In this document: in pieces, positions 1 through 64,000 of the stretch | Numbering within the stretch: position 1 is the first letter of the stretch | Layout of the letters: each line of letters starts with the position of its first letter | Assembly: GCA_965215125.1 (NCBI GenBank) | Contig: OZ244052.1 | Span: 1,952,001-2,016,000 of the forward strand | Reading direction: 5' to 3' | DNA from: an uncultured candidatus Porisulfidus sp. | GTDB taxonomy: Bacteria > Pseudomonadota > Gammaproteobacteria > Poriferisulfidales > Oxydemutatoraceae | Length of the DNA stretch: 64,000 nucleotides | Program-made: the position numbers and the translations under genes | Notes under the pieces: generated by a model | What the model saw: only the letters and a program-made list of their open reading frames with translations | Databases searched by the model: none | What the model was told of the DNA's origin: nothing

Positions 1-3000
1 CCTTGTAGCGATGAGCCGGATCTATACTTTGGAAGTGACGCGAGCTAAAAGTAGCGATGCGAGCTTGAGGTCGCTTACCGTCGAGCGTGCCGACCCGGAA
101 GAGTTGGTATCGGAAGCCGACCGAGACGAGTATACTGCGACCGTAGGTGTGGATGTGGTAAATACGACCGTGACCGTAGTTGCTAACGATGAATTTGCAA
201 CGGTGACGATTACCGATACCGAAAACGACACGCTGCTCGCTGAAGGAAGGCAAAGTACAGCAACTAGGATTACTTTAGAGAAGACCGGTGCTTCCAGAAC
301 CCTGCAAATCGTAGTGACTGCGCAAAACGACATGACGAGTACTTATACTTTGACGGTGGTGCGCGCCGAGAGCTCGGATGCGAGCTTGGCTTCGCTGAGC
401 GTGGAGAACACCATTTCAAGTGATTTAGAAGTGGTAGACAATAAAACCTTATATACTGCGACCGTAGGTGCGGATGTGGTAAACACAACCGTGACCGCCG
501 TTGCAAACAATACATCTGCAACAGTGACGATTACCGAAAACGGCATACTTGTCGCCGGAGGAGATGATCGCAGGGCAGAAAGAAGTATTACTTTAGCTCG
601 GAGAGGAGACACTAAAACCTTGCAGATTAAGGTGACCGCACAAAATGGCATGACGAGTCGGACTTATACTTTGATAGTAGCCCGAGGGGTGAGTCTGGAT
701 GCGAGCTTGGCTTCGCTGAGCGTCGAGAACACCATTTCAAGTGATTTAGAAGTGGTAGACAATAAAACCTTATATACTGCGACGGTAGGTGTGGATGTGG
801 CAAATACGACTGTGACCGTAGTTGCTAACGATGAATTTGCAACGGTGAGGATTACCGATACCGAAAACGACACGCTGCTCGCTGAAGGAGTGCAAAGTAC
901 GGCAACTAGGATTACTTTAGAAGAAACCGGAGTTCGTAAAACCTTGCAGATTAAGGTGATTGCAGAGAGTCCCACGACGAGTCAAACTTATACCTTGACA
1001 GTGGTGCGTGCCGATAGCACGGATGCGAGCTTGGCTTCGCTGAGCGTCGAGAATACCATCTCAAGCGATTTAGAAGTGGTAGACAACAAAACCTTATATA
1101 CTGCAACCCTAGCCGAGGATGTGGCAAATACGACCGTGACCGCAGTTGCCGGCAATCGATTTGCGACGGTGACGATTACCGAGATTACCGAGAACAATAT
1201 GCCGTTCGCCGAAGGAGTTGAAAGAGCAATAGGGAGAGCCACCCTAGACCGGACCGGAGACACTAGAACCTTCGAAATTAGAGTGACCGCACAAAACCGT
1301 GTAGCGATGAGCCGGATCTATACTTTGGAAGTGACGCGAGCTAAAAGTAGCGATGCGAGCTTGAGGTCGCTGAGCGTCGAGAATACCATCTCAAGCGATT
1401 TAGAAGTGGTAGACAACAAAACCTTATATACTGCGACCCTAGCCGAGGATGTGGTAAATACGACCGTGACCGTCGTTGCTAACGATGAATTTGCAATGGT
1501 GAGGATTACCGATACCACCGATACCGAAAACGACATACTACTTGCTCGAGGAGGTCAAAGTACAGCGACCAGGATTACTTTAGAAGAGACCGGAGATCGT
1601 AGAACCTTAGACATTGAAGTGACCGCACAAGACGGCATGACGAGTACTTATACCTTGACGGTGACGCGCGCCGAGAGTTCGGATGCGAGCTTGAGGTCGC
1701 TGAGCGTCGAGAATACCATCTCAAGCGATTTAGAAGTGGTAGACAACAAAACATTATATACTGCAACCCTACCCGAAGATGTGGCAAATACGACCGTGAC
1801 CGTCGTCGCTAACGAATTTGCAACGGTGGAAATCACCTTAGACGAAGATACCGTTTCTAACGGCAATAGCGCAAGCAGACCTGTTGTTATTGATGAGACC
1901 GGTGCTTCCAGAACCCTGCAAATCGTAGTGACTGCGCAAGACGGCACGATGAGTCCGATTTATACCTTAACGATAAACCGTGCGGAAAGTTCCAATGACG
2001 ATTTAAGTGAGTTGCAGTTGCTCGATATAAACAATGTGAATCTACTGCCGGACTTTGATCCTACGAGCGAAACACAAACCTATAGGCTTACGGTTGCTAA
2101 TACGACCACCGGCACTAGAGTGGTTGCTACAGCCCATCCGAGAGCGGTAATCGAGGTCGACGTAGACGGTGTAGAGACTACCGCCACCGGCACGATTAAC
2201 AGAAAGTTTGATTTGGAAGAAGTCGAAGTAGAAAAACGAATTCGTATCGTGGTTACTCCGCAAGACCGTAGTACGCCCCGAGGCTATACCGTGTTCGTTA
2301 AGCGTGCCAGAGCGGCTGCAACGAATGCAAACTTAGCAAGTATTACACTTTCTTTGGATAGCGACACGCCTCTCCTAACATTGACATCACCCGACGAAGG
2401 TACGAGCGCAACATATTCGGCGCGTATCATGGGGACAGCCGAGCGTGAAGTCCGGACCATAACACAAATCATAGTATCGCCGCGTCCCGAAGACGGAGGT
2501 GCGACGATTAGTATAGAAGACGATGAGGCGGTATCTATGCCCGATAAAATTGTCATGTTGAAAGCTGATCTCGATACATCGGAAGCACCGATAGCTATTA
2601 AAGTCATTGCCGAAGATAGAACGACATCTGCGACTTATAGCTTGGTGATAACCCGAGTGAGCAGTTCGGATGACAAGTTAGGAAATCTTGAGTTGAGACC
2701 TCAAGGCTTGACGCTAAGTCCACCGTTTAATAGCAGTACATTGCCATACACGGTGATGGGAAATATCGGAGCAGAACTTATATTGAGTGTGACTTCCGGT
2801 TTGGGTCAGCAGATTATAATAGGAGACGATGGGACACCCCTTATCGATGCCGGTTCGGAGGCAATAACCACATCTACACCCGTTGCTTTAGAATACGGAG
2901 AGAATACGATTGAGATTTTGGTAATTGCTCAAAACCGTATAACGAGTCAAACTTATATCTTGACTGCATTTCGTCCGGTGGTTTTGGAGGATTTAGATTT

Positions 3001-4000
3001 GGAGGGACTCGGTGATGGCGATGCATATAGTTTTGATCCTTTTGAAAGAAACTATGCGGTGAGGATTTCTACTCGAACGTTGGTGGTCACTCCGGTGATA
3101 CCTATGGATAGCAATATTGGATATACAATTTCTGAAGGAAGTACTATGCTAACGCCAAATGCCCCTGCATCCATTACGATTCCCGAAGGGGAAACCAGAG
3201 CTATCACCATAGCACTGGAAGCATCGAACGGAACGACGAACAGCTATGTGGTGACCGCGACTCGTGAAGATAGTAGTGATACTAGTTTGCAGACATTAAC
3301 GGTAGACAACGGAATGCCTGTCATTGATACTAACGACCCGCTAAGATATCTTGTGGAATTAGCAACTAATGTAGAAAAGACGACCATAACCGCAGTTGCT
3401 AATAATACGAATGCAAGATTGACAATCGGTGAAGTAGGAAATACTCCGAGTGATCCGGATCGCTCGGTGAGTCTACCGATTACGATTGCCGCCGGAACAC
3501 ATAAAGATGTCACTATTACCGTGACCGCACAAAACGATAGTACCCAAACTTATACCGTGGCTATATCTCGTGCCTCTGCGATGGGCATCAACGACACGGG
3601 AATTAGTCTCACATTGTCCGGAATAAGTGACTTAAATCCTGATCCCAATACTACGATGGGCTACATCGGCACCCTGAGTGACAATACTACGAATACCGAA
3701 GTATCTGCATTGGCAACTGTTAACGGCATAAGTATTCAAAGCATTCGCGTGAATACGAACACCACTGAATATATCAAGGATGGCACTTCTCAAGACCTAG
3801 ATGAAAATCTTAGCGTTATTTCTAATCCTAATATCCCGGTGGGAAATGGAACCACATTTACTATCTTAGTAAGACGCAGCGATAATACCGAAGATGGCTA
3901 CACCGAAGCGGAGTATACCGTTAATGTAGAAGGAACCACAGACCCCGGTACCGGTATTAGAATCAGAGCCAAGGTGTTCTTGGAAGGTCCACTGCAATAA
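1..4000 (+). CDS. Giant surface/adhesin-like protein with about 12 cadherin-like beta-sandwich repeats; 5' end lies outside the window
   Basis: Repeated ~105-aa units S-x-DASL-x-SL...YTA...TTVT...V(T/I)AQ(N/D)...YTL-x-V-x-R. The frame is open from position 2, and the M at 11 matches the internal repeat junction VAMSRIYTLEV at ~1300. Confidence 0.85.
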   Translation, partial: LVAMSRIYTLEVTRAKSSDASLRSLTVERADPEELVSEADRDEYTATVGVDVVNTTVTVVANDEFATVTITDTENDTLLAEGRQSTATRITLEKTGASRTLQIVVTAQNDMTSTYTLTVVRAESSDASLASLSVENTISSDLEVVDNKTLYTATVGADVVNTTVTAVANNTSATVTITENGILVAGGDDRRAERSITLARRGDTKTLQIKVTAQNGMTSRTYTLIVARGVSLDASLASLSVENTISSDLEVVDNKTLYTATVGVDVANTTVTVVANDEFATVRITDTENDTLLAEGVQSTATRITLEETGVRKTLQIKVIAESPTTSQTYTLTVVRADSTDASLASLSVENTISSDLEVVDNKTLYTATLAEDVANTTVTAVAGNRFATVTITEITENNMPFAEGVERAIGRATLDRTGDTRTFEIRVTAQNRVAMSRIYTLEVTRAKSSDASLRSLSVENTISSDLEVVDNKTLYTATLAEDVVNTTVTVVANDEFAMVRITDTTDTENDILLARGGQSTATRITLEETGDRRTLDIEVTAQDGMTSTYTLTVTRAESSDASLRSLSVENTISSDLEVVDNKTLYTATLPEDVANTTVTVVANEFATVEITLDEDTVSNGNSASRPVVIDETGASRTLQIVVTAQDGTMSPIYTLTINRAESSNDDLSELQLLDINNVNLLPDFDPTSETQTYRLTVANTTTGTRVVATAHPRAVIEVDVDGVETTATGTINRKFDLEEVEVEKRIRIVVTPQDRSTPRGYTVFVKRARAAATNANLASITLSLDSDTPLLTLTSPDEGTSATYSARIMGTAEREVRTITQIIVSPRPEDGGATISIEDDEAVSMPDKIVMLKADLDTSEAPIAIKVIAEDRTTSATYSLVITRVSSSDDKLGNLELRPQGLTLSPPFNSSTLPYTVMGNIGAELILSVTSGLGQQIIIGDDGTPLIDAGSEAITTSTPVALEYGENTIEILVIAQNRITSQTYILTAFRPVVLEDLDLEGLGDGDAYSFDPFERNYAVRISTRTLVVTPVIPMDSNIGYTISEGSTMLTPNAPASITIPEGETRAITIALEASNGTTNSYVVTATREDSSDTSLQTLTVDNGMPVIDTNDPLRYLVELATNVEKTTITAVANNTNARLTIGEVGNTPSDPDRSVSLPITIAAGTHKDVTITVTAQNDSTQTYTVAISRASAMGINDTGISLTLSGISDLNPDPNTTMGYIGTLSDNTTNTEVSALATVNGISIQSIRVNTNTTEYIKDGTSQDLDENLSVISNPNIPVGNGTTFTILVRRSDNTEDGYTEAEYTVNVEGTTDPGTGIRIRAKVFLEGPLQ

Positions 4001-4014
4001 AAAGTGGGGTTGAA

Positions 4015-4042
4015 GTGGCAGGCTTCGCCTGACGGGGTGGTT
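4015..4042. repeat. Fragment of the dispersed palindromic repeat (GTGGCAGGC-nnn-GCCTGACGGGGTGGTT module)
   Basis: Same module at ~5143, ~29065, ~29160, ~46121 and in reverse at ~41530-41555. Confidence 0.75.
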
Positions 4043-4204
4043 CACAATCACTATGTACTCCATAATTACGCAAGCCACCTATCCGCCCGAATGTGCCGGC
4101 ATATTTTCCCGGCGGATAAAATGACAAGTATTCTATGCTATACTACCTTCTATTTACGATAACTGAATATTTAACCGACAACTTAAGACTCAAGGAGGTG
4201 CATT

Positions 4205-5068
4205 ATGGATGTCAATATCAATCTCAACGGATTAGACTTAAAAATCAACGTTGAAAAAGCCGGTTCAGGCAAAACTGCTTTATTAATGGTTCATGGGATT
4301 CCGACAAATGCGCGTTTGTGGCGACATTTGCAGGAACACCTGAAAGATGACTACACCAGCTATGCGATGGACATGGTCGGCTATGGAATGTCCGATATGC
4401 CACTGGATGATTTTGAACATACACTGACTAACCAAGCGGAAGCCATCCGCGCGGTGATAGAAGCCCTAGACCTTAAAGGCAAAGTAATCCTCTTGGCACA
4501 CGACCACGGCGGCGGTGCCGCACAAATTTTGGCATCGAAGTACTGCGACCATATAAGTCGTCTGGTGCTAATCAACCCGGTAGCATTTGACTACTGGCCG
4601 GTGCTTGAAGTAGAAGGCTTTAATGGCTTGGTGGGTGCTAGCGACGAAGTTCTGCAAGGTGCTATGGCGCAGGCTGCTGCAGGCTTCGGTATGCTACTAC
4701 GCACCGGTAGCCACGACAAAATTGCTTTTACCGACCAAAATGTCAAGCAAAACTACTTGCAGTTTTGGGCTCGCGGACCGGGCTTAACCGGCTTCAAGTC
4801 TTTGGTTAAAGTCTGTAGCCAACCCGGCAATCAAGAAACCCTGTCGGTAGATCACTCTCAAATCAAATGCCCGACGCTAATCTGCTGGGCATTACACGAT
4901 GCGTGGATGCCCAAGGAATCCGGGATACGCCTCAAAGCTGCAATCGCAGGTCCGGTGAGACTCGAGTTCATAGAAAGAGCAGGGCATTATGTGCTGGAAG
5001 ACCGACCCGATGCAGTCGCAGCCCATGTGCATGACTTTATCACCGAATGGGAAGGCATCTCTTTATAA
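4205..5068 (+). CDS. Alpha/beta-fold hydrolase, epoxide hydrolase/haloalkane dehalogenase-like
   Basis: HGIP oxyanion motif, AHDHGGG Asp nucleophile elbow, C-terminal AGHYVLED catalytic His; AGGAGG RBS. Confidence 0.85.
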   Translation: MDVNINLNGLDLKINVEKAGSGKTALLMVHGIPTNARLWRHLQEHLKDDYTSYAMDMVGYGMSDMPLDDFEHTLTNQAEAIRAVIEALDLKGKVILLAHDHGGGAAQILASKYCDHISRLVLINPVAFDYWPVLEVEGFNGLVGASDEVLQGAMAQAAAGFGMLLRTGSHDKIAFTDQNVKQNYLQFWARGPGLTGFKSLVKVCSQPGNQETLSVDHSQIKCPTLICWALHDAWMPKESGIRLKAAIAGPVRLEFIERAGHYVLEDRPDAVAAHVHDFITEWEGISL

Positions 5069-5098
5069 AGCCTCTATAAATCACCCGTAGTTGTGATA

Positions 5099-5361
5099 CA
5101 TTCCCCTCCTTGTAGGGACGGACTCGTATGTCCGCCCTTAGGGTGGCAGGCGCAGCCTGACGGGGTGGTTGTGTCGTGTCTGCATGATTTATACATTCAT
5201 CCATCCAATTTATGGAAACCAAAAACAAATGGCGCAAGCGATTACGGCTGTGCAGAACGGCACTTAAGGGCAGACATATCAGTCTGCTCCTACAGGTGGG
5301 TTGGATAATTATACGGCGCATAGCGATTGGGTTCGTGCAAAACGGTATTTTTTCAACAGCC
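5099..5361. repeat. Composite REP/MITE-like repeat containing two empty IS110 target hairpins
   Basis: CATTCCCCTCC module, GTAGGGACGGAC-TCGTAT-GTCCGCCCT hairpin (5112-5139), AGGGCAGAC-ATATCA-GTCTGCTCCT hairpin (5267-5291), terminal TTTTTCAACAGCC. Confidence 0.85.
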
Positions 5362-5369
5362 AAAGTATC

Positions 5370-6047
5370 TTATCGGGTATGCACCACACGCGACACCAGC
5401 GTTCCGGTATAGATGGCATTCGCGGTTAACGCGCCGGCAATACCTATCTCGGATAAAATATTCAAGTCGTCTCGGTCTCGTATACCTCCGCCTGCATAAA
5501 TTTCTCCCCGATAGCGACTGCGCAACTGTTTTAAGCAAGCGATATCGGCACCGCTTCGGCTACCGATGCGATCTAGGCACAAAACGATAATGCGCGACGG
5601 CCAATAGCGGATCTGTGTTAAGACATTGTGTCCGATCAATTGCCCATTCTTAAAATCCAACGACAGAATGTAGCGTTCACCGACAAAGCGATCCAAGTCT
5701 TCGGTTAAGGTTTCGGTACCTATGACCTTGACTACCGATTGAGGCATTTCCAACGATCTAAACTGAGCATAGTTGCCGATCCCTGCATCCAGCCAAAACT
5801 CAATTTCGGGAAATTGTTTGCATAAATCGGAAATCAAATTATGATGATTGCCTTGTTTATTAATCACATCTAGATCCGCTAGATATATAATATCGGTGTC
5901 TAATAATTTTAATAGAGTTTGTATTACTTTCACGGCAGAAGCATGCGGAAAAAGTTCGCTATGCAACGGGCGATATTTTTGACGTATTCCGCCCTGTGCT
6001 TGAACTACTACACCTCCCATTAAATCTATTGCAGGTATTAGTTTCAT
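5370..6047 (-). CDS. HisA/HisF-like TIM barrel of H4MPT-linked C1 clusters (Orf17-like)
   Basis: IPAIDLMGGVVV, IYLADLD, FWLDAG, YAGGGIR motifs; adjacent to Orf1/Orf9-like genes. Confidence 0.8.
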   Translation of the reverse strand: MKLIPAIDLMGGVVVQAQGGIRQKYRPLHSELFPHASAVKVIQTLLKLLDTDIIYLADLDVINKQGNHHNLISDLCKQFPEIEFWLDAGIGNYAQFRSLEMPQSVVKVIGTETLTEDLDRFVGERYILSLDFKNGQLIGHNVLTQIRYWPSRIIVLCLDRIGSRSGADIACLKQLRSRYRGEIYAGGGIRDRDDLNILSEIGIAGALTANAIYTGTLVSRVVHTR

Positions 6048-6065
6048 CGTTGAAAATATAAGGTC

Positions 6066-7046
6066 ATGAGAGTAGTCATATTCGAGTATACCAGTAGCGG
6101 CATCTGTAAACCCGAGTCATTATATCCCGACCTAATCAAGGAGGCGGATTTAATGGTCAACGAGTTGGGGCAGCAGATGAGGGAAGCAGGCTGTGATTTA
6201 GTGCTATTTCGCAGTCCGTCTTTGCCGCCGCCGTTATTCGAAGCCGAGATTATATCGCTCGACGGGACCGATGATTGGCATGCTATCTTGGAAGACCAAC
6301 TTCACAGGGCGGATGCCTATATACCGCTTGCCCCGGAAAGCGATGCTTTGCTCGAGAATTTATGCCTCAAAGCGGAACAAACACACTGCACTTTATTGAA
6401 TACATCGGCGCATACGGTACGCGAGACCTCTAATAAACACTATACCTTGAAACGATTGGCAGCGCATCGCATTCCTTGCATAGGTTGCTACCCTATAGAC
6501 CAATGCACTTTCCCAATGTCCGAAGATTGGGTTATCAAGCCGAATAACGGCTTTGCTTGTGAGCATACTTTTTTGATACGTTCCGGCGATATGCCGACAT
6601 CGGCACAAAAGCAGCATGCACAAATATGTCAACCTTATTTGCAAGGCACAAATGCCAGTTTGAGCATAATCTATGCAGCCGATTCCAAACCGTGTATCTT
6701 GGGTGTCAACCGCCAAGAAATCACCGTAGGAGAGCAGGATTGTTTTCAATTGATTACTTGTCATGTCAATGCGCTTGCACATCTGGAACTGGATTTTGAA
6801 GGTCTAGCTGCCGATGTGCAGAAATGTTTTACCGGCTTGCTCGGCTATGTGGGTATTGATATTATCATTCATGACGACACATCCTATGTATTAGAGATTA
6901 ACCCGCGCCTGACGACTTCTTTTGCCGGTCTTGCAAAGACCACCGGTGTCAATCCATGTGCGATGCTACTGGCAGCTGTTTGTGGTGAACCACTGCCGTG
7001 TCCTAAGCGAAGCGAGTTCACCGACTATAAGGTCGGTATAACTTAA
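6066..7046 (+). CDS. ATP-grasp protein, MfnD/Orf1-like (methanofuran biosynthesis)
   Basis: IFEY, LAPE, VIKPNNG, GYVGID, EINPRLTTS motifs; cluster context. Confidence 0.8.
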   Translation: MRVVIFEYTSSGICKPESLYPDLIKEADLMVNELGQQMREAGCDLVLFRSPSLPPPLFEAEIISLDGTDDWHAILEDQLHRADAYIPLAPESDALLENLCLKAEQTHCTLLNTSAHTVRETSNKHYTLKRLAAHRIPCIGCYPIDQCTFPMSEDWVIKPNNGFACEHTFLIRSGDMPTSAQKQHAQICQPYLQGTNASLSIIYAADSKPCILGVNRQEITVGEQDCFQLITCHVNALAHLELDFEGLAADVQKCFTGLLGYVGIDIIIHDDTSYVLEINPRLTTSFAGLAKTTGVNPCAMLLAAVCGEPLPCPKRSEFTDYKVGIT

Positions 7047-8120
7047 ATGACTAAAGCCGGTATATGCGCCGAGCCACAGAATTATATAGGGTGGGATATA
7101 GGGGGGGCGCACTTGAAGGTGGCGCAGTTATCATCTGATACTCATGTAAAGGCAGTAATACAAATCGCATGCCCTTTGTGGCAAGGTATCGATGAATTGG
7201 AACGAGCATACCGAAAGGCATGCAAAGAGATATCCATTTCAAGTAGTATCACCGACCCTATCCACATTGTTACGATGACCGGTGAACTAGCCGATAGTTT
7301 CAGCGATAGGAAGCAGGGCGTATATCGCATCTTAGATACCATGTATCGTTTATTAGGGCAACCTTATAAGGTCTATGCAAGTGATAAAGGCATATTGAAT
7401 CATGACGACGTATCCGATGTAGAATCGGTTGCATCCCGAAACTGGCAAGCGACTGCCGAATGGCTTGCGATGAATTGTGAAGAAGGCATATTGGTGGATA
7501 TGGGTAGCACCACAACCGATTTAGTGCCCTTTAAGCACGGATTTATAGAGGTTCAAGGATATGACGATGCGATGCGGATGCAACACGGAGAATTAATTTA
7601 TACCGGCATCAGTAGAACACCGGTCATGGCAATTTCGGATCATTTCAATATAGATAGCGTTAATTATCCGATTATAGCAGAAAATTTTGCGACAATCGCA
7701 GATGTTTACCGAATTTTAGGGCAATTATCGGAAGATGATGACTTATATCCTACCTGCGACCATAATGCTAAAACAGTCTCGGCAAGTGCGAGGCGCTTGG
7801 AGAGAATGTTTGGTATTGATTGGGCAGGGGATCTGGATACGACACGTGCTAAAGCTCGGGCGATTGCCGAGGCACAGCAGCAAAAAATTAGCCATGCGCT
7901 CGATACTTTGATAAGGAGAGCCGAATTATCCGACGGTGCTTATGTTATCGGTGCGGGTTCGGGATATAAGATAGTACAATGTATCGCCGAGCGTCTAGGA
8001 CTAAGTTTTATGCCGTATCATCGTTTGTTAACCAATTTGCCTAAACATTTAGAAGATGTCGTATGCCGTTGTGCGAGTGCCGTGAGTGTTGCAGGTCTGG
8101 CGCACCGAAAGCACCTATAA
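7047..8120 (+). CDS. Hydantoinase/oxoprolinase-family protein, MfnF/Orf9-like
   Basis: GWDIGGAHLK, TMTGELAD, DMGSTTTD, ELIYTG-x-x-RTP motifs. Confidence 0.85.
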   Translation: MTKAGICAEPQNYIGWDIGGAHLKVAQLSSDTHVKAVIQIACPLWQGIDELERAYRKACKEISISSSITDPIHIVTMTGELADSFSDRKQGVYRILDTMYRLLGQPYKVYASDKGILNHDDVSDVESVASRNWQATAEWLAMNCEEGILVDMGSTTTDLVPFKHGFIEVQGYDDAMRMQHGELIYTGISRTPVMAISDHFNIDSVNYPIIAENFATIADVYRILGQLSEDDDLYPTCDHNAKTVSASARRLERMFGIDWAGDLDTTRAKARAIAEAQQQKISHALDTLIRRAELSDGAYVIGAGSGYKIVQCIAERLGLSFMPYHRLLTNLPKHLEDVVCRCASAVSVAGLAHRKHL

Positions 8121-8124
8121 AGAT

Positions 8125-9507
8125 ATGACTAAGTTATGGATCAAGGATTTGGCTTATGCGAGCGACAGCGCAAAGCTATTCGATTGTTTGAGGGGACAGC
8201 CGGGTGCGGTATTTTTGGATAGTGGAAGTCGTCGTCGGGATGCGCGCTACGATATTCTGACGGCGTGCCCTTCGCGCCTGATTCGCAGCAAAGACGGCAT
8301 CACGACCGTGGAATATGCCGATGGACGCTCTCAAAGCTATACCGAAGATCCCTTTGAGGTCGTGCGCATACAACTCGCTTTTGATGAAATAGAAAACGAT
8401 AACGAACTGCCTTTTCATGGTGGTGCGATCGGTTATTTCGGATACGATTTGGGTCGTCGCATAGAAAAGTTGCCGCACTATGCAAGCGATTCCGACGGTC
8501 TGCCGGAGCTAATGCTCGGGATATACGATTGGGCGGTTGTCAACGACCATCTACGCAAGCGAACTTGCCTGGTCGCATATCCGAGTGATCAATTCGGCAT
8601 AAAAGATTTTAGTCGATGGGAGGATTTGTTAAATCAAGCACCGCGCCCTGCGCAAAAATTCGTTTGCAAACAGTTAGGTGTGTTGCAATCTAATATGGAT
8701 CGTGCGACTTACATCAAGTGTTTCAATGCGGTAAAAGAGCATATTTATCAGGGCAACTGCTACCAAATCAATCTGGCACAGAGATTTGCCGTGTCAATGG
8801 AGTGCGATGCTTGGCAGCTGTATTGCCGTTTGCGCTCGATCAATTCCGCCCCGTACTCGGCGTATTTAGATTTCGGGCAATTTCAGGTTTTGAGCATTTC
8901 TCCGGAACGCTTTTTACATTTGCACGAAGGTTATGTTGAGACCAGTCCTATCAAAGGCACCCGCCCGCGGCATCGCGACCCCGACCAAGATAATAAGCAG
9001 GTCGAAGCGTTGTCCAACAGTGCTAAAGATCAAGCCGAGAACCTGATGATCGTCGATTTACTACGCAACGATTTCGGCAAAAGTTGTCGTCCGGGTTCTA
9101 TCACTGCCAAACACTTATTTAATATCGAGAGTTTCGACAATGTGCACCATCTAGTCAGTACGGTCTGCGGAAAGCTTGATAAAAACAAAGATGCTTTGCA
9201 TTTGTTGAAGGACTGTTTTCCCGGTGGTTCTATCACCGGCGCACCCAAGTTACGGGCGATGGAAATTATAGAAGAATTAGAACCGCATCGGCGCGGTGTG
9301 TATTGCGGTTCTATAGGATACTTGAGCCATAATGGCGATATGATGCTCAATATCGCGATCCGCACTGCGATATATCAAAATCGGCAATTCGTGTTTTACG
9401 GCGGCGGTGGCATTGTCGCAGACTCCGATGCCGATTTGGAATATCAGGAGACGATGGACAAGGTGTCGTCTATGACCGACTTGTTAAAAGAAGCCGCAAA
9501 CGAATGA
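8125..9507 (+). CDS. pabB: Aminodeoxychorismate synthase component I
   Basis: FLDSG, SPERFL, PIKGTRPR, AENLMIVDLLRND, FPGGSITGAPK; ATG at 8125 just after the upstream stop. Confidence 0.9.
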   Translation: MTKLWIKDLAYASDSAKLFDCLRGQPGAVFLDSGSRRRDARYDILTACPSRLIRSKDGITTVEYADGRSQSYTEDPFEVVRIQLAFDEIENDNELPFHGGAIGYFGYDLGRRIEKLPHYASDSDGLPELMLGIYDWAVVNDHLRKRTCLVAYPSDQFGIKDFSRWEDLLNQAPRPAQKFVCKQLGVLQSNMDRATYIKCFNAVKEHIYQGNCYQINLAQRFAVSMECDAWQLYCRLRSINSAPYSAYLDFGQFQVLSISPERFLHLHEGYVETSPIKGTRPRHRDPDQDNKQVEALSNSAKDQAENLMIVDLLRNDFGKSCRPGSITAKHLFNIESFDNVHHLVSTVCGKLDKNKDALHLLKDCFPGGSITGAPKLRAMEIIEELEPHRRGVYCGSIGYLSHNGDMMLNIAIRTAIYQNRQFVFYGGGGIVADSDADLEYQETMDKVSSMTDLLKEAANE

Positions 9508-10076
9508 AATGGGTGTTGAAGATCGGCGGCAGCTTGTATCGGCATACCGAGTTGGCAGATGTGCTGGCACAAGCAAAACATCTCTCCCGCGCCTCGGCAA
9601 GATGTACGATCGTACCGGGCGGCGGTCCGTTCGCCGACCAAGTTCGGGTAGCCGATAAACAGTGGCACTTAGACGAGCAAACCGCACATCGAATGGCAAT
9701 ATTGGGAATGCGTCAATACGGCAGATTATTGGCAAGCCTATCACGATTGTCGGTATATTATTCGGATGAACAAAGTAGCGAGCGGTGCGCAATATGGTTG
9801 CCGATAGACCACCCGACACCGACATGTTTGGCTAAAATTCCGCGTCAGCAACTGGATTGGGATTTTACCTCGGACTCAATCGCAATTTGCATGGCGGATT
9901 ATATCGGTGCCGAATATCTGGTTTTGGTAAAAGCAATTTCCGTAGACCAAGCGGGCTCTATCGCAAATTTGGTAGACAAACGTTTCGTCGGTTTGATGCA
10001 AGATAGATCTATGAAAGTTATTTGCCTATCGGTTGAAGAGTGGCTACAAAAGAATACCGCAACATTGTTCTCCTAA
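9504..10076 (+). CDS. Amino-acid-kinase family protein, MfnE/Orf21-like
   Basis: VLKIGGSL, VPGGGPFADQVR, AHRMAILGM, W-x-x-TSDSIA. Confidence 0.8.
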   Translation: MKWVLKIGGSLYRHTELADVLAQAKHLSRASARCTIVPGGGPFADQVRVADKQWHLDEQTAHRMAILGMRQYGRLLASLSRLSVYYSDEQSSERCAIWLPIDHPTPTCLAKIPRQQLDWDFTSDSIAICMADYIGAEYLVLVKAISVDQAGSIANLVDKRFVGLMQDRSMKVICLSVEEWLQKNTATLFS

Positions 10077-10247
10077 AAACTTATATATTTATTTCTCTGA
10101 ATGGACGGCATATTGGGTCTACGAAGCTGCTCGTCGGATATCTTAGGCTATTCGTCGGGTTTAGAATCGATGCCATCCGAGAATCGCTAGTATATTCCTT
10201 GGTTTGCCTTAAGGCATTAATTTACATATAATCCATAGGAGAATAAA

Positions 10248-10553
10248 ATGAATGGAACAACCAATCAAAGTACGGAAATTTTCGATACGATGCACAAATT
10301 AGAACGAGCAGGCATGTCAAGAACACAGGCAGAGATAACGGCGCGCGCAATTGACCGGCAAGTATCACTGTCGATGCAGGAAGTGCTGGATAAAATAGAC
10401 GCGCGTTTTGACGCTCACGAAATCCGTTACGAAGCGCGTTTTCAAGCTATAGAAAAAAGATTGTCGTGGCTCTATATAGAAAGCATTGTAGCTCTATGTG
10501 TCATTGGTGCCGGCTTTTCCGGTGTCATTATTGCTTTACTGCATATGGCCTAA
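10248..10553 (+). CDS. Small coiled-coil protein with C-terminal TM helix, DUF1640/CCDC90-like
   Basis: FDT-x-x-KLERAGMSR-x-QAE head, heptad coil, hydrophobic tail; AGGAG RBS; paralogue at 36257. Confidence 0.65.
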   Translation: MNGTTNQSTEIFDTMHKLERAGMSRTQAEITARAIDRQVSLSMQEVLDKIDARFDAHEIRYEARFQAIEKRLSWLYIESIVALCVIGAGFSGVIIALLHMA

Positions 10554-10590
10554 ACGATAATCCAAAGCCCCTGCAATAATTAGCCGGATT

Positions 10591-11268
10591 CTATTGTCGT
10601 AGTTGAGCGGTAATTTTTTGTATCATTGCGGCGGATAAAATGCCTTGTCTTTGATGGTTTTCACACAATGCGGTTCTAAAGCCCAGATAATCGGGTGTCA
10701 TTGTAAGCAAAGGCTTGATGTCTTGGTATTTTAAGGAACCTGCGATGCCGCAAAGCAAACCGTTGCTTTGCGCGGTTTTCACAAAACTACTTAACTCGGA
10801 GTCGCTTTTGATAGTTCGTACCGAACCGTTCTTTTTATTTGCCGTATCTACCATGATTCCGCTGAAACCCGCCGACTTTAATAGATGACAGGGTCCCGAT
10901 AAATCGTTAAAGTATTCGGCGAATAAAACTCCGACTAAATTAACATTTGTAGCGACTGTTTTGAGCGCGGGCAAACATTTCAAAAGCCAATCACCGCCGA
11001 ACATTCCGACTTTGACATAATTTACTCCGAGCTTTGCGATTGCCTGCGTTTTTTTCAATACGACTTCGGGATCGGCAGGCAAATCACCTATGGTTGCGCT
11101 ACTGATACATGTCCCTGAAACGAGATCCATGATTTTACCGATAGTATGTTCGTCCAATGCCCCTAAGGCACCCTGTGCAGGGTTTTTCATATCAAGTATT
11201 CCCACCGAGGCCTGTAGTGCGATGCGTGCTTCTTCCACACTGGAAATGCTCGCTAATAATTTCGTCAT
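10591..11268 (-). CDS. mfnB: (5-formylfuran-3-yl)methyl phosphate synthase, MfnB/Orf22-like
   Basis: LLAS-x-x-S-x-EEA, DMKNPAQGALGA, SATIGD, YVKVG, MVDTA-x-K, GIAGSL, LGFRTALC; likely start MTKLL at 11268. Confidence 0.8.
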   Translation of the reverse strand: MTKLLASISSVEEARIALQASVGILDMKNPAQGALGALDEHTIGKIMDLVSGTCISSATIGDLPADPEVVLKKTQAIAKLGVNYVKVGMFGGDWLLKCLPALKTVATNVNLVGVLFAEYFNDLSGPCHLLKSAGFSGIMVDTANKKNGSVRTIKSDSELSSFVKTAQSNGLLCGIAGSLKYQDIKPLLTMTPDYLGFRTALCENHQRQGILSAAMIQKITAQLRQ

Positions 11269-11837
11269 AGTATCTCCGATATTTCGGGAAATTTTTTCTG
11301 CACGCGTTCCATCAACCACGACCACGCTTCGAGTTCCTCGGAGCCGGCGGTTTTATCTATGGCAATTTTCAGATAAGCGATCTCGGTGAGAATTTTCTCG
11401 GGTGCTAATCGCTCTAGGCGGCTGACGAGTATCGCCAATTCTATAACCGCAGCTTGCGCTCGGTTAAAGCCGTTGAAAGGTGCGTGCGTTGCCTCGTGCA
11501 ATATCTCGGTGTATAGCTTCGGTCTGAGTGCATCCTCTTCGGTTTTGACGACTTTGACTTCAATGTGACTCAACGCCGCCTCTAGTCGCTTGGCTTTTAC
11601 ATGTTTACTTTCTGTCAGAGACCATTCTCTGTGACCGCTTAGACAACCTGCAAATACTCTGACATCGTCTATACGGTTGATTACCGCATATGGTATGCGC
11701 TTGAGATTATCCAAAGTGGTAGACGGTTTGAAAGGAGCTAGTATCGTAAAGGAATCGCTCACCCACATACCCATCGGAGCAAGATATGTGCTACCGTCTT
11801 CGTTGCAAGTAGAGACGATTGTTTCAAGTATCTTCAT
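11265..11837 (-). CDS. DUF447-family protein (Orf19-like, H4MPT cluster)
   Basis: ILETIVST, APMG, PFKPSTTLDNL, GFNRAQAAVIE, AIDKTAG. Confidence 0.8.
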   Translation of the reverse strand: MKILETIVSTCNEDGSTYLAPMGMWVSDSFTILAPFKPSTTLDNLKRIPYAVINRIDDVRVFAGCLSGHREWSLTESKHVKAKRLEAALSHIEVKVVKTEEDALRPKLYTEILHEATHAPFNGFNRAQAAVIELAILVSRLERLAPEKILTEIAYLKIAIDKTAGSEELEAWSWLMERVQKKFPEISEIL

Positions 11838-13272
11838 TCTTTGTATTTCGTTTTTTTCTGTTTTTTATTTTTTCGCGTCGTTCCTTTAAGGTTACGCCGC
11901 CTTCCTTGAAAGTAGTGAGGTCTTCTTCTTTAGGTTCTACGGCACATCCCCAAAGCAATTCTTCGTCCTGATTGTAACGCTTTCCTAGCTGCCATGCAAT
12001 CTGCGCTCGCCCTAATTCCACTCCCAAGTAAAAGGCGTGTCCGCCGTCGTCCGAGACACCCAGCTCGGTATAAAAATCAAAAGGATCGGTTGCAACTTTA
12101 TAGAGATCGCAGTTATATATATGTATACCCTCTTCGTTGAGCTGTATTCTGAAATTTTTATCTTTGATAGACTCGGCAATGGTTTTAATCTCCTCCGTAC
12201 TGTAAGGAAAAGGGTGTCGTTCGTGCAATGCCATCAAACCACTTGCGATATTCGCAGGCGTGGAGCTGTGGCGACGCGCTGCATACATAATGCGCCTTGC
12301 CAAATCGGCTTCTCGTATCGCACAGCGGCAGTGTTCGCTAACTTGGGTGGTCAATAAGTATCTAATGTCAAGTTCCGATACGATTCCCAATAGCAATGCA
12401 TTGATGCCCGAGGTGTCGGCGTGTGTTAGTTCGGTTAGATTGCCGATTCCCATCATTATTTCTATATGCGGATGATCGTGGCGCAAGCGGTGGTAGCGTG
12501 CCACAGAATCGCTAAATCCGTAATGTATGGGATCTAGAATAGGGTCGGCGATAAATGCTCTATTTTTTTTCTCCAGTCTTTCTATGCAGTTATAAAGTGT
12601 TTCTATCTGTTGCGGTGTGTCCGGGATCACGATAGGTATCGCCTCGCTTTCGTCGGCGACCCATAGCGTGTTTTGTTTTAGGCTGAGCAGATAATCTGCG
12701 CCGTACTGTGATGCCTGTAACAGCTGTTCGGTGTTATGCGTATCTACGCTGACCTTGAAACGATGTTCTTTGAGCAAACTAATCGTATCTTTGAGTTGCG
12801 GAAAAGGTGTTTCCGGCATAAACCCTATATCTATCACATCGGCACCGTCGGCTCTGTAACGTTGCGCAATATTCAGAGTCTCTTCCGGCGACTGCTCGGC
12901 AGCTTCGACTATCTCACCGAAGATCAACACATCCGAGTCTTCCAAATCGTAATGATGTGTTTTACCGAAGAGTGATGGAATGTCCTTGAGTTCGTCGGGC
13001 CCGCGTTCAAACGGAATACGGAAATGAGAGTAAAGTTCGTCTAAGTCACCGCGAAAAAGACCCGGTAAAATAATTCTGTCAAATTGATCTATGTCTTTTA
13101 ATCTTCGTTTGATGATATTCGTGGTCATCATAGAAGCGACGCTTAAACCTAAATTACGGACATCGTATGTAAATGCGTCGCTTTGCATGTCCTCTAAGAT
13201 ACGAACCAACCCCGAATAAGCGAGTTTACCGGTTAGAAATAGGATATGCTCTTTGTTTTTAATATCAGTCAT
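11824..13272 (-). CDS. Dihydropteroate-synthase-related protein (Orf20/DUF6513-like)
   Basis: FLTGKLA, GADVIDIG, DPILDPI, MGIGNLTELTHADT, HAFYLGVEL, GKRYNQDE. Confidence 0.85.
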   Translation of the reverse strand: MTDIKNKEHILFLTGKLAYSGLVRILEDMQSDAFTYDVRNLGLSVASMMTTNIIKRRLKDIDQFDRIILPGLFRGDLDELYSHFRIPFERGPDELKDIPSLFGKTHHYDLEDSDVLIFGEIVEAAEQSPEETLNIAQRYRADGADVIDIGFMPETPFPQLKDTISLLKEHRFKVSVDTHNTEQLLQASQYGADYLLSLKQNTLWVADESEAIPIVIPDTPQQIETLYNCIERLEKKNRAFIADPILDPIHYGFSDSVARYHRLRHDHPHIEIMMGIGNLTELTHADTSGINALLLGIVSELDIRYLLTTQVSEHCRCAIREADLARRIMYAARRHSSTPANIASGLMALHERHPFPYSTEEIKTIAESIKDKNFRIQLNEEGIHIYNCDLYKVATDPFDFYTELGVSDDGGHAFYLGVELGRAQIAWQLGKRYNQDEELLWGCAVEPKEEDLTTFKEGGVTLKERREKIKNRKKRNTKNEDT

Positions 13273-13388
13273 AATAAACTTGAGTTATCGGATAATTTTG
13301 GAATATTTTGAGGGTGTATATATAATAGCTAATTCTCGAGTTAGATACTTAAAAAACACACATTTTAATACTTATTTTATCAATATCC

Positions 13389-14312
13389 ATGATGCGTGAC
13401 ACTGAATCACCTTATTATAGAACGCCCGTACCCGACAAAAGCTATTTTGACAAACTCAACACGATGGTGTTGGTATCTACTTTTCCTCGCTCCGGTTCGA
13501 CATTACTCGGCTATTTACTAACCGCCCATTGCAATATGGTGGTAGCTAGCGAACCGAACAACTACAAAGAAAATCTATATAGTGAAGTGCCCCCGATGGC
13601 ATTAATAAATTATATTTTATATGTAGACAAAATGAGGTTTGAAGAAGCGGAAAATGCTCGTTCTACGGAAAAGCCACAGGAAACCTCTATATCCGATAAT
13701 ACTATAAAGAGGACTTATAACAAGCGAGAACGTTATATGTTTGTTCCTAATCAATGGCAGGCATGTTGCGAGTCGTTGCGCGTTATAGGAATTAAAAATT
13801 CATCGGTATTGGCGAGGCATCTATCGGAGGAAGATATATATGAAAAATTCAAGCTAAAACTTCATAAATTAGGAATTCATCGTTTGAAGTTTATTTTTAC
13901 AGTACGAAACCCTTACGATATGATCAGCACGGATATAGTGCATCGAGCCGGAAATCCGAAAATGGCTTCTTTCACCGAGGAGCAGAAACATAGCCTAATA
14001 ACTAAAAAAGTAAAAAATCAATTTGTAAAACGATGCGAAATAGCTAAAAAGATTTTTAAATTAACTAGAGATAAGGATATATTTATAAATAGGCACGAGG
14101 ATATGGTGGCTTCACCCATAGACCAGCTGAGCAAGCTATGCGATTTCCTGAAAGTGCCGGCATTTCCCGATTATCTTAATGATTGTGCGTCCGTGGTTCA
14201 TAAAAAATCCAACAAAAGCCGCCATGAACTGGATTGGTCGGGGCAACAAAAGGAAGAGGTAGCGAAACTGATAGATAAATATCACTTCCTTTCCGGCTAC
14301 AGCTGGGATTGA
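13389..14312 (+). CDS. Sulfotransferase-family protein, array copy 1
   Basis: 5'-PSB motif FPRSGSTLLG, VPNQWQ, 3'-PB motif VRNPYD, RHED. Confidence 0.85.
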   Translation: MMRDTESPYYRTPVPDKSYFDKLNTMVLVSTFPRSGSTLLGYLLTAHCNMVVASEPNNYKENLYSEVPPMALINYILYVDKMRFEEAENARSTEKPQETSISDNTIKRTYNKRERYMFVPNQWQACCESLRVIGIKNSSVLARHLSEEDIYEKFKLKLHKLGIHRLKFIFTVRNPYDMISTDIVHRAGNPKMASFTEEQKHSLITKKVKNQFVKRCEIAKKIFKLTRDKDIFINRHEDMVASPIDQLSKLCDFLKVPAFPDYLNDCASVVHKKSNKSRHELDWSGQQKEEVAKLIDKYHFLSGYSWD

Positions 14313-14632
14313 TAACAAACACTCAAAAGATTATTTATGTCCGACCGTATTGATTCACAAGATTATGAAATGCCTGCACTCGACACAGCGTATTTTAAGG
14401 ATATACGTATATTCGTATCAACGATAGGATTTCATAGAAGCGGTTCATCACTAGTCGGTTATTTACTGACCGCACATCGCAATATAATAATCGCTCATGA
14501 ACCTCGTATCAAAAATACGGATCTATACGAATTAACTGCAAAAGAATTATTTAATTGGATTATTGCAAAAGATAAAAATAGATTTAGAGCTGCAAAAGAA
14601 TTTATTGAAAATAGTCAAAAATCTTCATCACT

Positions 14633-15948
14633 GAGACTGTAATTTAAATTGTGTAAGTTCTAATTAAGATAAACTAGGTGGCAACACCAAACTAATAAAG
14701 GAGAACTTATGAAAGATATAAAAAGCATCGGGAAAGAATTATCCCGTCATGTAAAGACCCAACAAGAGATGACCGATATCATCGGTCAGTTGATTAAGTC
14801 AATGATGGAAGGCATACTCAATGCGGAGCTGGACGACCATCTCGGCTATGAGAAAAACGACAAAGCATCCAAGCGTAGAAAGAATACCCGCAACGGGCAT
14901 AGTGCCAAGACCTTAAAGACCAATTATGGGGATATAACGATACAGACACCGCGAGATCGGGAGGCGTCGTTTGAACCGATGATTGTGCCGAAAGGGAAAA
15001 CCCGTTTAGACGGATTTGAGGATACGATATTGGCACTCTATGCGCAAGGGATGACGGTGCGACAGATACAAGAGTCGATTAAAGAGTTGTATCATGGTGC
15101 GGAGATTTCTACTGCGGTTATCTCGAATGTCACCGATGCGGTGATAGACGAGGTGCGGACTTGGCAGAGCCGAGTGTTAGAGTGCCTCTATGTGGTGATG
15201 TATCTGGATTGCATCGTCGTCAAAGTGCGAGAGCAAGGCCGTATCATTAACAAGTCGATCTATGTTGCACTGGGCATAAAGCGCAGTGGACGCAAGGAAT
15301 TACTCGGGTTGTGGATTGCCGAGACCGAAAGTGCTAAGTTCTGGTTAGCGATATTAACCGAGCTACAAAATCGGGGTGTGAAAGATATCTTGATCTGTTG
15401 CATAGATGGTCTGAAGGGTTTCGCAGAGGCGATTGCCAGCGTCTATCCGCAGGCAAAAATACAACTGTGTCTAGTCCACATGATGAGAAACTCGCTACGC
15501 TATGTTGCGACTAAAGATAAGAAAGCAGTCTCGGCAGCGTTAAAGAAGATATACAATAGTCCTACGGCGCAGGCTGCCGAGCAGGCGTTAGATGAGTTTG
15601 CCGATTGCTGGTCGGCAAAATATCCGAGTGTTGAGCGGTCGTGGCGCAATAACTGGGACAACCTGATTACGTTATTTGATTACCCGCCGGAGATTAGAAA
15701 AATTATCTATACAACGAATGCGATAGAAAGTCTCAATAGCGTGATTAGAAAATCCATCCGCAACCGGAAGATATTCCCGAGCGACCAATCGGCATTGAAA
15801 GTAGTTTATTTGGCAATCAAAAAAGCCTCTGCTCGCTGGACGCTGCCGATACGAAATTGGATACCGGCGATGAACCGATTAGCTATTGAATACGAAGGTA
15901 GATTTGATATTGAGGAAAACGAAGTTACACAAAATAGTTAACAGGCTC
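14633..15948 (+). mobile_element. IS256-family insertion sequence with 8-bp target duplication
   Basis: TCATCACT at 14625-14632 and 15949-15956; imperfect 24-bp IRs GAGACTGTAATTTAAATTGTGTAA / GAGCCTGTTAACTATTTTGTGTAA. Confidence 0.95.
14709..15941 (+). CDS. IS256 (Mutator-like) DDE transposase
   Basis: RNG, PRDR, YLDCIVVK, DGLKG, QLCLVH, IYTTNAIESLN. Confidence 0.95.
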   Translation: MKDIKSIGKELSRHVKTQQEMTDIIGQLIKSMMEGILNAELDDHLGYEKNDKASKRRKNTRNGHSAKTLKTNYGDITIQTPRDREASFEPMIVPKGKTRLDGFEDTILALYAQGMTVRQIQESIKELYHGAEISTAVISNVTDAVIDEVRTWQSRVLECLYVVMYLDCIVVKVREQGRIINKSIYVALGIKRSGRKELLGLWIAETESAKFWLAILTELQNRGVKDILICCIDGLKGFAEAIASVYPQAKIQLCLVHMMRNSLRYVATKDKKAVSAALKKIYNSPTAQAAEQALDEFADCWSAKYPSVERSWRNNWDNLITLFDYPPEIRKIIYTTNAIESLNSVIRKSIRNRKIFPSDQSALKVVYLAIKKASARWTLPIRNWIPAMNRLAIEYEGRFDIEENEVTQNS

Positions 15949-16596
15949 TCATCACTAAATAAAAGTGAGTCCAAATCAGGGTATGGTGCAAAAAGCAAAT
16001 ATGTGATGGTTCCTAATCAATGGCAAACCCGCTGTGAGTCTTTGCAGGTGATCGGGGTTAAGCGTTCTGCATATATGAACTGCGTCTCAAACATAGACAT
16101 ACTAGAGACTTTTAGGGAAAATCTTAGCGAGGAATCAGTTAGTTGCTTAAAGTTCATTTTTACTGTGCGTAATCCTTACGATATGATTAATACCAGTATG
16201 AGATATAAGGCTAAAAAAGGCAAGATAAAAACGGCAACACAAGTTGATATAGGGAAAATACTGCATAAAAGAATAAAAAATTTCGCGGAAGTATGTAAAA
16301 AGATAGAGGTTATTTTTGCGTTAATTAAAGCCGAGGATATATTTATAAATAGGCATGAGGATATGGTGGCTTCACCCGTAGACCAGCTGAGCAAGCTATG
16401 CGATTTCCTGAAAGTGCCGGCATTTCCCGATTATCTTAATGATTGTGCGTCCGTGGTTGATAAAAAAGCCAACAAAAGCCGTTATGAACTGGATTGGTCG
16501 GAGCAACAAAAGGAAGAGGTAGCGGAACTGATAGATAAATATCACTTCCTTTCCGGCTACAGCTGGGATTCATAACAAACACTTATAGGATTATTT

Positions 16597-17517
16597 ATGT
16601 CCGATCGTACTTCTCCCTCGAGATTAAAAATGTCTGCACACGATACGACACCCTTTGAGAATGTACATACATTTGTATCAACGATAGGCTTTAATAGAAG
16701 CGGTTCATCCCTAGTCGGTTCTTTACTCACCGCACATCGCAATATGATAGTTGCCCATGAGCCTCGTCAAAGGAGACCTATATCTATATTCAAAATTGAT
16801 CCTTTGGTGTTATTTTATTTCCTTCTTGTAAGAGATACGGAGAGAAATAGAACCATAAAAAAATGTATTGAAAATAGCGAAAAATCTTTATCACTAAATA
16901 AAAGCGAGTTCAAAACAAGGTATTATACAAGAAACAAATATATGATAGTTCCCAATCAGTGGCAAGCCCGCTATGAGTCTTTGCAAGTTATAGGAATTAA
17001 AGATTCTCCATGCATACAAAAGCAATTATTAAAAGCAGGCATGTTAAAAACTTTTAGGGAAAATCTTAAAAAGGAATCGGTTAGTTGCTTAAAGTTTATT
17101 TTCATGGTTCGCAACCCTTACGATTTAATTAGTAGTGATACAATTCATTACGCTCAGACGAATTATCTTAGAAAGTTAACACAAGATAATATGAATAAGA
17201 GCCTGTGTAATCTGATGAGGAAGTTCCATAGAAAATGCAGAATAGTGAAGTATCCTTTTACGGTGATTAAAGCCGAGGATATATTTATAAATAGGCATGA
17301 GGATATGGTGGCTTCACCCGTAGACCAGCTGAGTAAGCTATGCGATTTTCTGGGCGTACCGGCACTTCCCGATTATCTTAATGATTGTGCGTCCGTGGTT
17401 GATAAAAAAGCCAACAAAAGCCGTTATGAACTGGATTGGTCGGAGCAACAAAAGGAAGAGGTAGCGAAGCTCATAGATAAATATCACTTCCTTTCCGGCT
17501 ACAGCTGGGATTCATAA
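16597..17517 (+). CDS. Sulfotransferase-family protein, array copy 3
   Basis: GFNRSGSSLVG, VPNQWQ, VRNPYD, RHED. Confidence 0.85.
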   Translation: MSDRTSPSRLKMSAHDTTPFENVHTFVSTIGFNRSGSSLVGSLLTAHRNMIVAHEPRQRRPISIFKIDPLVLFYFLLVRDTERNRTIKKCIENSEKSLSLNKSEFKTRYYTRNKYMIVPNQWQARYESLQVIGIKDSPCIQKQLLKAGMLKTFRENLKKESVSCLKFIFMVRNPYDLISSDTIHYAQTNYLRKLTQDNMNKSLCNLMRKFHRKCRIVKYPFTVIKAEDIFINRHEDMVASPVDQLSKLCDFLGVPALPDYLNDCASVVDKKANKSRYELDWSEQQKEEVAKLIDKYHFLSGYSWDS

Positions 17518-17538
17518 CAAACACTTATAGGATTATTT

Positions 17539-18459
17539 ATGCCCGACCGTACTCTTCCCCGAGATTATAAAACACCTGCATCCGACGCAGCGTATTTTAG
17601 GGATGTACATACATTCGTATCAACAATAGGCTTTCATAGAAGCGGTTCATCCCTAGTCGGTTATTTACTGACCGCACACCGCAATATGATAATTGCCCAC
17701 GAGCTTCATGACAAATATAAAAATCTATACGAAGTCGATCCAAAAGAGTTATTTAATTATATTTTTCTAAGGGATAGAAATAAATTTAGAATAGCAAAAG
17801 AATTTATTGAAAACACCGAAAAATCTTCGTCATTAAATAAAAGTGAGTCCAAATCAAGGTACGGTGCGGGAAACAAATATGTGATAGTTCCTAATCAATG
17901 GCAAGCTCGCTGTGAATCTTTACAGGTGATAGGAGTGAAATGTTCCTCATACTCAACTAATCACCTATCAAAAATAAATATATTAAAGACTTTTAGGGAA
18001 AATCTTAAGAAGAAATCGATTAATCGCTTAAAGTTTATTTTCACGGTGCGCAACCCTTACGATATGATTACCACCAATGTAGCATATTGGGCTAATAATA
18101 AGAGAATTAGAACGGTGACACAGAACGATGTAAATATGGTATTGGACTATAATGTGAAAGTACGCCTCCCTGAAATATGTAAAGGGGCAGAGAGTCTTTT
18201 TACGGTGATTAAAACCGAGGATATATTCATAAATAGACACGAAGATATGGTGGCTTCACCGGTAGGCCAGCTGAGCAAGCTATGCGATTTCCTAAAAGTA
18301 CCGGCGTTTCCCGATTATCTTAATGATTGTGCGTCCGTGGTTGATAAAAAAGCCAACAAAAGCCGTTATGAAGTGGATTGGTCGGAGCAACAAAAGGAAG
18401 AGGTGGCGGAACTGATAGATAAATATCACTTCCTTTCCGGCTACAGCTGGGATTCATAA
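17539..18459 (+). CDS. Sulfotransferase-family protein, array copy 4
   Basis: GFHRSGSSLVG, VPNQWQ, VRNPYD, RHED. Confidence 0.85.
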   Translation: MPDRTLPRDYKTPASDAAYFRDVHTFVSTIGFHRSGSSLVGYLLTAHRNMIIAHELHDKYKNLYEVDPKELFNYIFLRDRNKFRIAKEFIENTEKSSSLNKSESKSRYGAGNKYVIVPNQWQARCESLQVIGVKCSSYSTNHLSKINILKTFRENLKKKSINRLKFIFTVRNPYDMITTNVAYWANNKRIRTVTQNDVNMVLDYNVKVRLPEICKGAESLFTVIKTEDIFINRHEDMVASPVGQLSKLCDFLKVPAFPDYLNDCASVVDKKANKSRYEVDWSEQQKEEVAELIDKYHFLSGYSWDS

Positions 18460-18480
18460 CAAATACTTACAGGATTATTT

Positions 18481-19428
18481 ATGCCCGATCGTACTCTTCC
18501 ACAAGATTATGAAATACCTGCACCCGACGCAGCGTATTTTGACGATATACATACGATGACACTGGTATCGTATTTTCCCAGATCCGGTTCATCGCTACTC
18601 GGTTATTTACTTACCGCACATCCCAATATGGTTATAGCTAATGAGCCTGCCCGACCGGATGAGACATTATATGACAAAGTTCCTTTTATAGTTTTACTGA
18701 ATTATATTTTATATATAGATAAAATGAGATTTGAGGGTGCGAGAAAAATTCGGGATCCACAGACTTTTGAGGAGGCCTCGGACTCGAATAATTCGGTAAA
18801 AAGAACTTATAATCAGCAAGAACGTTATATATCTGTTCCTAATCAATGGCAGGCCCGTTGCGAGTCGTTGAAAGTAATAGGTATTAAAAACTCATTACCG
18901 TTGGCAGAGAGTTTATTAGCGGAGGGGATGTTAGAAAAGCTAAAAGAGAATCTCAAACAAGCAAATATTCGTCGCTTGAGGTTTATTTTCACGGTGCGTA
19001 ATCCTTATGATATGATTGCCACCGATGTAGTCTATTGGGCAGGTAATAGAAGGCTTAGAGTGGTAACACAGGATGATGTGAATAAGATGCTAGATTATAA
19101 AATAAAGATATCGTTTCCTATTATGTGCAAGCAAGGGAAAAAACTACTGGAGCTAATGCAACCGACGAATATGCTAAGCAAAAATACGGATATACTGATA
19201 AATAGGCACGAAGATTTAGTCGCTTCTCCCGCTAAACAACTAACCAAGCTATGCAAATTCCTAAAAGTGTCTTATCCCCGCGATTATTTGGAAGATTGTG
19301 CTTCGGTAATTCGCAAAAAAACTAATAAAAGCCGTCATGAACTGCACTGGTCGGACGAGCAAAAGGAAGAAGTAAGAAAAATAATTAACGAATACGATTT
19401 CTTCTCGGGCTACAACTGGGATATATAA
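18481..19428 (+). CDS. Sulfotransferase-family protein, array copy 5
   Basis: FPRSGSSLLG, VPNQWQ, VRNPYD, RHED. Confidence 0.85.
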   Translation: MPDRTLPQDYEIPAPDAAYFDDIHTMTLVSYFPRSGSSLLGYLLTAHPNMVIANEPARPDETLYDKVPFIVLLNYILYIDKMRFEGARKIRDPQTFEEASDSNNSVKRTYNQQERYISVPNQWQARCESLKVIGIKNSLPLAESLLAEGMLEKLKENLKQANIRRLRFIFTVRNPYDMIATDVVYWAGNRRLRVVTQDDVNKMLDYKIKISFPIMCKQGKKLLELMQPTNMLSKNTDILINRHEDLVASPAKQLTKLCKFLKVSYPRDYLEDCASVIRKKTNKSRHELHWSDEQKEEVRKIINEYDFFSGYNWDI

Positions 19429-19468
19429 ACAAAGTGTATGAGGGATACAAACGCTTGTGCTTCAAAAA

Positions 19469-21481
19469 ATGTTTAAGCTGAAAAGTAGCTATACACCTTC
19501 GGGTGATCAACCACAGGCCATAAAAGAATTGACCCGAGGTCTGAGAGACAACTTATCGCATTTGACGCTGCTGGGTGTGACGGGTTCGGGCAAAACCTTT
19601 ACGATTGCAAATGTCGTAGAACAAGTACAACGCCCGACGATAGTATTGGCCCCTAATAAGACTTTGGCAGCACAGCTTTACGGTGAACTAAAGGATTTTT
19701 TCCCTGATGCTGCAGTAGAATATTTTGTTTCGTATTACGATTACTATCAACCCGAGGCTTATGTGCCGAGTAGCGACACCTATATAGAAAAAGATGCATC
19801 GGTGAACGATCATATAGAGCAGATGCGGCTATCGGCAACCAAGGCTTTGTTTGAACGCGCCGACACCGTAATCGTAGGCACGGTATCGGCAATTTACGGC
19901 TTGGGTGATCCTAAAAAATACCTGCATATGGTTATCCATTTAGATAGAGGCGATGCGATTACCCAACGCAAAATCCTAAAACGCTTAGCCGAACTGCAAT
20001 ATACACGAAACGATATAGAACTCAGACGCGGTTGTTTCAGGGTGCGCGGTGATGTAATCGACGTGCACCCCGCAGAATCCGAGCGAGAAGCGGTTCGCAT
20101 AGAGTTATTCGACGACGAAATAGAAAAGTTAAGCTACTTTGATCCTTTGACCGGCGAAGTTTTGGGTAGTGTGCCGCGTTTGACGATTTATCCCAAGTCG
20201 CACTATGTGACACCTAGGCAAACGATACTCGATGCGATAGAGCAAATTAAAGTAGAACTTCGCACGCAACTTGATTTATTGACTCGCTCCAACAAGCTCG
20301 TAGAGGCTCAACGTTTGGAACAACGTACGATTTACGATATAGAAATGATGTACGAGCTCGGCTATTGCTCGGGTATAGAGAATTATTCGCGTTATTTGAG
20401 TGGTCGCGGTGCCGGACAGCCACCGCCTTGCTTGCTCGATTATTTGCCCGAAAATGCGTTGATGGTAATGGACGAGAGTCATGTTTCCATACCACAGTTT
20501 ATGGGAATGTACAGAGGCGATCATTCGCGTAAAAAAAATCTGGTTGAGTACGGTTTCAGGTTGCCTTCGGCACTCGACAATCGCCCGTTAAAGTTCGAGG
20601 AATTCGAAGCACTTGCCCCGCAGATGATACTGGTTTCGGCAACCCCTGCGCAATACGAAAAAGAGCATAGCGGTATCGTTGCCGAGCAGGTTGTACGACC
20701 TACCGGATTGATAGATCCTCAAACCGATGTCCGACCGGTTACTTCGCAGGTAGACGATGTGTTATCCGAAATTAATAAACGAGTGGCGCGCGACGAACGC
20801 GTATTGATTACCACCTTAACGAAGCGGATGGCAGAAGACTTGACCGACTATTTGAGTGAACACGATGTGCGGGTGCGCTATCTACATTCGGATGTAGATA
20901 CCGTTGAACGCGTGGAGATTATCCGCGATCTCAGGCTGGGCATATTCGATGTATTGGTAGGTATCAATCTATTGCGTGAAGGTTTGGATATTCCGGAGGT
21001 TTCTCTGGTTGCAATACTCGACGCAGATAAAGAAGGTTATTTACGTTCCGAGACTTCTTTGGTGCAGACTATCGGGCGTGCCGCTCGCCATATCAACGGG
21101 ACGGCAATACTCTATGCCGATAAAATCACCCGTTCGATGAAAGCGGCTTTGGTAGAGACCAAGCGTCGCCGAGACAAGCAACGAGAATTTAATAAACGCC
21201 ACGGTATTTCTCCGCAAGGCATACATAAGAAAGTTACCGATGTCATGGAAGGCGCACATCTAAAGCAAGTCGGCAATAAGAAACGTCGTCGAGTTGCTGA
21301 AATAAAAATAGCCGATTACGATACGCTGACACCCGATGAAGCGGTTAAAAAAATCAAAAAGCTGGAAGAGCAAATGTACGCATGTTCGAGAAATCTAGAA
21401 TTTGAAGAAGCTGCACGTCTGCGCGATCAAGCCGCTCTGGTTAAAACGCAAGTATTCGGTGCTACAGAAAAGCAATATTGA
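19469..21481 (+). CDS. uvrB: Excinuclease ABC subunit B
   Basis: [33 protein letters not shown]-terminal UVR coil; alternative GTG start at 19457. Confidence 0.97.
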
Positions 21482-21518
21482 TGAGATTATTTGCCGAATA
21501 AGAAAAACGAGGATTACG

Positions 21519-21824
21519 ATGTCGTATGCCGATGTAATAAAAGCGACGGCGGAACATTGCGCCGACGGGACATACACCTTCAGCGTAACCGTACAGCACG
21601 AAGACGAGGGTTGGAAACACTATGCCGATCGTTGGGAAATCATCGGACCGAACGACGAGGTGTTGGCAACCCGTGTGTTGTTGCACTCCCATGTAGGTGA
21701 AAAATCTTTCACCCGAACCAAAGCCGGCGTATCGATTCCCGAGACCATTGAACGAGTACGAGTGCGAGCGCACGATTCGCTACACGGCTACGGTGGCATT
21801 GAAACCGAGGTTATATTGACCTAA
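21519..21824 (+). CDS. Conserved hypothetical small beta-rich protein
   Basis: H-x-D-x-GW-x-HYADRW, RVLLH-x-H, RAHDSLHG His-rich motifs; GAGGA RBS before the ATG at 21519. Confidence 0.7.
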   Translation: MSYADVIKATAEHCADGTYTFSVTVQHEDEGWKHYADRWEIIGPNDEVLATRVLLHSHVGEKSFTRTKAGVSIPETIERVRVRAHDSLHGYGGIETEVILT

Positions 21825-22001
21825 CCGTAGGGGCGGACTTCATTAAATTGCCGATTGACCTACTGGCTCAATCGGCGGCTTTGCCCTGCCCCTACAGGTG
21901 GTTTGGATAATTATGTGGCGCAGGGCGGTTGGTGTTGTGCGATGTCATTTTTCAACAGCCTCGACTTGTCCGCACAACTTCACACCGATTGACCTACCGG
22001 C
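21825..22001. repeat. Composite REP-like repeat
   Basis: GTAGGGGCGGAC, CCGATTGACCTACTGGCTCAATCGG hairpin, GCCCCTACAGGTGG, TTTTTCAACAGCC end; lies between convergent genes. Confidence 0.85.
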
Positions 22002-22682
22002 TTAAGAGGAACTACCGTCAATCCAATCAATGAGCTGCGGTAGAGTATCAAAAATTGCTTCTGCCCCCCATTCGGAAATATCAACTTCTTTGACATGATA
22101 ACCGTAGGATACTGCGAGCGCGCACATGCCCGCGCTTATCGCTGCGGTCATGTCGTTTAGCGTGTCGCCTAAGTAAGCACAGTGTCGGGGGAATAAATTA
22201 AGCTGTCTCGCTGCACACAACAGAGGTCTGGGATGCGGTTTTTTTTGATCGGTCGTATCACCGTAGACTAAACAATCGGCGTAGTCGTACAGCCCTAGCT
22301 TTTGCAATATCGGTACCGAAAGACGCTCGGATTTATTCGTTACAATTCCCCATTTCATTCCTAAGTCTTTGATTTTTGTTATCGTTGCGATTGTCTCCGG
22401 AAATAAGCTCGTAGTATCGTGTAGGTGTGCTCGGTAGATTTCTATAAACTCGGACGATAGCTGCTCGCGTTCAATCTCGCCGTAATCATCACCGAAAGCG
22501 GCTTTTATTAGCGAGTAGCTACCTTGCCCTGCATGAGGACGCATCGCTGCTATGTCTTTGGCAGGGTGTCCTTTTTTCTCCAATAAAATGTTTAGAGATT
22601 TGATTAGATCGCCGGCTGTATCTATCAGTGTGCCGTCTAAATCAAATAGAATCGCGTGTAAAGATTTCAAGGGCGTCGGCAA
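22002..22682 (-). CDS. gph: HAD hydrolase, phosphoglycolate phosphatase/MupP-like
   Basis: FDLDGTLIDT, GIVTNK, KKPHP, YLGD; follows ubiG. Confidence 0.8.
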   Translation of the reverse strand: MPTPLKSLHAILFDLDGTLIDTAGDLIKSLNILLEKKGHPAKDIAAMRPHAGQGSYSLIKAAFGDDYGEIEREQLSSEFIEIYRAHLHDTTSLFPETIATITKIKDLGMKWGIVTNKSERLSVPILQKLGLYDYADCLVYGDTTDQKKPHPRPLLCAARQLNLFPRHCAYLGDTLNDMTAAISAGMCALAVSYGYHVKEVDISEWGAEAIFDTLPQLIDWIDGSSS

Positions 22683-23365
22683 TGCATTAAGTAGTTGACA
22701 TCGGGTTCGCCGCTCAAAACCGCCGTATCTAAAAAAGGCAAATAGTGCATACCGGTGATATCGCAGACAGTTGCGTTGTTTTGTTTCACCATCGCCGCAA
22801 GTTCCGAGGGTTTGATTAACTTTTGATAATCGTGTGTTCCTTTAGGAAGTAGTTTTAGCAGATATTCTGCCCCCACGATCGCCAGTAAATAGGCTTTCGG
22901 TGTACGGTTGATTGTTGAAAAAAATACATTACCGCCCGGCTTGACCGCACGAATACAAGCGGAGACCAGGGATTGTGGCTCGGGTACATGCTCCAAAAGC
23001 TCCATACAGGTGACGATATCGTAGTAATTTGTATTTTGTTCGGCGTGTTGCTCGGCACTCGTATATCGGTAATCAATAGCGAGTTTAGATTCGTGCAAAT
23101 GCAATCGGGCGGTTTCAAGCGAGGCTTTACCCAAATCAATACCGACTACCGTAGCCTCTTTACGCGCCATCGCTTCGCATAATAGACCGCCGCCGCAACC
23201 TACATCCAGGACTTTTTTATTTTTGAGGGTAGTGCGCGTGGCGATATATTCGGCACGCACCGGATTGATGATATGTAATGTTTTGAAAACTCCTTCGGGA
23301 TCCCACCAACTCATTGCGGAGGTTTCAAACTTATCTAATTCCCGTTGTTGTGCATTAACTTCCAT
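22667..23365 (-). CDS. ubiG: Ubiquinone biosynthesis O-methyltransferase
   Basis: WWDP-x-G, LH-x-INP-x-R, LDVGCGGG, CMELLEHVP, LPKGTHDY. Confidence 0.95.
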   Translation of the reverse strand: MEVNAQQRELDKFETSAMSWWDPEGVFKTLHIINPVRAEYIATRTTLKNKKVLDVGCGGGLLCEAMARKEATVVGIDLGKASLETARLHLHESKLAIDYRYTSAEQHAEQNTNYYDIVTCMELLEHVPEPQSLVSACIRAVKPGGNVFFSTINRTPKAYLLAIVGAEYLLKLLPKGTHDYQKLIKPSELAAMVKQNNATVCDITGMHYLPFLDTAVLSGEPDVNYLMHCRRP

Positions 23366-23571
23366 GTGCGTATTCTATCATTTGCATGATAGACTACATA
23401 TTAGTTCTGATTTTAATGCGCTATGAATGTATCGATTTAGCATTAGGTCTTGCTAATTATAGAAAAATAATTTACGATTATAGATGCTCTCTTGAGCATA
23501 TCGGGAAAAGTCAGAGATACTGACAATCTAAAGTTTTAGAGAGTACAACGCTAAAGTATAAGGGGGGAAAT

Positions 23572-23919
23572 ATGAGATATACAAGAAATACTACGAAATT
23601 TTTTTCGGTATTACCGGCAATCGTATCAATTTTATTTTTAACCGGATTTACGCAAAAAATCCAAATTGAAGATATAGCCGAAGATGCCTTTATGATTAAA
23701 CACCGCGTCATTGCACCCGATTTGGAATTAGGTGAAGAGGAGGGAGAATACGAGGAATTTAGAAATATTGAAGAGGTTGCCGAGGAAAAATGTCTTAATA
23801 TGGGGAAAAAACATTTGTTTGTACATAAAATTTTTCATTGTTTGAAAATCAAGTGTTTAAGATTCGATCACGTATATAGATGTGTAGATGAATCTTCGGA
23901 ACCTGTGTCGGACGAATAA
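23572..23919 (+). CDS. Small exported hypothetical protein, Cys-containing
   Basis: Basic plus hydrophobic N-terminus, four Cys, GGGGGG upstream; AT-rich. Confidence 0.55.
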   Translation: MRYTRNTTKFFSVLPAIVSILFLTGFTQKIQIEDIAEDAFMIKHRVIAPDLELGEEEGEYEEFRNIEEVAEEKCLNMGKKHLFVHKIFHCLKIKCLRFDHVYRCVDESSEPVSDE

Positions 23920-24048
23920 AACAACCGATACCGATAAGAATCACCCTCTCGCTTCAATAACGCATTCAGGGGTTTTCATGGTTCTAATGTGAGATTAACG
24001 CTATAATCTGTTTACGTGTACCAGCCTGCGCCCGAATAGCTACTATAA

Positions 24049-25335
<1,287 letters not shown>

Positions 25336-25341
25336 GTAAAG

Positions 25342-26199
25342 TTAAGGTTCAAGATAGCGAACCTTAAATGTTAAATAAAGCTGATCTACATCCGGATTAT
25401 TTTCTGCTTTAGGTTCTTCGTTTAATATCAACCGCACAAGTTGCAAACGATAATGCTTTAAGTCCGAGTGGCCTGCCAACATTGTCAAGAATTCCGAGGA
25501 TCCTATAAATTGCATAGAGAATGTCATATAGTGTAGTCTTAGACAGCGATCGTATAAGCACGATTCAAATAATTCCGGTCCTGCGCATAGATACAAGCGA
25601 CGATAGCCGGCTTTAATTAATTGTTTTGTAATTGTCCCCCCCTCAACGCGTTGTTTACCGGCGACAACGACTTTATAACCTTGTTTTTGCCACGCTCGGA
25701 TTCGCTGTGTGTCGCCGTTATCGCTCGTTGCAATCCAAACATCTTTTTTGGCGAGGCTATCCGGCATCGGGAATTCAAGCGTATTGCTACAGACGACGAC
25801 GAGCGGCTGTGCAGATAACCTTCGCTGCAATCGCCAGTCGCATAGATCGGCGTGTTCTTCTGCATTCCCGATATGCAAGATGTTGCTCAGATGTCCTGCC
25901 GCTAATGCGCGTAGATAACCGCCGTGGGTAATAAGACAATCGGCTTGTGCTTGCAGTTCCAAGAACAGTCGGTGGTCGGTATTACTGGTGAGTTGTTCCG
26001 GTAGCAGCAAAGTTTTATTTTTAGATATTGCAATACGCCCGTCCAAACTGGTCAGGAAATTAGAATAAACGATAGGTTCATCGCAGCCGGATAAAAACGG
26101 GTCGTCTAAATAGGTGCCGTGCAGCCGTTTGTATTTTTTGTATTCGGGATAAATTTGTGTGATATTCATGTATAATTGAGCGATTACCGAACATGACAT
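25342..26199 (-). CDS. RibD C-terminal / dihydrofolate-reductase-fold protein
   Basis: VYSNFLTSLDGRIA, D-x-x-LF-x-EL-x-AQAD; start may be MNITQIYP at 26169. Confidence 0.7.
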   Translation of the reverse strand: MSCSVIAQLYMNITQIYPEYKKYKRLHGTYLDDPFLSGCDEPIVYSNFLTSLDGRIAISKNKTLLLPEQLTSNTDHRLFLELQAQADCLITHGGYLRALAAGHLSNILHIGNAEEHADLCDWRLQRRLSAQPLVVVCSNTLEFPMPDSLAKKDVWIATSDNGDTQRIRAWQKQGYKVVVAGKQRVEGGTITKQLIKAGYRRLYLCAGPELFESCLYDRCLRLHYMTFSMQFIGSSEFLTMLAGHSDLKHYRLQLVRLILNEEPKAENNPDVDQLYLTFKVRYLEP

Positions 26200-26221
26200 T
26201 ATATTCTATCAAGGTGATTTT

Positions 26222-28063
26222 ATGACCCTAAACACGATCAAAGTTTTACCGTCTCAGCTCGTCAATCAAATCGCCGCCGGTGAAGTAATAGAACGCCCGG
26301 TATCCATTGTCAAAGAATTGGTAGAAAACAGTTTAGATGCAAATGCAAATCGTATCGTAGTCAAAATAGAGCGAGGCGGTTCGAAGTCTATAGAAGTCGG
26401 CGACGACGGAGACGGCATCCCCGCCGAGCAATTGGCATTGGCACTGTCGCGCCATGCAACCAGTAAAATTTCCGCTATGGAGGATCTAATAGCTATCAAA
26501 CAATTTGGATTCAGAGGTGAGGCTTTACCGAGTATTGCCTCGGTGTCACGTCTCACATTAAGTTCAAACACGTCCGAGCAAGGAAATGGTCATCAAATTG
26601 TGGTTGACGGAGGCGATGCTACTGCCGACCAGGTTATTCCTACGGCGCGTGCTAAGGGTACGACGGTAACAGTCGGTGATTTGTTTTTCAATGTACCGGC
26701 GAGACGGAAATTTCTCAAGACCGAACGCACCGAGTTTTCTCATATACAGCAGTTTTTGTACCGCATTGCGCTTGCGCGTCACGATGTCGAGTTCATACTG
26801 GAGCATAACGGTAAAACGATATTCCATTTTCCTAAAACCGAGCATAAGACCGAGTTGCAATCGCGTTTGAAAAAAATATTCGGCAAGGCTTTTGCCGAGC
26901 AAAATATCCGGCTTTCGGAGAGTATAGAAGACCTGGCTGTTTCCGGTTGGTTCGGATTGCCGACCATCGCTCGTAGTCAGCCCGATATGCAGTATTGCTA
27001 TGTCAACGGTCGGGTGGTGCGAGATAAGACCCTCGCCCATGCGGTGCGTCGTGCATATAACGATGTGCTGTACCAAGATCGCCATCCTTGTTATATTCTG
27101 TATTTGGATATTGCTGCAAGCAAGGTAGACGTAAATGTACATCCTGCTAAACACGAAGTACGCTTTCACGATCAAAGATTGGTACACGATTTTGTGCATA
27201 TAGCTATCCAACGGGGACTTGCTCGAATATCACCTAAGACGGTGCCCAATTTGGTTGAATATCGGAATGGACTGCAAAATAGCACGCACAGTGGCGGTTT
27301 TCCGCACAAAACATCGGTTAAGAAGACCGCGCAGCCGCACTTAAACTTATCCGTAGAGAGGCACGGTAGCGGTCGATCAGGCCGGGGTTTTTATAAGCAA
27401 GTCACAGAACATATCCAACCGGCAAACGACTATATGCGAACCGAAGCTAAGGACCGGATGATGAATGACCAAGTGATGTTACCTTTGGGTGAGGCGATTT
27501 GCCAAGTGCACGGTATCTACATCATCGCACAAAATATCGAAGGTTTTGTGATAGTAGACATGCACGCCGCACACGAACGCATAGTCTACGAGCGTCTCAA
27601 AGAGGCCTATAAAAAGCAAGGCGTACATTCACAACCTTTGCTCGTCCCGGAAACTTTGGAAGTGAGTGAAAGAGAAGCCGATATATGCGAACTACACACC
27701 GAGACATTGGAAAAAATCGGTTTCGGCGTAGAGCGCATCGGCTTGTGTAGGTTGAGAATTAAGCGGGTATCTTCGTTGTTAAAAGGGATCGATCTTAGTC
27801 GATTATTGCTGGATGTATTGGCCGATTTCATGCACAATGACTCATCGGAGCGTATCGAGGATCGTATCAACGATATATTGTCTACGATGGCGTGCCACAG
27901 CGGTGCGGTGCGCGCCAATCGTAAATTATCTTTGGATGAGATGAATGTGATATTGCGAGACATAGAATCAACCGAGCGTAGTGGGCAGTGTAATCACGGT
28001 CGTCCGACATGGTTGCAACTGAGCATAAAACACTTGGATAAACTATTCAAAAGAGGGCAATAA
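26222..28063 (+). CDS. mutL: DNA mismatch repair protein MutL
   Basis: NQIAAGEVIERP, GFRGEAL, DMHAAHERI, CNHGRP endonuclease motifs. Confidence 0.97.
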   Translation: MTLNTIKVLPSQLVNQIAAGEVIERPVSIVKELVENSLDANANRIVVKIERGGSKSIEVGDDGDGIPAEQLALALSRHATSKISAMEDLIAIKQFGFRGEALPSIASVSRLTLSSNTSEQGNGHQIVVDGGDATADQVIPTARAKGTTVTVGDLFFNVPARRKFLKTERTEFSHIQQFLYRIALARHDVEFILEHNGKTIFHFPKTEHKTELQSRLKKIFGKAFAEQNIRLSESIEDLAVSGWFGLPTIARSQPDMQYCYVNGRVVRDKTLAHAVRRAYNDVLYQDRHPCYILYLDIAASKVDVNVHPAKHEVRFHDQRLVHDFVHIAIQRGLARISPKTVPNLVEYRNGLQNSTHSGGFPHKTSVKKTAQPHLNLSVERHGSGRSGRGFYKQVTEHIQPANDYMRTEAKDRMMNDQVMLPLGEAICQVHGIYIIAQNIEGFVIVDMHAAHERIVYERLKEAYKKQGVHSQPLLVPETLEVSEREADICELHTETLEKIGFGVERIGLCRLRIKRVSSLLKGIDLSRLLLDVLADFMHNDSSERIEDRINDILSTMACHSGAVRANRKLSLDEMNVILRDIESTERSGQCNHGRPTWLQLSIKHLDKLFKRGQ

Positions 28064-28072
28064 ATACTACAG

Positions 28073-29014
28073 ATGCAGGTACCGGACGACGCATGCGACA
28101 AGCTGATATGTTTGATCGGCCCTACCGCAAGCGGTAAAAGCACGGTTGCGGTTGAGATTGCAAAGCAGCTTCCCGTTGACATCGTCAGCGTGGATTCGGC
28201 ATTGATTTATAAGTCCATGGACATAGGAACGGCAAAGCCCGGAGCGCAAATACGCGCTCGCATACCTCACCACCTAATAGACATCATAGAACCCGACGAA
28301 TATTATTCCGCTGCCCGATTTAGAAAAGATGCCTTAAGTGCAATAGCACAAATACGCCGTCGCCACCGTATTCCGTTACTGGTGGGTGGTACGATGTTTT
28401 ATTTTAATGTATTGGCAAACGGCTTATCACCGATGCCCGAAACCTATCCCGAGACCAGAGCAAAACTTGTGGATCGTTATAAGACTACCGAGAATTTATA
28501 TAAGAAATTACAGAGTGTGGACCCGGCAACCGCTATCCGTATTCACCCTAAGGATAAGCAACGCGTATTAAGAGCACTGAGTGTGTATTCGGAGAGTCGA
28601 CGAACAATGAGTTACTACCGAATGCAACCGTCAAAAACATCTGCGATGGCGACACACTATATCGCACTTGATTTCGATGATCGTGCAACGATGCATCGGC
28701 GTATAGAACAACGTCTAAGCGGTATGTTGCAACGAGGCTTATTGGGCGAAGTTGCAACATTGATGTTAAGAGGGGATTTAGATGCGAGCAGTACATCGAT
28801 GCGAGCAATCGCTTATCGCCAAGTATGGCAATATCTAATCGGGAATTACGATTACTCCGAGATGGTGCAAAGCGCATTGGCTGCAAGCCGCCAATTTGCC
28901 AAGCGACAGCTAACATGGATGCGAAGGATGCCGATTATTGCGCGCTATGCGGTTGACGCAATGTCCCCCGAGCACATCGCAAAACGAATCGTCGAAGACA
29001 CATGGGGCTGTTGA
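28073..29014 (+). CDS. miaA: tRNA dimethylallyltransferase
   Basis: GPTASGKS, SVDSA, DIGTAKP, VGGTMFY, AKRQLTW. Confidence 0.95.
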   Translation: MQVPDDACDKLICLIGPTASGKSTVAVEIAKQLPVDIVSVDSALIYKSMDIGTAKPGAQIRARIPHHLIDIIEPDEYYSAARFRKDALSAIAQIRRRHRIPLLVGGTMFYFNVLANGLSPMPETYPETRAKLVDRYKTTENLYKKLQSVDPATAIRIHPKDKQRVLRALSVYSESRRTMSYYRMQPSKTSAMATHYIALDFDDRATMHRRIEQRLSGMLQRGLLGEVATLMLRGDLDASSTSMRAIAYRQVWQYLIGNYDYSEMVQSALAASRQFAKRQLTWMRRMPIIARYAVDAMSPEHIAKRIVEDTWGC

Positions 29015-29290
29015 AAAAGTATCTACGAACCGTAGGGGGTGGTTAATTCCCCTCCTGTGGAGGGGTGGCAGGCGAAGCCTGACGGGGTGGTTGTGTCGTG
29101 GGGCTGTTGAAAAAGTATCCACGAACCGTAGGGACGGTACATTCCCCTCCTTCGGAGGGGTGGCAGGCGAAGCCTGACGGGGTGGTTGTGTCGTATCTGC
29201 ACAATTTATACATCCATCCAATTTACGGAAGCCATTATTTGTCGGCGCAGGGCGGTTGGTGTTGTGCAGAACGGCACTTAAGGGCAAACA
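29004..29290. repeat. Composite repeat with two tandem ~97-bp units
   Basis: GGGCTGTTGAAAAAGTATC-x-ACGAACCGTAGGG at ~29005 and 29101, each followed by ATTCCCCTCC...GGAGGGGTGGCAGGCGAAGCCTGACGGGGTGGTTGTGTCGT. Confidence 0.9.
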
Positions 29291-29358
29291 GATATATTAA
29301 ACCTCGGCTTATTTGATATAAGATAAATGCTTAGGTAGATGCAGTGCCTAGGAGGACG
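29291..29358 (+). mobile_element. Truncated left end of the IS110 element (remnant of a second insertion)
   Basis: GATATATTAAACCTCGGCTTATTTGATATAAGATAAATGCTTAGGTAGATGCAGTGCCTAGGA is near-identical to 47578-47516 (minus) and is joined to AGGGCAAA-CA. Confidence 0.85.
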
Positions 29359-29364
29359 GTGCCG

Positions 29365-30480
29365 CTATTTTGCGCGGGCATTAGACCAGTATTTTAGACT
29401 TTGCATTTCCAATAATCGGCTAACTGTTCTATTAAACTCAAACCCCAGACGACCTGCTCGATACAGCTCGCGGGCTTGTGCTTGCGCCGATAGCACTAGG
29501 ATTACATTTTGATCGTAGAACTCGTCAATCAATTGTATGAAGCGGCGGGCTGCATTGTCTCGGTTATTGAAGATCGGAACCCCGGATATTAAAACGGTAT
29601 GGTAGAGGTGCGCGATGATAATATAGTCTGCTACCGAGCGGGGTGTTTCACAAAGCTCTTTGAACTCAAACCAAACAACATTGGGTGTATGCATGCGTAC
29701 CTTGATATTGCGATCGTTTATTTTTATAGAATCATTACTATCGACATCTTCGGAACCGAGTGCGGTAAAGCATTGTCTCATTAAAGTCTCCGATTGTTCG
29801 TCATAAGGCGTGTGATAGCTACCGGAACTTTTAATATGTAGGGAGCGATAATCAACACCGGTTTGCATTGTCACGACTTCGGTATGGCGTTCTATCAGCG
29901 CAATAGCGGGCACAAAGCGATCGTGCTGCAAACCGCCTTTATATAAGTCCTTAGGAGCAAAATTAGATGTGGTAACAAGCACGATTTGACATTCGAATAA
30001 AGCGGCGAGTAAGCGATAAAGAATCATGGCATCGGTGATATCGGATACAAAAAACTCGTCCAAGAATAATACCTGCACACGATCGGCTAAGTCTTCGGCG
30101 ATGATTTTCAAAGGGTTTTTTCGGTTGGACATTTTTTTTAGAGAACCGTGCACCCCTTGCATGAATTGGTAATAGTGAAACCGTCGCTTTTTATCGACGG
30201 GCAATACTTCGTAGAAAAAATCAAGCATATAGGTCTTACCCCTACCGACGCCTCCCCACAAATAAAGCCCTCGGTTGGAGTGGTTTTCAGAGTGACGACC
30301 GGTATTTTTAGGTCTTAGCCAACTTGCCCAAGTTTTTTTCGGTGCCGGAGTCAGCAGTTGATCCGATATAGTTTGCAGATAAGCGACGACTTTTAGCTGT
30401 TCAGGATCTACTTGGTAAGCACGTTTTTTTAGATGCAATCGGTAAAGGGTTTCCAAGCAAATTGTTTTGTCTTTATCCAT
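29365..30480 (-). CDS. zapE: AFG1-family ATPase ZapE
   Basis: GLYLWGGVGRGKT, LDEFFVSDITDAMIL, TTSN, ARRFI-x-LIDEFYD. Confidence 0.92.
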   Translation of the reverse strand: MDKDKTICLETLYRLHLKKRAYQVDPEQLKVVAYLQTISDQLLTPAPKKTWASWLRPKNTGRHSENHSNRGLYLWGGVGRGKTYMLDFFYEVLPVDKKRRFHYYQFMQGVHGSLKKMSNRKNPLKIIAEDLADRVQVLFLDEFFVSDITDAMILYRLLAALFECQIVLVTTSNFAPKDLYKGGLQHDRFVPAIALIERHTEVVTMQTGVDYRSLHIKSSGSYHTPYDEQSETLMRQCFTALGSEDVDSNDSIKINDRNIKVRMHTPNVVWFEFKELCETPRSVADYIIIAHLYHTVLISGVPIFNNRDNAARRFIQLIDEFYDQNVILVLSAQAQARELYRAGRLGFEFNRTVSRLLEMQSLKYWSNARAK

Positions 30481-30561
30481 TATCTTATTATTATAATAAG
30501 ACATGGGATGAGCTAATATGTTCTTTTGTATAAATTTCTACGAATACTGGATAGAGCCGAT

Positions 30562-31782
30562 ATGCGTATTGGTGTTTTAGGGTCGGGTATTACCGGATTG
30601 ACCACTGCTTATAGTTTGAGCCTTCAAGGCTTCAATGTGTCGGTCATAGACCGGGAAGATCAGTCTGCGATGGGTGCAAGTTATGCGAACGGCGCGCAGT
30701 TGTCGGTCAGCAACGCAATACCGACTGCGTATCCGTCGGTATTTATTTATTTATTCAGGAGTCTATTCAAGCAAGAAGGCGGTTTGTTTTTCAAGGCACA
30801 CTTGTCGTGGGACGAATGGCGTTGGATATATCACTTTATTCGTAATTGCCGCCGGACGGTTTCCGAATCCAATCTGATTCGTTTAGCAGAGATTTGTGTG
30901 CGTTCCCGAGAGTTGTATTATCAATTACTAGAGCAGACCGACATCAACTTTAATTTTTCAAAAAAAGGGATATTACATTTTTATGTCGATAACACCGCTT
31001 ATAAAATTGCCGCTCGCCAGTCGGCTTTGCTGAGGCAGGTTTCACCGAGCATAAGACAAATCGTCGATAGAGAGCAGATTATAGAAATAGAACCGGCGTT
31101 GCGTATCTGTTCCGAAAACATCGTCGGCGGTTTCTACAGTCCGGAAGATGCAACCGGAGACGCTAGACTTTTTTGTTTGGAACTAGAACGGTTGTGCAGA
31201 GCGCGAGGCGTAGAATTCCTATATAACACTTGCGTGCAGAACCTGAAGTTGAAGGCTAGAGAGGTCATAGTGCAAACCGATCAAGGGGATTTAAATACCG
31301 ATCATGTTGTGTGTTGTTTGGGTGTTCATTCGTCCTTACTATTAAAGAAAATAGGTATATCTTTGAACATCTATCCACTCAAAGGTTATTCGATTACAAT
31401 TGATTTAAACGACTCCGAATCAAGATTACATGCCCCTAAAGTCTCGTTATTCGACGATCAATATAAACTTGTTGCAAGTCGTTTGGGACAAAAATTGCGG
31501 ATCGCAGGCATTGCCGAACTTGACAGCTACAGTGTTGATATAAATCCGAACCGTGTTGCGTATCTCAAACAGTGGATGCACACATATATGCCGAAGGTTT
31601 CGATAAATCAATACACAACATGGACGGGGTTGCGCCCTGCGACACCCTCCAGTTTACCCTATGTGGGGAATATATATCACCGGCGTTTGTGGTTGAATAC
31701 CGGGCACGGTACTTTAGGATGGACTGCGGCGATGGCAACCGCCGAGGCGGTGTGCAACGGAATTTTAAGCATTACCCGGTAA
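30562..31782 (+). CDS. dadA: D-amino acid dehydrogenase (DadA-like)
   Basis: VLGSGITG, ASYANGAQLS, IYPLKGYSIT, WTGLRP, NTGHGTLGWT. Confidence 0.8.
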   Translation: MRIGVLGSGITGLTTAYSLSLQGFNVSVIDREDQSAMGASYANGAQLSVSNAIPTAYPSVFIYLFRSLFKQEGGLFFKAHLSWDEWRWIYHFIRNCRRTVSESNLIRLAEICVRSRELYYQLLEQTDINFNFSKKGILHFYVDNTAYKIAARQSALLRQVSPSIRQIVDREQIIEIEPALRICSENIVGGFYSPEDATGDARLFCLELERLCRARGVEFLYNTCVQNLKLKAREVIVQTDQGDLNTDHVVCCLGVHSSLLLKKIGISLNIYPLKGYSITIDLNDSESRLHAPKVSLFDDQYKLVASRLGQKLRIAGIAELDSYSVDINPNRVAYLKQWMHTYMPKVSINQYTTWTGLRPATPSSLPYVGNIYHRRLWLNTGHGTLGWTAAMATAEAVCNGILSITR

Positions 31783-31808
31783 TTATCGGAGCCTCGGATC
31801 GTGCCGGG

Positions 31809-32606
31809 TTAAAAAACCGAAGAACTTAATTCGTCTATCGAGCGTAGGATATGCGGGTCGTCGCTTAAGGCATAGCTGATGCAATGCCGGACTGCGGAAG
31901 GTGGAGAGATGCCTGCTGTGATTAGTTTTGCGGTATGCACCAACAGGCGAGTGCTGGCACCTTCGTCTAAGCCGTTGCCTTTCAAATTGCGTGTCATTTC
32001 TGCGAAGCGGACTAAATTTTTTGCCGTTTCGCTATCTATACCGGTTTCTTTGCATAAGATTTCCTGCTCTATTTCGGAGCTCGGGTAATTGAATTCTATT
32101 GCCACAAATCGCTGCCTCGTACTTTGCTTGAGATTTTTTAATACACTCTGATAGCCGGGGTTGTAAGAGACCGTCATACAGAAATCATCGTCGGCGGAGA
32201 TTAGTTCGCCACGTTTCTCTATAGCCAGCAAGCGTCTATCGTCGCACAAAGGATGGATCACGACAGTGGTGTCTTTGCGTGCTTCCACAATTTCGTCCAA
32301 GTAGCAGATGCAGCCGTAACGTACTGCACGGCTGAGCGGACCGTCTATCCAAGTTGTTTCGTTGTCTTTGAGTAGATAGCGACCGACCAAATCGGATGTG
32401 CTTAGATCGTCGTGGCACGAGACGGTAATCAGAGGTTTTTGAAGTTGCCATGCCATATACTCTATAAAGCGTGTTTTTCCACAACCGGTAGGTCCTTTAA
32501 GCAATATCGGTAATTTATTGGCGAAGGCTTTAGTGTAGACTTCTATTTCGTCGGCGGTACTGAGATAGAGTGGTTCTTTATCTATCGAATATTCCTGTAC
32601 TTCCAT
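31809..32606 (-). CDS. CbbQ/NirQ/NorQ MoxR-type AAA+ ATPase
   Basis: LLKGPTGCGKTRF, YLDEIVEARKD, SYNPGYQS, STRQRF, GASTRLLV. Confidence 0.9.
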   Translation of the reverse strand: MEVQEYSIDKEPLYLSTADEIEVYTKAFANKLPILLKGPTGCGKTRFIEYMAWQLQKPLITVSCHDDLSTSDLVGRYLLKDNETTWIDGPLSRAVRYGCICYLDEIVEARKDTTVVIHPLCDDRRLLAIEKRGELISADDDFCMTVSYNPGYQSVLKNLKQSTRQRFVAIEFNYPSSEIEQEILCKETGIDSETAKNLVRFAEMTRNLKGNGLDEGASTRLLVHTAKLITAGISPPSAVRHCISYALSDDPHILRSIDELSSSVF

Positions 32607-32609
32607 AGT

Positions 32610-33872
32610 TTAAGTGGTCTCCAATTTTTTCAAACGTTTGGTGATTAAGCCTTTTTTCATTTTTACATACTTCGGTATGCCCTTTTCATAAGGAGGATAA
32701 TCTTCACCCTCTATCAACGGGCGTATGTAGTTATCACAAGCAGCCGTGGTGTTGAGTCCGTCTTTGTTTATGTATTCTTTGGGCAGGGTGTGTTCACGGT
32801 TGGCAACCTTACTCAGAGCGACCGAGCCGACTTTCCATAGGTACGGTTTGTCCGATAATCTAATGATGGTTAACATCACCGCATTATGTCCGGCAAGCGC
32901 GAATTCTATTGCCTGTCGTCCTAATGTATAAGCCTGTTCTACATCGGTATTAGACGCGATATGCCGCGCCGAGCGTTGCAGATAGTCGGATACCGCCCAA
33001 TGGCATTTGTAACCCAGTTTGTTTTTGATAATTTTTGCGATTAGGGGTGCTACGCCGCCTAATTGCGTATGTCCGAAAGCATCGCATGCACCGCTTTCGG
33101 AGAGGAATCTACCTTCTCGATCTCTTAATCCCTCCGATGCCACAACCACGCAATAACCCCTATCTTCAACTTGTTGCTTGATTTTTGTTAGAGTTTTTGC
33201 TTCGCTCCACGGCACTTCGGGGAGTAAAATCAGGTGAGGTGCATCTCGTTTAGAGCAACGCGCAAGCCCGGATGCCGCTGCAATCCAACCTGCGTGTCTG
33301 CCCATCACTTCCAAAACGAATACTTTGGTTGAAGTAGCAGCCATCCCGGCGACATCGAATGCGGTTTCTCGTACCGAGGTCGCGATATATTTTGCAACGC
33401 TTCCAAATCCCGGACAGCAATCGGTCAGCGGTAAATCGTTATCTATGGTTTTGGGTATACCGATGCAAGTTATGGGATAACCGAAAGATTGGCCGAGTTG
33501 AGATATTTTAAGGCTGGTATCTTGCGAATCTCCACCGCCGTTATAAAAGAAATAGTGGATATTATGTGCTTTGAATACCTCAATCAGCCTTTGATATTGT
33601 GCCTTATCTTCTTCTATTCCTTTGAGTTTGTAACGGCAAGTACCGAAGGCACTTCCCGGGGTATGTTTCAAAGCTGTAATGCTTTTATCGCTTTCATTCC
33701 CGGTGTCGATCAGCTCTTCGTTGAGAACGCCGAGTATGCCGTTATGTGCGGCGTATATTTTCTCTATCTTATCGGGGTAGCTTCGGGCGGTTTCTATTAG
33801 TCCGCAGGCGGTCGCGTTGATAACGGCTGTTGCTCCTCCGGATTGTGCGTAAAGAATGTTTGCTTTACTCAT
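32610..33872 (-). CDS. pfp: Pyrophosphate-dependent 6-phosphofructokinase
   Basis: YAQSGG-x-TAVIN, NGGGDS (Asp at the PPi-determining site), PKTIDND, EVMGRHAGW. Confidence 0.85.
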   Translation of the reverse strand: MSKANILYAQSGGATAVINATACGLIETARSYPDKIEKIYAAHNGILGVLNEELIDTGNESDKSITALKHTPGSAFGTCRYKLKGIEEDKAQYQRLIEVFKAHNIHYFFYNGGGDSQDTSLKISQLGQSFGYPITCIGIPKTIDNDLPLTDCCPGFGSVAKYIATSVRETAFDVAGMAATSTKVFVLEVMGRHAGWIAAASGLARCSKRDAPHLILLPEVPWSEAKTLTKIKQQVEDRGYCVVVASEGLRDREGRFLSESGACDAFGHTQLGGVAPLIAKIIKNKLGYKCHWAVSDYLQRSARHIASNTDVEQAYTLGRQAIEFALAGHNAVMLTIIRLSDKPYLWKVGSVALSKVANREHTLPKEYINKDGLNTTAACDNYIRPLIEGEDYPPYEKGIPKYVKMKKGLITKRLKKLETT

Positions 33873-33922
33873 AGTTCTATTATAATGCTATCTTTTAATT
33901 TTTATTTTCTATTAAACTTGTT

Positions 33923-34567
33923 ATGAGAGTCATTTTATTAGGCGCGCCGGGTGCCGGCAAAGGCACGCAAGCGCAATTTATATGTAAGCAATATAGGATA
34001 CCACAAATTTCTACCGGAGACATGTTGCGCGAAGCGGTGAGCGGTCGCACCGAACTAGGACTGCAAGCCGAAGCCTATATGACTGCCGGTGATTTGGTAC
34101 CGGATAGTCTGATTATAGATTTGGTCAAGACGCGTGTTTCCGACCCCGATTGCGAAACAGGATTTTTGTTTGACGGCTTTCCGCGCACTCTCGCGCAAGC
34201 ACAGGCACTAGACGCACAAAGCATAGTCGTAGAATATGTGATCGAAATAGCGGTTCCCGACGAAGTTATCATAGAACGTCTCGGCGGTCGCCGTATACAT
34301 CAAGCGTCGGGGCGTACATACCATATAAAATACCAACCACCCGTGCAGCCGAGTAAAGACGATCTCAACGGCGAGGAATTAATACAACGCGAAGACGACA
34401 AACCCGAGGTTGTGAGCCAACGTCTGCAAAATTATCATCGTCAAACAGCCCCGTTGGTTGAGTATTATTCCCGACAAGCCGGTTCGAATCGCGTGGTTTA
34501 TAACGCGGTAGACGGCACCCTGAGTATCGCGGCGGTACAAAAGCAAATTATGCAGATACTGAATTGA
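33923..34567 (+). CDS. adk: Adenylate kinase
   Basis: [29 protein letters not shown]. Confidence 0.97.
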
Positions 34568-34603
34568 TGCAGGACTGCACAAATACAATATCAGCACAGT
34601 TCC

Positions 34604-35584
34604 ATGTCTTTTGAAGTTTTACTAAAAACCATTGGCAAACGATTTGTTGTAGAACACGGTGAAGCAGTACTTGAGGCGGCACTCAAGGCAGGTTTGAATG
34701 TTGCTTACGGTTGCAATAACGGGAATTGCGGTTTGTGTTCGGCACGTCTGCTCAGAGGTGAAATCGATAGAATCAAGGACTCCGATCATGTATTTTCCGA
34801 GAACCTAAAAGCGCAGAATTATTTTTTAATGTGCTCGCATACACCGATATGCGATATAGCCTTAGAGACCGAGATTGCCGATAGTAGCATACAAATACCA
34901 ATTCAACAATTTCGCGCTAAATTATCTAAGATAGATAGAATAGCCGAACAACTTGCGGTAGTGCGTATGCGGGTTGCGCGCAGCCATCGCCTTAGATTTA
35001 TGGCAGGGCAGTCGGTTGTCTTAAAACATCGAAATTACGGTAATCAATATTTATCTATCGCCAGTTGTCCTTGCGATGCGACCGAACTGGAGTTTCATAT
35101 ACAGTGCGACGACAACGAGAATCCTCGCAACTTATGCGAGCAGTACCGTATAGGAGAATGGTTTGATGTAGAAGGACCTTATGGACACTTTACTTTCAGC
35201 GAGAATTTAGAAAGACCGGTAGTGTTGATAGCCTGCGATACCGGTTTTGCCTCGACTAAGAGTTTGATAGAGCATATTGTCGCTCAAGAAAGTGAACTAC
35301 CGATACATTTATATAGAACCGGTCTTGAGATACCGGTCTACATGGAGAACCTATGTTTCGCATGGCGCGATGCTTTAGACCAACTGAAATACTCGACGTT
35401 GACCGACGCAAGCGATAATCCATTGTGCGTTGCCGACTGGATGCAACAGCTTACTTGCGACCACCCTCAACTTTCGGATATCGATTTTTATTTATGTTTA
35501 CCCGACAAGATCTCAGAGGCTATGAAATCCGCTTTACTTGAACACGGTGCATTAGCCGACCATATTTTCTGTCAACTGTCGTGA
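34604..35584 (+). CDS. 2Fe-2S ferredoxin plus FAD/NAD-binding reductase (AscD-like)
   Basis: YGCNNGNCGLC...LMC cluster motif, F-x-AGQ, SIAS, EGPYG, TGFA. Confidence 0.8.
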   Translation: MSFEVLLKTIGKRFVVEHGEAVLEAALKAGLNVAYGCNNGNCGLCSARLLRGEIDRIKDSDHVFSENLKAQNYFLMCSHTPICDIALETEIADSSIQIPIQQFRAKLSKIDRIAEQLAVVRMRVARSHRLRFMAGQSVVLKHRNYGNQYLSIASCPCDATELEFHIQCDDNENPRNLCEQYRIGEWFDVEGPYGHFTFSENLERPVVLIACDTGFASTKSLIEHIVAQESELPIHLYRTGLEIPVYMENLCFAWRDALDQLKYSTLTDASDNPLCVADWMQQLTCDHPQLSDIDFYLCLPDKISEAMKSALLEHGALADHIFCQLS

Positions 35585-35593
35585 GCGTATAGT

Positions 35594-36109
35594 ATGGCAA
35601 GTAAAGAACGTATATTCATTGCTTTGCGCCCCGCTGCGGAAACTTGCAAAGACTTAATTAAGATACAACAACAAGTGCTTGTAAGCGGCAAAATGATGCC
35701 ACCCCGGAGTTTGCATCTGACCTTGGCTTTTCTCGGCGATTGTGATCCCGAACGCAAGCAATGCGTACTAGATAAAATTACGAATATCAATATCAATGCA
35801 TTTGATATGACACTCGGAGAATTCGGATACTTTGAACACCACCGTATTTTTTATATAACACCGAGTATCGTACCCATAGAACTATTATCTCTGCACAAAC
35901 AACTATGTAATGCACTATCACCGTGCCGATTCAAGACCCCGCGCGCCTTTAAGCCTCATGTCACCCTCTTCAGAGGTGTAGTCACACCACCGTTCTGTGA
36001 ACCTCTAAATACTACCGTACGATGGCATGTTCGTTCGATTCATGTAGAACGCTCGGAACTCGGCTCGGAAGGTGCACACTATACGACCCTCAAAGAACAA
36101 CCGTTTTAG
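35594..36109 (+). CDS. thpR: RNA 2',3'-cyclic phosphodiesterase (2H family)
   Basis: RIFIAL, HLTL and PHVTL twin HxT motifs. Confidence 0.85.
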   Translation: MASKERIFIALRPAAETCKDLIKIQQQVLVSGKMMPPRSLHLTLAFLGDCDPERKQCVLDKITNININAFDMTLGEFGYFEHHRIFYITPSIVPIELLSLHKQLCNALSPCRFKTPRAFKPHVTLFRGVVTPPFCEPLNTTVRWHVRSIHVERSELGSEGAHYTTLKEQPF

Positions 36110-36256
36110 TATAACCCAACCATCGGATACCTTTTATATACTCAAATGCGACCGTTCGTCGGATAACGAATTCTCGGGTTTTGATATAGGTCAGTATTGC
36201 GAATAAGGTTGCGTGCGCAAGCACTATTTACAATTTTCAAGCAATAGGAGATAATA

Positions 36257-36517
36257 ATGTCTAAGCCAATTAATTCAAGCGAAGAGGTGTTCAACACGAT
36301 GCATAAACTGGAACGAGCAGGCATGTCGCGAGTCCAAGCCGAGACCACTGCGCGTGCGGTTGATAGCCAAGTATCAAACGGTGTTCAGTTGGTACTCGAA
36401 AAATTGGACGAAATTAAAAAAGATAATATCATTGCAAACACCATTATCGGTATTGGTTTTGCCGGCATCATTATTAGTCTGGTCGGTATTATGTTTGCAT
36501 TGTTATCGATAAAATAA
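36257..36517 (+). CDS. Small coiled-coil/TM protein, DUF1640/CCDC90-like; paralogue of 10248
   Basis: FNTMHKLERAGMSRVQAETTARAVDSQVS is near-identical to the 10248 N-terminus; AGGAG RBS. Confidence 0.65.
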   Translation: MSKPINSSEEVFNTMHKLERAGMSRVQAETTARAVDSQVSNGVQLVLEKLDEIKKDNIIANTIIGIGFAGIIISLVGIMFALLSIK

Positions 36518-36618
36518 GTGGTCTATTGCGATTGCATAAGGCCATTAAAAATATTTTATATATCAAAACCAACAGGCATCCACTCTATCTATGTCGGTTG
36601 ATACCGTAAATCAAAAAT

Positions 36619-38721
36619 ATGCACGAAGAACCTCTCATTGCGCCCGTCGCCGACCGTATTCCTACCGAGTTTTGCAATCACGACGATGTTCGGATCGACG
36701 AGTATGCATGGTTGCGTAGCCGGCATTGGCAGCAGATGTTGACGGATCCGACTAAACTGGAACCCGAAATACATCGTTATCTGAAAGCCGAGAACGCGTA
36801 CACCGAAGCGGAGATGAAAGACAGCGAGGATTTGCAGCAAAGTCTTTGTGAGGAGTTGCGAGGGCGTATTCAGGAAGAGGACCGATCGGTACCCGATAAA
36901 GACGGGGATTACGAGTATTATTTACGCTACCGCAAAGGCAAGCAGTACCCGATTTATAACCGTCGCCTGCTTGCCGATCAAAACGAGGAAGTGTTGCTGG
37001 ATGTCAATCATGCCGCCGAAGGGTCGGACTATTTTCGAGTTGTCGGCTTTAGCCATAGCCCCGATCATCGCTATATCGCCTATTGCGTAGACGATAACGG
37101 ATCCGAGTGTTATACCTTGTATCTACGCGACACGCATGGCGATATGCCGGCGCAGCGATTATTCGACCGCTTGCACGGCGACTTGGTTTGGTCTGCCGAT
37201 AGCCGTCATCTGTTTTATGTCAAGCTAAACGATGTCCACCGTCCCGATTCGGTGTTTCGTTACTGCATAGACGATGCGCCCGATAAAATTACGTTGATAT
37301 ATAAAGAACAAGACCCCGGTTTTTTCATCGATTTGTATCATACCCGTTCGCGCCGTTTCATCGTGATACACAGCCACGACCATGCGACATCGGAGGATCG
37401 GATAATTCCCGCCGATGCGCCCGAACAAGCACCCAAGTTGGTACGACGGCGCGAATTGAATACCGAGTATAAGACCGAGGAATGTCGTGGCAAATTACTT
37501 ATCCATAACAACAGTGCGGGTGCCGAGAATTTCAAACTCTCGGTTGCCGACATAGACAAGCCGACCGTCTGGCACGACATCTATGTTCCCAAGCTCGGCG
37601 TACTACTGGAAGATTTTATGGTGTTCGAGGATTACTTAGTGTGTCTGGAACGATGCGATGCCGCAACGCATATCGCACTGATACCGACCTCAATAGTAGA
37701 TCAACTCTCGCAGGCGCAAACGCAATACATCAACTTTGACGAACCGTGCTACGAGGCCGGTTTGATGGATATTTTTGAATACGATAGTCGGATACTTCGC
37801 TTTGAATATAGCTCGCCGAAGACACCGCGTTGCATCTACGATTACGATATGCAAAGTCATCGACGCACACTGCGTAAAGCGCAACGAATACCGAGTGGCT
37901 ATGATGCAAGCCGTTATAGCACACGGCAGCTTCGTGCGCGCAGCGACGACGGTGTGGATATTCCGATTAGCATAGTACATCTCAAAAGCACCCCGCTCGA
38001 CGGTAGTGCGCCGTTGTTGCTTTATGCTTACGGTGCTTATGGATACCCCATGCCGGCAGCTTTTTCCACGCATCGTTTATCTTTGCTTGACAGAGGATTT
38101 ATTTATGCGATTGCCCACATCCGTGGTGGCATGGAAAAAGGCTACGCGTGGTATAGAACCGCCAAGTTCAAGCAAAAGAAAAATACTTTCAACGATTTTA
38201 TAGCGTGTGCCGATTATTTGATAGAGCAAAAGCTCGGTTATCGCGGTGGCATTGCGATACACGGCGGTTCGGCAGGCGGTATGACGATCGGCAATGCAAT
38301 CAATACCGCACCCGAACTGTTCAATACGGCACTTGCCGAAGTGCCTTTTGTGGATGTGCTGAATACGATGTGCGATGCCGACTTGCCGTTGACCCCTCCG
38401 GAATGGCAAGAATGGGGCAACCCCATAGACGATTACGAACTCTATTGCTATATGAAATCGTATTCTCCTTATGATCAGGTTAAACGCCAATCTTACCCCA
38501 ACATGCTGGTGACGGCAGGATTGAGCGACCCGCGCGTAGGCTATTGGGAGCCTGCCAAATGGGTTGCGAAACTGCGTGCGTATAAGAAAGATAATCGTTG
38601 TTTGTTGTTAAAGGTGGATATGGGCAAGGGACACGCCGGTGCTGCCGGACGTTTTGATTATCTAAAAGAAATCGCGTTCAAATACGCATTCGTGTTGAAA
38701 AGTTTCGGCAAAAACAGTTAG
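36619..38721 (+). CDS. ptrB: Oligopeptidase B (S9 family)
   Basis: DEYAWLR, YGAYG, HIRGG, GGSAGG, VPFVDV, EWGNP, DPRV, GHAG. Confidence 0.9.
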   Translation: MHEEPLIAPVADRIPTEFCNHDDVRIDEYAWLRSRHWQQMLTDPTKLEPEIHRYLKAENAYTEAEMKDSEDLQQSLCEELRGRIQEEDRSVPDKDGDYEYYLRYRKGKQYPIYNRRLLADQNEEVLLDVNHAAEGSDYFRVVGFSHSPDHRYIAYCVDDNGSECYTLYLRDTHGDMPAQRLFDRLHGDLVWSADSRHLFYVKLNDVHRPDSVFRYCIDDAPDKITLIYKEQDPGFFIDLYHTRSRRFIVIHSHDHATSEDRIIPADAPEQAPKLVRRRELNTEYKTEECRGKLLIHNNSAGAENFKLSVADIDKPTVWHDIYVPKLGVLLEDFMVFEDYLVCLERCDAATHIALIPTSIVDQLSQAQTQYINFDEPCYEAGLMDIFEYDSRILRFEYSSPKTPRCIYDYDMQSHRRTLRKAQRIPSGYDASRYSTRQLRARSDDGVDIPISIVHLKSTPLDGSAPLLLYAYGAYGYPMPAAFSTHRLSLLDRGFIYAIAHIRGGMEKGYAWYRTAKFKQKKNTFNDFIACADYLIEQKLGYRGGIAIHGGSAGGMTIGNAINTAPELFNTALAEVPFVDVLNTMCDADLPLTPPEWQEWGNPIDDYELYCYMKSYSPYDQVKRQSYPNMLVTAGLSDPRVGYWEPAKWVAKLRAYKKDNRCLLLKVDMGKGHAGAAGRFDYLKEIAFKYAFVLKSFGKNS

Positions 38722-38751
38722 AATACAAATCTTTATCGGATTATCAATACC

Positions 38752-39261
38752 ATGTCATCTGAAAATACATCTGTCGATGATATACTCGTGGGTATCGTGA
38801 TGGGGAGCCAGAGCGATTGGCCGGTAATGCGTTGCGCTGCCGAGATGCTGACGCGCTTCGCCGTGCGTTTTGAACCAAAAGTCGTGTCGGCGCATCGCAC
38901 ACCGGAGTTGATGTATCAATACGCGCAAAGTGCCGAGTCGCGCGGATTGCAGTGCATTATTGCCGGTGCCGGCGGTGCTGCCCATTTACCGGGAATGATC
39001 GCATCGTTGACTACACTACCGGTATTGGGTGTGCCTATACCCACCGCGCATTTGAAAGGGCAAGACTCTTTGTTATCCATCGTGCAAATGCCCAAGGGTG
39101 TGCCGGTTGCGACTTTTGCGATTGGTGATGCGGGTGCGGCAAATGCCGCTTTATTTGCGTGTCGGATGCTCGCAGCACATTCTCAATCGCTACGAAAAGC
39201 CTTAGAGGATTTCGGACAAGCGCAGCAACAGGCTGTGCATAACAGCACTCTAGAAACCTAA
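38752..39261 (+). CDS. purE: N5-CAIR mutase
   Basis: [34 protein letters not shown]. Confidence 0.97.
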
Positions 39262-39268
39262 GTTCGAA

Positions 39269-40438
39269 ATGAATAGCTTAGCTCCCGGCGCAACCTTAGG
39301 AGTACTGGGCGGCGGACAATTAGGTCTGATGTTCGTCAAGAGCGCACAAACGATGGGCTATCGTTGTGTCGTTTGGGACCCTGCCGGCGATAGTCCCGCC
39401 GGGCGTATTGCCGACCTACACATCAAGCAGCCGTTTTCCGACGATACGGCATGTTCACGGTTTGCGCAAGAATGCGACACCGCTACTCTGGAGTTTGAGA
39501 ATGTTCCGGTGCAGCTCATCGAACGCTTGGAAAAATATGATCTGCAGACCAGGCCTTCCGCACATGCCTTAGACATTGCTCAGGACCGTATCACCGAGAA
39601 GACCTTTATCGCAAATGCCGGTGTTGCAACTACGCCTTTTTATCCGGTGCGTTGCGCCACCGATATAGACGAAGCATTTGAGCATTTGTCGTCTCCGCTT
39701 ATGTTAAAGACCGCCCGTTTAGGCTATGACGGCAAAGGGCAAAGAGTGGTTGATAGCGTGGCGCAGGCCAATTCGGCATTTGATGAGATGAAGCAAGTAC
39801 CGTGCGTTGCCGAAAGCCGTTTGCAGCTTGTGAGTGAGATTTCGGTGGTGCTGGCACGCTCGCAACAGGGGATATGCGAGTTTTTTCCGGTTGCCGAGAA
39901 CGTACATAGAAACGGTATATTGCATTTATCCCGAGTGCCGGCGAGTGTAGATGAGACCCTGCAAGCACAAGCTCGCAACGATGCTCGACGCATAGCCGAC
40001 GCACTGGAATATCAAGGTGTCTTAGCCGTTGAGTTTTTCGTTAAAGATACCGAGCAGGGTAGAGAATTGTTCGTCAATGAAATCGCGCCGCGACCGCACA
40101 ACACCGGACATTACACCCTAGATGCTTGCCTAAGTTCGCAGTTTGATCAGCAAGTAAGAATGATGTGCAACTTGCCTGCATCCGACACGCGACTATTAAT
40201 GCCGGTGGTGATGGTCAATCTACTCGGTGATTTATGGGAAAACGGAGAACCGCAATGGGATATTCTATTAAAAGATCCGAGGTTACGGTTACACTTATAC
40301 GGCAAGCGGCACCCGCGCAGTGGTAGAAAAATGGGACATTTTTGTTTGTTGGATGAAGCCTTCGATATTGATCTCAACGCATTACAAGATCGCGCCGAGC
40401 AATATCACCGAACATTACTGGAAGATGCGTTGCGATGA
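39269..40438 (+). CDS. purK: N5-CAIR synthase
   Basis: GGGQLG, GYDGKGQ, NEIAPRPHNTGH, GRKMGH. Confidence 0.95.
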   Translation: MNSLAPGATLGVLGGGQLGLMFVKSAQTMGYRCVVWDPAGDSPAGRIADLHIKQPFSDDTACSRFAQECDTATLEFENVPVQLIERLEKYDLQTRPSAHALDIAQDRITEKTFIANAGVATTPFYPVRCATDIDEAFEHLSSPLMLKTARLGYDGKGQRVVDSVAQANSAFDEMKQVPCVAESRLQLVSEISVVLARSQQGICEFFPVAENVHRNGILHLSRVPASVDETLQAQARNDARRIADALEYQGVLAVEFFVKDTEQGRELFVNEIAPRPHNTGHYTLDACLSSQFDQQVRMMCNLPASDTRLLMPVVMVNLLGDLWENGEPQWDILLKDPRLRLHLYGKRHPRSGRKMGHFCLLDEAFDIDLNALQDRAEQYHRTLLEDALR

Positions 40439-41412
40439 TAAATTGCCGAGCCTTTCGTATCCATAAAAAACCGTTTCACGCCGGCTTTGAAACCGTGCCG
40501 ATAGGAGAACCCGAAGCGGGTCAAGTTTTGGTTAAAGTTCATTATTCGGGAGTTAATTATAAGGATGCTTTAGCCGGCACCGGCACCGCGCCGATTATTA
40601 GAAAAGAAGTATTGACGGGGGGCATAGATTTGGCAGGTGTGGTTGAGCATAGCACGGTGTCAAAATTCAAGAAGGGCGACGAGGTGTTGGCAACCGGCAG
40701 TGGTTTAGGAGAGATATACGACGGTGGTTATGCACCTTATGCAATCGTGCCTGCCGATATACTCATGCCCGTACCGTCGCGGTTGGATTTGCGTACTGCG
40801 ATGATTATAGGCACCGCCGGTTTTACCGCAGCACTGAGTCTGGAGCGTATGCTACAAAACGACCAATTACCCGAGTTGGGTGCGGTTGTCGTGACCGGAG
40901 CGAGCGGTGGTGTCGGAAGTTTTGCCGTGCATTTTCTCAACCGACTAGGCTTTGAAGCGGTTGCGGCAACCCATAAACAGCAAGCCGGCGAATACTTAAA
41001 GAGTTTGGGTGCTACCGAAATAATAGGCGCGATTAGTCCGGTAGACGGCGCATTGGCTGAAGCGACATGGGGCGGTGCGATAGACAATCTAGGTGGCAAC
41101 ACGCTGGCAACCTTGCTAAAGACCACTCGAAACGGCGGTAATGTAGTGAGTGTCGGTTTAGCCGAATCGTCGGAAGTGAATCTCACTGTGATGCCGATGA
41201 TTATCCGCGGTATCAACTTACTCGGCGTAAGTTCGGCAAATTGCCCGATGCCGTTGAAACGGAAAATTTGGCAAAGTCTAGGCGATAAATATCTGCCTAC
41301 CGTGGCACAAGCGATGCTGTACGACCTTGCCAAGCTGGAAGAATTGCCGATGTGCTTTGAACGACTACTAAATAGGCAAGTGCAGGGGCGTATCTTAATA
41401 GATTGCCGCTAG
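40435..41412 (+). CDS. acuI: YhdH/AcuI-family MDR oxidoreductase (acryloyl-CoA reductase-like)
   Basis: VNYKDAL, GIDLAG, GTAGFTAAL, TGASGGVGS, IRGINLLGV. Confidence 0.75.
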   Translation: MINCRAFRIHKKPFHAGFETVPIGEPEAGQVLVKVHYSGVNYKDALAGTGTAPIIRKEVLTGGIDLAGVVEHSTVSKFKKGDEVLATGSGLGEIYDGGYAPYAIVPADILMPVPSRLDLRTAMIIGTAGFTAALSLERMLQNDQLPELGAVVVTGASGGVGSFAVHFLNRLGFEAVAATHKQQAGEYLKSLGATEIIGAISPVDGALAEATWGGAIDNLGGNTLATLLKTTRNGGNVVSVGLAESSEVNLTVMPMIIRGINLLGVSSANCPMPLKRKIWQSLGDKYLPTVAQAMLYDLAKLEELPMCFERLLNRQVQGRILIDCR

Positions 41413-41422
41413 GCTTATATAC

Positions 41423-41714
41423 GGGGCTGAAAGAATATTGGCATCGCACGAATAGAACTGCCCTGCATCACATAATTATGCAAACCACCTGTAGGGGCAG
41501 ACTATTCCCCTCCATAGGAGGGGAATGGACCACCCCGTCAGGCTGCACCTGCCACCCCTCCATAGGAGGGGAATACCACCCCGTCAGGCTGAATAGAACC
41601 GCCGATTGAACCAGTAGGTCAATCGGCGTGACTTTGTTCAGAACCTCAACATAACTGCTAAACGCATGCATTGCAAAATGCATAGGCCACCCCTCCACAG
41701 GAGGGGAATGGACC
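41423..41714. repeat. Composite palindromic repeat
   Basis: Three CCCCTCC-AT/CA-GGAGGGGAAT hairpins, ACCACCCCGTCAGGC twice, CCGATTGA...TCAATCGG hairpin, GCATGCATTGCAAAATGCAT module. Confidence 0.85.
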
Positions 41715-41801
41715 ATCCCCTTCTTTGTTGGGTGAACACGGCAAATAATGATACTATATAGCGTTCTAACAATTTGAAAGAAAGCAAAAAGGAGTTTTTG
41801 A

Positions 41802-42719
41802 ATGGAAGACAGAGACGGCTGGATATGGTACGACGGAGAGTTCGTACCATGGCGCGAGGCGCGTGTTCACGTACTAACACATACTTTACATTATGGAATG
41901 GGGGTTTTTGAAGGGGTCAGAGCATACAGAAGCGACGAAAGTACGGCGATTTTTCGTTTGCCGGATCATACCCAAAGGCTGTTCAATTCGGCCCGGATGA
42001 TGGACATAGAGATACCTTATACCGAGCAGCAGTTGAATGAAGTACAAAAGGAGGTATTGAGAAGAAACAATCTAAACACTGCTTATATACGCCCGATGAT
42101 TTTTTACGGTGCCGAAGGGATGGGCTTGCATACCAACGAATTGAAGGTGCATGCCATCGTCGCAGCTTGGGAATGGGGTGCTTATTTGGGAGAAGAGAAT
42201 ATACACCGAGGGATTAGCGTCAAGGTTTCTTCTATTGCGCGTTATTCGGTTAAGACCGCAATGTGCCGCGCAAAAGCGAACGGTTATTATATTAATTCCA
42301 TGCTGGCTCTTCAGGAAGCACAGCGGCACGGCTATGACGAAGCGTTGATGCCGGATGTAGACGGTTATCTTGCCGAAGGTAGCGGCGAGAATATATTCAT
42401 CTTGTCCAAAGGGGTGCTTTATACACCCGATCTAGGTTGCGTGTTGGACGGCATCACCCGCCGTACGATTATGGAGCTTGCGCGCACCGAATTAGGTTTG
42501 AAAGTAGTAGAAAAAAGAATTACTCGCGACCAAGCTTACATTGCCGACGAGGTGTTCTTCACCGGTACCGCAGCCGAGGTCACGCCGATACGCAAGATTG
42601 ACGAACGGCAGATTGCCGACGGCACGCGTGGTCCTATTACCGAAAAATTACAATCGCTCTATGCCGATGTTGTCACCGGACGCAACGAGCGATACCGAAA
42701 GTGGCTGGACTTCATTTGA
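41802..42719 (+). CDS. ilvE: Branched-chain amino acid aminotransferase
   Basis: HTLHYG-x-GVFEG, AYIRP, EGSGENIF, LDGITR, FTGTAAEVTPI. Confidence 0.95.
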   Translation: MEDRDGWIWYDGEFVPWREARVHVLTHTLHYGMGVFEGVRAYRSDESTAIFRLPDHTQRLFNSARMMDIEIPYTEQQLNEVQKEVLRRNNLNTAYIRPMIFYGAEGMGLHTNELKVHAIVAAWEWGAYLGEENIHRGISVKVSSIARYSVKTAMCRAKANGYYINSMLALQEAQRHGYDEALMPDVDGYLAEGSGENIFILSKGVLYTPDLGCVLDGITRRTIMELARTELGLKVVEKRITRDQAYIADEVFFTGTAAEVTPIRKIDERQIADGTRGPITEKLQSLYADVVTGRNERYRKWLDFI

Positions 42720-42732
42720 TACACACGACGAG

Positions 42733-44148
42733 ATGAGCGCGCTTGCCGACTTTTCCAAGTCTCGGGTATTAGTCGTAGGCGATCTGATATTAGATCGCTA
42801 CATACAAGGCAAAACTTCTAGGATTTCTCGCGAAGCACCGGTGCCGGTCGTACTAGCCGAAGCCATCGAAGAGCGTTTGGGAGGTGCTGCCAATACCGCT
42901 GCAAACACCGCCGCCTTAGGCGCACACACAACGCTGATTGGTTTTGTCGGGCAAGATGCCGCAGGCGAAGACCTTCGAAAATTGCTGAGCGACAACACGA
43001 TAAAAGCCGAACTGATAGAAAGTAAAAATGCCGAAACGATCGTCAAATCCAGAATTCTCAGTAAAAATCAACAGCTACTTCGTCTGGATAGGGAGAGAGG
43101 ATACCACGACGAGAAAGAACTCGCACAACTCTACGACTGCTATGTGGCTTGTTTAAGCGACGCAGATGTCGTCGTGTTGTCCGATTATGCCAGCGGGACT
43201 ATGCGAGATGCACAGAAATTAATAGCAGCTGCGCGTAAAGCGAATAAACCGGTATTCGTAGATCCTAGGCAAAGGAATTTTTATTCGTATAAAGGGGCGA
43301 CTGTGTTAACACCCAACTACGATGAATTCAGAGCGATTGTAGGCCGCTGCGACGATCTGCAGACCCTCGAGCGTTCGGGTCTGAAGCTCAAAGAAGATTT
43401 ATCGTTGACTGCGTTGCTTGTAACTCGCGGCAAAGAAGGTATGTCGTTGGTACAGAATGCCGAGCATACCTTCCACTTGCATGCCAAAGCTCGAGAAGTC
43501 TACGATGTTACCGGTGCCGGCGACACGGTCATTGCAGTGATGGCAACCGCGTATGCCTGTGGCTTATCGTTGCCCGAAGCCATGCGCCTTGCCAATCAAG
43601 CGGCGAGTTTGGTTGTTGCGAAGTCCGGTACCGCAACCACAAGTTACGACGAATTGGAATATAGCTTGCGACGCGAAGCCGATACCAAAATAGTCCGAGA
43701 ATTGCCGACACTGCTCAAACAAGTGGAAGAGGCACGCCGTAGAGGTTCGCGTATCGTAATGACCAACGGTTGTTTTGACATACTACATGCCGGTCATATT
43801 CATAGCTTAAGGCAAGCAGCGTCTTTGGGAGATTGTTTGATCGTTGCGGTCAACGACGACGACTCGGTGCGTCAAATCAAGGGAGAAGATCGACCGTTTA
43901 ATAATTTGGCTCATCGCTTAAGCGTGTTGGCGGAGTTGCGTACGATTGATTGGCTTATCCCTTTTTCGGAAACGACACCGATCGCGTTGATAGAAGCTAT
44001 CACGCCGGATATACTAGCCAAAGGAGGAGACTATAAAGTGGAACAAGTCGATGGTTATCAACATGTAATCGCCGAGGGGGGACAAGTGGTCATATTGGAT
44101 TATGTAGAGGGGTTGTCTACCACGAAATTCTTAGAGAAACTAACTTGA
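42733..44148 (+). CDS. hldE: Bifunctional ADP-heptose synthase (kinase plus adenylyltransferase)
   Basis: VGDLILD, RISREAPVPV, DVTGAGDT, TNGCFDILHAGH, KGGDY; ATG at 42733. Confidence 0.95.
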   Translation: MSALADFSKSRVLVVGDLILDRYIQGKTSRISREAPVPVVLAEAIEERLGGAANTAANTAALGAHTTLIGFVGQDAAGEDLRKLLSDNTIKAELIESKNAETIVKSRILSKNQQLLRLDRERGYHDEKELAQLYDCYVACLSDADVVVLSDYASGTMRDAQKLIAAARKANKPVFVDPRQRNFYSYKGATVLTPNYDEFRAIVGRCDDLQTLERSGLKLKEDLSLTALLVTRGKEGMSLVQNAEHTFHLHAKAREVYDVTGAGDTVIAVMATAYACGLSLPEAMRLANQAASLVVAKSGTATTSYDELEYSLRREADTKIVRELPTLLKQVEEARRRGSRIVMTNGCFDILHAGHIHSLRQAASLGDCLIVAVNDDDSVRQIKGEDRPFNNLAHRLSVLAELRTIDWLIPFSETTPIALIEAITPDILAKGGDYKVEQVDGYQHVIAEGGQVVILDYVEGLSTTKFLEKLT

Positions 44149-44149
44149 G

Positions 44150-46078
44150 GTGAACGGGCGAATACAACAGCTCGCCGTATCGGGCATGCTTATGCTTGCG
44201 TGTCACGGTGTTTTTGCAAACCAGCTATTACAAAAGCAAAGAACCTTATATCTCAAAGCCGAACAAACGCTCAAGCAAGGACACGGTGCTTTCTTTTCAC
44301 AACAGCGTGATTTGCTAAGCGACTATCCGTTGTACCCTTATCTGTTGTATCTAGATATGGCAAGACGCATCGCATCTGTGGAAACCAAGACCATCGTCGA
44401 TTTTCTAAATTTCTATGACGGCACACCGGTTGCCGACAAATTGCGCTATAAATGGTTGAAGCATCTGGTAACTAGAAATAATTGGCAACTATTTGCACAA
44501 CACTATCGGGCCGGCCGGTATTACTCGGATAAAGAACTCGCTTGTTTTTATGCGCAGAGTCTGCTACGGAGCAATCGTTTTAATGAACTACGTGCTTTGG
44601 CAAAACAACTATGGTTAGTCAATTTCTCTCAACCTTCGGAGTGCGATGCCGTTTTTCTATGGGGCAGACAAACTCGAGCGATTGACCAAGACCTGATATG
44701 GCAAAGGATTCTATTGGTTGTCAAAGGCGGTCGTTTGAGCCTTGCCGATTATCTCGCAAAGCAATTGGATGCCGATACACGCAAATGGTATGCTCTGCTC
44801 AAACAAGCCCATTCTCATCCGTTCAAAGCATTGGCAGAAATAGAAAGCCACTCAAAACATTCTCCATTTCTGCACCAAGTGCTTTTATATAGTCTGTGGC
44901 GGACACGAAACGAAGACTTACATAGAACGCACGCTTTGTGGAAAGGCATGGAGCGGTCTTTTAGACCTTATTCCGATGTCTACGAACACGCACGCAAAGA
45001 TTTAGGTATTTCTGCGTGCTGGCAATTAGAACCCGAGATAGGGTTGTACTATCTATCGTCCCTCGATGTTGCCGCTGCCGATGAGAATTTTTATCATTGG
45101 CGCATACGGTGTGCGCTTCGTTTGCAGAAATGGAAAACGGTTTTAGAAACTATTGAAGCATTAGACGAACCGAACCGAACGAGTAGCAGATGGCTTTACT
45201 GGAAAGCACGAGCACTCGAGCGTTTGGGAAGAGACGAAGAGGCAATGGCTACATGGAGACGCGGTGCCTCCGAGGCAAGTTATTACGGCTATTTGGCCGC
45301 CGACCGTATCGGCGCACCGTATGCGTTGTCTACCGTACTTCCCGAAGTCGAGCGAGCGACCCTAAACAAAGTTAAAGACTCGGATACGATGAAGCGAGTA
45401 TACGAGTTTTATGATATGGATAGGATTTTTGATGCCCGGCGAGAAATGCTATATCTGTTGCCTACAATGAGTAAGGACGAACGTCTAGGTATTGCTTTAC
45501 TATGCAGACAGTGGGGTTGGGCTACTTGTGCGATTGAAGCACTGAGCGACCCGATGTTTTGGCATAAAGAATTAGAGCTGCGTTTTCCTATGCCGTATGG
45601 CGATCTCGTCGCTGCCCAAGCTCGTCAAGCCGATCTGCCGGCGCACTGGATTTATGCGGTAATGCGCCGCGAGAGTGCGTTCATAGAAGATATTAAATCG
45701 TCGGCAGGCGCACTGGGTTTGATGCAACTGATGCCGGCGACCGCTCGTCGCGTTGCTCAAGGTGCAAAGCTAAGTTATGCCTCTAATCGGTCGCTATTGC
45801 AACCCACGCTGAATATGCGGCTGGGGAGTACTTATCTAAGGCAAATGTACCTCGTCAACGACCGAAATTGGGCAGCGGCACTTGCCTCGTACAACGCCGG
45901 CCCTCATCGCGTTAAAAAGTGGAAATCGCAATCACCGGTATACGATGCAGATATCTGGATAGAGACGATACCGTTTGTCGAAACTCGTCGTTATGTAAGG
46001 GCTGTTTTGTTCTATACGGTTGTCTATTATTACAAGCTCCACCATAAGGCGATACGACTGAAAACTCTGGTACAGTAA
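44150..46078 (+). CDS. slt: Soluble lytic murein transglycosylase
   Basis: Signal peptide, YPLYPYL, RRESAF, GLMQLMP, SYNAGP, ETRRYV. Confidence 0.9.
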   Translation: MNGRIQQLAVSGMLMLACHGVFANQLLQKQRTLYLKAEQTLKQGHGAFFSQQRDLLSDYPLYPYLLYLDMARRIASVETKTIVDFLNFYDGTPVADKLRYKWLKHLVTRNNWQLFAQHYRAGRYYSDKELACFYAQSLLRSNRFNELRALAKQLWLVNFSQPSECDAVFLWGRQTRAIDQDLIWQRILLVVKGGRLSLADYLAKQLDADTRKWYALLKQAHSHPFKALAEIESHSKHSPFLHQVLLYSLWRTRNEDLHRTHALWKGMERSFRPYSDVYEHARKDLGISACWQLEPEIGLYYLSSLDVAAADENFYHWRIRCALRLQKWKTVLETIEALDEPNRTSSRWLYWKARALERLGRDEEAMATWRRGASEASYYGYLAADRIGAPYALSTVLPEVERATLNKVKDSDTMKRVYEFYDMDRIFDARREMLYLLPTMSKDERLGIALLCRQWGWATCAIEALSDPMFWHKELELRFPMPYGDLVAAQARQADLPAHWIYAVMRRESAFIEDIKSSAGALGLMQLMPATARRVAQGAKLSYASNRSLLQPTLNMRLGSTYLRQMYLVNDRNWAAALASYNAGPHRVKKWKSQSPVYDADIWIETIPFVETRRYVRAVLFYTVVYYYKLHHKAIRLKTLVQ

Positions 46079-46097
46079 ATTTAGCAGATTGGATATT

Positions 46098-46245
46098 GGT
46101 CCATTCCCCTCCTATGGAGGGGTGGCAGGCTTCGCCTGACGGGGTGGTCGCAGAAGCTGGGCTGTTGAAAAAGTGCAGACATCGCACAAATCCAACCGCT
46201 TTGCGCCGTATAATTATCCAACCCACCTGTAGGGGCAGACTGATA
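46098..46245. repeat. Composite repeat, part flanking the IS110 right end
   Basis: CATTCCCCTCC module, GGGCTGTTGAAAA, and the half-hairpin GTAGGGGCAGACTGATA matching 5277-5340 in reverse. Confidence 0.85.
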
Positions 46246-46317
46246 TGATGCCTTATTAAAAGTCAAGTTATTTTATTCGTTTTTTATCTTTTTCTATCTC
46301 CTCTTCTGAGTATCAAT

Positions 46318-47304
46318 TTAGGACGCAGATACGCAACAATAATTCGGGTCAAACGGTTTCTTGTGCTTGAGTATTCCGTAAATGATACGCGTCAGTTTAT
46401 GGGCGCAAGCAACAATAACCTGCTTTTTGGTTAAATCCGGACGCCGCCGGCTTAACTGGTCGGCGAACGCACGGACGATTGGGTTATGAACCCGAGCCGA
46501 GAGTGCCGCCATAAATAGTGCGGTGCGCAGGTGTGCATCGCCAATTTTAGAGATGTGCGCCTTCGCCTCGTAGTTGCCGGATTGCTTGCGCATCGGAGTG
46601 ATGCCGATATAGGCGGCAAGTTGCTTTGGGTGTTGAAACGTATTATCATCAAAAGCTGCACATAGGGTGGCTGCGGTTTGAGTTCCGATTCCAGTAATAG
46701 AGCAGAGCAATTGATACTGCTGTGTGAGTTGTTCGTCTTCAGCGATGATTTCGTAAAGTAAGGCGTCACACTCATGGATTTGTTTCTGGAGGTGAGCGAG
46801 TTCTGCAGCTGCCTTCTTTTTGAGCTGCATACTGCGCAGCGTCTTTGCACAGTTGCTTAACTGCGTATGGGACTTGGTTAATTGCCGGCGCCATTTCAGT
46901 GTATCTCTCAAGGCGAATACTGCTTCGGTAGGCTGTTCCCAGTCTTGAATATCACCGACTGCAAATGCGAAGCGTGCGATGAGTTGCGCATCAACGCCAT
47001 CGGTTTTATTACGCATACCCAGCGTTTTGCGGTAGCTCGCGACCTGTACAGGTGGCACAATCGTGATGGGATGTTGGTCATAGCTTTCCATGCACAGGTC
47101 TAGCTCAAAACCGCCGGTTGCCTCAACGCAGAGGCGACACTGTTGCGCACCATGCTCGGTAGCCCAAGATAACAGTTGTTTGATGCCTTGGGCATCACTA
47201 CTAAATTGTTGCTCGGCAAAACTATTATCAGTGAATAATAGAGCCGCCTCTAAAGTGTCTTTAGAGACATCAACGCCAATCGTGACGGGTTGTTTGTTTT
47301 CCAT
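46318..47304 (-). CDS. IS110 DEDD recombinase (bridge recombinase type)
   Basis: GVDVSK, VEATG, KTDGVDA RuvC-like DEDD residues; SITGIG, G-x-x-P-x-x-x-QSG catalytic-Ser motif, ISKIG, A-x-AHKL. Confidence 0.95.
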   Translation of the reverse strand: MENKQPVTIGVDVSKDTLEAALLFTDNSFAEQQFSSDAQGIKQLLSWATEHGAQQCRLCVEATGGFELDLCMESYDQHPITIVPPVQVASYRKTLGMRNKTDGVDAQLIARFAFAVGDIQDWEQPTEAVFALRDTLKWRRQLTKSHTQLSNCAKTLRSMQLKKKAAAELAHLQKQIHECDALLYEIIAEDEQLTQQYQLLCSITGIGTQTAATLCAAFDDNTFQHPKQLAAYIGITPMRKQSGNYEAKAHISKIGDAHLRTALFMAALSARVHNPIVRAFADQLSRRRPDLTKKQVIVACAHKLTRIIYGILKHKKPFDPNYCCVSAS

Positions 47305-47344
47305 AATAAATTACTCCATAAGGGTTGGTTAATGAATGAAATAC

Positions 47345-47540
47345 TAGGTATCAAACACAGTTTAGGAAAGTATGACTACGCCGCCCAAACAGATGAATAC
47401 GAGATCTAAAGTCCCAAGCTGCCTTTCGAGCTCTATAGTCATAACGCCGGAGGAGTGCTTTTCATACCATCAGGCTTTAATGCCTCGTCCGTCCTGCAGC
47501 GTGTCTCCTCCGACTTCCTAGGCACTGCATCTACCTAAGC
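47345..47540 (-). ncRNA. Putative IS110 bridge RNA in the non-coding left end
   Basis: Two stem-internal-loop arms (47514-47446 and 47443-47371) carry sequences matching the target and donor junctions; the ends are estimated. Confidence 0.75.
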
Positions 47541-47570
47541 GTTTATCTTATATCAAATAAGCCAGGGTTT

Positions 47571-47576
47571 AATATA
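47571..47576 (-). promoter_or_regulatory. -10 box (TATATT) of a split promoter; the -35 TTGACT is at 46266-46261 in the other IS end
   Basis: Circularisation gives TTGACT-17 nt-TATATT. Confidence 0.8.
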
Positions 47577-47580
47577 TCTG

Positions 47581-47795
47581 TCCGCCCTAAAGTTCCGTTC
47601 TGCACAGCCGTAACCGCTTGCGCCGTATGGTTTTGGTTTCCATAAATTGGATGAATGAATGTATAAATCGTGCAGGCGCAACGCGTTACGGGCAGAATAG
47701 AGCCGCCGATTGAGCCGGTAGGTCAATCGGCAATTCAATTGAAGTCCGCCCCTACGGTGTATGAAATACTTTTTCAACAGCCCCAGCGTATCTGC
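47581..47795. repeat. Composite repeat, part flanking the IS110 left end
   Basis: Reverse complement of 5170-5274, then a CCGATTGA...TCAATCGG hairpin, GTCCGCCCCTAC and TTTTTCAACAGCCCC. Confidence 0.85.
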
Positions 47796-47890
47796 ACAAG
47801 TATAGTGCTAGTCCTGACGAGACAAACTACCGGATTTTATGGTATGCTATAGTTTCTAGCAAGGTCTCGACGACCGAATAGGAGGGGAAA

Positions 47891-49747
47891 ATGAATGGTG
47901 ATTTACATAGTCTATCAAGAATAGTAAGTACATCAAATGGTTATCTGAGATTTAATCACAGCACCGGTAATCTGCAGACTAACGGCGGTAATTTTCTAAG
48001 CAGACTGGTAGTCTGGATACGTTTCAAAACCAGTTCGAGTTATAGAAGTTCAGTCTTAGATGCCAAGCGTCGGATTATGGAATCGATGTTATCCGATAGT
48101 GTCTACGGCGAAGACTTTCGTCAAAAAATAGAAGGCTTAGATAGAAGGCATGGATTTTTCTTCAACGATAAACCTCTGTCGGCAAGAAAAGTACGTCGCT
48201 TTATAAATGATGTAACGCAAGATGTGAATCAAGTACTTCATCGGGAAAGGTCCCAGGAGGAATTAAGCAAAGGTTTGGTTGATTGGGTATGCGGCAAAGG
48301 CAACACCATAGCGAGCGGTGAGACTTTCGAAGATAATCTACATGCGATGCTCGTCGAGAAACTGCAAGATGAACATGGTATCACAGCGGCGGATGTCGAT
48401 CTAAAGGGGATAGGTGACGAGATCCATCAAGCCTCCTTGAATGATCGAGAAGGGATGGCGACTGTCACCGACGGTGCGCAAGCTACCGTGCATGTAAGCA
48501 AGGCTATGTCTCGTATTTTGGAGGGGCGTATTGCCGATGCACGCTCGGTGAACCAAGCAAAATTATGCAGGCGGTTATCTGTTTCGGGCTTGTCCGAGAC
48601 GGAAATGGACACGGTAAATGCGGAGATTGCCGCATCTAAAATTACAACGATGGATGAATTAGACCAACATGTAAATCGCTTAATCATACTAAAAGTAGAC
48701 GAGGAATTTCCGCAATTACTTCAACGAGCACAAGCGGAACAAGATTTTAACGGCGAACTTGCGCAACTATCCGAGCTGAGGGCACAATTAAAAGAAGAGC
48801 TTACACGGCAGAGCGATCATCGGATGTTGTCGATGCAGGCTGCCCGCGACAAAGTCGGTCAATTATTAAATCGTTGGCTTGAAAACAAGCAACAAGCGAT
48901 CGCCGCAGCGCAAGAGAGTCGACACACAAGCATAGTCGATGTATTAACCAAACTTGCATTACAGGAACCTCGGGCGCGCAAAGAGCATATTCAATCTTTT
49001 AGACAAACGATAGAGCAGACCTTGGATGAGATTTACGAAAAAAACCGTTCCGATTATGAAGCACTCAATGTTGCTAAGGCAAAACTTTTCTCCATGTTAT
49101 ATAAATTTGATCGCCGAGAAGTATTATTGAAGCGTTTGCAGGATTTGGTTAAAGAGACGCAAACGGCAAGTTCTCTGTTTGAAGACGATATTCGGCAAGT
49201 TCCGGACATTAAAGGCGTGGCTAAAAGATATGTTGAATCGGTGAGTAAGCCCATGGTACGAAGCCACGCAAAGGTGTCGGCTTTAAGAGGAAGAATTCCG
49301 GATTATATTTTCCATACCATGCTGGAGAAAGTAAGCAAGGGTTATGTATGGGAACCGAGGTTTGTTTCTGCGGCAAACGGGATGCACATAGCCAACCTGA
49401 CTAAAAAGGAAAACGAAGGGCTTTATGCGTTATTGGACTCACCGCAAGTTGCGCGAAAAAGAATAGGTAGCAGGGAAGACTTCGTTAGTTTTAGCTTAGA
49501 CGATTTACTCAAATCGATGCTGGGTCCTAAAAACATAGATAATCACAAAAAAAGGAGACAAGCCATAGATCAAGTGGTGCCCGACGAAGTTAAAGTCAAA
49601 CTGTTGGATGAATTGGATCGTCAGTTGTTGATGGTACGGAGCAGGGTTATGGATGAAGAAGATGCGAATGCTTTATTTGAAAGAGGAACGGTTAGATTTT
49701 TACGCGCCCAAGACATTAATTTTGAAGCGATGACCGCAAAGGAATGA
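47891..49747 (+). CDS. Large helical hypothetical protein, paralogue 1 (candidate secreted effector)
   Basis: 618 aa with GGAGG RBS; shares N- and C-terminal blocks with the next two ORFs. Confidence 0.75.
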   Translation: MNGDLHSLSRIVSTSNGYLRFNHSTGNLQTNGGNFLSRLVVWIRFKTSSSYRSSVLDAKRRIMESMLSDSVYGEDFRQKIEGLDRRHGFFFNDKPLSARKVRRFINDVTQDVNQVLHRERSQEELSKGLVDWVCGKGNTIASGETFEDNLHAMLVEKLQDEHGITAADVDLKGIGDEIHQASLNDREGMATVTDGAQATVHVSKAMSRILEGRIADARSVNQAKLCRRLSVSGLSETEMDTVNAEIAASKITTMDELDQHVNRLIILKVDEEFPQLLQRAQAEQDFNGELAQLSELRAQLKEELTRQSDHRMLSMQAARDKVGQLLNRWLENKQQAIAAAQESRHTSIVDVLTKLALQEPRARKEHIQSFRQTIEQTLDEIYEKNRSDYEALNVAKAKLFSMLYKFDRREVLLKRLQDLVKETQTASSLFEDDIRQVPDIKGVAKRYVESVSKPMVRSHAKVSALRGRIPDYIFHTMLEKVSKGYVWEPRFVSAANGMHIANLTKKENEGLYALLDSPQVARKRIGSREDFVSFSLDDLLKSMLGPKNIDNHKKRRQAIDQVVPDEVKVKLLDELDRQLLMVRSRVMDEEDANALFERGTVRFLRAQDINFEAMTAKE

Positions 49748-49829
49748 TGCCGAGTTATGAATTTTTGCTTGCAATATGTGGAATAACGGGGCTTGAAGAC
49801 AACAACAATTTCCTAAATAGGAGGGTGAT

Positions 49830-51734
49830 ATGAATGTAATAAATTTACAATCTTTAGTGCAGATGATCAATCGATCACACGGTTATATCGGTTTAGACCG
49901 ATCGACGGAGGAATTGAAGACCGAGGGAACTCATTTTATAGGCAAGGTAGTCACTTGGGTGCGTTTTAGGTTTAATAAAGATTATAGAGAAGCGGCTTTG
50001 CTCGCCAGAGGCAAAGTAAAGGATTTGCTATCGAATGATCCGTTGCACGGCAAGGATTTCAAGGCAAGAATAAACGAATTAGATCCTCAAGGCAGTATTT
50101 TCTATAAAGATAAACCATTGTCGGCTAGAAAAGTGTATCGCTTTATCAGCGATGTACAGCGGAATGCAACGGAAAAAATCGACCTAGCACAAGGATGGAT
50201 AGACTGGTACAGCGGCAAAGCCGAGTCGATGTCAAGTAGAGAGCGTTTTGATAATAAGGCGGAAGCTATGCTTAGAGAAAAGATTAAAGGTCGGAGAGGT
50301 ATTTCGGTTGAGGATGTCACTTTAATATTTCTAAGCGATGAGGTCAATAGACAGGCTCGGGACGACACAGCGGGAATTAAAACGATAGTGGATCAGGCTG
50401 ATGATCAGCAGGCGCAATATGCGCAAAGGTATGTAGATCGGATACTGTCGGAGGCATTGGATCGGCGCATCGATGATGCTCGTCTAGAATTACAAAACGA
50501 ATTAAACGGATATCTTGAGGCTTCCGGTTTAGACGGTGAAATAAAGCAAGCGATAACGACGGAGATTGCCGATGCAACGATAGCGACAACCGGCGAGTTA
50601 AAGACGCGCGTCAACGAAGCCGTCGTCAAGCAGATAGGCAATGAGTTTGAAGGTTTGCTTGCGCAAGTGCGAGAAGATCACCAATTTAGCGAACGGCTCA
50701 CGCAGTTGCCGGAAGTCCAACAGCAATTACAGACGAAGCTCGCACAGCAGAATCAAGGTCGGATATTATCGGTTAAAGGAGCACGCATGCAAGCAACCCG
50801 GCTATTAAGCCAATGGGTATTAGGCAAAAAAGAAGCCATCGTGGCACTTGAACACGCTCAATACGCCGGTATGGATGATTTGTTGAAGAAATTGTTGCTA
50901 CAGAACCCTTATTTAGGGAAGCCGCAGATTGAATCTATACAACGAGACATGGAACAAACATTGGATGAGATTTATGACAAAGACGCAGAAGCCTGCCAAG
51001 CCCTAGGATTGGATAAGGGAAAAATTTTATCTAAGATGCATCAGTCTGTTCGCCGCAATATACTATTTGAACGCCTTAAAGAGCTATCTAATTGGGCACC
51101 CAAACCAGACTCTTTGTTTGACGGCAAGAATTGGGGATTAACAGGCGTTAAGACTGCGGTGCGAAATTATACCGAAGATATCGTTGCTCCCTTGCTCGAC
51201 AGTTATAAGAAAGTATCAAGCCTAAAGGGCAAGATACCGAATCGTATTTATGAAACTTTAATGCGGGAAGCCGGCAAAGGTGCCCGGTTGGAACCTGAAT
51301 TTATATCCATAGCAAATCAGATGCATATTAACACCTTGACCGATAACAATTATAGTGGGTTTTATAGATTATTACAGACACCGGAAGTTGCTAAAAAGAG
51401 GATAGGTAGTAAGGATAGTCTCGAAGATTTCACCTTAGACGATCTGCTCAAAGTAATGCTATCCGCTAAAGATATTCGTAATCCCGAGAAAAGACGGCAG
51501 GCGATAGATAGGCTAATACCCTCTATGGCGAGAGATCAATTATTGGACAAATTGGAGGCGCAGTTGGGAATGGTAAAGAGTAGGATAATGAATGAAGAGC
51601 ATGTCACCGCTTTATTTCAAAGAGGTGCAAGCAGTTTTTTACGAGACTTAAAAATTAATTTTGAACACCGAGTCGCAACCGCCCCGGCAGAATCGCCGAA
51701 GGATTCCATTGTTCGTTATGAGACACCTGTCTAG
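49830..51734 (+). CDS. Large helical hypothetical protein, paralogue 2 (candidate effector, ends RYETPV)
   Basis: 634 aa with GGAGG RBS; colinear with paralogue 1. Confidence 0.75.
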   Translation: MNVINLQSLVQMINRSHGYIGLDRSTEELKTEGTHFIGKVVTWVRFRFNKDYREAALLARGKVKDLLSNDPLHGKDFKARINELDPQGSIFYKDKPLSARKVYRFISDVQRNATEKIDLAQGWIDWYSGKAESMSSRERFDNKAEAMLREKIKGRRGISVEDVTLIFLSDEVNRQARDDTAGIKTIVDQADDQQAQYAQRYVDRILSEALDRRIDDARLELQNELNGYLEASGLDGEIKQAITTEIADATIATTGELKTRVNEAVVKQIGNEFEGLLAQVREDHQFSERLTQLPEVQQQLQTKLAQQNQGRILSVKGARMQATRLLSQWVLGKKEAIVALEHAQYAGMDDLLKKLLLQNPYLGKPQIESIQRDMEQTLDEIYDKDAEACQALGLDKGKILSKMHQSVRRNILFERLKELSNWAPKPDSLFDGKNWGLTGVKTAVRNYTEDIVAPLLDSYKKVSSLKGKIPNRIYETLMREAGKGARLEPEFISIANQMHINTLTDNNYSGFYRLLQTPEVAKKRIGSKDSLEDFTLDDLLKVMLSAKDIRNPEKRRQAIDRLIPSMARDQLLDKLEAQLGMVKSRIMNEEHVTALFQRGASSFLRDLKINFEHRVATAPAESPKDSIVRYETPV

Positions 51735-51799
51735 TTGGGAGTTTCCGTCATTCAATCGTTCATTTGACATTGCGAGATTATTAGCCGAGGAGGGGAAAC

Positions 51800-64000: not shown

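Follow-up and report, generated by a model that had tools for sequence, protein, structure and literature searches.

Insertion of an IS110-family element with a predicted bridge RNA into a REP-type hairpin family of a candidatus Porisulfidus genome

Positions 46246-47580 of the window, the stretch of 64,000 nucleotides from an uncultured candidatus Porisulfidus sp. that was analysed here, are read as an insertion sequence (IS) of the IS110 group, in which a two-loop bridge RNA from the left end guides a DEDD/Ser recombinase to a single family of REP-type hairpins between genes. We assign this reading a probability of about 0.9. The crossover dinucleotide CA straddles the arm/loop boundary of the hairpin: its C closes the 8-bp 5' arm and its A opens the 6-nt loop. 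The window is part of a single 2.22-Mb contig, and the genome is 99% complete.

The element and its insertion sites

The window contains one copy of the element (copy A1), the two halves of the hairpin that it occupies and a remnant of a further left end:

46246 to 47580, minus strand: IS110-family IS, copy A1, 1335 bp including the CA core at both ends
46318 to 47304, minus strand: recombinase gene, 328 aa, with a DEDD RuvC-like domain and a Tnp domain with the conserved Ser-Gly
47581 to 47588, minus strand: left part of the hairpin that A1 occupies, 5' arm AGGGCGGA, next to the core CA (47580-47579) that comes after it
46229 to 46245, minus strand: right part of the hairpin that A1 occupies, loop and 3' arm TATCAGTCTGCCCCTAC, next to the core CA (46247-46246) that comes before it
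46261 to 46266, minus strand: TTGACT in the right end, read directly; its promoter role is proposed by analogy with IS621
29289 to 29359, plus strand: IS left-end remnant (IS positions 1-71), directly after the hairpin 5' arm ..TTAAGGGCAAA/CA

The recombinase matches PF01548 (N-terminal DEDD RuvC-like; 5.2e-20, 72.2 bits, cut-off 29) and PF02371 (C-terminal Tnp with the conserved serine; 2e-25, 89.4 bits, cut-off 21.3). Against the NCBIfam model NF033542, named "IS110 family RNA-guided transposase", it scores 215.5 bits (cut-off 140). Its residues 8-321 align with the IS621 structure chain 8wt6_A (E 1e-42). In this alignment D12, E61, D102 and D105 fall on the DEDD residues of IS621 and S242-G243 on S241-G242; the catalytic roles of these residues in IS621 are given by Hiraizumi et al. 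The transposase of ISCro4 (PDB 9t56), the second solved IS110-family recombinase, gives E 4e-42 over the same residues 8-321 and was compared by sequence match alone.

Nine copies of the IS were found in the genome by BLAST. Lineage A comprises four full copies, which are 97-100% identical, and one copy with an internal deletion. Lineage B consists of two full copies, 82% identical to A, and two more copies with the same nested 1141-bp IS. Copy A1 in the window is a recombinant, of which the left ~400 nt belong to the B lineage and the remainder to the A lineage. The 5' arm of the hairpin, AGGGC(G/A)GA or, in copy A3, CAGGCGGA, stands directly before the start CA in all nine copies, and the loop with the 3' arm, T..A.TC.GCCCCTAC, directly follows the end CA in eight of them, the exception being the deleted copy. 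CA begins and ends the element as delimited in every copy, and the empty paralogue described below has one 2-nt core. The sequence-only reading had expected all copies to sit at the CA in the same orientation and had regarded copies in unrelated sequence as contrary evidence; the orientation relative to the hairpin is constant over all nine genomic copies, and none of them lies in unrelated sequence. That reading took the loop to be the target. The loop is indeed part of it, but the 5' arm is read by the guides as well, and the core spans the stem/loop boundary.

Beyond the hairpin, the flanks of the nine copies represent several unrelated contexts, with left and right contexts combined differently, and the copies therefore stem from separate insertions and not from one duplicated segment. 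Three of four left-end remnants that retain the IS start (f1, f2 and f5) also follow the hairpin 5' arm, f5 being a hairpin with a 45-bp left-end scar. One of these three is the remnant at 29289-29359 in the window. The fourth remnant, f4, is 78% diverged and has no hairpin arm in front of it. The element is present in 4/4 genomes of the same genus and in 0/36 of the more distant genomes searched. Flanks were compared for 11 copies from three sister genomes, out of 20 full-length matches listed. The loop with the 3' arm was found on the right flank of 11/11 and the arm on the left flank of 10/11, while the eleventh is preceded by a piece of the left end of another copy; as copies within the genome and in the sister genomes are related, these counts overstate independence.

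Empty hairpins and one larger repeat were located as follows:

5268 to 5293, plus strand: empty REP-like hairpin GGGCAGAC-ATATCA-GTCTGCTCCTAC, core CA 5275-5276, RT 7-mer CATATCA
5137 to 5112, minus strand: empty REP-like hairpin GGGCGGAC-ATACGA-GTCCGTCCCTAC, core CA 5130-5129
60643 to 60618, minus strand: empty REP-like hairpin GGGTAGAC-ATACAA-GTCTGCCCCTAC, core CA 60636-60635
5180 to 5361: mosaic repeat with the 5268 hairpin inside, a paralogue of the sequence into which the IS of the window is inserted

The three hairpins and their CA positions lie exactly where they had been placed from the letters of the window, and the hairpin census of the window yielded no empty copy beyond them. As single-stranded DNA, each folds into a stem of 8-9 bp with a loop of 6 nt, at -7.1 kcal/mol (z = -4.0) for 5268-5293, -8.3 kcal/mol (z = -4.2) for 5112-5137 and -5.4 kcal/mol (z = -2.7) for 60618-60643, each compared with 200 shuffles. 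The loop variant of the 5268 hairpin, CATATCA, is the one occupied by the IS of the window. The reverse complement of 5180-5361 was aligned with the joined IS flanks (46160-46245 and 47581-47675), and 160 of 180 ungapped columns are identical (89%). The sole gap at the insertion junction is 2 nt long and corresponds to the core TG/CA; one further gap of 1 nt occurs elsewhere. A repeat at 5170-5361 had been described as colinear with both IS flanks and as the pre-insertion allele. The colinearity was recovered for 5180-5361. The repeat was rejected as an allele of the IS locus, because an identity of 89% makes it a paralogous empty copy of the mosaic repeat. Four sequencing runs, all consisting of assembled contigs, were compared with the window, and in X1 and X5 a joint skips 46245 to 47579 (1333 nt, 2 nt ambiguous). 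It was discounted as an orthologous empty allele or an excision, since with sides of 30 nt and 90% likeness paralogous empty hairpins could yield it.

The hairpin family in this and related genomes

A fuzzy hairpin pattern gave 90 strand-hits genome-wide, corresponding to 62 empty loci, and 3 hits in a first-order Markov random genome, which bears out the earlier view of the target as a multicopy REP hairpin. With a stricter pattern 57 matches were obtained in the genome and 0 with the reversed pattern as control. The narrower pattern of the sequence-only reading, AGGG(C/T)(A/G)(A/G)ACATA, was also scanned genome-wide as it had proposed, with 14 matches (5 on the plus and 9 on the minus strand). 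In 60 of the 62 empty hairpins CA stands at the arm/loop junction, counted after four near-palindromic sites of the census had been re-oriented. The commonest 12-mers of the genome belong to other dispersed repeats, with about 90-125 copies.

A conserved tetranucleotide of the GTAG type, located at one palindrome end, defines REPs. The hairpin has CCCCTAC at its 3' end, hence GTAG when the opposite strand is read, and the right flanks of 8/9 IS copies end in ...GCCCCTAC, likewise GTAG on the other strand; the fuzzy census pattern demanded CTAC with up to 2 substitutions and is not an independent count of this GTAG/CTAC end. Like REPs, the family further consists of a short imperfect palindrome with many copies (62 loci) in extragenic positions. 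Only 4 of the 62 hairpin centres are inside ORFs of at least 150 aa, which make up 87.5% of the genome. Because the hairpins lie intergenically, insertion into them rarely disrupts coding sequence. The proposal that the repeats serve as a safe harbour for the IS is compatible with these positions, and we keep it as a plausible interpretation.

REPs may be accompanied by a RAYT gene, and a Y1_Tnp (RAYT) profile search of this genome gave 0 matches, with matches in 6/14 genomes as control. Two of the four same-genus genomes have Y1_Tnp matches above the Pfam cut-off. The sister RAYT-like ORFs are 181 and 198 aa long, and their best NCBIfam match is "REP-associated tyrosine transposase" (58 bits, below the cut-off of 80). 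The same GGGCGGAC hairpin stands, in inverted copies, on either side of one of the sister RAYT-like genes. We therefore regard the hairpin as a REP, with its RAYT missing from this genome. Copies of the GGGCRGAC-type hairpin number 57 in G000, 58 in G001, 300 in G003 and 129 in G004. A second REP family, of the GGGAGGGC type, has 178 copies in G001, 152 in G004 and 0 in the other three genomes.

The predicted bridge RNA and its pairing with the hairpins

A consensus fold of 9 left ends from four genomes contains two stem-loops with internal loops, and the single-sequence fold agrees with it. For the copy in the window the predicted elements are:

47446 to 47514, minus strand: predicted target-loop stem-loop, outer stem GUCGGAGGAG/CUCCUCCGGC, inner hairpin AGGC-AUUAAA-GCCU
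47494 to 47486, minus strand: predicted left target guide (LTG) GGACGGACG, within 47446-47514
47469 to 47463, minus strand: predicted right target guide (RTG) UGGUAUG, within 47446-47514
47371 to 47443, minus strand: predicted donor-loop stem-loop, outer stem UAUGACUAU/GUAGUCAUA
47425 to 47418, minus strand: predicted left donor guide (LDG) AAGGCAGC, within 47371-47443
47395 to 47390, minus strand: predicted right donor guide (RDG) CAUCUG, within 47371-47443

The 5' strand of the first loop ends in GGACGGAC(A/G), which is the hairpin 5' arm GGGCGGAC with one A-for-G difference. On its 3' strand lies a 7-mer that is reverse-complementary to CA and the five loop bases after it. The second loop contains AAGGCA(U/G)C, which corresponds to the right end AAGGCATCA, and (U/C)AUCUG, which complements the left end CAGATA. 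Sequence differences between lineages cluster at the guide positions of the left end. From this fold and the covariation of the guides, the left end is predicted to encode a two-loop bridge RNA. Covariation within the stems is thin, a double change being seen in 2/66 predicted RNA pairs, and the Rfam search gave no family match for the window at the gathering score and 0 hits for the left end at E <= 10. With all targets of this genome, the LTG places an A opposite a C at one internal position, and in the guide type of the window LDG and RDG each mismatch their own donor at one position.

The covariation is clearest for the RTG, of which four variants were found together with the corresponding loops:

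RTG UUGCAUG, loop CATGCAA: genomes G000 and G003
RTG UAGCAUG, loop CATGCTA: genomes G003 and G004
RTG UAACAUG, loop CATGTTA: genomes G001 and G004
RTG UGGUAUG, loop CATGCCA or CATATCA: genome G000

Among 19 copies with intact flanks, the own RTG pairs with the own RT at 7/7 positions in 17, of which 13 are paired by Watson-Crick pairs only; with guide types other than the own, 7/7 Watson-Crick pairing was reached in 1/57 combinations. The RDG co-varies with the RD, AUCUG occurring with CAGAT and ACCUG with CAGGT. Two lineages have an LTG that tracks their arm (GGACGGAC for GGGCGGAC and GAGGGC for GAGGGC). In the lineage of G001 and G004, which sits in the GGGAGGGC-type REP family, the LTG tracks the arm loosely, with GAGAGGA for GGGAGGG, and by hand comparison matches its own arm no better than the other arm type.

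For the window, a right guide GTATG had been proposed that pairs perfectly with CATAC loops and by wobble with CATAT. This guide is real insofar as it forms the 3' five bases of the 7-nt UGGUAUG, and its length of five has to be corrected. The wobble was recovered: UGGUAUG pairs with CATATCA of the 5275 site at 7/7 positions, by 6 Watson-Crick pairs and 1 wobble. The perfect match to CATAC does not hold over 7 nt, as UGGUAUG forms 6 pairs and 1 mismatch each with CATACGA (5130) and CATACAA (60636), and these two loops have one mismatch over 7 nt to either resident RTG; genome-wide, 0/7 hairpins with CATAC loops are occupied. Of the five copies that carry UGGUAUG, four are in sites that are fully paired with exactly one wobble (CATGCCA three times, CATATCA once), and the fifth, B1 at CATGCAA, has one mismatch. 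CATACCA, the perfect complement of UGGUAUG, is absent from the hairpin census of the genome. A guide tuned by wobble to a degenerate repeat family is thus an adequate description of the variant in the window, one of two guide variants that the genome holds.

The loops also differ between occupied and empty hairpins. Eight occupied sites with intact halves have the RT CATGCCA (4), CATGCAA (3) or CATATCA (1). With a criterion of at most one wobble with a resident RTG, 8/8 occupied and 22/62 empty sites pair (Fisher p = 6e-4), and with any number of wobbles 31/62 empty sites do (p = 0.0065); both criteria were picked after the data had been seen, and the copies are treated as independent, which they may not be. 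If no wobble is admitted, 3/8 occupied and 12/62 empty sites pair, which is not significant (p = 0.23). Unused loop variants include CACACAG (10), CATATAA (8), CATGTTA (6) and the CATAC loops (7). Since the arms are conserved and the loops vary, it is the 7-nt right guide that decides which subset of the hairpins is usable.

In two of the 19 copies, A4 and B1, the other resident guide matches the site better than the own guide, and guidance in trans would be needed to explain them. Guidance in trans was demonstrated for IS621 and is reported for ISPpu10.

Alternative explanations and comparison with related elements

Recognition of the hairpin by protein-DNA or DNA-structure contacts alone, with the left-end guides as a coincidental similarity, would suit a target that is a strong palindrome and an LTG with an internal mismatch to every target here. 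It does not predict the covariation of RTG and loop, with four variants each, or that of RDG and RD. Furthermore, the protein scores above the threshold set for the RNA-guided IS110 model, and in ISPpu10 the stem-loop could not replace base pairing. We consider this explanation very improbable.

Even less probable are two explanations that concern the flanks and the hairpins themselves. Shared flanks could result from copying of IS-plus-flank segments, by segmental duplication or homologous recombination between mosaic repeats, instead of repeated site-specific insertion; the hairpins are in fact located inside larger repeats with dozens of copies, and an identical 60-nt left flank is common to A1 and B3int. 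However, flanks beyond the hairpin belong to several unrelated contexts and left and right contexts are combined in different ways among the nine copies, arm (G/A) and loop variants differ between copies, the IS and one core make up the whole difference at the junction from the paralogous empty site, and diverged lineages are found in other species at the same position, so that this origin is hardly credible. The hairpins might also be products of the IS, either excision footprints or IS-derived miniature elements, and not pre-existing targets, and the f5 hairpin with its 45-bp left-end scar demonstrates that loss of the IS can mark hairpins. Such an origin is just as hard to credit, given that on inspection no resemblance is seen between the hairpin and the IS ends, that empty hairpins outnumber IS copies by ~7:1 (62 vs 9), that clean empty sites without scar exist, and that in a sister genome the same hairpin occurs in inverted arrays round RAYT-like genes, the usual source of REPs.

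For RNA-guided insertion into pre-existing REP hairpins, the following steps are proposed, in which the circle, the promoter, the pairing with both DNA strands and the strand exchange are modelled on IS621. The element would excise as a circle, on which TTGACT of the right end (RE) would be followed, 17 nt downstream, by TATATT (47576-47571) of the left end (LE). TTGACT-17-TATATT would thereby form a sigma-70-type promoter across the RE-LE junction, from which the bridge RNA may be transcribed. The RNA would pair with both strands of target and donor around the CA, and the recombinase would exchange strands beside the core. The sequences agree with such pairing: the LTG corresponds to the 5' arm, the RTG complements CA and the next five loop bases, and the donor guides fit the IS ends. 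RTG UUGCAUG corresponds to CATGCAA, and RTG UGGUAUG to CATGCCA and CATATCA, each through one G-U/G-T wobble.

The element resembles IS621 of Escherichia coli in having the same two protein domains with aligned DEDD and Ser-Gly residues (residues 8-321, E 1e-42), a left-end bridge RNA with target and donor loops (here predicted) and a 2-nt core at both ends. A REP as natural target is a further likeness, and the promoter split across the RE-LE junction that is described for IS621 would have its putative counterpart here in TTGACT and TATATT. In the guide layout given by Durrant et al., LTG and LDG have the top-strand sequence and RTG and RDG are complementary, with the core included, and the same arrangement is present here. 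The earlier remark that IS621 likewise targets REPs agrees with the literature on IS621 and other IS110 members. The two elements differ in their cores (CT in IS621, CA here). The target of IS621 is ATCAGGCCTAC at the ...GGCCTAC end of the E. coli REP and its RTG pairs over 4 nt, whereas the crossover of the present element falls on the apical arm/loop junction, with an RTG that reads the loop over 7 nt. In addition, the LTG of most lineages here forms no Watson-Crick match with the second core base.

ISPpu10 and ISPpu9 of Pseudomonas putida and ISPa11 of P. aeruginosa are likewise IS110-family elements with a 2-bp duplication, and they are REP-specific at a single position. According to Tobes and Pareja (2006), all copies are in REPs at one position for ISPa11 (6/6), ISPpu9 (7/7), ISPpu10 (7/7) and ISRm19 (4/4). 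For ISPpu10, the published work describes the LT as part of a target stem-loop with a role in insertion, an LTG that tolerates distal mismatches and an RTG that is strict yet supports insertion with a G-T wobble; this distal tolerance of the LTG and the strict but wobble-accepting RTG fit the pattern seen here. In ISPpu10, by the same account, the partner arm is 5' of the LT and the hairpin is upstream of the crossover, whereas here the LT is the 5' arm, the partner arm is 3' of the RT and the crossover is inside the hairpin at the loop. The targets of ISPpu10 are reported there as multiple identical copies; here, by contrast, the loops vary and two guide variants coexist.

REP-specific insertion by IS110-family elements is thus already established, and the element described here adds a new example and no new mechanism. 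Its particulars are the CA core at the arm/loop junction, a 7-nt RTG that reads the loop and the presence of two guide alleles side by side in a single genome. Among the titles and abstract openings listed for papers on IS110, REPs and bridge RNA, none describes guides that read a loop or guide alleles that share a genome. The crossover at the arm/loop junction represents a REP position different from those of IS621 and ISPpu10, and over four genomes within a single genus the guides track two distinct REP families. The copies form a natural series of matched guide/target pairs, with wobbles and tolerated mismatches, which could inform guide design and off-target prediction.

A further reading is tentative, and we regard it as rather doubtful. 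It supposes that two bridge-RNA alleles split the loop variants of one REP family, with UGGUAUG as a compromise guide, that the guide module swaps between IS lineages and that guides act in trans. UGGUAUG would be a compromise in that it reaches two loop variants only through a G-U/G-T wobble and has no perfect genomic target. Action in trans between copies would account for two copies in sites that are matched only by the other allele and for a copy with a disrupted recombinase gene that was duplicated to a second site. The module would comprise the left end and about 125 nt of coding sequence, exchanged between IS lineages, and the copy in the window would be such a recombinant. The crossover in A1 occurred within 5 nt after an internal AAGGCATCA, which is identical to the donor half-site of the right end, and the exchange could therefore be half-site recombination by the recombinase and not homologous recombination. 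As a selected recombination site, the internal AAGGCATCA (IS positions 392-400) was rejected: the motif varies synonymously (ATC/ATT, GGC/GGT), is absent from the lineage of G001 and G004, and the divergence between the lineages climbs gradually and without a step. Counted in favour of the internal site were the position of the A1 crossover, between IS positions 399 and 405, and the deletion in A5del (106-390), which ends there.

Guide sequences of the bridge RNA

For the predicted bridge RNA encoded in the left end of the IS110-family element, the bases following the right target guide (RTG) and the right donor guide (RDG) were compared among 19 copies. The base directly 3' of the RTG is A in all 19 of them; it could pair with T7 of the donor and would be unable to pair with position 7 of the target. 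Directly 3' of the RDG, U is present in 18 of the 19 copies, and it could form a pair with a target base A7 or G7. Both bases are consistent with the handshake-guide rule described for IS621, which may also apply here.

The lineage B copies B1 and B2 differ from the copy at locus L002 of the sister genome G003 at approximately 41 of approximately 1340 aligned columns (~3%), whereas their RTGs (UGGUAUG in B1 and B2, UUGCAUG in G003) differ at 2 of 7 positions. Therefore, the change is concentrated in the guide.

Composite and recombinant copies

Two lineage B copies carry a nested IS:

genome 300463-297990, outside the window: lineage B copy with nested IS, 2474 bp
genome 763826-766299, outside the window: lineage B copy with nested IS, 2474 bp

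They differ from each other at 2 positions, and in both the same 1141-bp IS is inserted at the identical position, disrupting the recombinase gene. Since the two composites occupy different hairpin contexts, transposition of the composite was apparently assisted in trans. The nested IS is present in 7 further identical copies in the genome and in 2 copies at 96%.

The IS copy at 46246-47580 of the window is a recombinant between lineages B and A. Its positions 1-399 belong to lineage B (1 difference to B1) and the part from position 405 onward to lineage A (2 differences to A2). The crossover interval (positions 399-405) directly follows an internal AAGGCATCA, which is identical to the right-end terminus of the IS.

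Deleted copy and left-end remnants

Besides these copies, an internally deleted copy and truncated left ends were found:

genome 1429714-1428678, outside the window: A5del, IS copy with internal deletion
window 29289-29359: left-end remnant
genome 521885-521929: left-end remnant
genome 1402591-1402490: left-end remnant
genome 670310-670417: left-end remnant
genome 585709-585642: left-end remnant

A5del lacks IS positions 106-390. The deletion is bounded by AAGGCATTAAA, which is part of the target loop's apical hairpin, and by AAGGCAT[T/C]AAA in the coding sequence; the right flank of this copy is no hairpin half. The remnants retain the first 45-110 nt of the IS. One of them (f5) is a 45-bp scar between the two halves of one hairpin, and another (f4) is 78% diverged and surrounded by non-hairpin sequence.

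In the sister genome G001 (L014/L019, G001:C1:265147-265225), a 79-nt left-end fragment, 95% identical to the IS studied here, directly precedes an IS copy. The end of this fragment, ...GGAGGAGA|CA, is similar to the arm of the hairpin at this locus.

Other dispersed repeats and hairpin arrays

A second type of dispersed repeat, CATTCCCCTCC..GGAGGGGTGGCAGGC..GCCTGACGGGGTGGT, is located at 5090-5165 and 46097-46150 of the window and encloses a REP hairpin at the former site. Its 12-mers occur approximately 120 times in the genome, and a further dispersed repeat based on GCCGATTGACCTA occurs approximately 110 times. Long arrays of a GGGCGGAC-ATATGA hairpin were observed in the sister genome G004 (G004:C2:362578-380424, also L021). 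The hairpins are spaced by 134-214 bp and arranged in oppositely oriented blocks, between which ORFs of approximately 180 aa resembling REP-associated tyrosine transposases (RAYT) are located.

Follow-up and report, generated by a model that had tools for sequence, protein, structure and literature searches.

A candidate bridge RNA in the long left end of a CA-core IS110-group element seated in REP-like palindromes

An IS110-group element with a long non-coding left end lies on the minus strand of the 64,000-nucleotide stretch of DNA analyzed here (the window), and the question is whether this end specifies an RNA whose loops read both the target site and the junctions of the element itself. 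An earlier note, made from the letters of the sequence, had proposed such an RNA. According to the excerpts available of Durrant 2024, IS110-group elements have a long left end and a short right end, and bridge RNAs are predicted in 85.7% of them, as a general feature of the family. By the rule established with IS621, in the same excerpts, each internal loop reads like the top strand for 8–9 nt on its 5' side and is complementary to it for 4–7 nt on its 3' side. The element of the window very probably belongs to this class and moves by bridge-RNA-guided recombination. The mechanism has been known since 2024 and its understanding is unchanged by the present finding; the points of interest are the CA core, the natural series of guides and the swaps of modules.

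The element measures 1335 bp with a CA at each end, or 1333 bp plus one core. Its limits and its site are as follows.

46246..47580, minus strand: whole IS110-group element, with ends set from eight other copies in the same genome and from uninterrupted paralogous repeats with one CA
47579..47580, minus strand: left copy of the CA core, CA being the only sequence common to both junctions in all copies
46246..46247, minus strand: right copy of the CA core, from the junctions and from empty sites with a single CA
47581..47587, minus strand: left target (LT1-7) GGGCGGA, the left arm of a REP-like palindrome, from the sequence and the alignment of copies
46241..46245, minus strand: TATCA, the right target (RT10-14), lying within the palindrome loop and followed by the right arm TCTGCCCC, from the sequence, the copies and the empty sites

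The host genome (2.22 Mb in a single contig, 46% GC) shares its genus with a 'Candidatus Oxydemutatoraceae' MAG, and carries eight further copies with recognizable ends. Their left junctions read ...GG[CA]GGA-CA|GATATATT..., and their right junctions ...AATAAGGCAT-CA| (ending in AAGGCAT-CA|), followed by T[GA][CT][CA]A[GA]-TC[CT]GCCCCTA. The CA is thus present at the junctions of all nine copies of the genome, and it occurs once in each of three uninterrupted paralogous repeats, ...GGGCAGA-CA-TAT[CA]AGTCTGC.... As CA is shared by the junctions and is single in the paralogous repeats, the element is seated in the loop of a REP-like palindrome, (A)GGGCGGA-CA-T[GA][CT][CA]AG-TC[CT]GCCCC. The CA core that had been proposed is therefore borne out by both junctions and by the empty sites. 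The left end, previously given as about 270 nt, is indeed long and non-coding, and its exact length is 274 nt after the core; the right end has 70 nt. There are no long terminal inverted repeats, only ATA/TAT flanking the donor. Decayed copies are also found in the host genome, namely one with a deletion in the left end, two into which another IS has inserted, and several stubs of left ends.

In contigs from public DNA runs, 46245 is joined to 47579 in two runs of four (X1 and X5), with an overlap of 2 nt and with exactly the element skipped. This joint was not counted as excision, because the flanks are multi-copy (depth of about 40–60 thousand versus about 1.5 thousand) and one side has only 30 nt; it was read as paralogous empty sites.

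The protein encoded by the element is that expected of the IS110 group.

46318..47304, minus strand: recombinase gene, 328 aa, DEDD RuvC-like and Tnp domains, from Pfam and a structure-sequence alignment

Both Pfam domains exceed the cut-offs (PF01548, DEDD_Tnp_IS110, 5.2e-20; PF02371, Transposase_20, 2e-25). The closest solved structures are those of the IS621 and ISCro4 recombinases, with E values of about 1e-42 (phmmer; IS621 structure 8wt6). In the phmmer alignment with 8wt6_A, along which the positions were counted by hand with a chain offset of +2, D11, E60, D102, D105 and S241-G242 of IS621 align to D12, E61, D102, D105 and S242-G243. D12, E61, D102, D105, S242 and G243 are invariant in six members of the clade. 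The open reading frame is unbroken, and two other full copies share 99% identity with it, so that the recombinase announced in the earlier note as intact does have a full frame with equivalents of all five IS621 catalytic residues; its description as an intact programmable recombinase is drawn from homology. Related elements with 61–72% protein identity are present in four genomes of the genus. Farther afield, the scan of genome contigs returned the sister MAG and two relatives of about 31% identity only, and the best plasmid match had 33.5% identity. Among 400 scored genomes of the class sample (G287 left out), a match at E <= 1e-50 was found in G000 itself alone, and the metagenome scan returned no relative.

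The left end was then considered as an RNA. Minimum free energy (MFE) folding of both the 276-nt left end and a 156-nt sub-region gave two arms with inner hairpins, and RNAalifold on 11 left-end variants gave the same two arms, in agreement with the fold proposed previously. The predicted elements are listed below.

47446..47514, minus strand: arm 1, target-binding loop module, with a 10-bp outer stem, an internal loop and an inner hairpin at 47472-47485, from MFE and RNAalifold
47514-47505 and 47455-47446, minus strand: outer stem of arm 1, GTCGGAGGAG / CTCCTCCGGC, from sequence and fold
47485-47472, minus strand: inner hairpin of arm 1, AGGC-ATTAAA-GCCT, from sequence and fold
47371..47443, minus strand: arm 2, donor-binding loop module, with a 9-bp outer stem, a 5-bp second helix and an inner hairpin at 47400-47416, from MFE and RNAalifold
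47443-47435 and 47379-47371, minus strand: outer stem of arm 2, TATGACTAT / GTAGTCATA, from sequence and fold
47517..47539, minus strand: 5' stem-loop CUUAGG/CCUAGG, or alternatively a helix closing both arms formed by its 3' half and 47362-47367, from compensatory pairs

In the stems, 99.8% of the cells are paired across the 11 variants, versus 31–49% when the partners are slid. Forty of the 46 stem pairs are invariant and one is compensatory, the stem of arm 1 being unchanged in all variants except for one mismatch. As the stems are nearly invariant, the structure rests on conservation and energy. The folding z-scores are weak (-0.95 and -1.62). One compensatory pair is found for the 5' stem-loop and two for the closing helix, all in one lineage. 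A search of Rfam 15, from which a bridge-RNA model is possibly absent, gave no relevant match, the two chance-level hits (E 0.35 and 4.6) being to unrelated eukaryotic families and outside the left end.

The internal loops of the two arms contain four segments that fit the IS621 rule. They are named left and right target guides (LTG, RTG) and left and right donor guides (LDG, RDG).

47486..47494, minus strand: LTG GGACGGACG, of the same sense as left target plus core GGGCGGACA, 7 matches and 1 wobble of 9; delimited in the earlier note as AGGACGGACG, 47495-47486
47463..47469, minus strand: RTG UGGUAUG, complementary to CA plus TATCA, 6 pairs and one G-T wobble of 7; delimited in the earlier note as GGTATG, 47468-47463
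47417..47425, minus strand: LDG AAGGCAGCU, versus the right tip of the element plus core AAGGCAT-CA, 7/9 matches; delimited in the earlier note as AAGGCAGC, 47425-47418
47390..47394, minus strand: RDG AUCUG (ATCTG), exact complement of CA plus GAT at the left tip of the element, 5/5
47461..47462, minus strand: candidate handshake guide of loop 1, AA, with a possible pair between the first A and the T at donor position 7, as deduced from the Hiraizumi 2024 rule
47388..47389, minus strand: candidate handshake guide of loop 2, UU, which can pair with target positions 7 and 6 (A and G, with one wobble), by the Hiraizumi 2024 rule

Every stem, hairpin and guide string that had been reported was found at the minus-strand coordinates given for it. 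The published rule holds in both loops, which supports the proposed layout of an IS621-type bridge RNA with target- and donor-binding loops. An attempt to read the LTG as the bottom strand of the REP in the opposite register was abandoned, as it fits one lineage, and by a single base only.

Matches as short as these must be weighed against chance. In 5000 dinucleotide shuffles of the left end, single matches were common, LTG-like segments occurring in 494, RTG-like in 1118, LDG-like in 392 and RDG-like in 1191 (8–24%). The four together, in the right order and with the right spacing, occurred in 0/5000. The criteria of this comparison were fixed after the search made for the earlier note, and covariation across relatives is therefore the stronger test.

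The covariation set comprises 28 distinct insertions with six guide types (combinations), from four genomes of the genus. The RTG was compared with CA plus the next five bases of the target. All seven positions form Watson-Crick pairs in 21 of the 28 insertions; there are six pairs and one wobble in five, six pairs and no wobble in one, and five pairs and one wobble in the last. The right targets change with the guides as follows.

RTG TTGCATG, cognate CA-TGCAA: type B, n = 3 (two TGCAA, one TGCCA); type G003_a, n = 2 (both TGCAA)
RTG TAGCATG, cognate CA-TGCTA: types G003_b/c and G004_a, n = 6 (five TGCTA, one TGTTA)
RTG TAACATG, cognate CA-TGTTA: 12 insertions
RTG TGGTATG, the type of the copy at 46246-47580: TGCCA in three, TATCA in one, TGCAA in one

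The LTG changes along with the host palindrome. With a REP arm of GGGCGGA it is GGACGGAC[G/A], and with an arm of GAGGG it is CGAGGGCT or GAGAGGATT, CGGAC being replaced by GAGGGC or GAGGA where the REP of the host is GAGGGC. Its fit is imperfect, position 3 being always an A-C mismatch in the G000 and G003 types, and is poor in the abundant G004_b/G001 type (five matches and one wobble of nine). The second base of the core is matched by the LTG in type B only. When guide types were permuted over target sets, the observed LTG plus RTG score was reached by two of the 720 permutations.

On the donor side, the RDG tracks the left tip of the element, ATCTG accompanying CAGAT in 11/11 cases and ACCTG accompanying CAGGT in 17/17. 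The LDG has a mismatch at donor position 7, where 10 of the 11 variants have G, and the sister type B has the matching T. The candidate handshake guides were examined in the same variants. According to the excerpts available of Hiraizumi 2024, these guides pair with position 7 of the other substrate. In loop 1, the A pairs with donor T7 in 11/11 variants, both the A column and the donor T being invariant. In loop 2, the U pairs with target A7 in G000 and G003; in G004_b/G001 there is a U-G wobble, and in G004_a two mismatched G face each other. Handshake guides are therefore suggested at position 7 alone, and for loop 2 in part.

With column classes that were set after inspection of the data, 17 of 39 columns are variable in the guide segments, 8 of 82 in the stems and 15 of 51 among the other unpaired positions; the difference between guides and other unpaired columns is not significant (p = 0.19). 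In contrast to the invariant stems, 34 of 65 columns are variable in the spacer that directly precedes the ATG. Between the type A and type B left ends of the host genome, the body of the RNA differs almost only at guide positions. All six guide types come from close relatives within one genus, so that few independent events are represented. Within these bounds, the loops that had been matched to target and donor fit with all four guides in the present copy, and the covariation with target and donor that was called for among homologues is seen across the six guide types and 28 insertions.

How such an RNA would be expressed is suggested by the ends of the element.

47571..47576, minus strand: -10 box TATATT, kept in 9/9 representative elements
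46261..46266, minus strand: -35 box TTGACT, part of the right end, brought to a 17-nt spacing from the -10 box when the ends are joined

The arrangement TTGA[CT]T-17-TATATT is present, by sequence only, in 9/9 representative elements, and no sigma-70-like site was found upstream of the RNA in the integrated state. A sigma-70 promoter would arise only on joining of the element ends across a circle junction, as reported for IS621 (Durrant 2024 and Hiraizumi 2024, in the excerpts available). By homology with IS621, the element would excise as a circle, and the joining of the right and left ends would create the TTGACT-17-TATATT promoter, from which about 195 nt of the left end would be transcribed. 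In loop 2, AAGGCAGCU and AUCUG would recognize the right and left tips of the element itself, and a tetramer of the recombinase would exchange strands beside the CA through Ser242.

The copy of the window is of composite origin, to judge from the sites that distinguish two lineages, A2 and B, with about 70% protein identity.

47176..47182, minus strand: recombination breakpoint at codons 41-43, with the 5' side of lineage A2 and the 3' side of lineage B

Up to element position 399, 34 of 35 distinguishing sites follow A2 (L007), after which 235 of 237 follow B (L003). By this pattern the copy is a natural chimera, with the RNA module and the first ~41 codons derived from A2 and the other part of the recombinase from B. 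A similar swap between left end and recombinase is found in an element of a sister genome (L046). A wider interpretation is advanced tentatively and with some doubt: the genus would hold a small radiation of CA-core bridge recombinases in which the RNA module has been freely swapped (at least two times, between lineages ~30% apart) and the guides rewritten to suit the REP variants of the hosts, and one guide, UGGUA, may cover several variants of the REP loop, T[A/G][C/T]CA, by U-G and G-T wobble. If this were true, it would amount to a natural reprogramming experiment, and would provide an orthologue of which the core is other than CT and which can leave the second core base unpaired by its left guides.

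The chimeric structure also raises the possibility that the element is of bridge-RNA type but that the copy at 46246-47580 is an inactive relic, since an RNA and a recombinase of different origins may be mismatched. The breakpoint at codons 41-43 between donor lineages ~30% apart in protein, and the decayed copies in the same genome, speak for this explanation, which is nevertheless considered rather unlikely. The reading frame has remained open and nearly identical to those of two other full copies. The stems of the RNA are identical between the two lineages, implying that the protein-bound scaffold is unchanged. The TATCA site fits the A-type guide of the copy itself (six pairs and one wobble) better than the B-type guide, which suggests that insertion took place after, or together with, acquisition of the A-type RNA module. 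The swap in L046, finally, is of a comparable kind.

A more radical alternative is that the guide-like strings act as DNA, either as sub-terminal repeats bound by the recombinase or as a captured piece of REP kept by gene conversion. As the target is palindromic, the LTG followed by the RTG does resemble the bottom strand of the REP, and AAGGCAT occurs four times in type B copies. The captured-REP idea was rejected because the second arm of the REP is missing from the left end, and a conserved hairpin splits the two halves. The segments sit in internal loops of conserved stems, with the sense/antisense pattern published for IS621 in both loops, and the change on the donor side (T/C with A/G) is compensatory and not a copy. 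A role as DNA is thus very improbable. It is scarcely credible that the left end is merely a promoter and 5' untranslated region with matches thrown up by a targeted search: the frequency of single matches in shuffles (8–24% each) and the weak folding z-scores point that way, but are outweighed by the joint occurrence in 0/5000, the covariation with different targets in four genomes and the invariance of the stems beside a spacer upstream of the ATG that varies in 34/65 columns.

The element was compared with IS621 of E. coli (copy L066, of which the 177-nt RNA was folded for this purpose) and with other characterized members of the group. Both Pfam domains, the five catalytic residues and the combination of a long left with a short right end are shared with IS621 and ISCro4/IS622. 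As in IS621, the RNA presents in order a 5' hairpin, the target-binding loop and the donor-binding loop, with an inner hairpin between sense and antisense guides; both ends carry a 2-nt core; the two halves of the promoter lie on either side of the circle junction (here as read from the sequence); ATA/TAT flank the donor; and the LDG lacks a match to the second core base. IS621 tolerates a mismatch at donor position 7 (Durrant 2024, in the excerpts available), and the guide position facing it is naturally variable in the present clade. The differences are the protein identity of ~32–35%, the CA core instead of CT, the distance from ATA to the core of 6 nt instead of 7 nt, the LTG of most types being unpaired with the second core base, and the possible extra helix closing both arms. 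In the literature passages searched, a natural CA core is not mentioned, only CT or the engineered AT, GT and TT; the clade may already be listed in the IS110 database of Durrant 2024 (supplementary tables), which lay outside the scope of this search.

Elements of the IS1111 group (seekRNA type), as described in the sources available in part, also have a DEDD recombinase and RNA-guided targeting. Their RNA lies in a long right end, and they have sub-terminal inverted repeats of 7–17 bp. The present element, with its long end on the left, a right end of 70 nt and repeats of 3 nt (ATA/TAT only), falls outside the IS1111 group.

Bridge recombinases are under development as programmable tools for genome rearrangement, and the orthologues characterized in the passages available have a CT core. 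A CA-core orthologue with about 33% identity to IS621 would be an added candidate with different sequence constraints. The natural variants constitute a ready table pairing changes in guides with changes in targets, and the chimeras of left end and recombinase suggest that RNA scaffolds and recombinases are interchangeable within the clade.

RNA-guided targeting would also explain why the elements of the host genome sit in one REP family only. ISPpu9 and ISPpu10, IS110 elements of Pseudomonas putida, also insert into repeated extragenic palindromes or stem-loops, a likeness drawn here from their description only, in partial sources; ISPpu10 is reported there to use the stem-loop of the target as an additional determinant of specificity. 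The host genome contains about 100 GGGC[AG]GACA sites, nine of which are occupied. The right target of the copy at 46246-47580, TATCAG, is a minority variant, TGCCAG or TGCAAG being found at most sister copies. One of the uninterrupted repeats, at 5267-5282 of the window, is exactly the target that the earlier note had proposed for a recombination assay.

The IS110-group element (window 46246-47580, minus strand) is located in a repeat-rich spacer past a transglycosylase gene, among the following window features:

44150-46078 (+), soluble lytic murein transglycosylase gene with SLT and SLT_L domains, neighbour of the element
5235-5320 (+), also 47581-47700 and 46100-46245, composite repeat of about 120 nt, consisting of a REP-like palindrome and conserved flanks
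47680-47761 (-), second long imperfect palindrome, directly upstream of the insertion site
47891-49747 (+), ORF of 618 aa, adjoining the element

The repeat at 5235-5320 is an empty twin of the site occupied by the element. Contig depth is about 30-fold higher over the element's flanks than over its body. The composite repeat is present in many copies in the host genome. The palindrome at 47680-47761 probably belongs to the same repeat family; its match to a microRNA model is at chance level (E 0.35) and under the gathering score. No Pfam match was found for the 618-aa ORF at E <= 0.001.

Disrupted or partial copies of the element are found on the single 2.22-Mb contig of the host genome (G000:C1):

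G000:C1:297947-300503, L008, copy of the A2 lineage with a nested insertion
G000:C1:763818-766317, L009, copy of the A2 lineage with a nested insertion
G000:C1:1428671-1429754, L005/L052, copy with an internal deletion
G000:C1:1402490-1402606 and 585642-585709, two separate left-end fragments
G000:C1:521848-521929 and 2109565-2109617, short left-tip stubs of about 45-60 nt

L008 and L009 share a 1140-bp insertion at the same position, with a 6-nt overlap, which codes for a 367-aa transposase with HTH and rve (DDE integrase-type) domains. As the two composites are 99.9% identical across 2499 nt, the disrupted IS110 and its passenger may have moved as one unit, with function supplied in trans.

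In L005/L052, the deletion fuses the inner hairpin of loop 1, the target-binding internal loop of the predicted left-end RNA, to the recombinase gene at codon ~36. The two sides meet inside AAGGCATTAAA, an 11-nt direct repeat that copies of the B lineage have at both places. The two left-end fragments also end in this hairpin, directly past GGCAT-TA (1402490-1402606) and GGTAT-TA (585642-585709), the former being similar to the right tip and core of the element (AAGGCAT-CA). Recombination at a pseudo-donor site might have generated these fragments (cf. the 'half-match' preprint). The left-tip stubs, which are held in otherwise normal REP targets, are scars left by earlier insertions that then underwent internal deletion.

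Follow-up and report, generated by a model that had tools for sequence, protein, structure and literature searches.

A candidate split sigma-70 promoter at the two ends of an IS621-like insertion sequence

The question raised by this locus is whether an insertion sequence carries the two halves of a promoter at its opposite ends, in such a way that the promoter would be complete only when the element has been excised and its ends have been joined in a circle. The locus lies in a stretch of 64,000 nucleotides, here called the window, from the genome of a member of an uncultured gammaproteobacterial genus (2.22 Mb in one contig, 46% G+C). A preliminary description of this DNA placed an outward-pointing TTGACT in the right end of the element and let the left end begin with GA-TATATT (47578-47571). 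Our reading of the minus strand agrees with both placements (Table 1). The answer which we favour is that the joined ends probably make a working junction promoter; this judgement is built on sequence comparison, and the arguments for and against it are given below.

Table 1. Features of the element and of its flanks, in window coordinates
Feature	Position	Strand	Basis or remark
Whole IS110-family insertion sequence, both CA copies included	46246-47580	minus	1335 nt (1333 with one core); other copies end identically
Left CA core copy (crossover dinucleotide)	47579-47580	minus	joint comparison
Right CA core copy	46246-46247	minus	joint comparison
Left half of target REP hairpin, AGGGCGGA before core	47581-47589	minus	
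Right half of target REP hairpin, TATCAGTCTGCCCC	46232-46245	minus	identical loop variant in unfilled paralogues
Recombinase gene, 328 aa	46318-47304	minus	intact frame; DEDD (D12, E61, D102, D105) and Ser242
-35 half, TTGACT (5/6 consensus)	46266-46261	minus	right end, pointing outward; followed by 13 nt, then CA
-10 half, TATATT (5/6 consensus)	47576-47571	minus	left end; preceded by GA at 47578-47577
A+T-rich stretch with A-tracts, 83% A+T over 24 nt	46267-46290	minus	directly 5' of -35; composition
Predicted transcription start	47564/47563	minus	7-8 nt past -10; first paired base of RNA 5' hairpin
Putative bridge RNA, ~200 nt	47365-47564	minus	two 5' hairpins and two stem-loops; predicted fold, 3' limit approximate
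Target-binding stem-loop of putative bridge RNA	~47514-47446	minus	fold
Donor-binding stem-loop of putative bridge RNA	~47443-47371	minus	fold
Left-target-guide-like segment GGACGGACG	47486-47494	minus	same sense as left flank GGGCGGA-CA; imperfect match
Right-target-guide segment ATGGTATGA	47462-47470	minus	complementary to TCA and right flank
Left-donor-guide-like segment AAAGGCAG	47419-47426	minus	same sense as right-end terminus AAGGCAT
Right-donor-guide segment TATTCATCTG	47390-47399	minus	complementary to core and start of left end

The element belongs to the IS110 family (IS110 group) and is IS621-like. Its recombinase scores 72.2 bits with PF01548 (cut-off 29), 89.4 bits in the C-terminal part with Transposase_20, PF02371 (cut-off 21.3), and 215.5 bits with the curated NCBI model NF033542, "IS110 family RNA-guided transposase" (cut-off 140). 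The structure of the IS621 transposase (8wt6) is matched across residues 8-321 with an E value of 1.1e-42, and in this alignment the DEDD residues and the serine of Table 1 all fall on identical residues of IS621; Ser242 lies within the motif RKQSGN and is aligned with the SG of IS621.

The limits of the element were found by comparison of the joints. CA is the sole sequence common to the joint between left flank and left end and the joint between right end and right flank. The genome contains 14 left ends and 9 right ends, and REP halves flank all of the left ends except two diverged solo ones and all of the right ends except one; these flanks read GGGCRGA-CA ... TGCNAGTCCGCCCC, or the TATCAGTCTGCCCC variant. 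Full copies all lie between REP halves with CA at both joints, the exception being a deleted copy (L052) that has a second insertion sequence on its right in place of the REP half. Unfilled paralogous copies of the 100-nt repeat unit consist of the left half, one CA and the right half, some of them with the exact loop variant of the window copy, and the genome has 44 sequences that resemble an empty site (at most 4 mismatches of 25). Terminal inverted repeats were not seen: among 12 inverted pairs within 46200-47640 none has its arms at both termini. The boundaries 46246 and 47580 are correct as outer limits which include both CA copies. According to the preliminary description the promoter gave independent support to these boundaries; the boundaries stand, but the promoter adds little to them, because the other copies and the empty sites already fix them.

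It should be noted that the genome also has a second, unrelated IS110-family element (at 550356, 934245, 1114717 and 1427468; 97-99% alike across ~1 kb). Its left end is short, and two of the copies have a further ~340 nt on the right-hand side, like IS1111-type elements; one copy directly adjoins the right end of the first element's deleted copy (1428680) and takes the place of the REP half. We considered this second element as an independent replicate and rejected it: its right end is common to just two of the four copies and its core is ambiguous.

When the ends of the window copy are joined through one CA, the best match that straddles the joint is TTGACT and TATATT separated by 17 nt, a match to the consensus of 10 out of 12. 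The match was found by a script which allowed spacings of 16-18 nt, required a -10 hexamer with A as its second and T as its sixth base, and read in the direction from right end to left end. The joined hexamers lie within the range of spacings used and read into the bridge RNA and the recombinase gene; the near-consensus promoter with a spacer of exactly 17 nt, and at the sequence level also its direction, are as they had been described. Matches of at least 10/12 are reached by 0.35% of 30,000 random joints from the same genome; among 30,000 shuffles of the ends the share is 2.1%. Matches of at least 9/12 occur in 2.8% of the random genome joints and 13% of the shuffles, in which both ends are A+T-rich. 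The hexamer match taken alone is uncommon, not decisive, and the TTGATT variants found in most of the relatives (9/12) are unremarkable without other evidence. Upstream of the -35 hexamer there is an A+T-rich stretch which is conserved among subfamilies and which is possibly UP-element-like. The start expected from the -10 hexamer falls on the base where the 5' hairpin of the RNA begins to pair, in agreement with the start near 47564 proposed earlier; both are predictions.

While integrated, the element has no equivalent complete promoter. The best -35 that the left flank offers in the 27 integrated copies compared has 2/6 matches in 19 copies, 3/6 in 5 and 4/6 in 3, and the best -10 that the right flank offers to the -35 half has 2-3/6 matches in the same 27 copies. 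A consensus promoter scan of the integrated sequence gave no site upstream of the RNA at the scan threshold. The sole match of the scan within the element, a weak promoter-like site at 47332-47303, was rejected: with a -10 that overlaps the start codon it is of no use to the gene. Next to the window copy, the upstream gene (47891-49747) runs on the opposite, plus strand, and read-through from it is therefore unavailable at the window copy. This adjoining frame of 618 amino acids matches no Pfam family at E ≤0.001.

The non-coding left end, 274 nt long, has the architecture of a bridge RNA, as it has been described for the IS110 family (PMC11208160). The fold of the single sequence and that of a nine-variant alignment agree on two small 5' hairpins followed by two long stem-loops with large internal loops. 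The fold energy is unremarkable (z -1.02; 27 of 200 shuffles fold at least equally well), and a compensatory change is seen in just 2 of 69 predicted pairs, because the aligned sequences are 90% alike. A search of Rfam matched no bridge-RNA family, and its sole match was to a microRNA model, below threshold and in the flank. The covariation of the guides gives stronger support for the RNA than the fold does. The guide segments were assigned by position, by eye and by analogy with IS621, and the counts are from 26 of the 27 copies, since the deleted L052 is without the segment. The right-target guide, 9 nt on the 3' side of the first internal loop, exists in five variants which track the right flanks; in 24 of 26 copies every one of its positions 2-9 is paired (Watson-Crick or G.T), and the other two copies have one mismatch each. 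The right-donor guide covaries with the second base past the core, CAGA with TCTG versus CAGG with CCTG, in all 26. The left-target segment differs between the three target classes, with an imperfect match to the flank. The left-donor segment is a candidate, placed by its position in the second internal loop alone.

Junction promoters are the usual case in the IS110 family, though not a universal one. In IS621 the bridge RNA starts at a sigma-70 promoter that is reconstituted across the core where right end meets left end, and small-RNA reads begin there; a donor trimmed to 22 bp loses the -35 box (Durrant et al., 2024; PMC11208160). A study of directionality shows that integrated IS621 is weakly expressed by read-through, and proposes that rare excision events restore the junction promoter and thereby raise the output of RNA and recombinase (Nature, 2026; PMC13626964). 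In ISPpu10 the cloned circle junction is a strong hybrid sigma-70 promoter, to which the right end contributes the -35 and the left end the -10, whereas the same source describes ISPpu9 as having its own internal transposase promoter and circle junctions that create no new promoter (PMC12288879). The preliminary description had called such promoters established for IS110/IS1111 circles; this holds for IS621 and ISPpu10, with ISPpu9 as the exception.

IS621 of Escherichia coli is among the closest known systems. Its recombinase has the same length of 328 amino acids and the same domains, with DEDD and serine aligned. Its core is a dinucleotide, its target is of the REP type, and its left end encodes an RNA composed of a 5' hairpin and of target and donor stem-loops; the -35 of its junction promoter likewise belongs to the right end, at a distance of more than 11 bp from the core, and the RNA begins just inside the left end (Durrant et al., 2024; PMC11208160). 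It differs in that its core is given as CT, where the present one is CA. The present element furthermore has a different REP family as target and belongs to an uncultured gammaproteobacterial genus, and the DNA of the two is too diverged for alignment. ISPpu10 of Pseudomonas putida KT2440 was compared by its description: it is of the IS110 family, lies in repeated intergenic sequences and has the same split of -35 and -10; the host and the sequence are different, and its promoter activity was measured whereas ours is predicted. ISPpu9, from the same strain, shares the family and a REP target, and the circular intermediates reported are those of ISPpu9; unlike it, the present element has clear split hexamers and is without an internal promoter upstream of the RNA at the scan threshold. 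Outside the IS110 group the circles of the IS3, IS21 and IS30 families are described as having a junction promoter, Pjunc, with -35 and -10 from opposite ends that is assembled on circularisation (PMC12288879), and ISEc11 (IS1111 family) is reported to have one too. IS3, IS21 and IS30, however, use DDE transposase chemistry, and in the IS1111 group the RNA lies downstream of the gene, whereas the promoter predicted here would fire directly into the guide RNA.

Conservation among copies was studied in 27 of 30 loci found, 7 in the source genome and 7, 10 and 3 in three others; a contig-end fragment (L040) and two copies interrupted by another insertion sequence (L062 and L064) were dropped, and seven further matches in one genome (G035) are outside this set. 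The joined ends of all 27 copies, from four species, read TTGA[C/T]T-17-TATATT. TTGA never varies, and with C or T at position 5 the hexamer is TTGACT in 5 copies and TTGATT in 22; TATATT is invariant in all 14 left ends of the source genome. The recombinases of the copies have 61-100% protein identity. Compared with the window copy, the genes of the other subfamilies have DNA identities from 78% down to 67.5%, and the non-coding left ends 83-99.6%, which suggests a strong constraint on this module or an exchange of it between lineages. The element family was found in 4/4 other species of the genus and in 0/48 other genomes of the order (E ≤1e-30, with this query); among named records, the closest come from a MAG labelled Candidatus Oxydemutatoraceae, which has three copies with a protein identity of 71%.

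Conservation alone cannot prove the promoter, because the -10 hexamer lies within the right-donor half-site that is paired by the donor guide of the RNA, and the conservation may reflect the needs of recombination and not a promoter function. On the -35 side the variable positions are three bases 5' of the hexamer and position 5 of the hexamer itself; past it they are one base of the spacer, the discriminator, and that spacer base which changes together with the donor guide. None of them is a key base of a hexamer, a pattern which agrees with a promoter without being specific to one, and over its last ~45 nt the right end is conserved as a block. As a decisive test of the promoter, conservation was rejected: the variable positions are too few and the ends double as recombination sites.

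The strongest alternative takes up this point. It holds that the hexamers are kept only as parts of a recombination site, as donor half-sites and contacts of the recombinase, and that they resemble a promoter by coincidence; read-through or weak internal starts would supply RNA and recombinase, in the circle as well. The overlap of TATATT with the segment paired by the donor guide is what one would expect on this hypothesis, as is a right end whose whole terminal part, beyond the -35, is conserved. Matches of 9-10/12 arise in 2-13% of shuffled A+T-rich ends, and there is precedent in the published accounts, where IS621 can excise by read-through transcription alone (PMC13626964) and ISPpu9 is described without a junction promoter (PMC12288879). 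The position of the -35 hexamer is at variance with it, however. It sits 13-18 nt from the core, beyond the 11 bp per side which are reported to suffice for the donor of IS621, and the spacing to the -10 is exactly 17 nt in 27/27 copies. Counting from the -10, transcription is predicted to start right at the 5' end of the RNA structure, the window copy has no co-directional upstream gene to read through from, and close functional relatives, as published, use exactly the same layout. We therefore consider it unlikely that recombination alone has kept the hexamers.

A direct trace of a circle was sought in several ways. The joined sequence of right and left end (at most 3 mismatches of 26) was found neither in the genome nor in the 65 retrieved loci. 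Of 17 public runs, none is recorded as RNA. Joints were also listed for the assembled contigs of 4 among them; none of the 15 joints listed out of 33 leads from ~47580 back to ~46248, and assembled contigs cannot show rare circles. One joint which skips 1333 nucleotides (46245 to 47579) occurs in two runs, with a shorter side of just 30 letters, and most likely represents paralogous unfilled REP sites and not an excision at this place. A scan of metagenomes with a degenerate right-end terminus gave 2 matches, both in unrelated sequence without the rest of the element, and these were dismissed as chance.

That the hexamers would form a promoter in an element which no longer excises, as the relic of an active ancestor, is highly improbable: the missing circle or tandem joint in the genome, the 65 loci and the listed contig joints would fit with it, as would the decayed copies and five solo left-end fragments of the genome and the two copies interrupted by another insertion sequence, but the recombinase has an unbroken frame and all five catalytic residues, the ends and the RNA are intact, four copies are 96-97% identical across ~1.36-1.39 kb, the window copy is a clean recent chimera of two subfamilies, and its right-target guide pairs with its own unusual flank.

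A working junction promoter at the joined ends remains the reading which we prefer, and the cycle it suggests can be outlined as follows. The element occupies the loop of a REP hairpin. In the chromosome the -35 and -10 halves, 1.3 kb apart, are each without a partner, and the element would be nearly silent. If excision by the recombinase through the CA core releases a circle, as it does in the relatives, the halves would be brought to a distance of 17 nt and would constitute a sigma-70 promoter. Transcription would then begin at the first base of the bridge RNA and, again by comparison with relatives, read on into the recombinase gene. A burst of bridge RNA and recombinase could allow the circle to insert into another REP site, whereby the promoter would be split again. 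The formation of the circle, the activity of the promoter, its start site and the read-through into the gene are all expected here by analogy with these relatives.

The window copy is itself a single-crossover chimera of two subfamilies, with the crossover at 47182-47176. Up to position 399 of the element 34 of 35 informative sites follow the subfamily of the copies at 603046 and 990907 of the genome; from position 405 on, 235 of 237 sites follow the subfamily of the copy at 452321. The first part consists of the left end and the first ~120 nt of the gene, and by this pattern the bridge-RNA module was imported from a lineage with a coding region that is 78% identical. The window copy sits in the unusual TATCA loop variant, and its imported right-target guide pairs with this variant, one of the pairs being G.T.

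Some other copies have histories of their own. Five solo left-end fragments are without a recombinase gene (window ~29289-29359 on the plus strand, and genome 521887, 670312, 1402567 and 1633293). The fragment at 521887 has 44 nt of the left end joined directly to a right REP half, as if by imprecise excision, and the remaining four break off at differing points. One full copy (L044) interrupts the left end of another, where an internal GGAGGAGA-CA resembles the normal target GGGAGGG-CA, and ~75 nt of the orphan left end remain upstream of it; this looks like a natural off-target insertion that hit the RNA gene of the element itself. In the second subfamily two copies, at genome 297992-300461 (L064) and 763828-766297 (L062), carry at the same point an insert of ~1.1 kb which encodes a transposase of 367 amino acids with HTH and rve integrase-core domains.

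The principle of the split promoter has, in the published accounts used here, already been demonstrated for IS621 and ISPpu10, and the present element is a further example of it; for this reason the split promoter found here answers no open question. What is gained is the annotation of a compact bridge-RNA system from an uncultured gammaproteobacterial genus, with ends, core, target, guide RNA, recombinase and predicted promoter, and with it a natural set of guide and target variants for a family which is now used in genome engineering. A more tentative idea, which we regard as possible but doubtful, is that in this genus the left-end module, i.e. the -10 half together with the bridge RNA, is a swappable cassette that works with several diverged modules of recombinase and right end. 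If this is true, the invariant split promoter would be the common connector, and natural swaps of modules would retarget the element.
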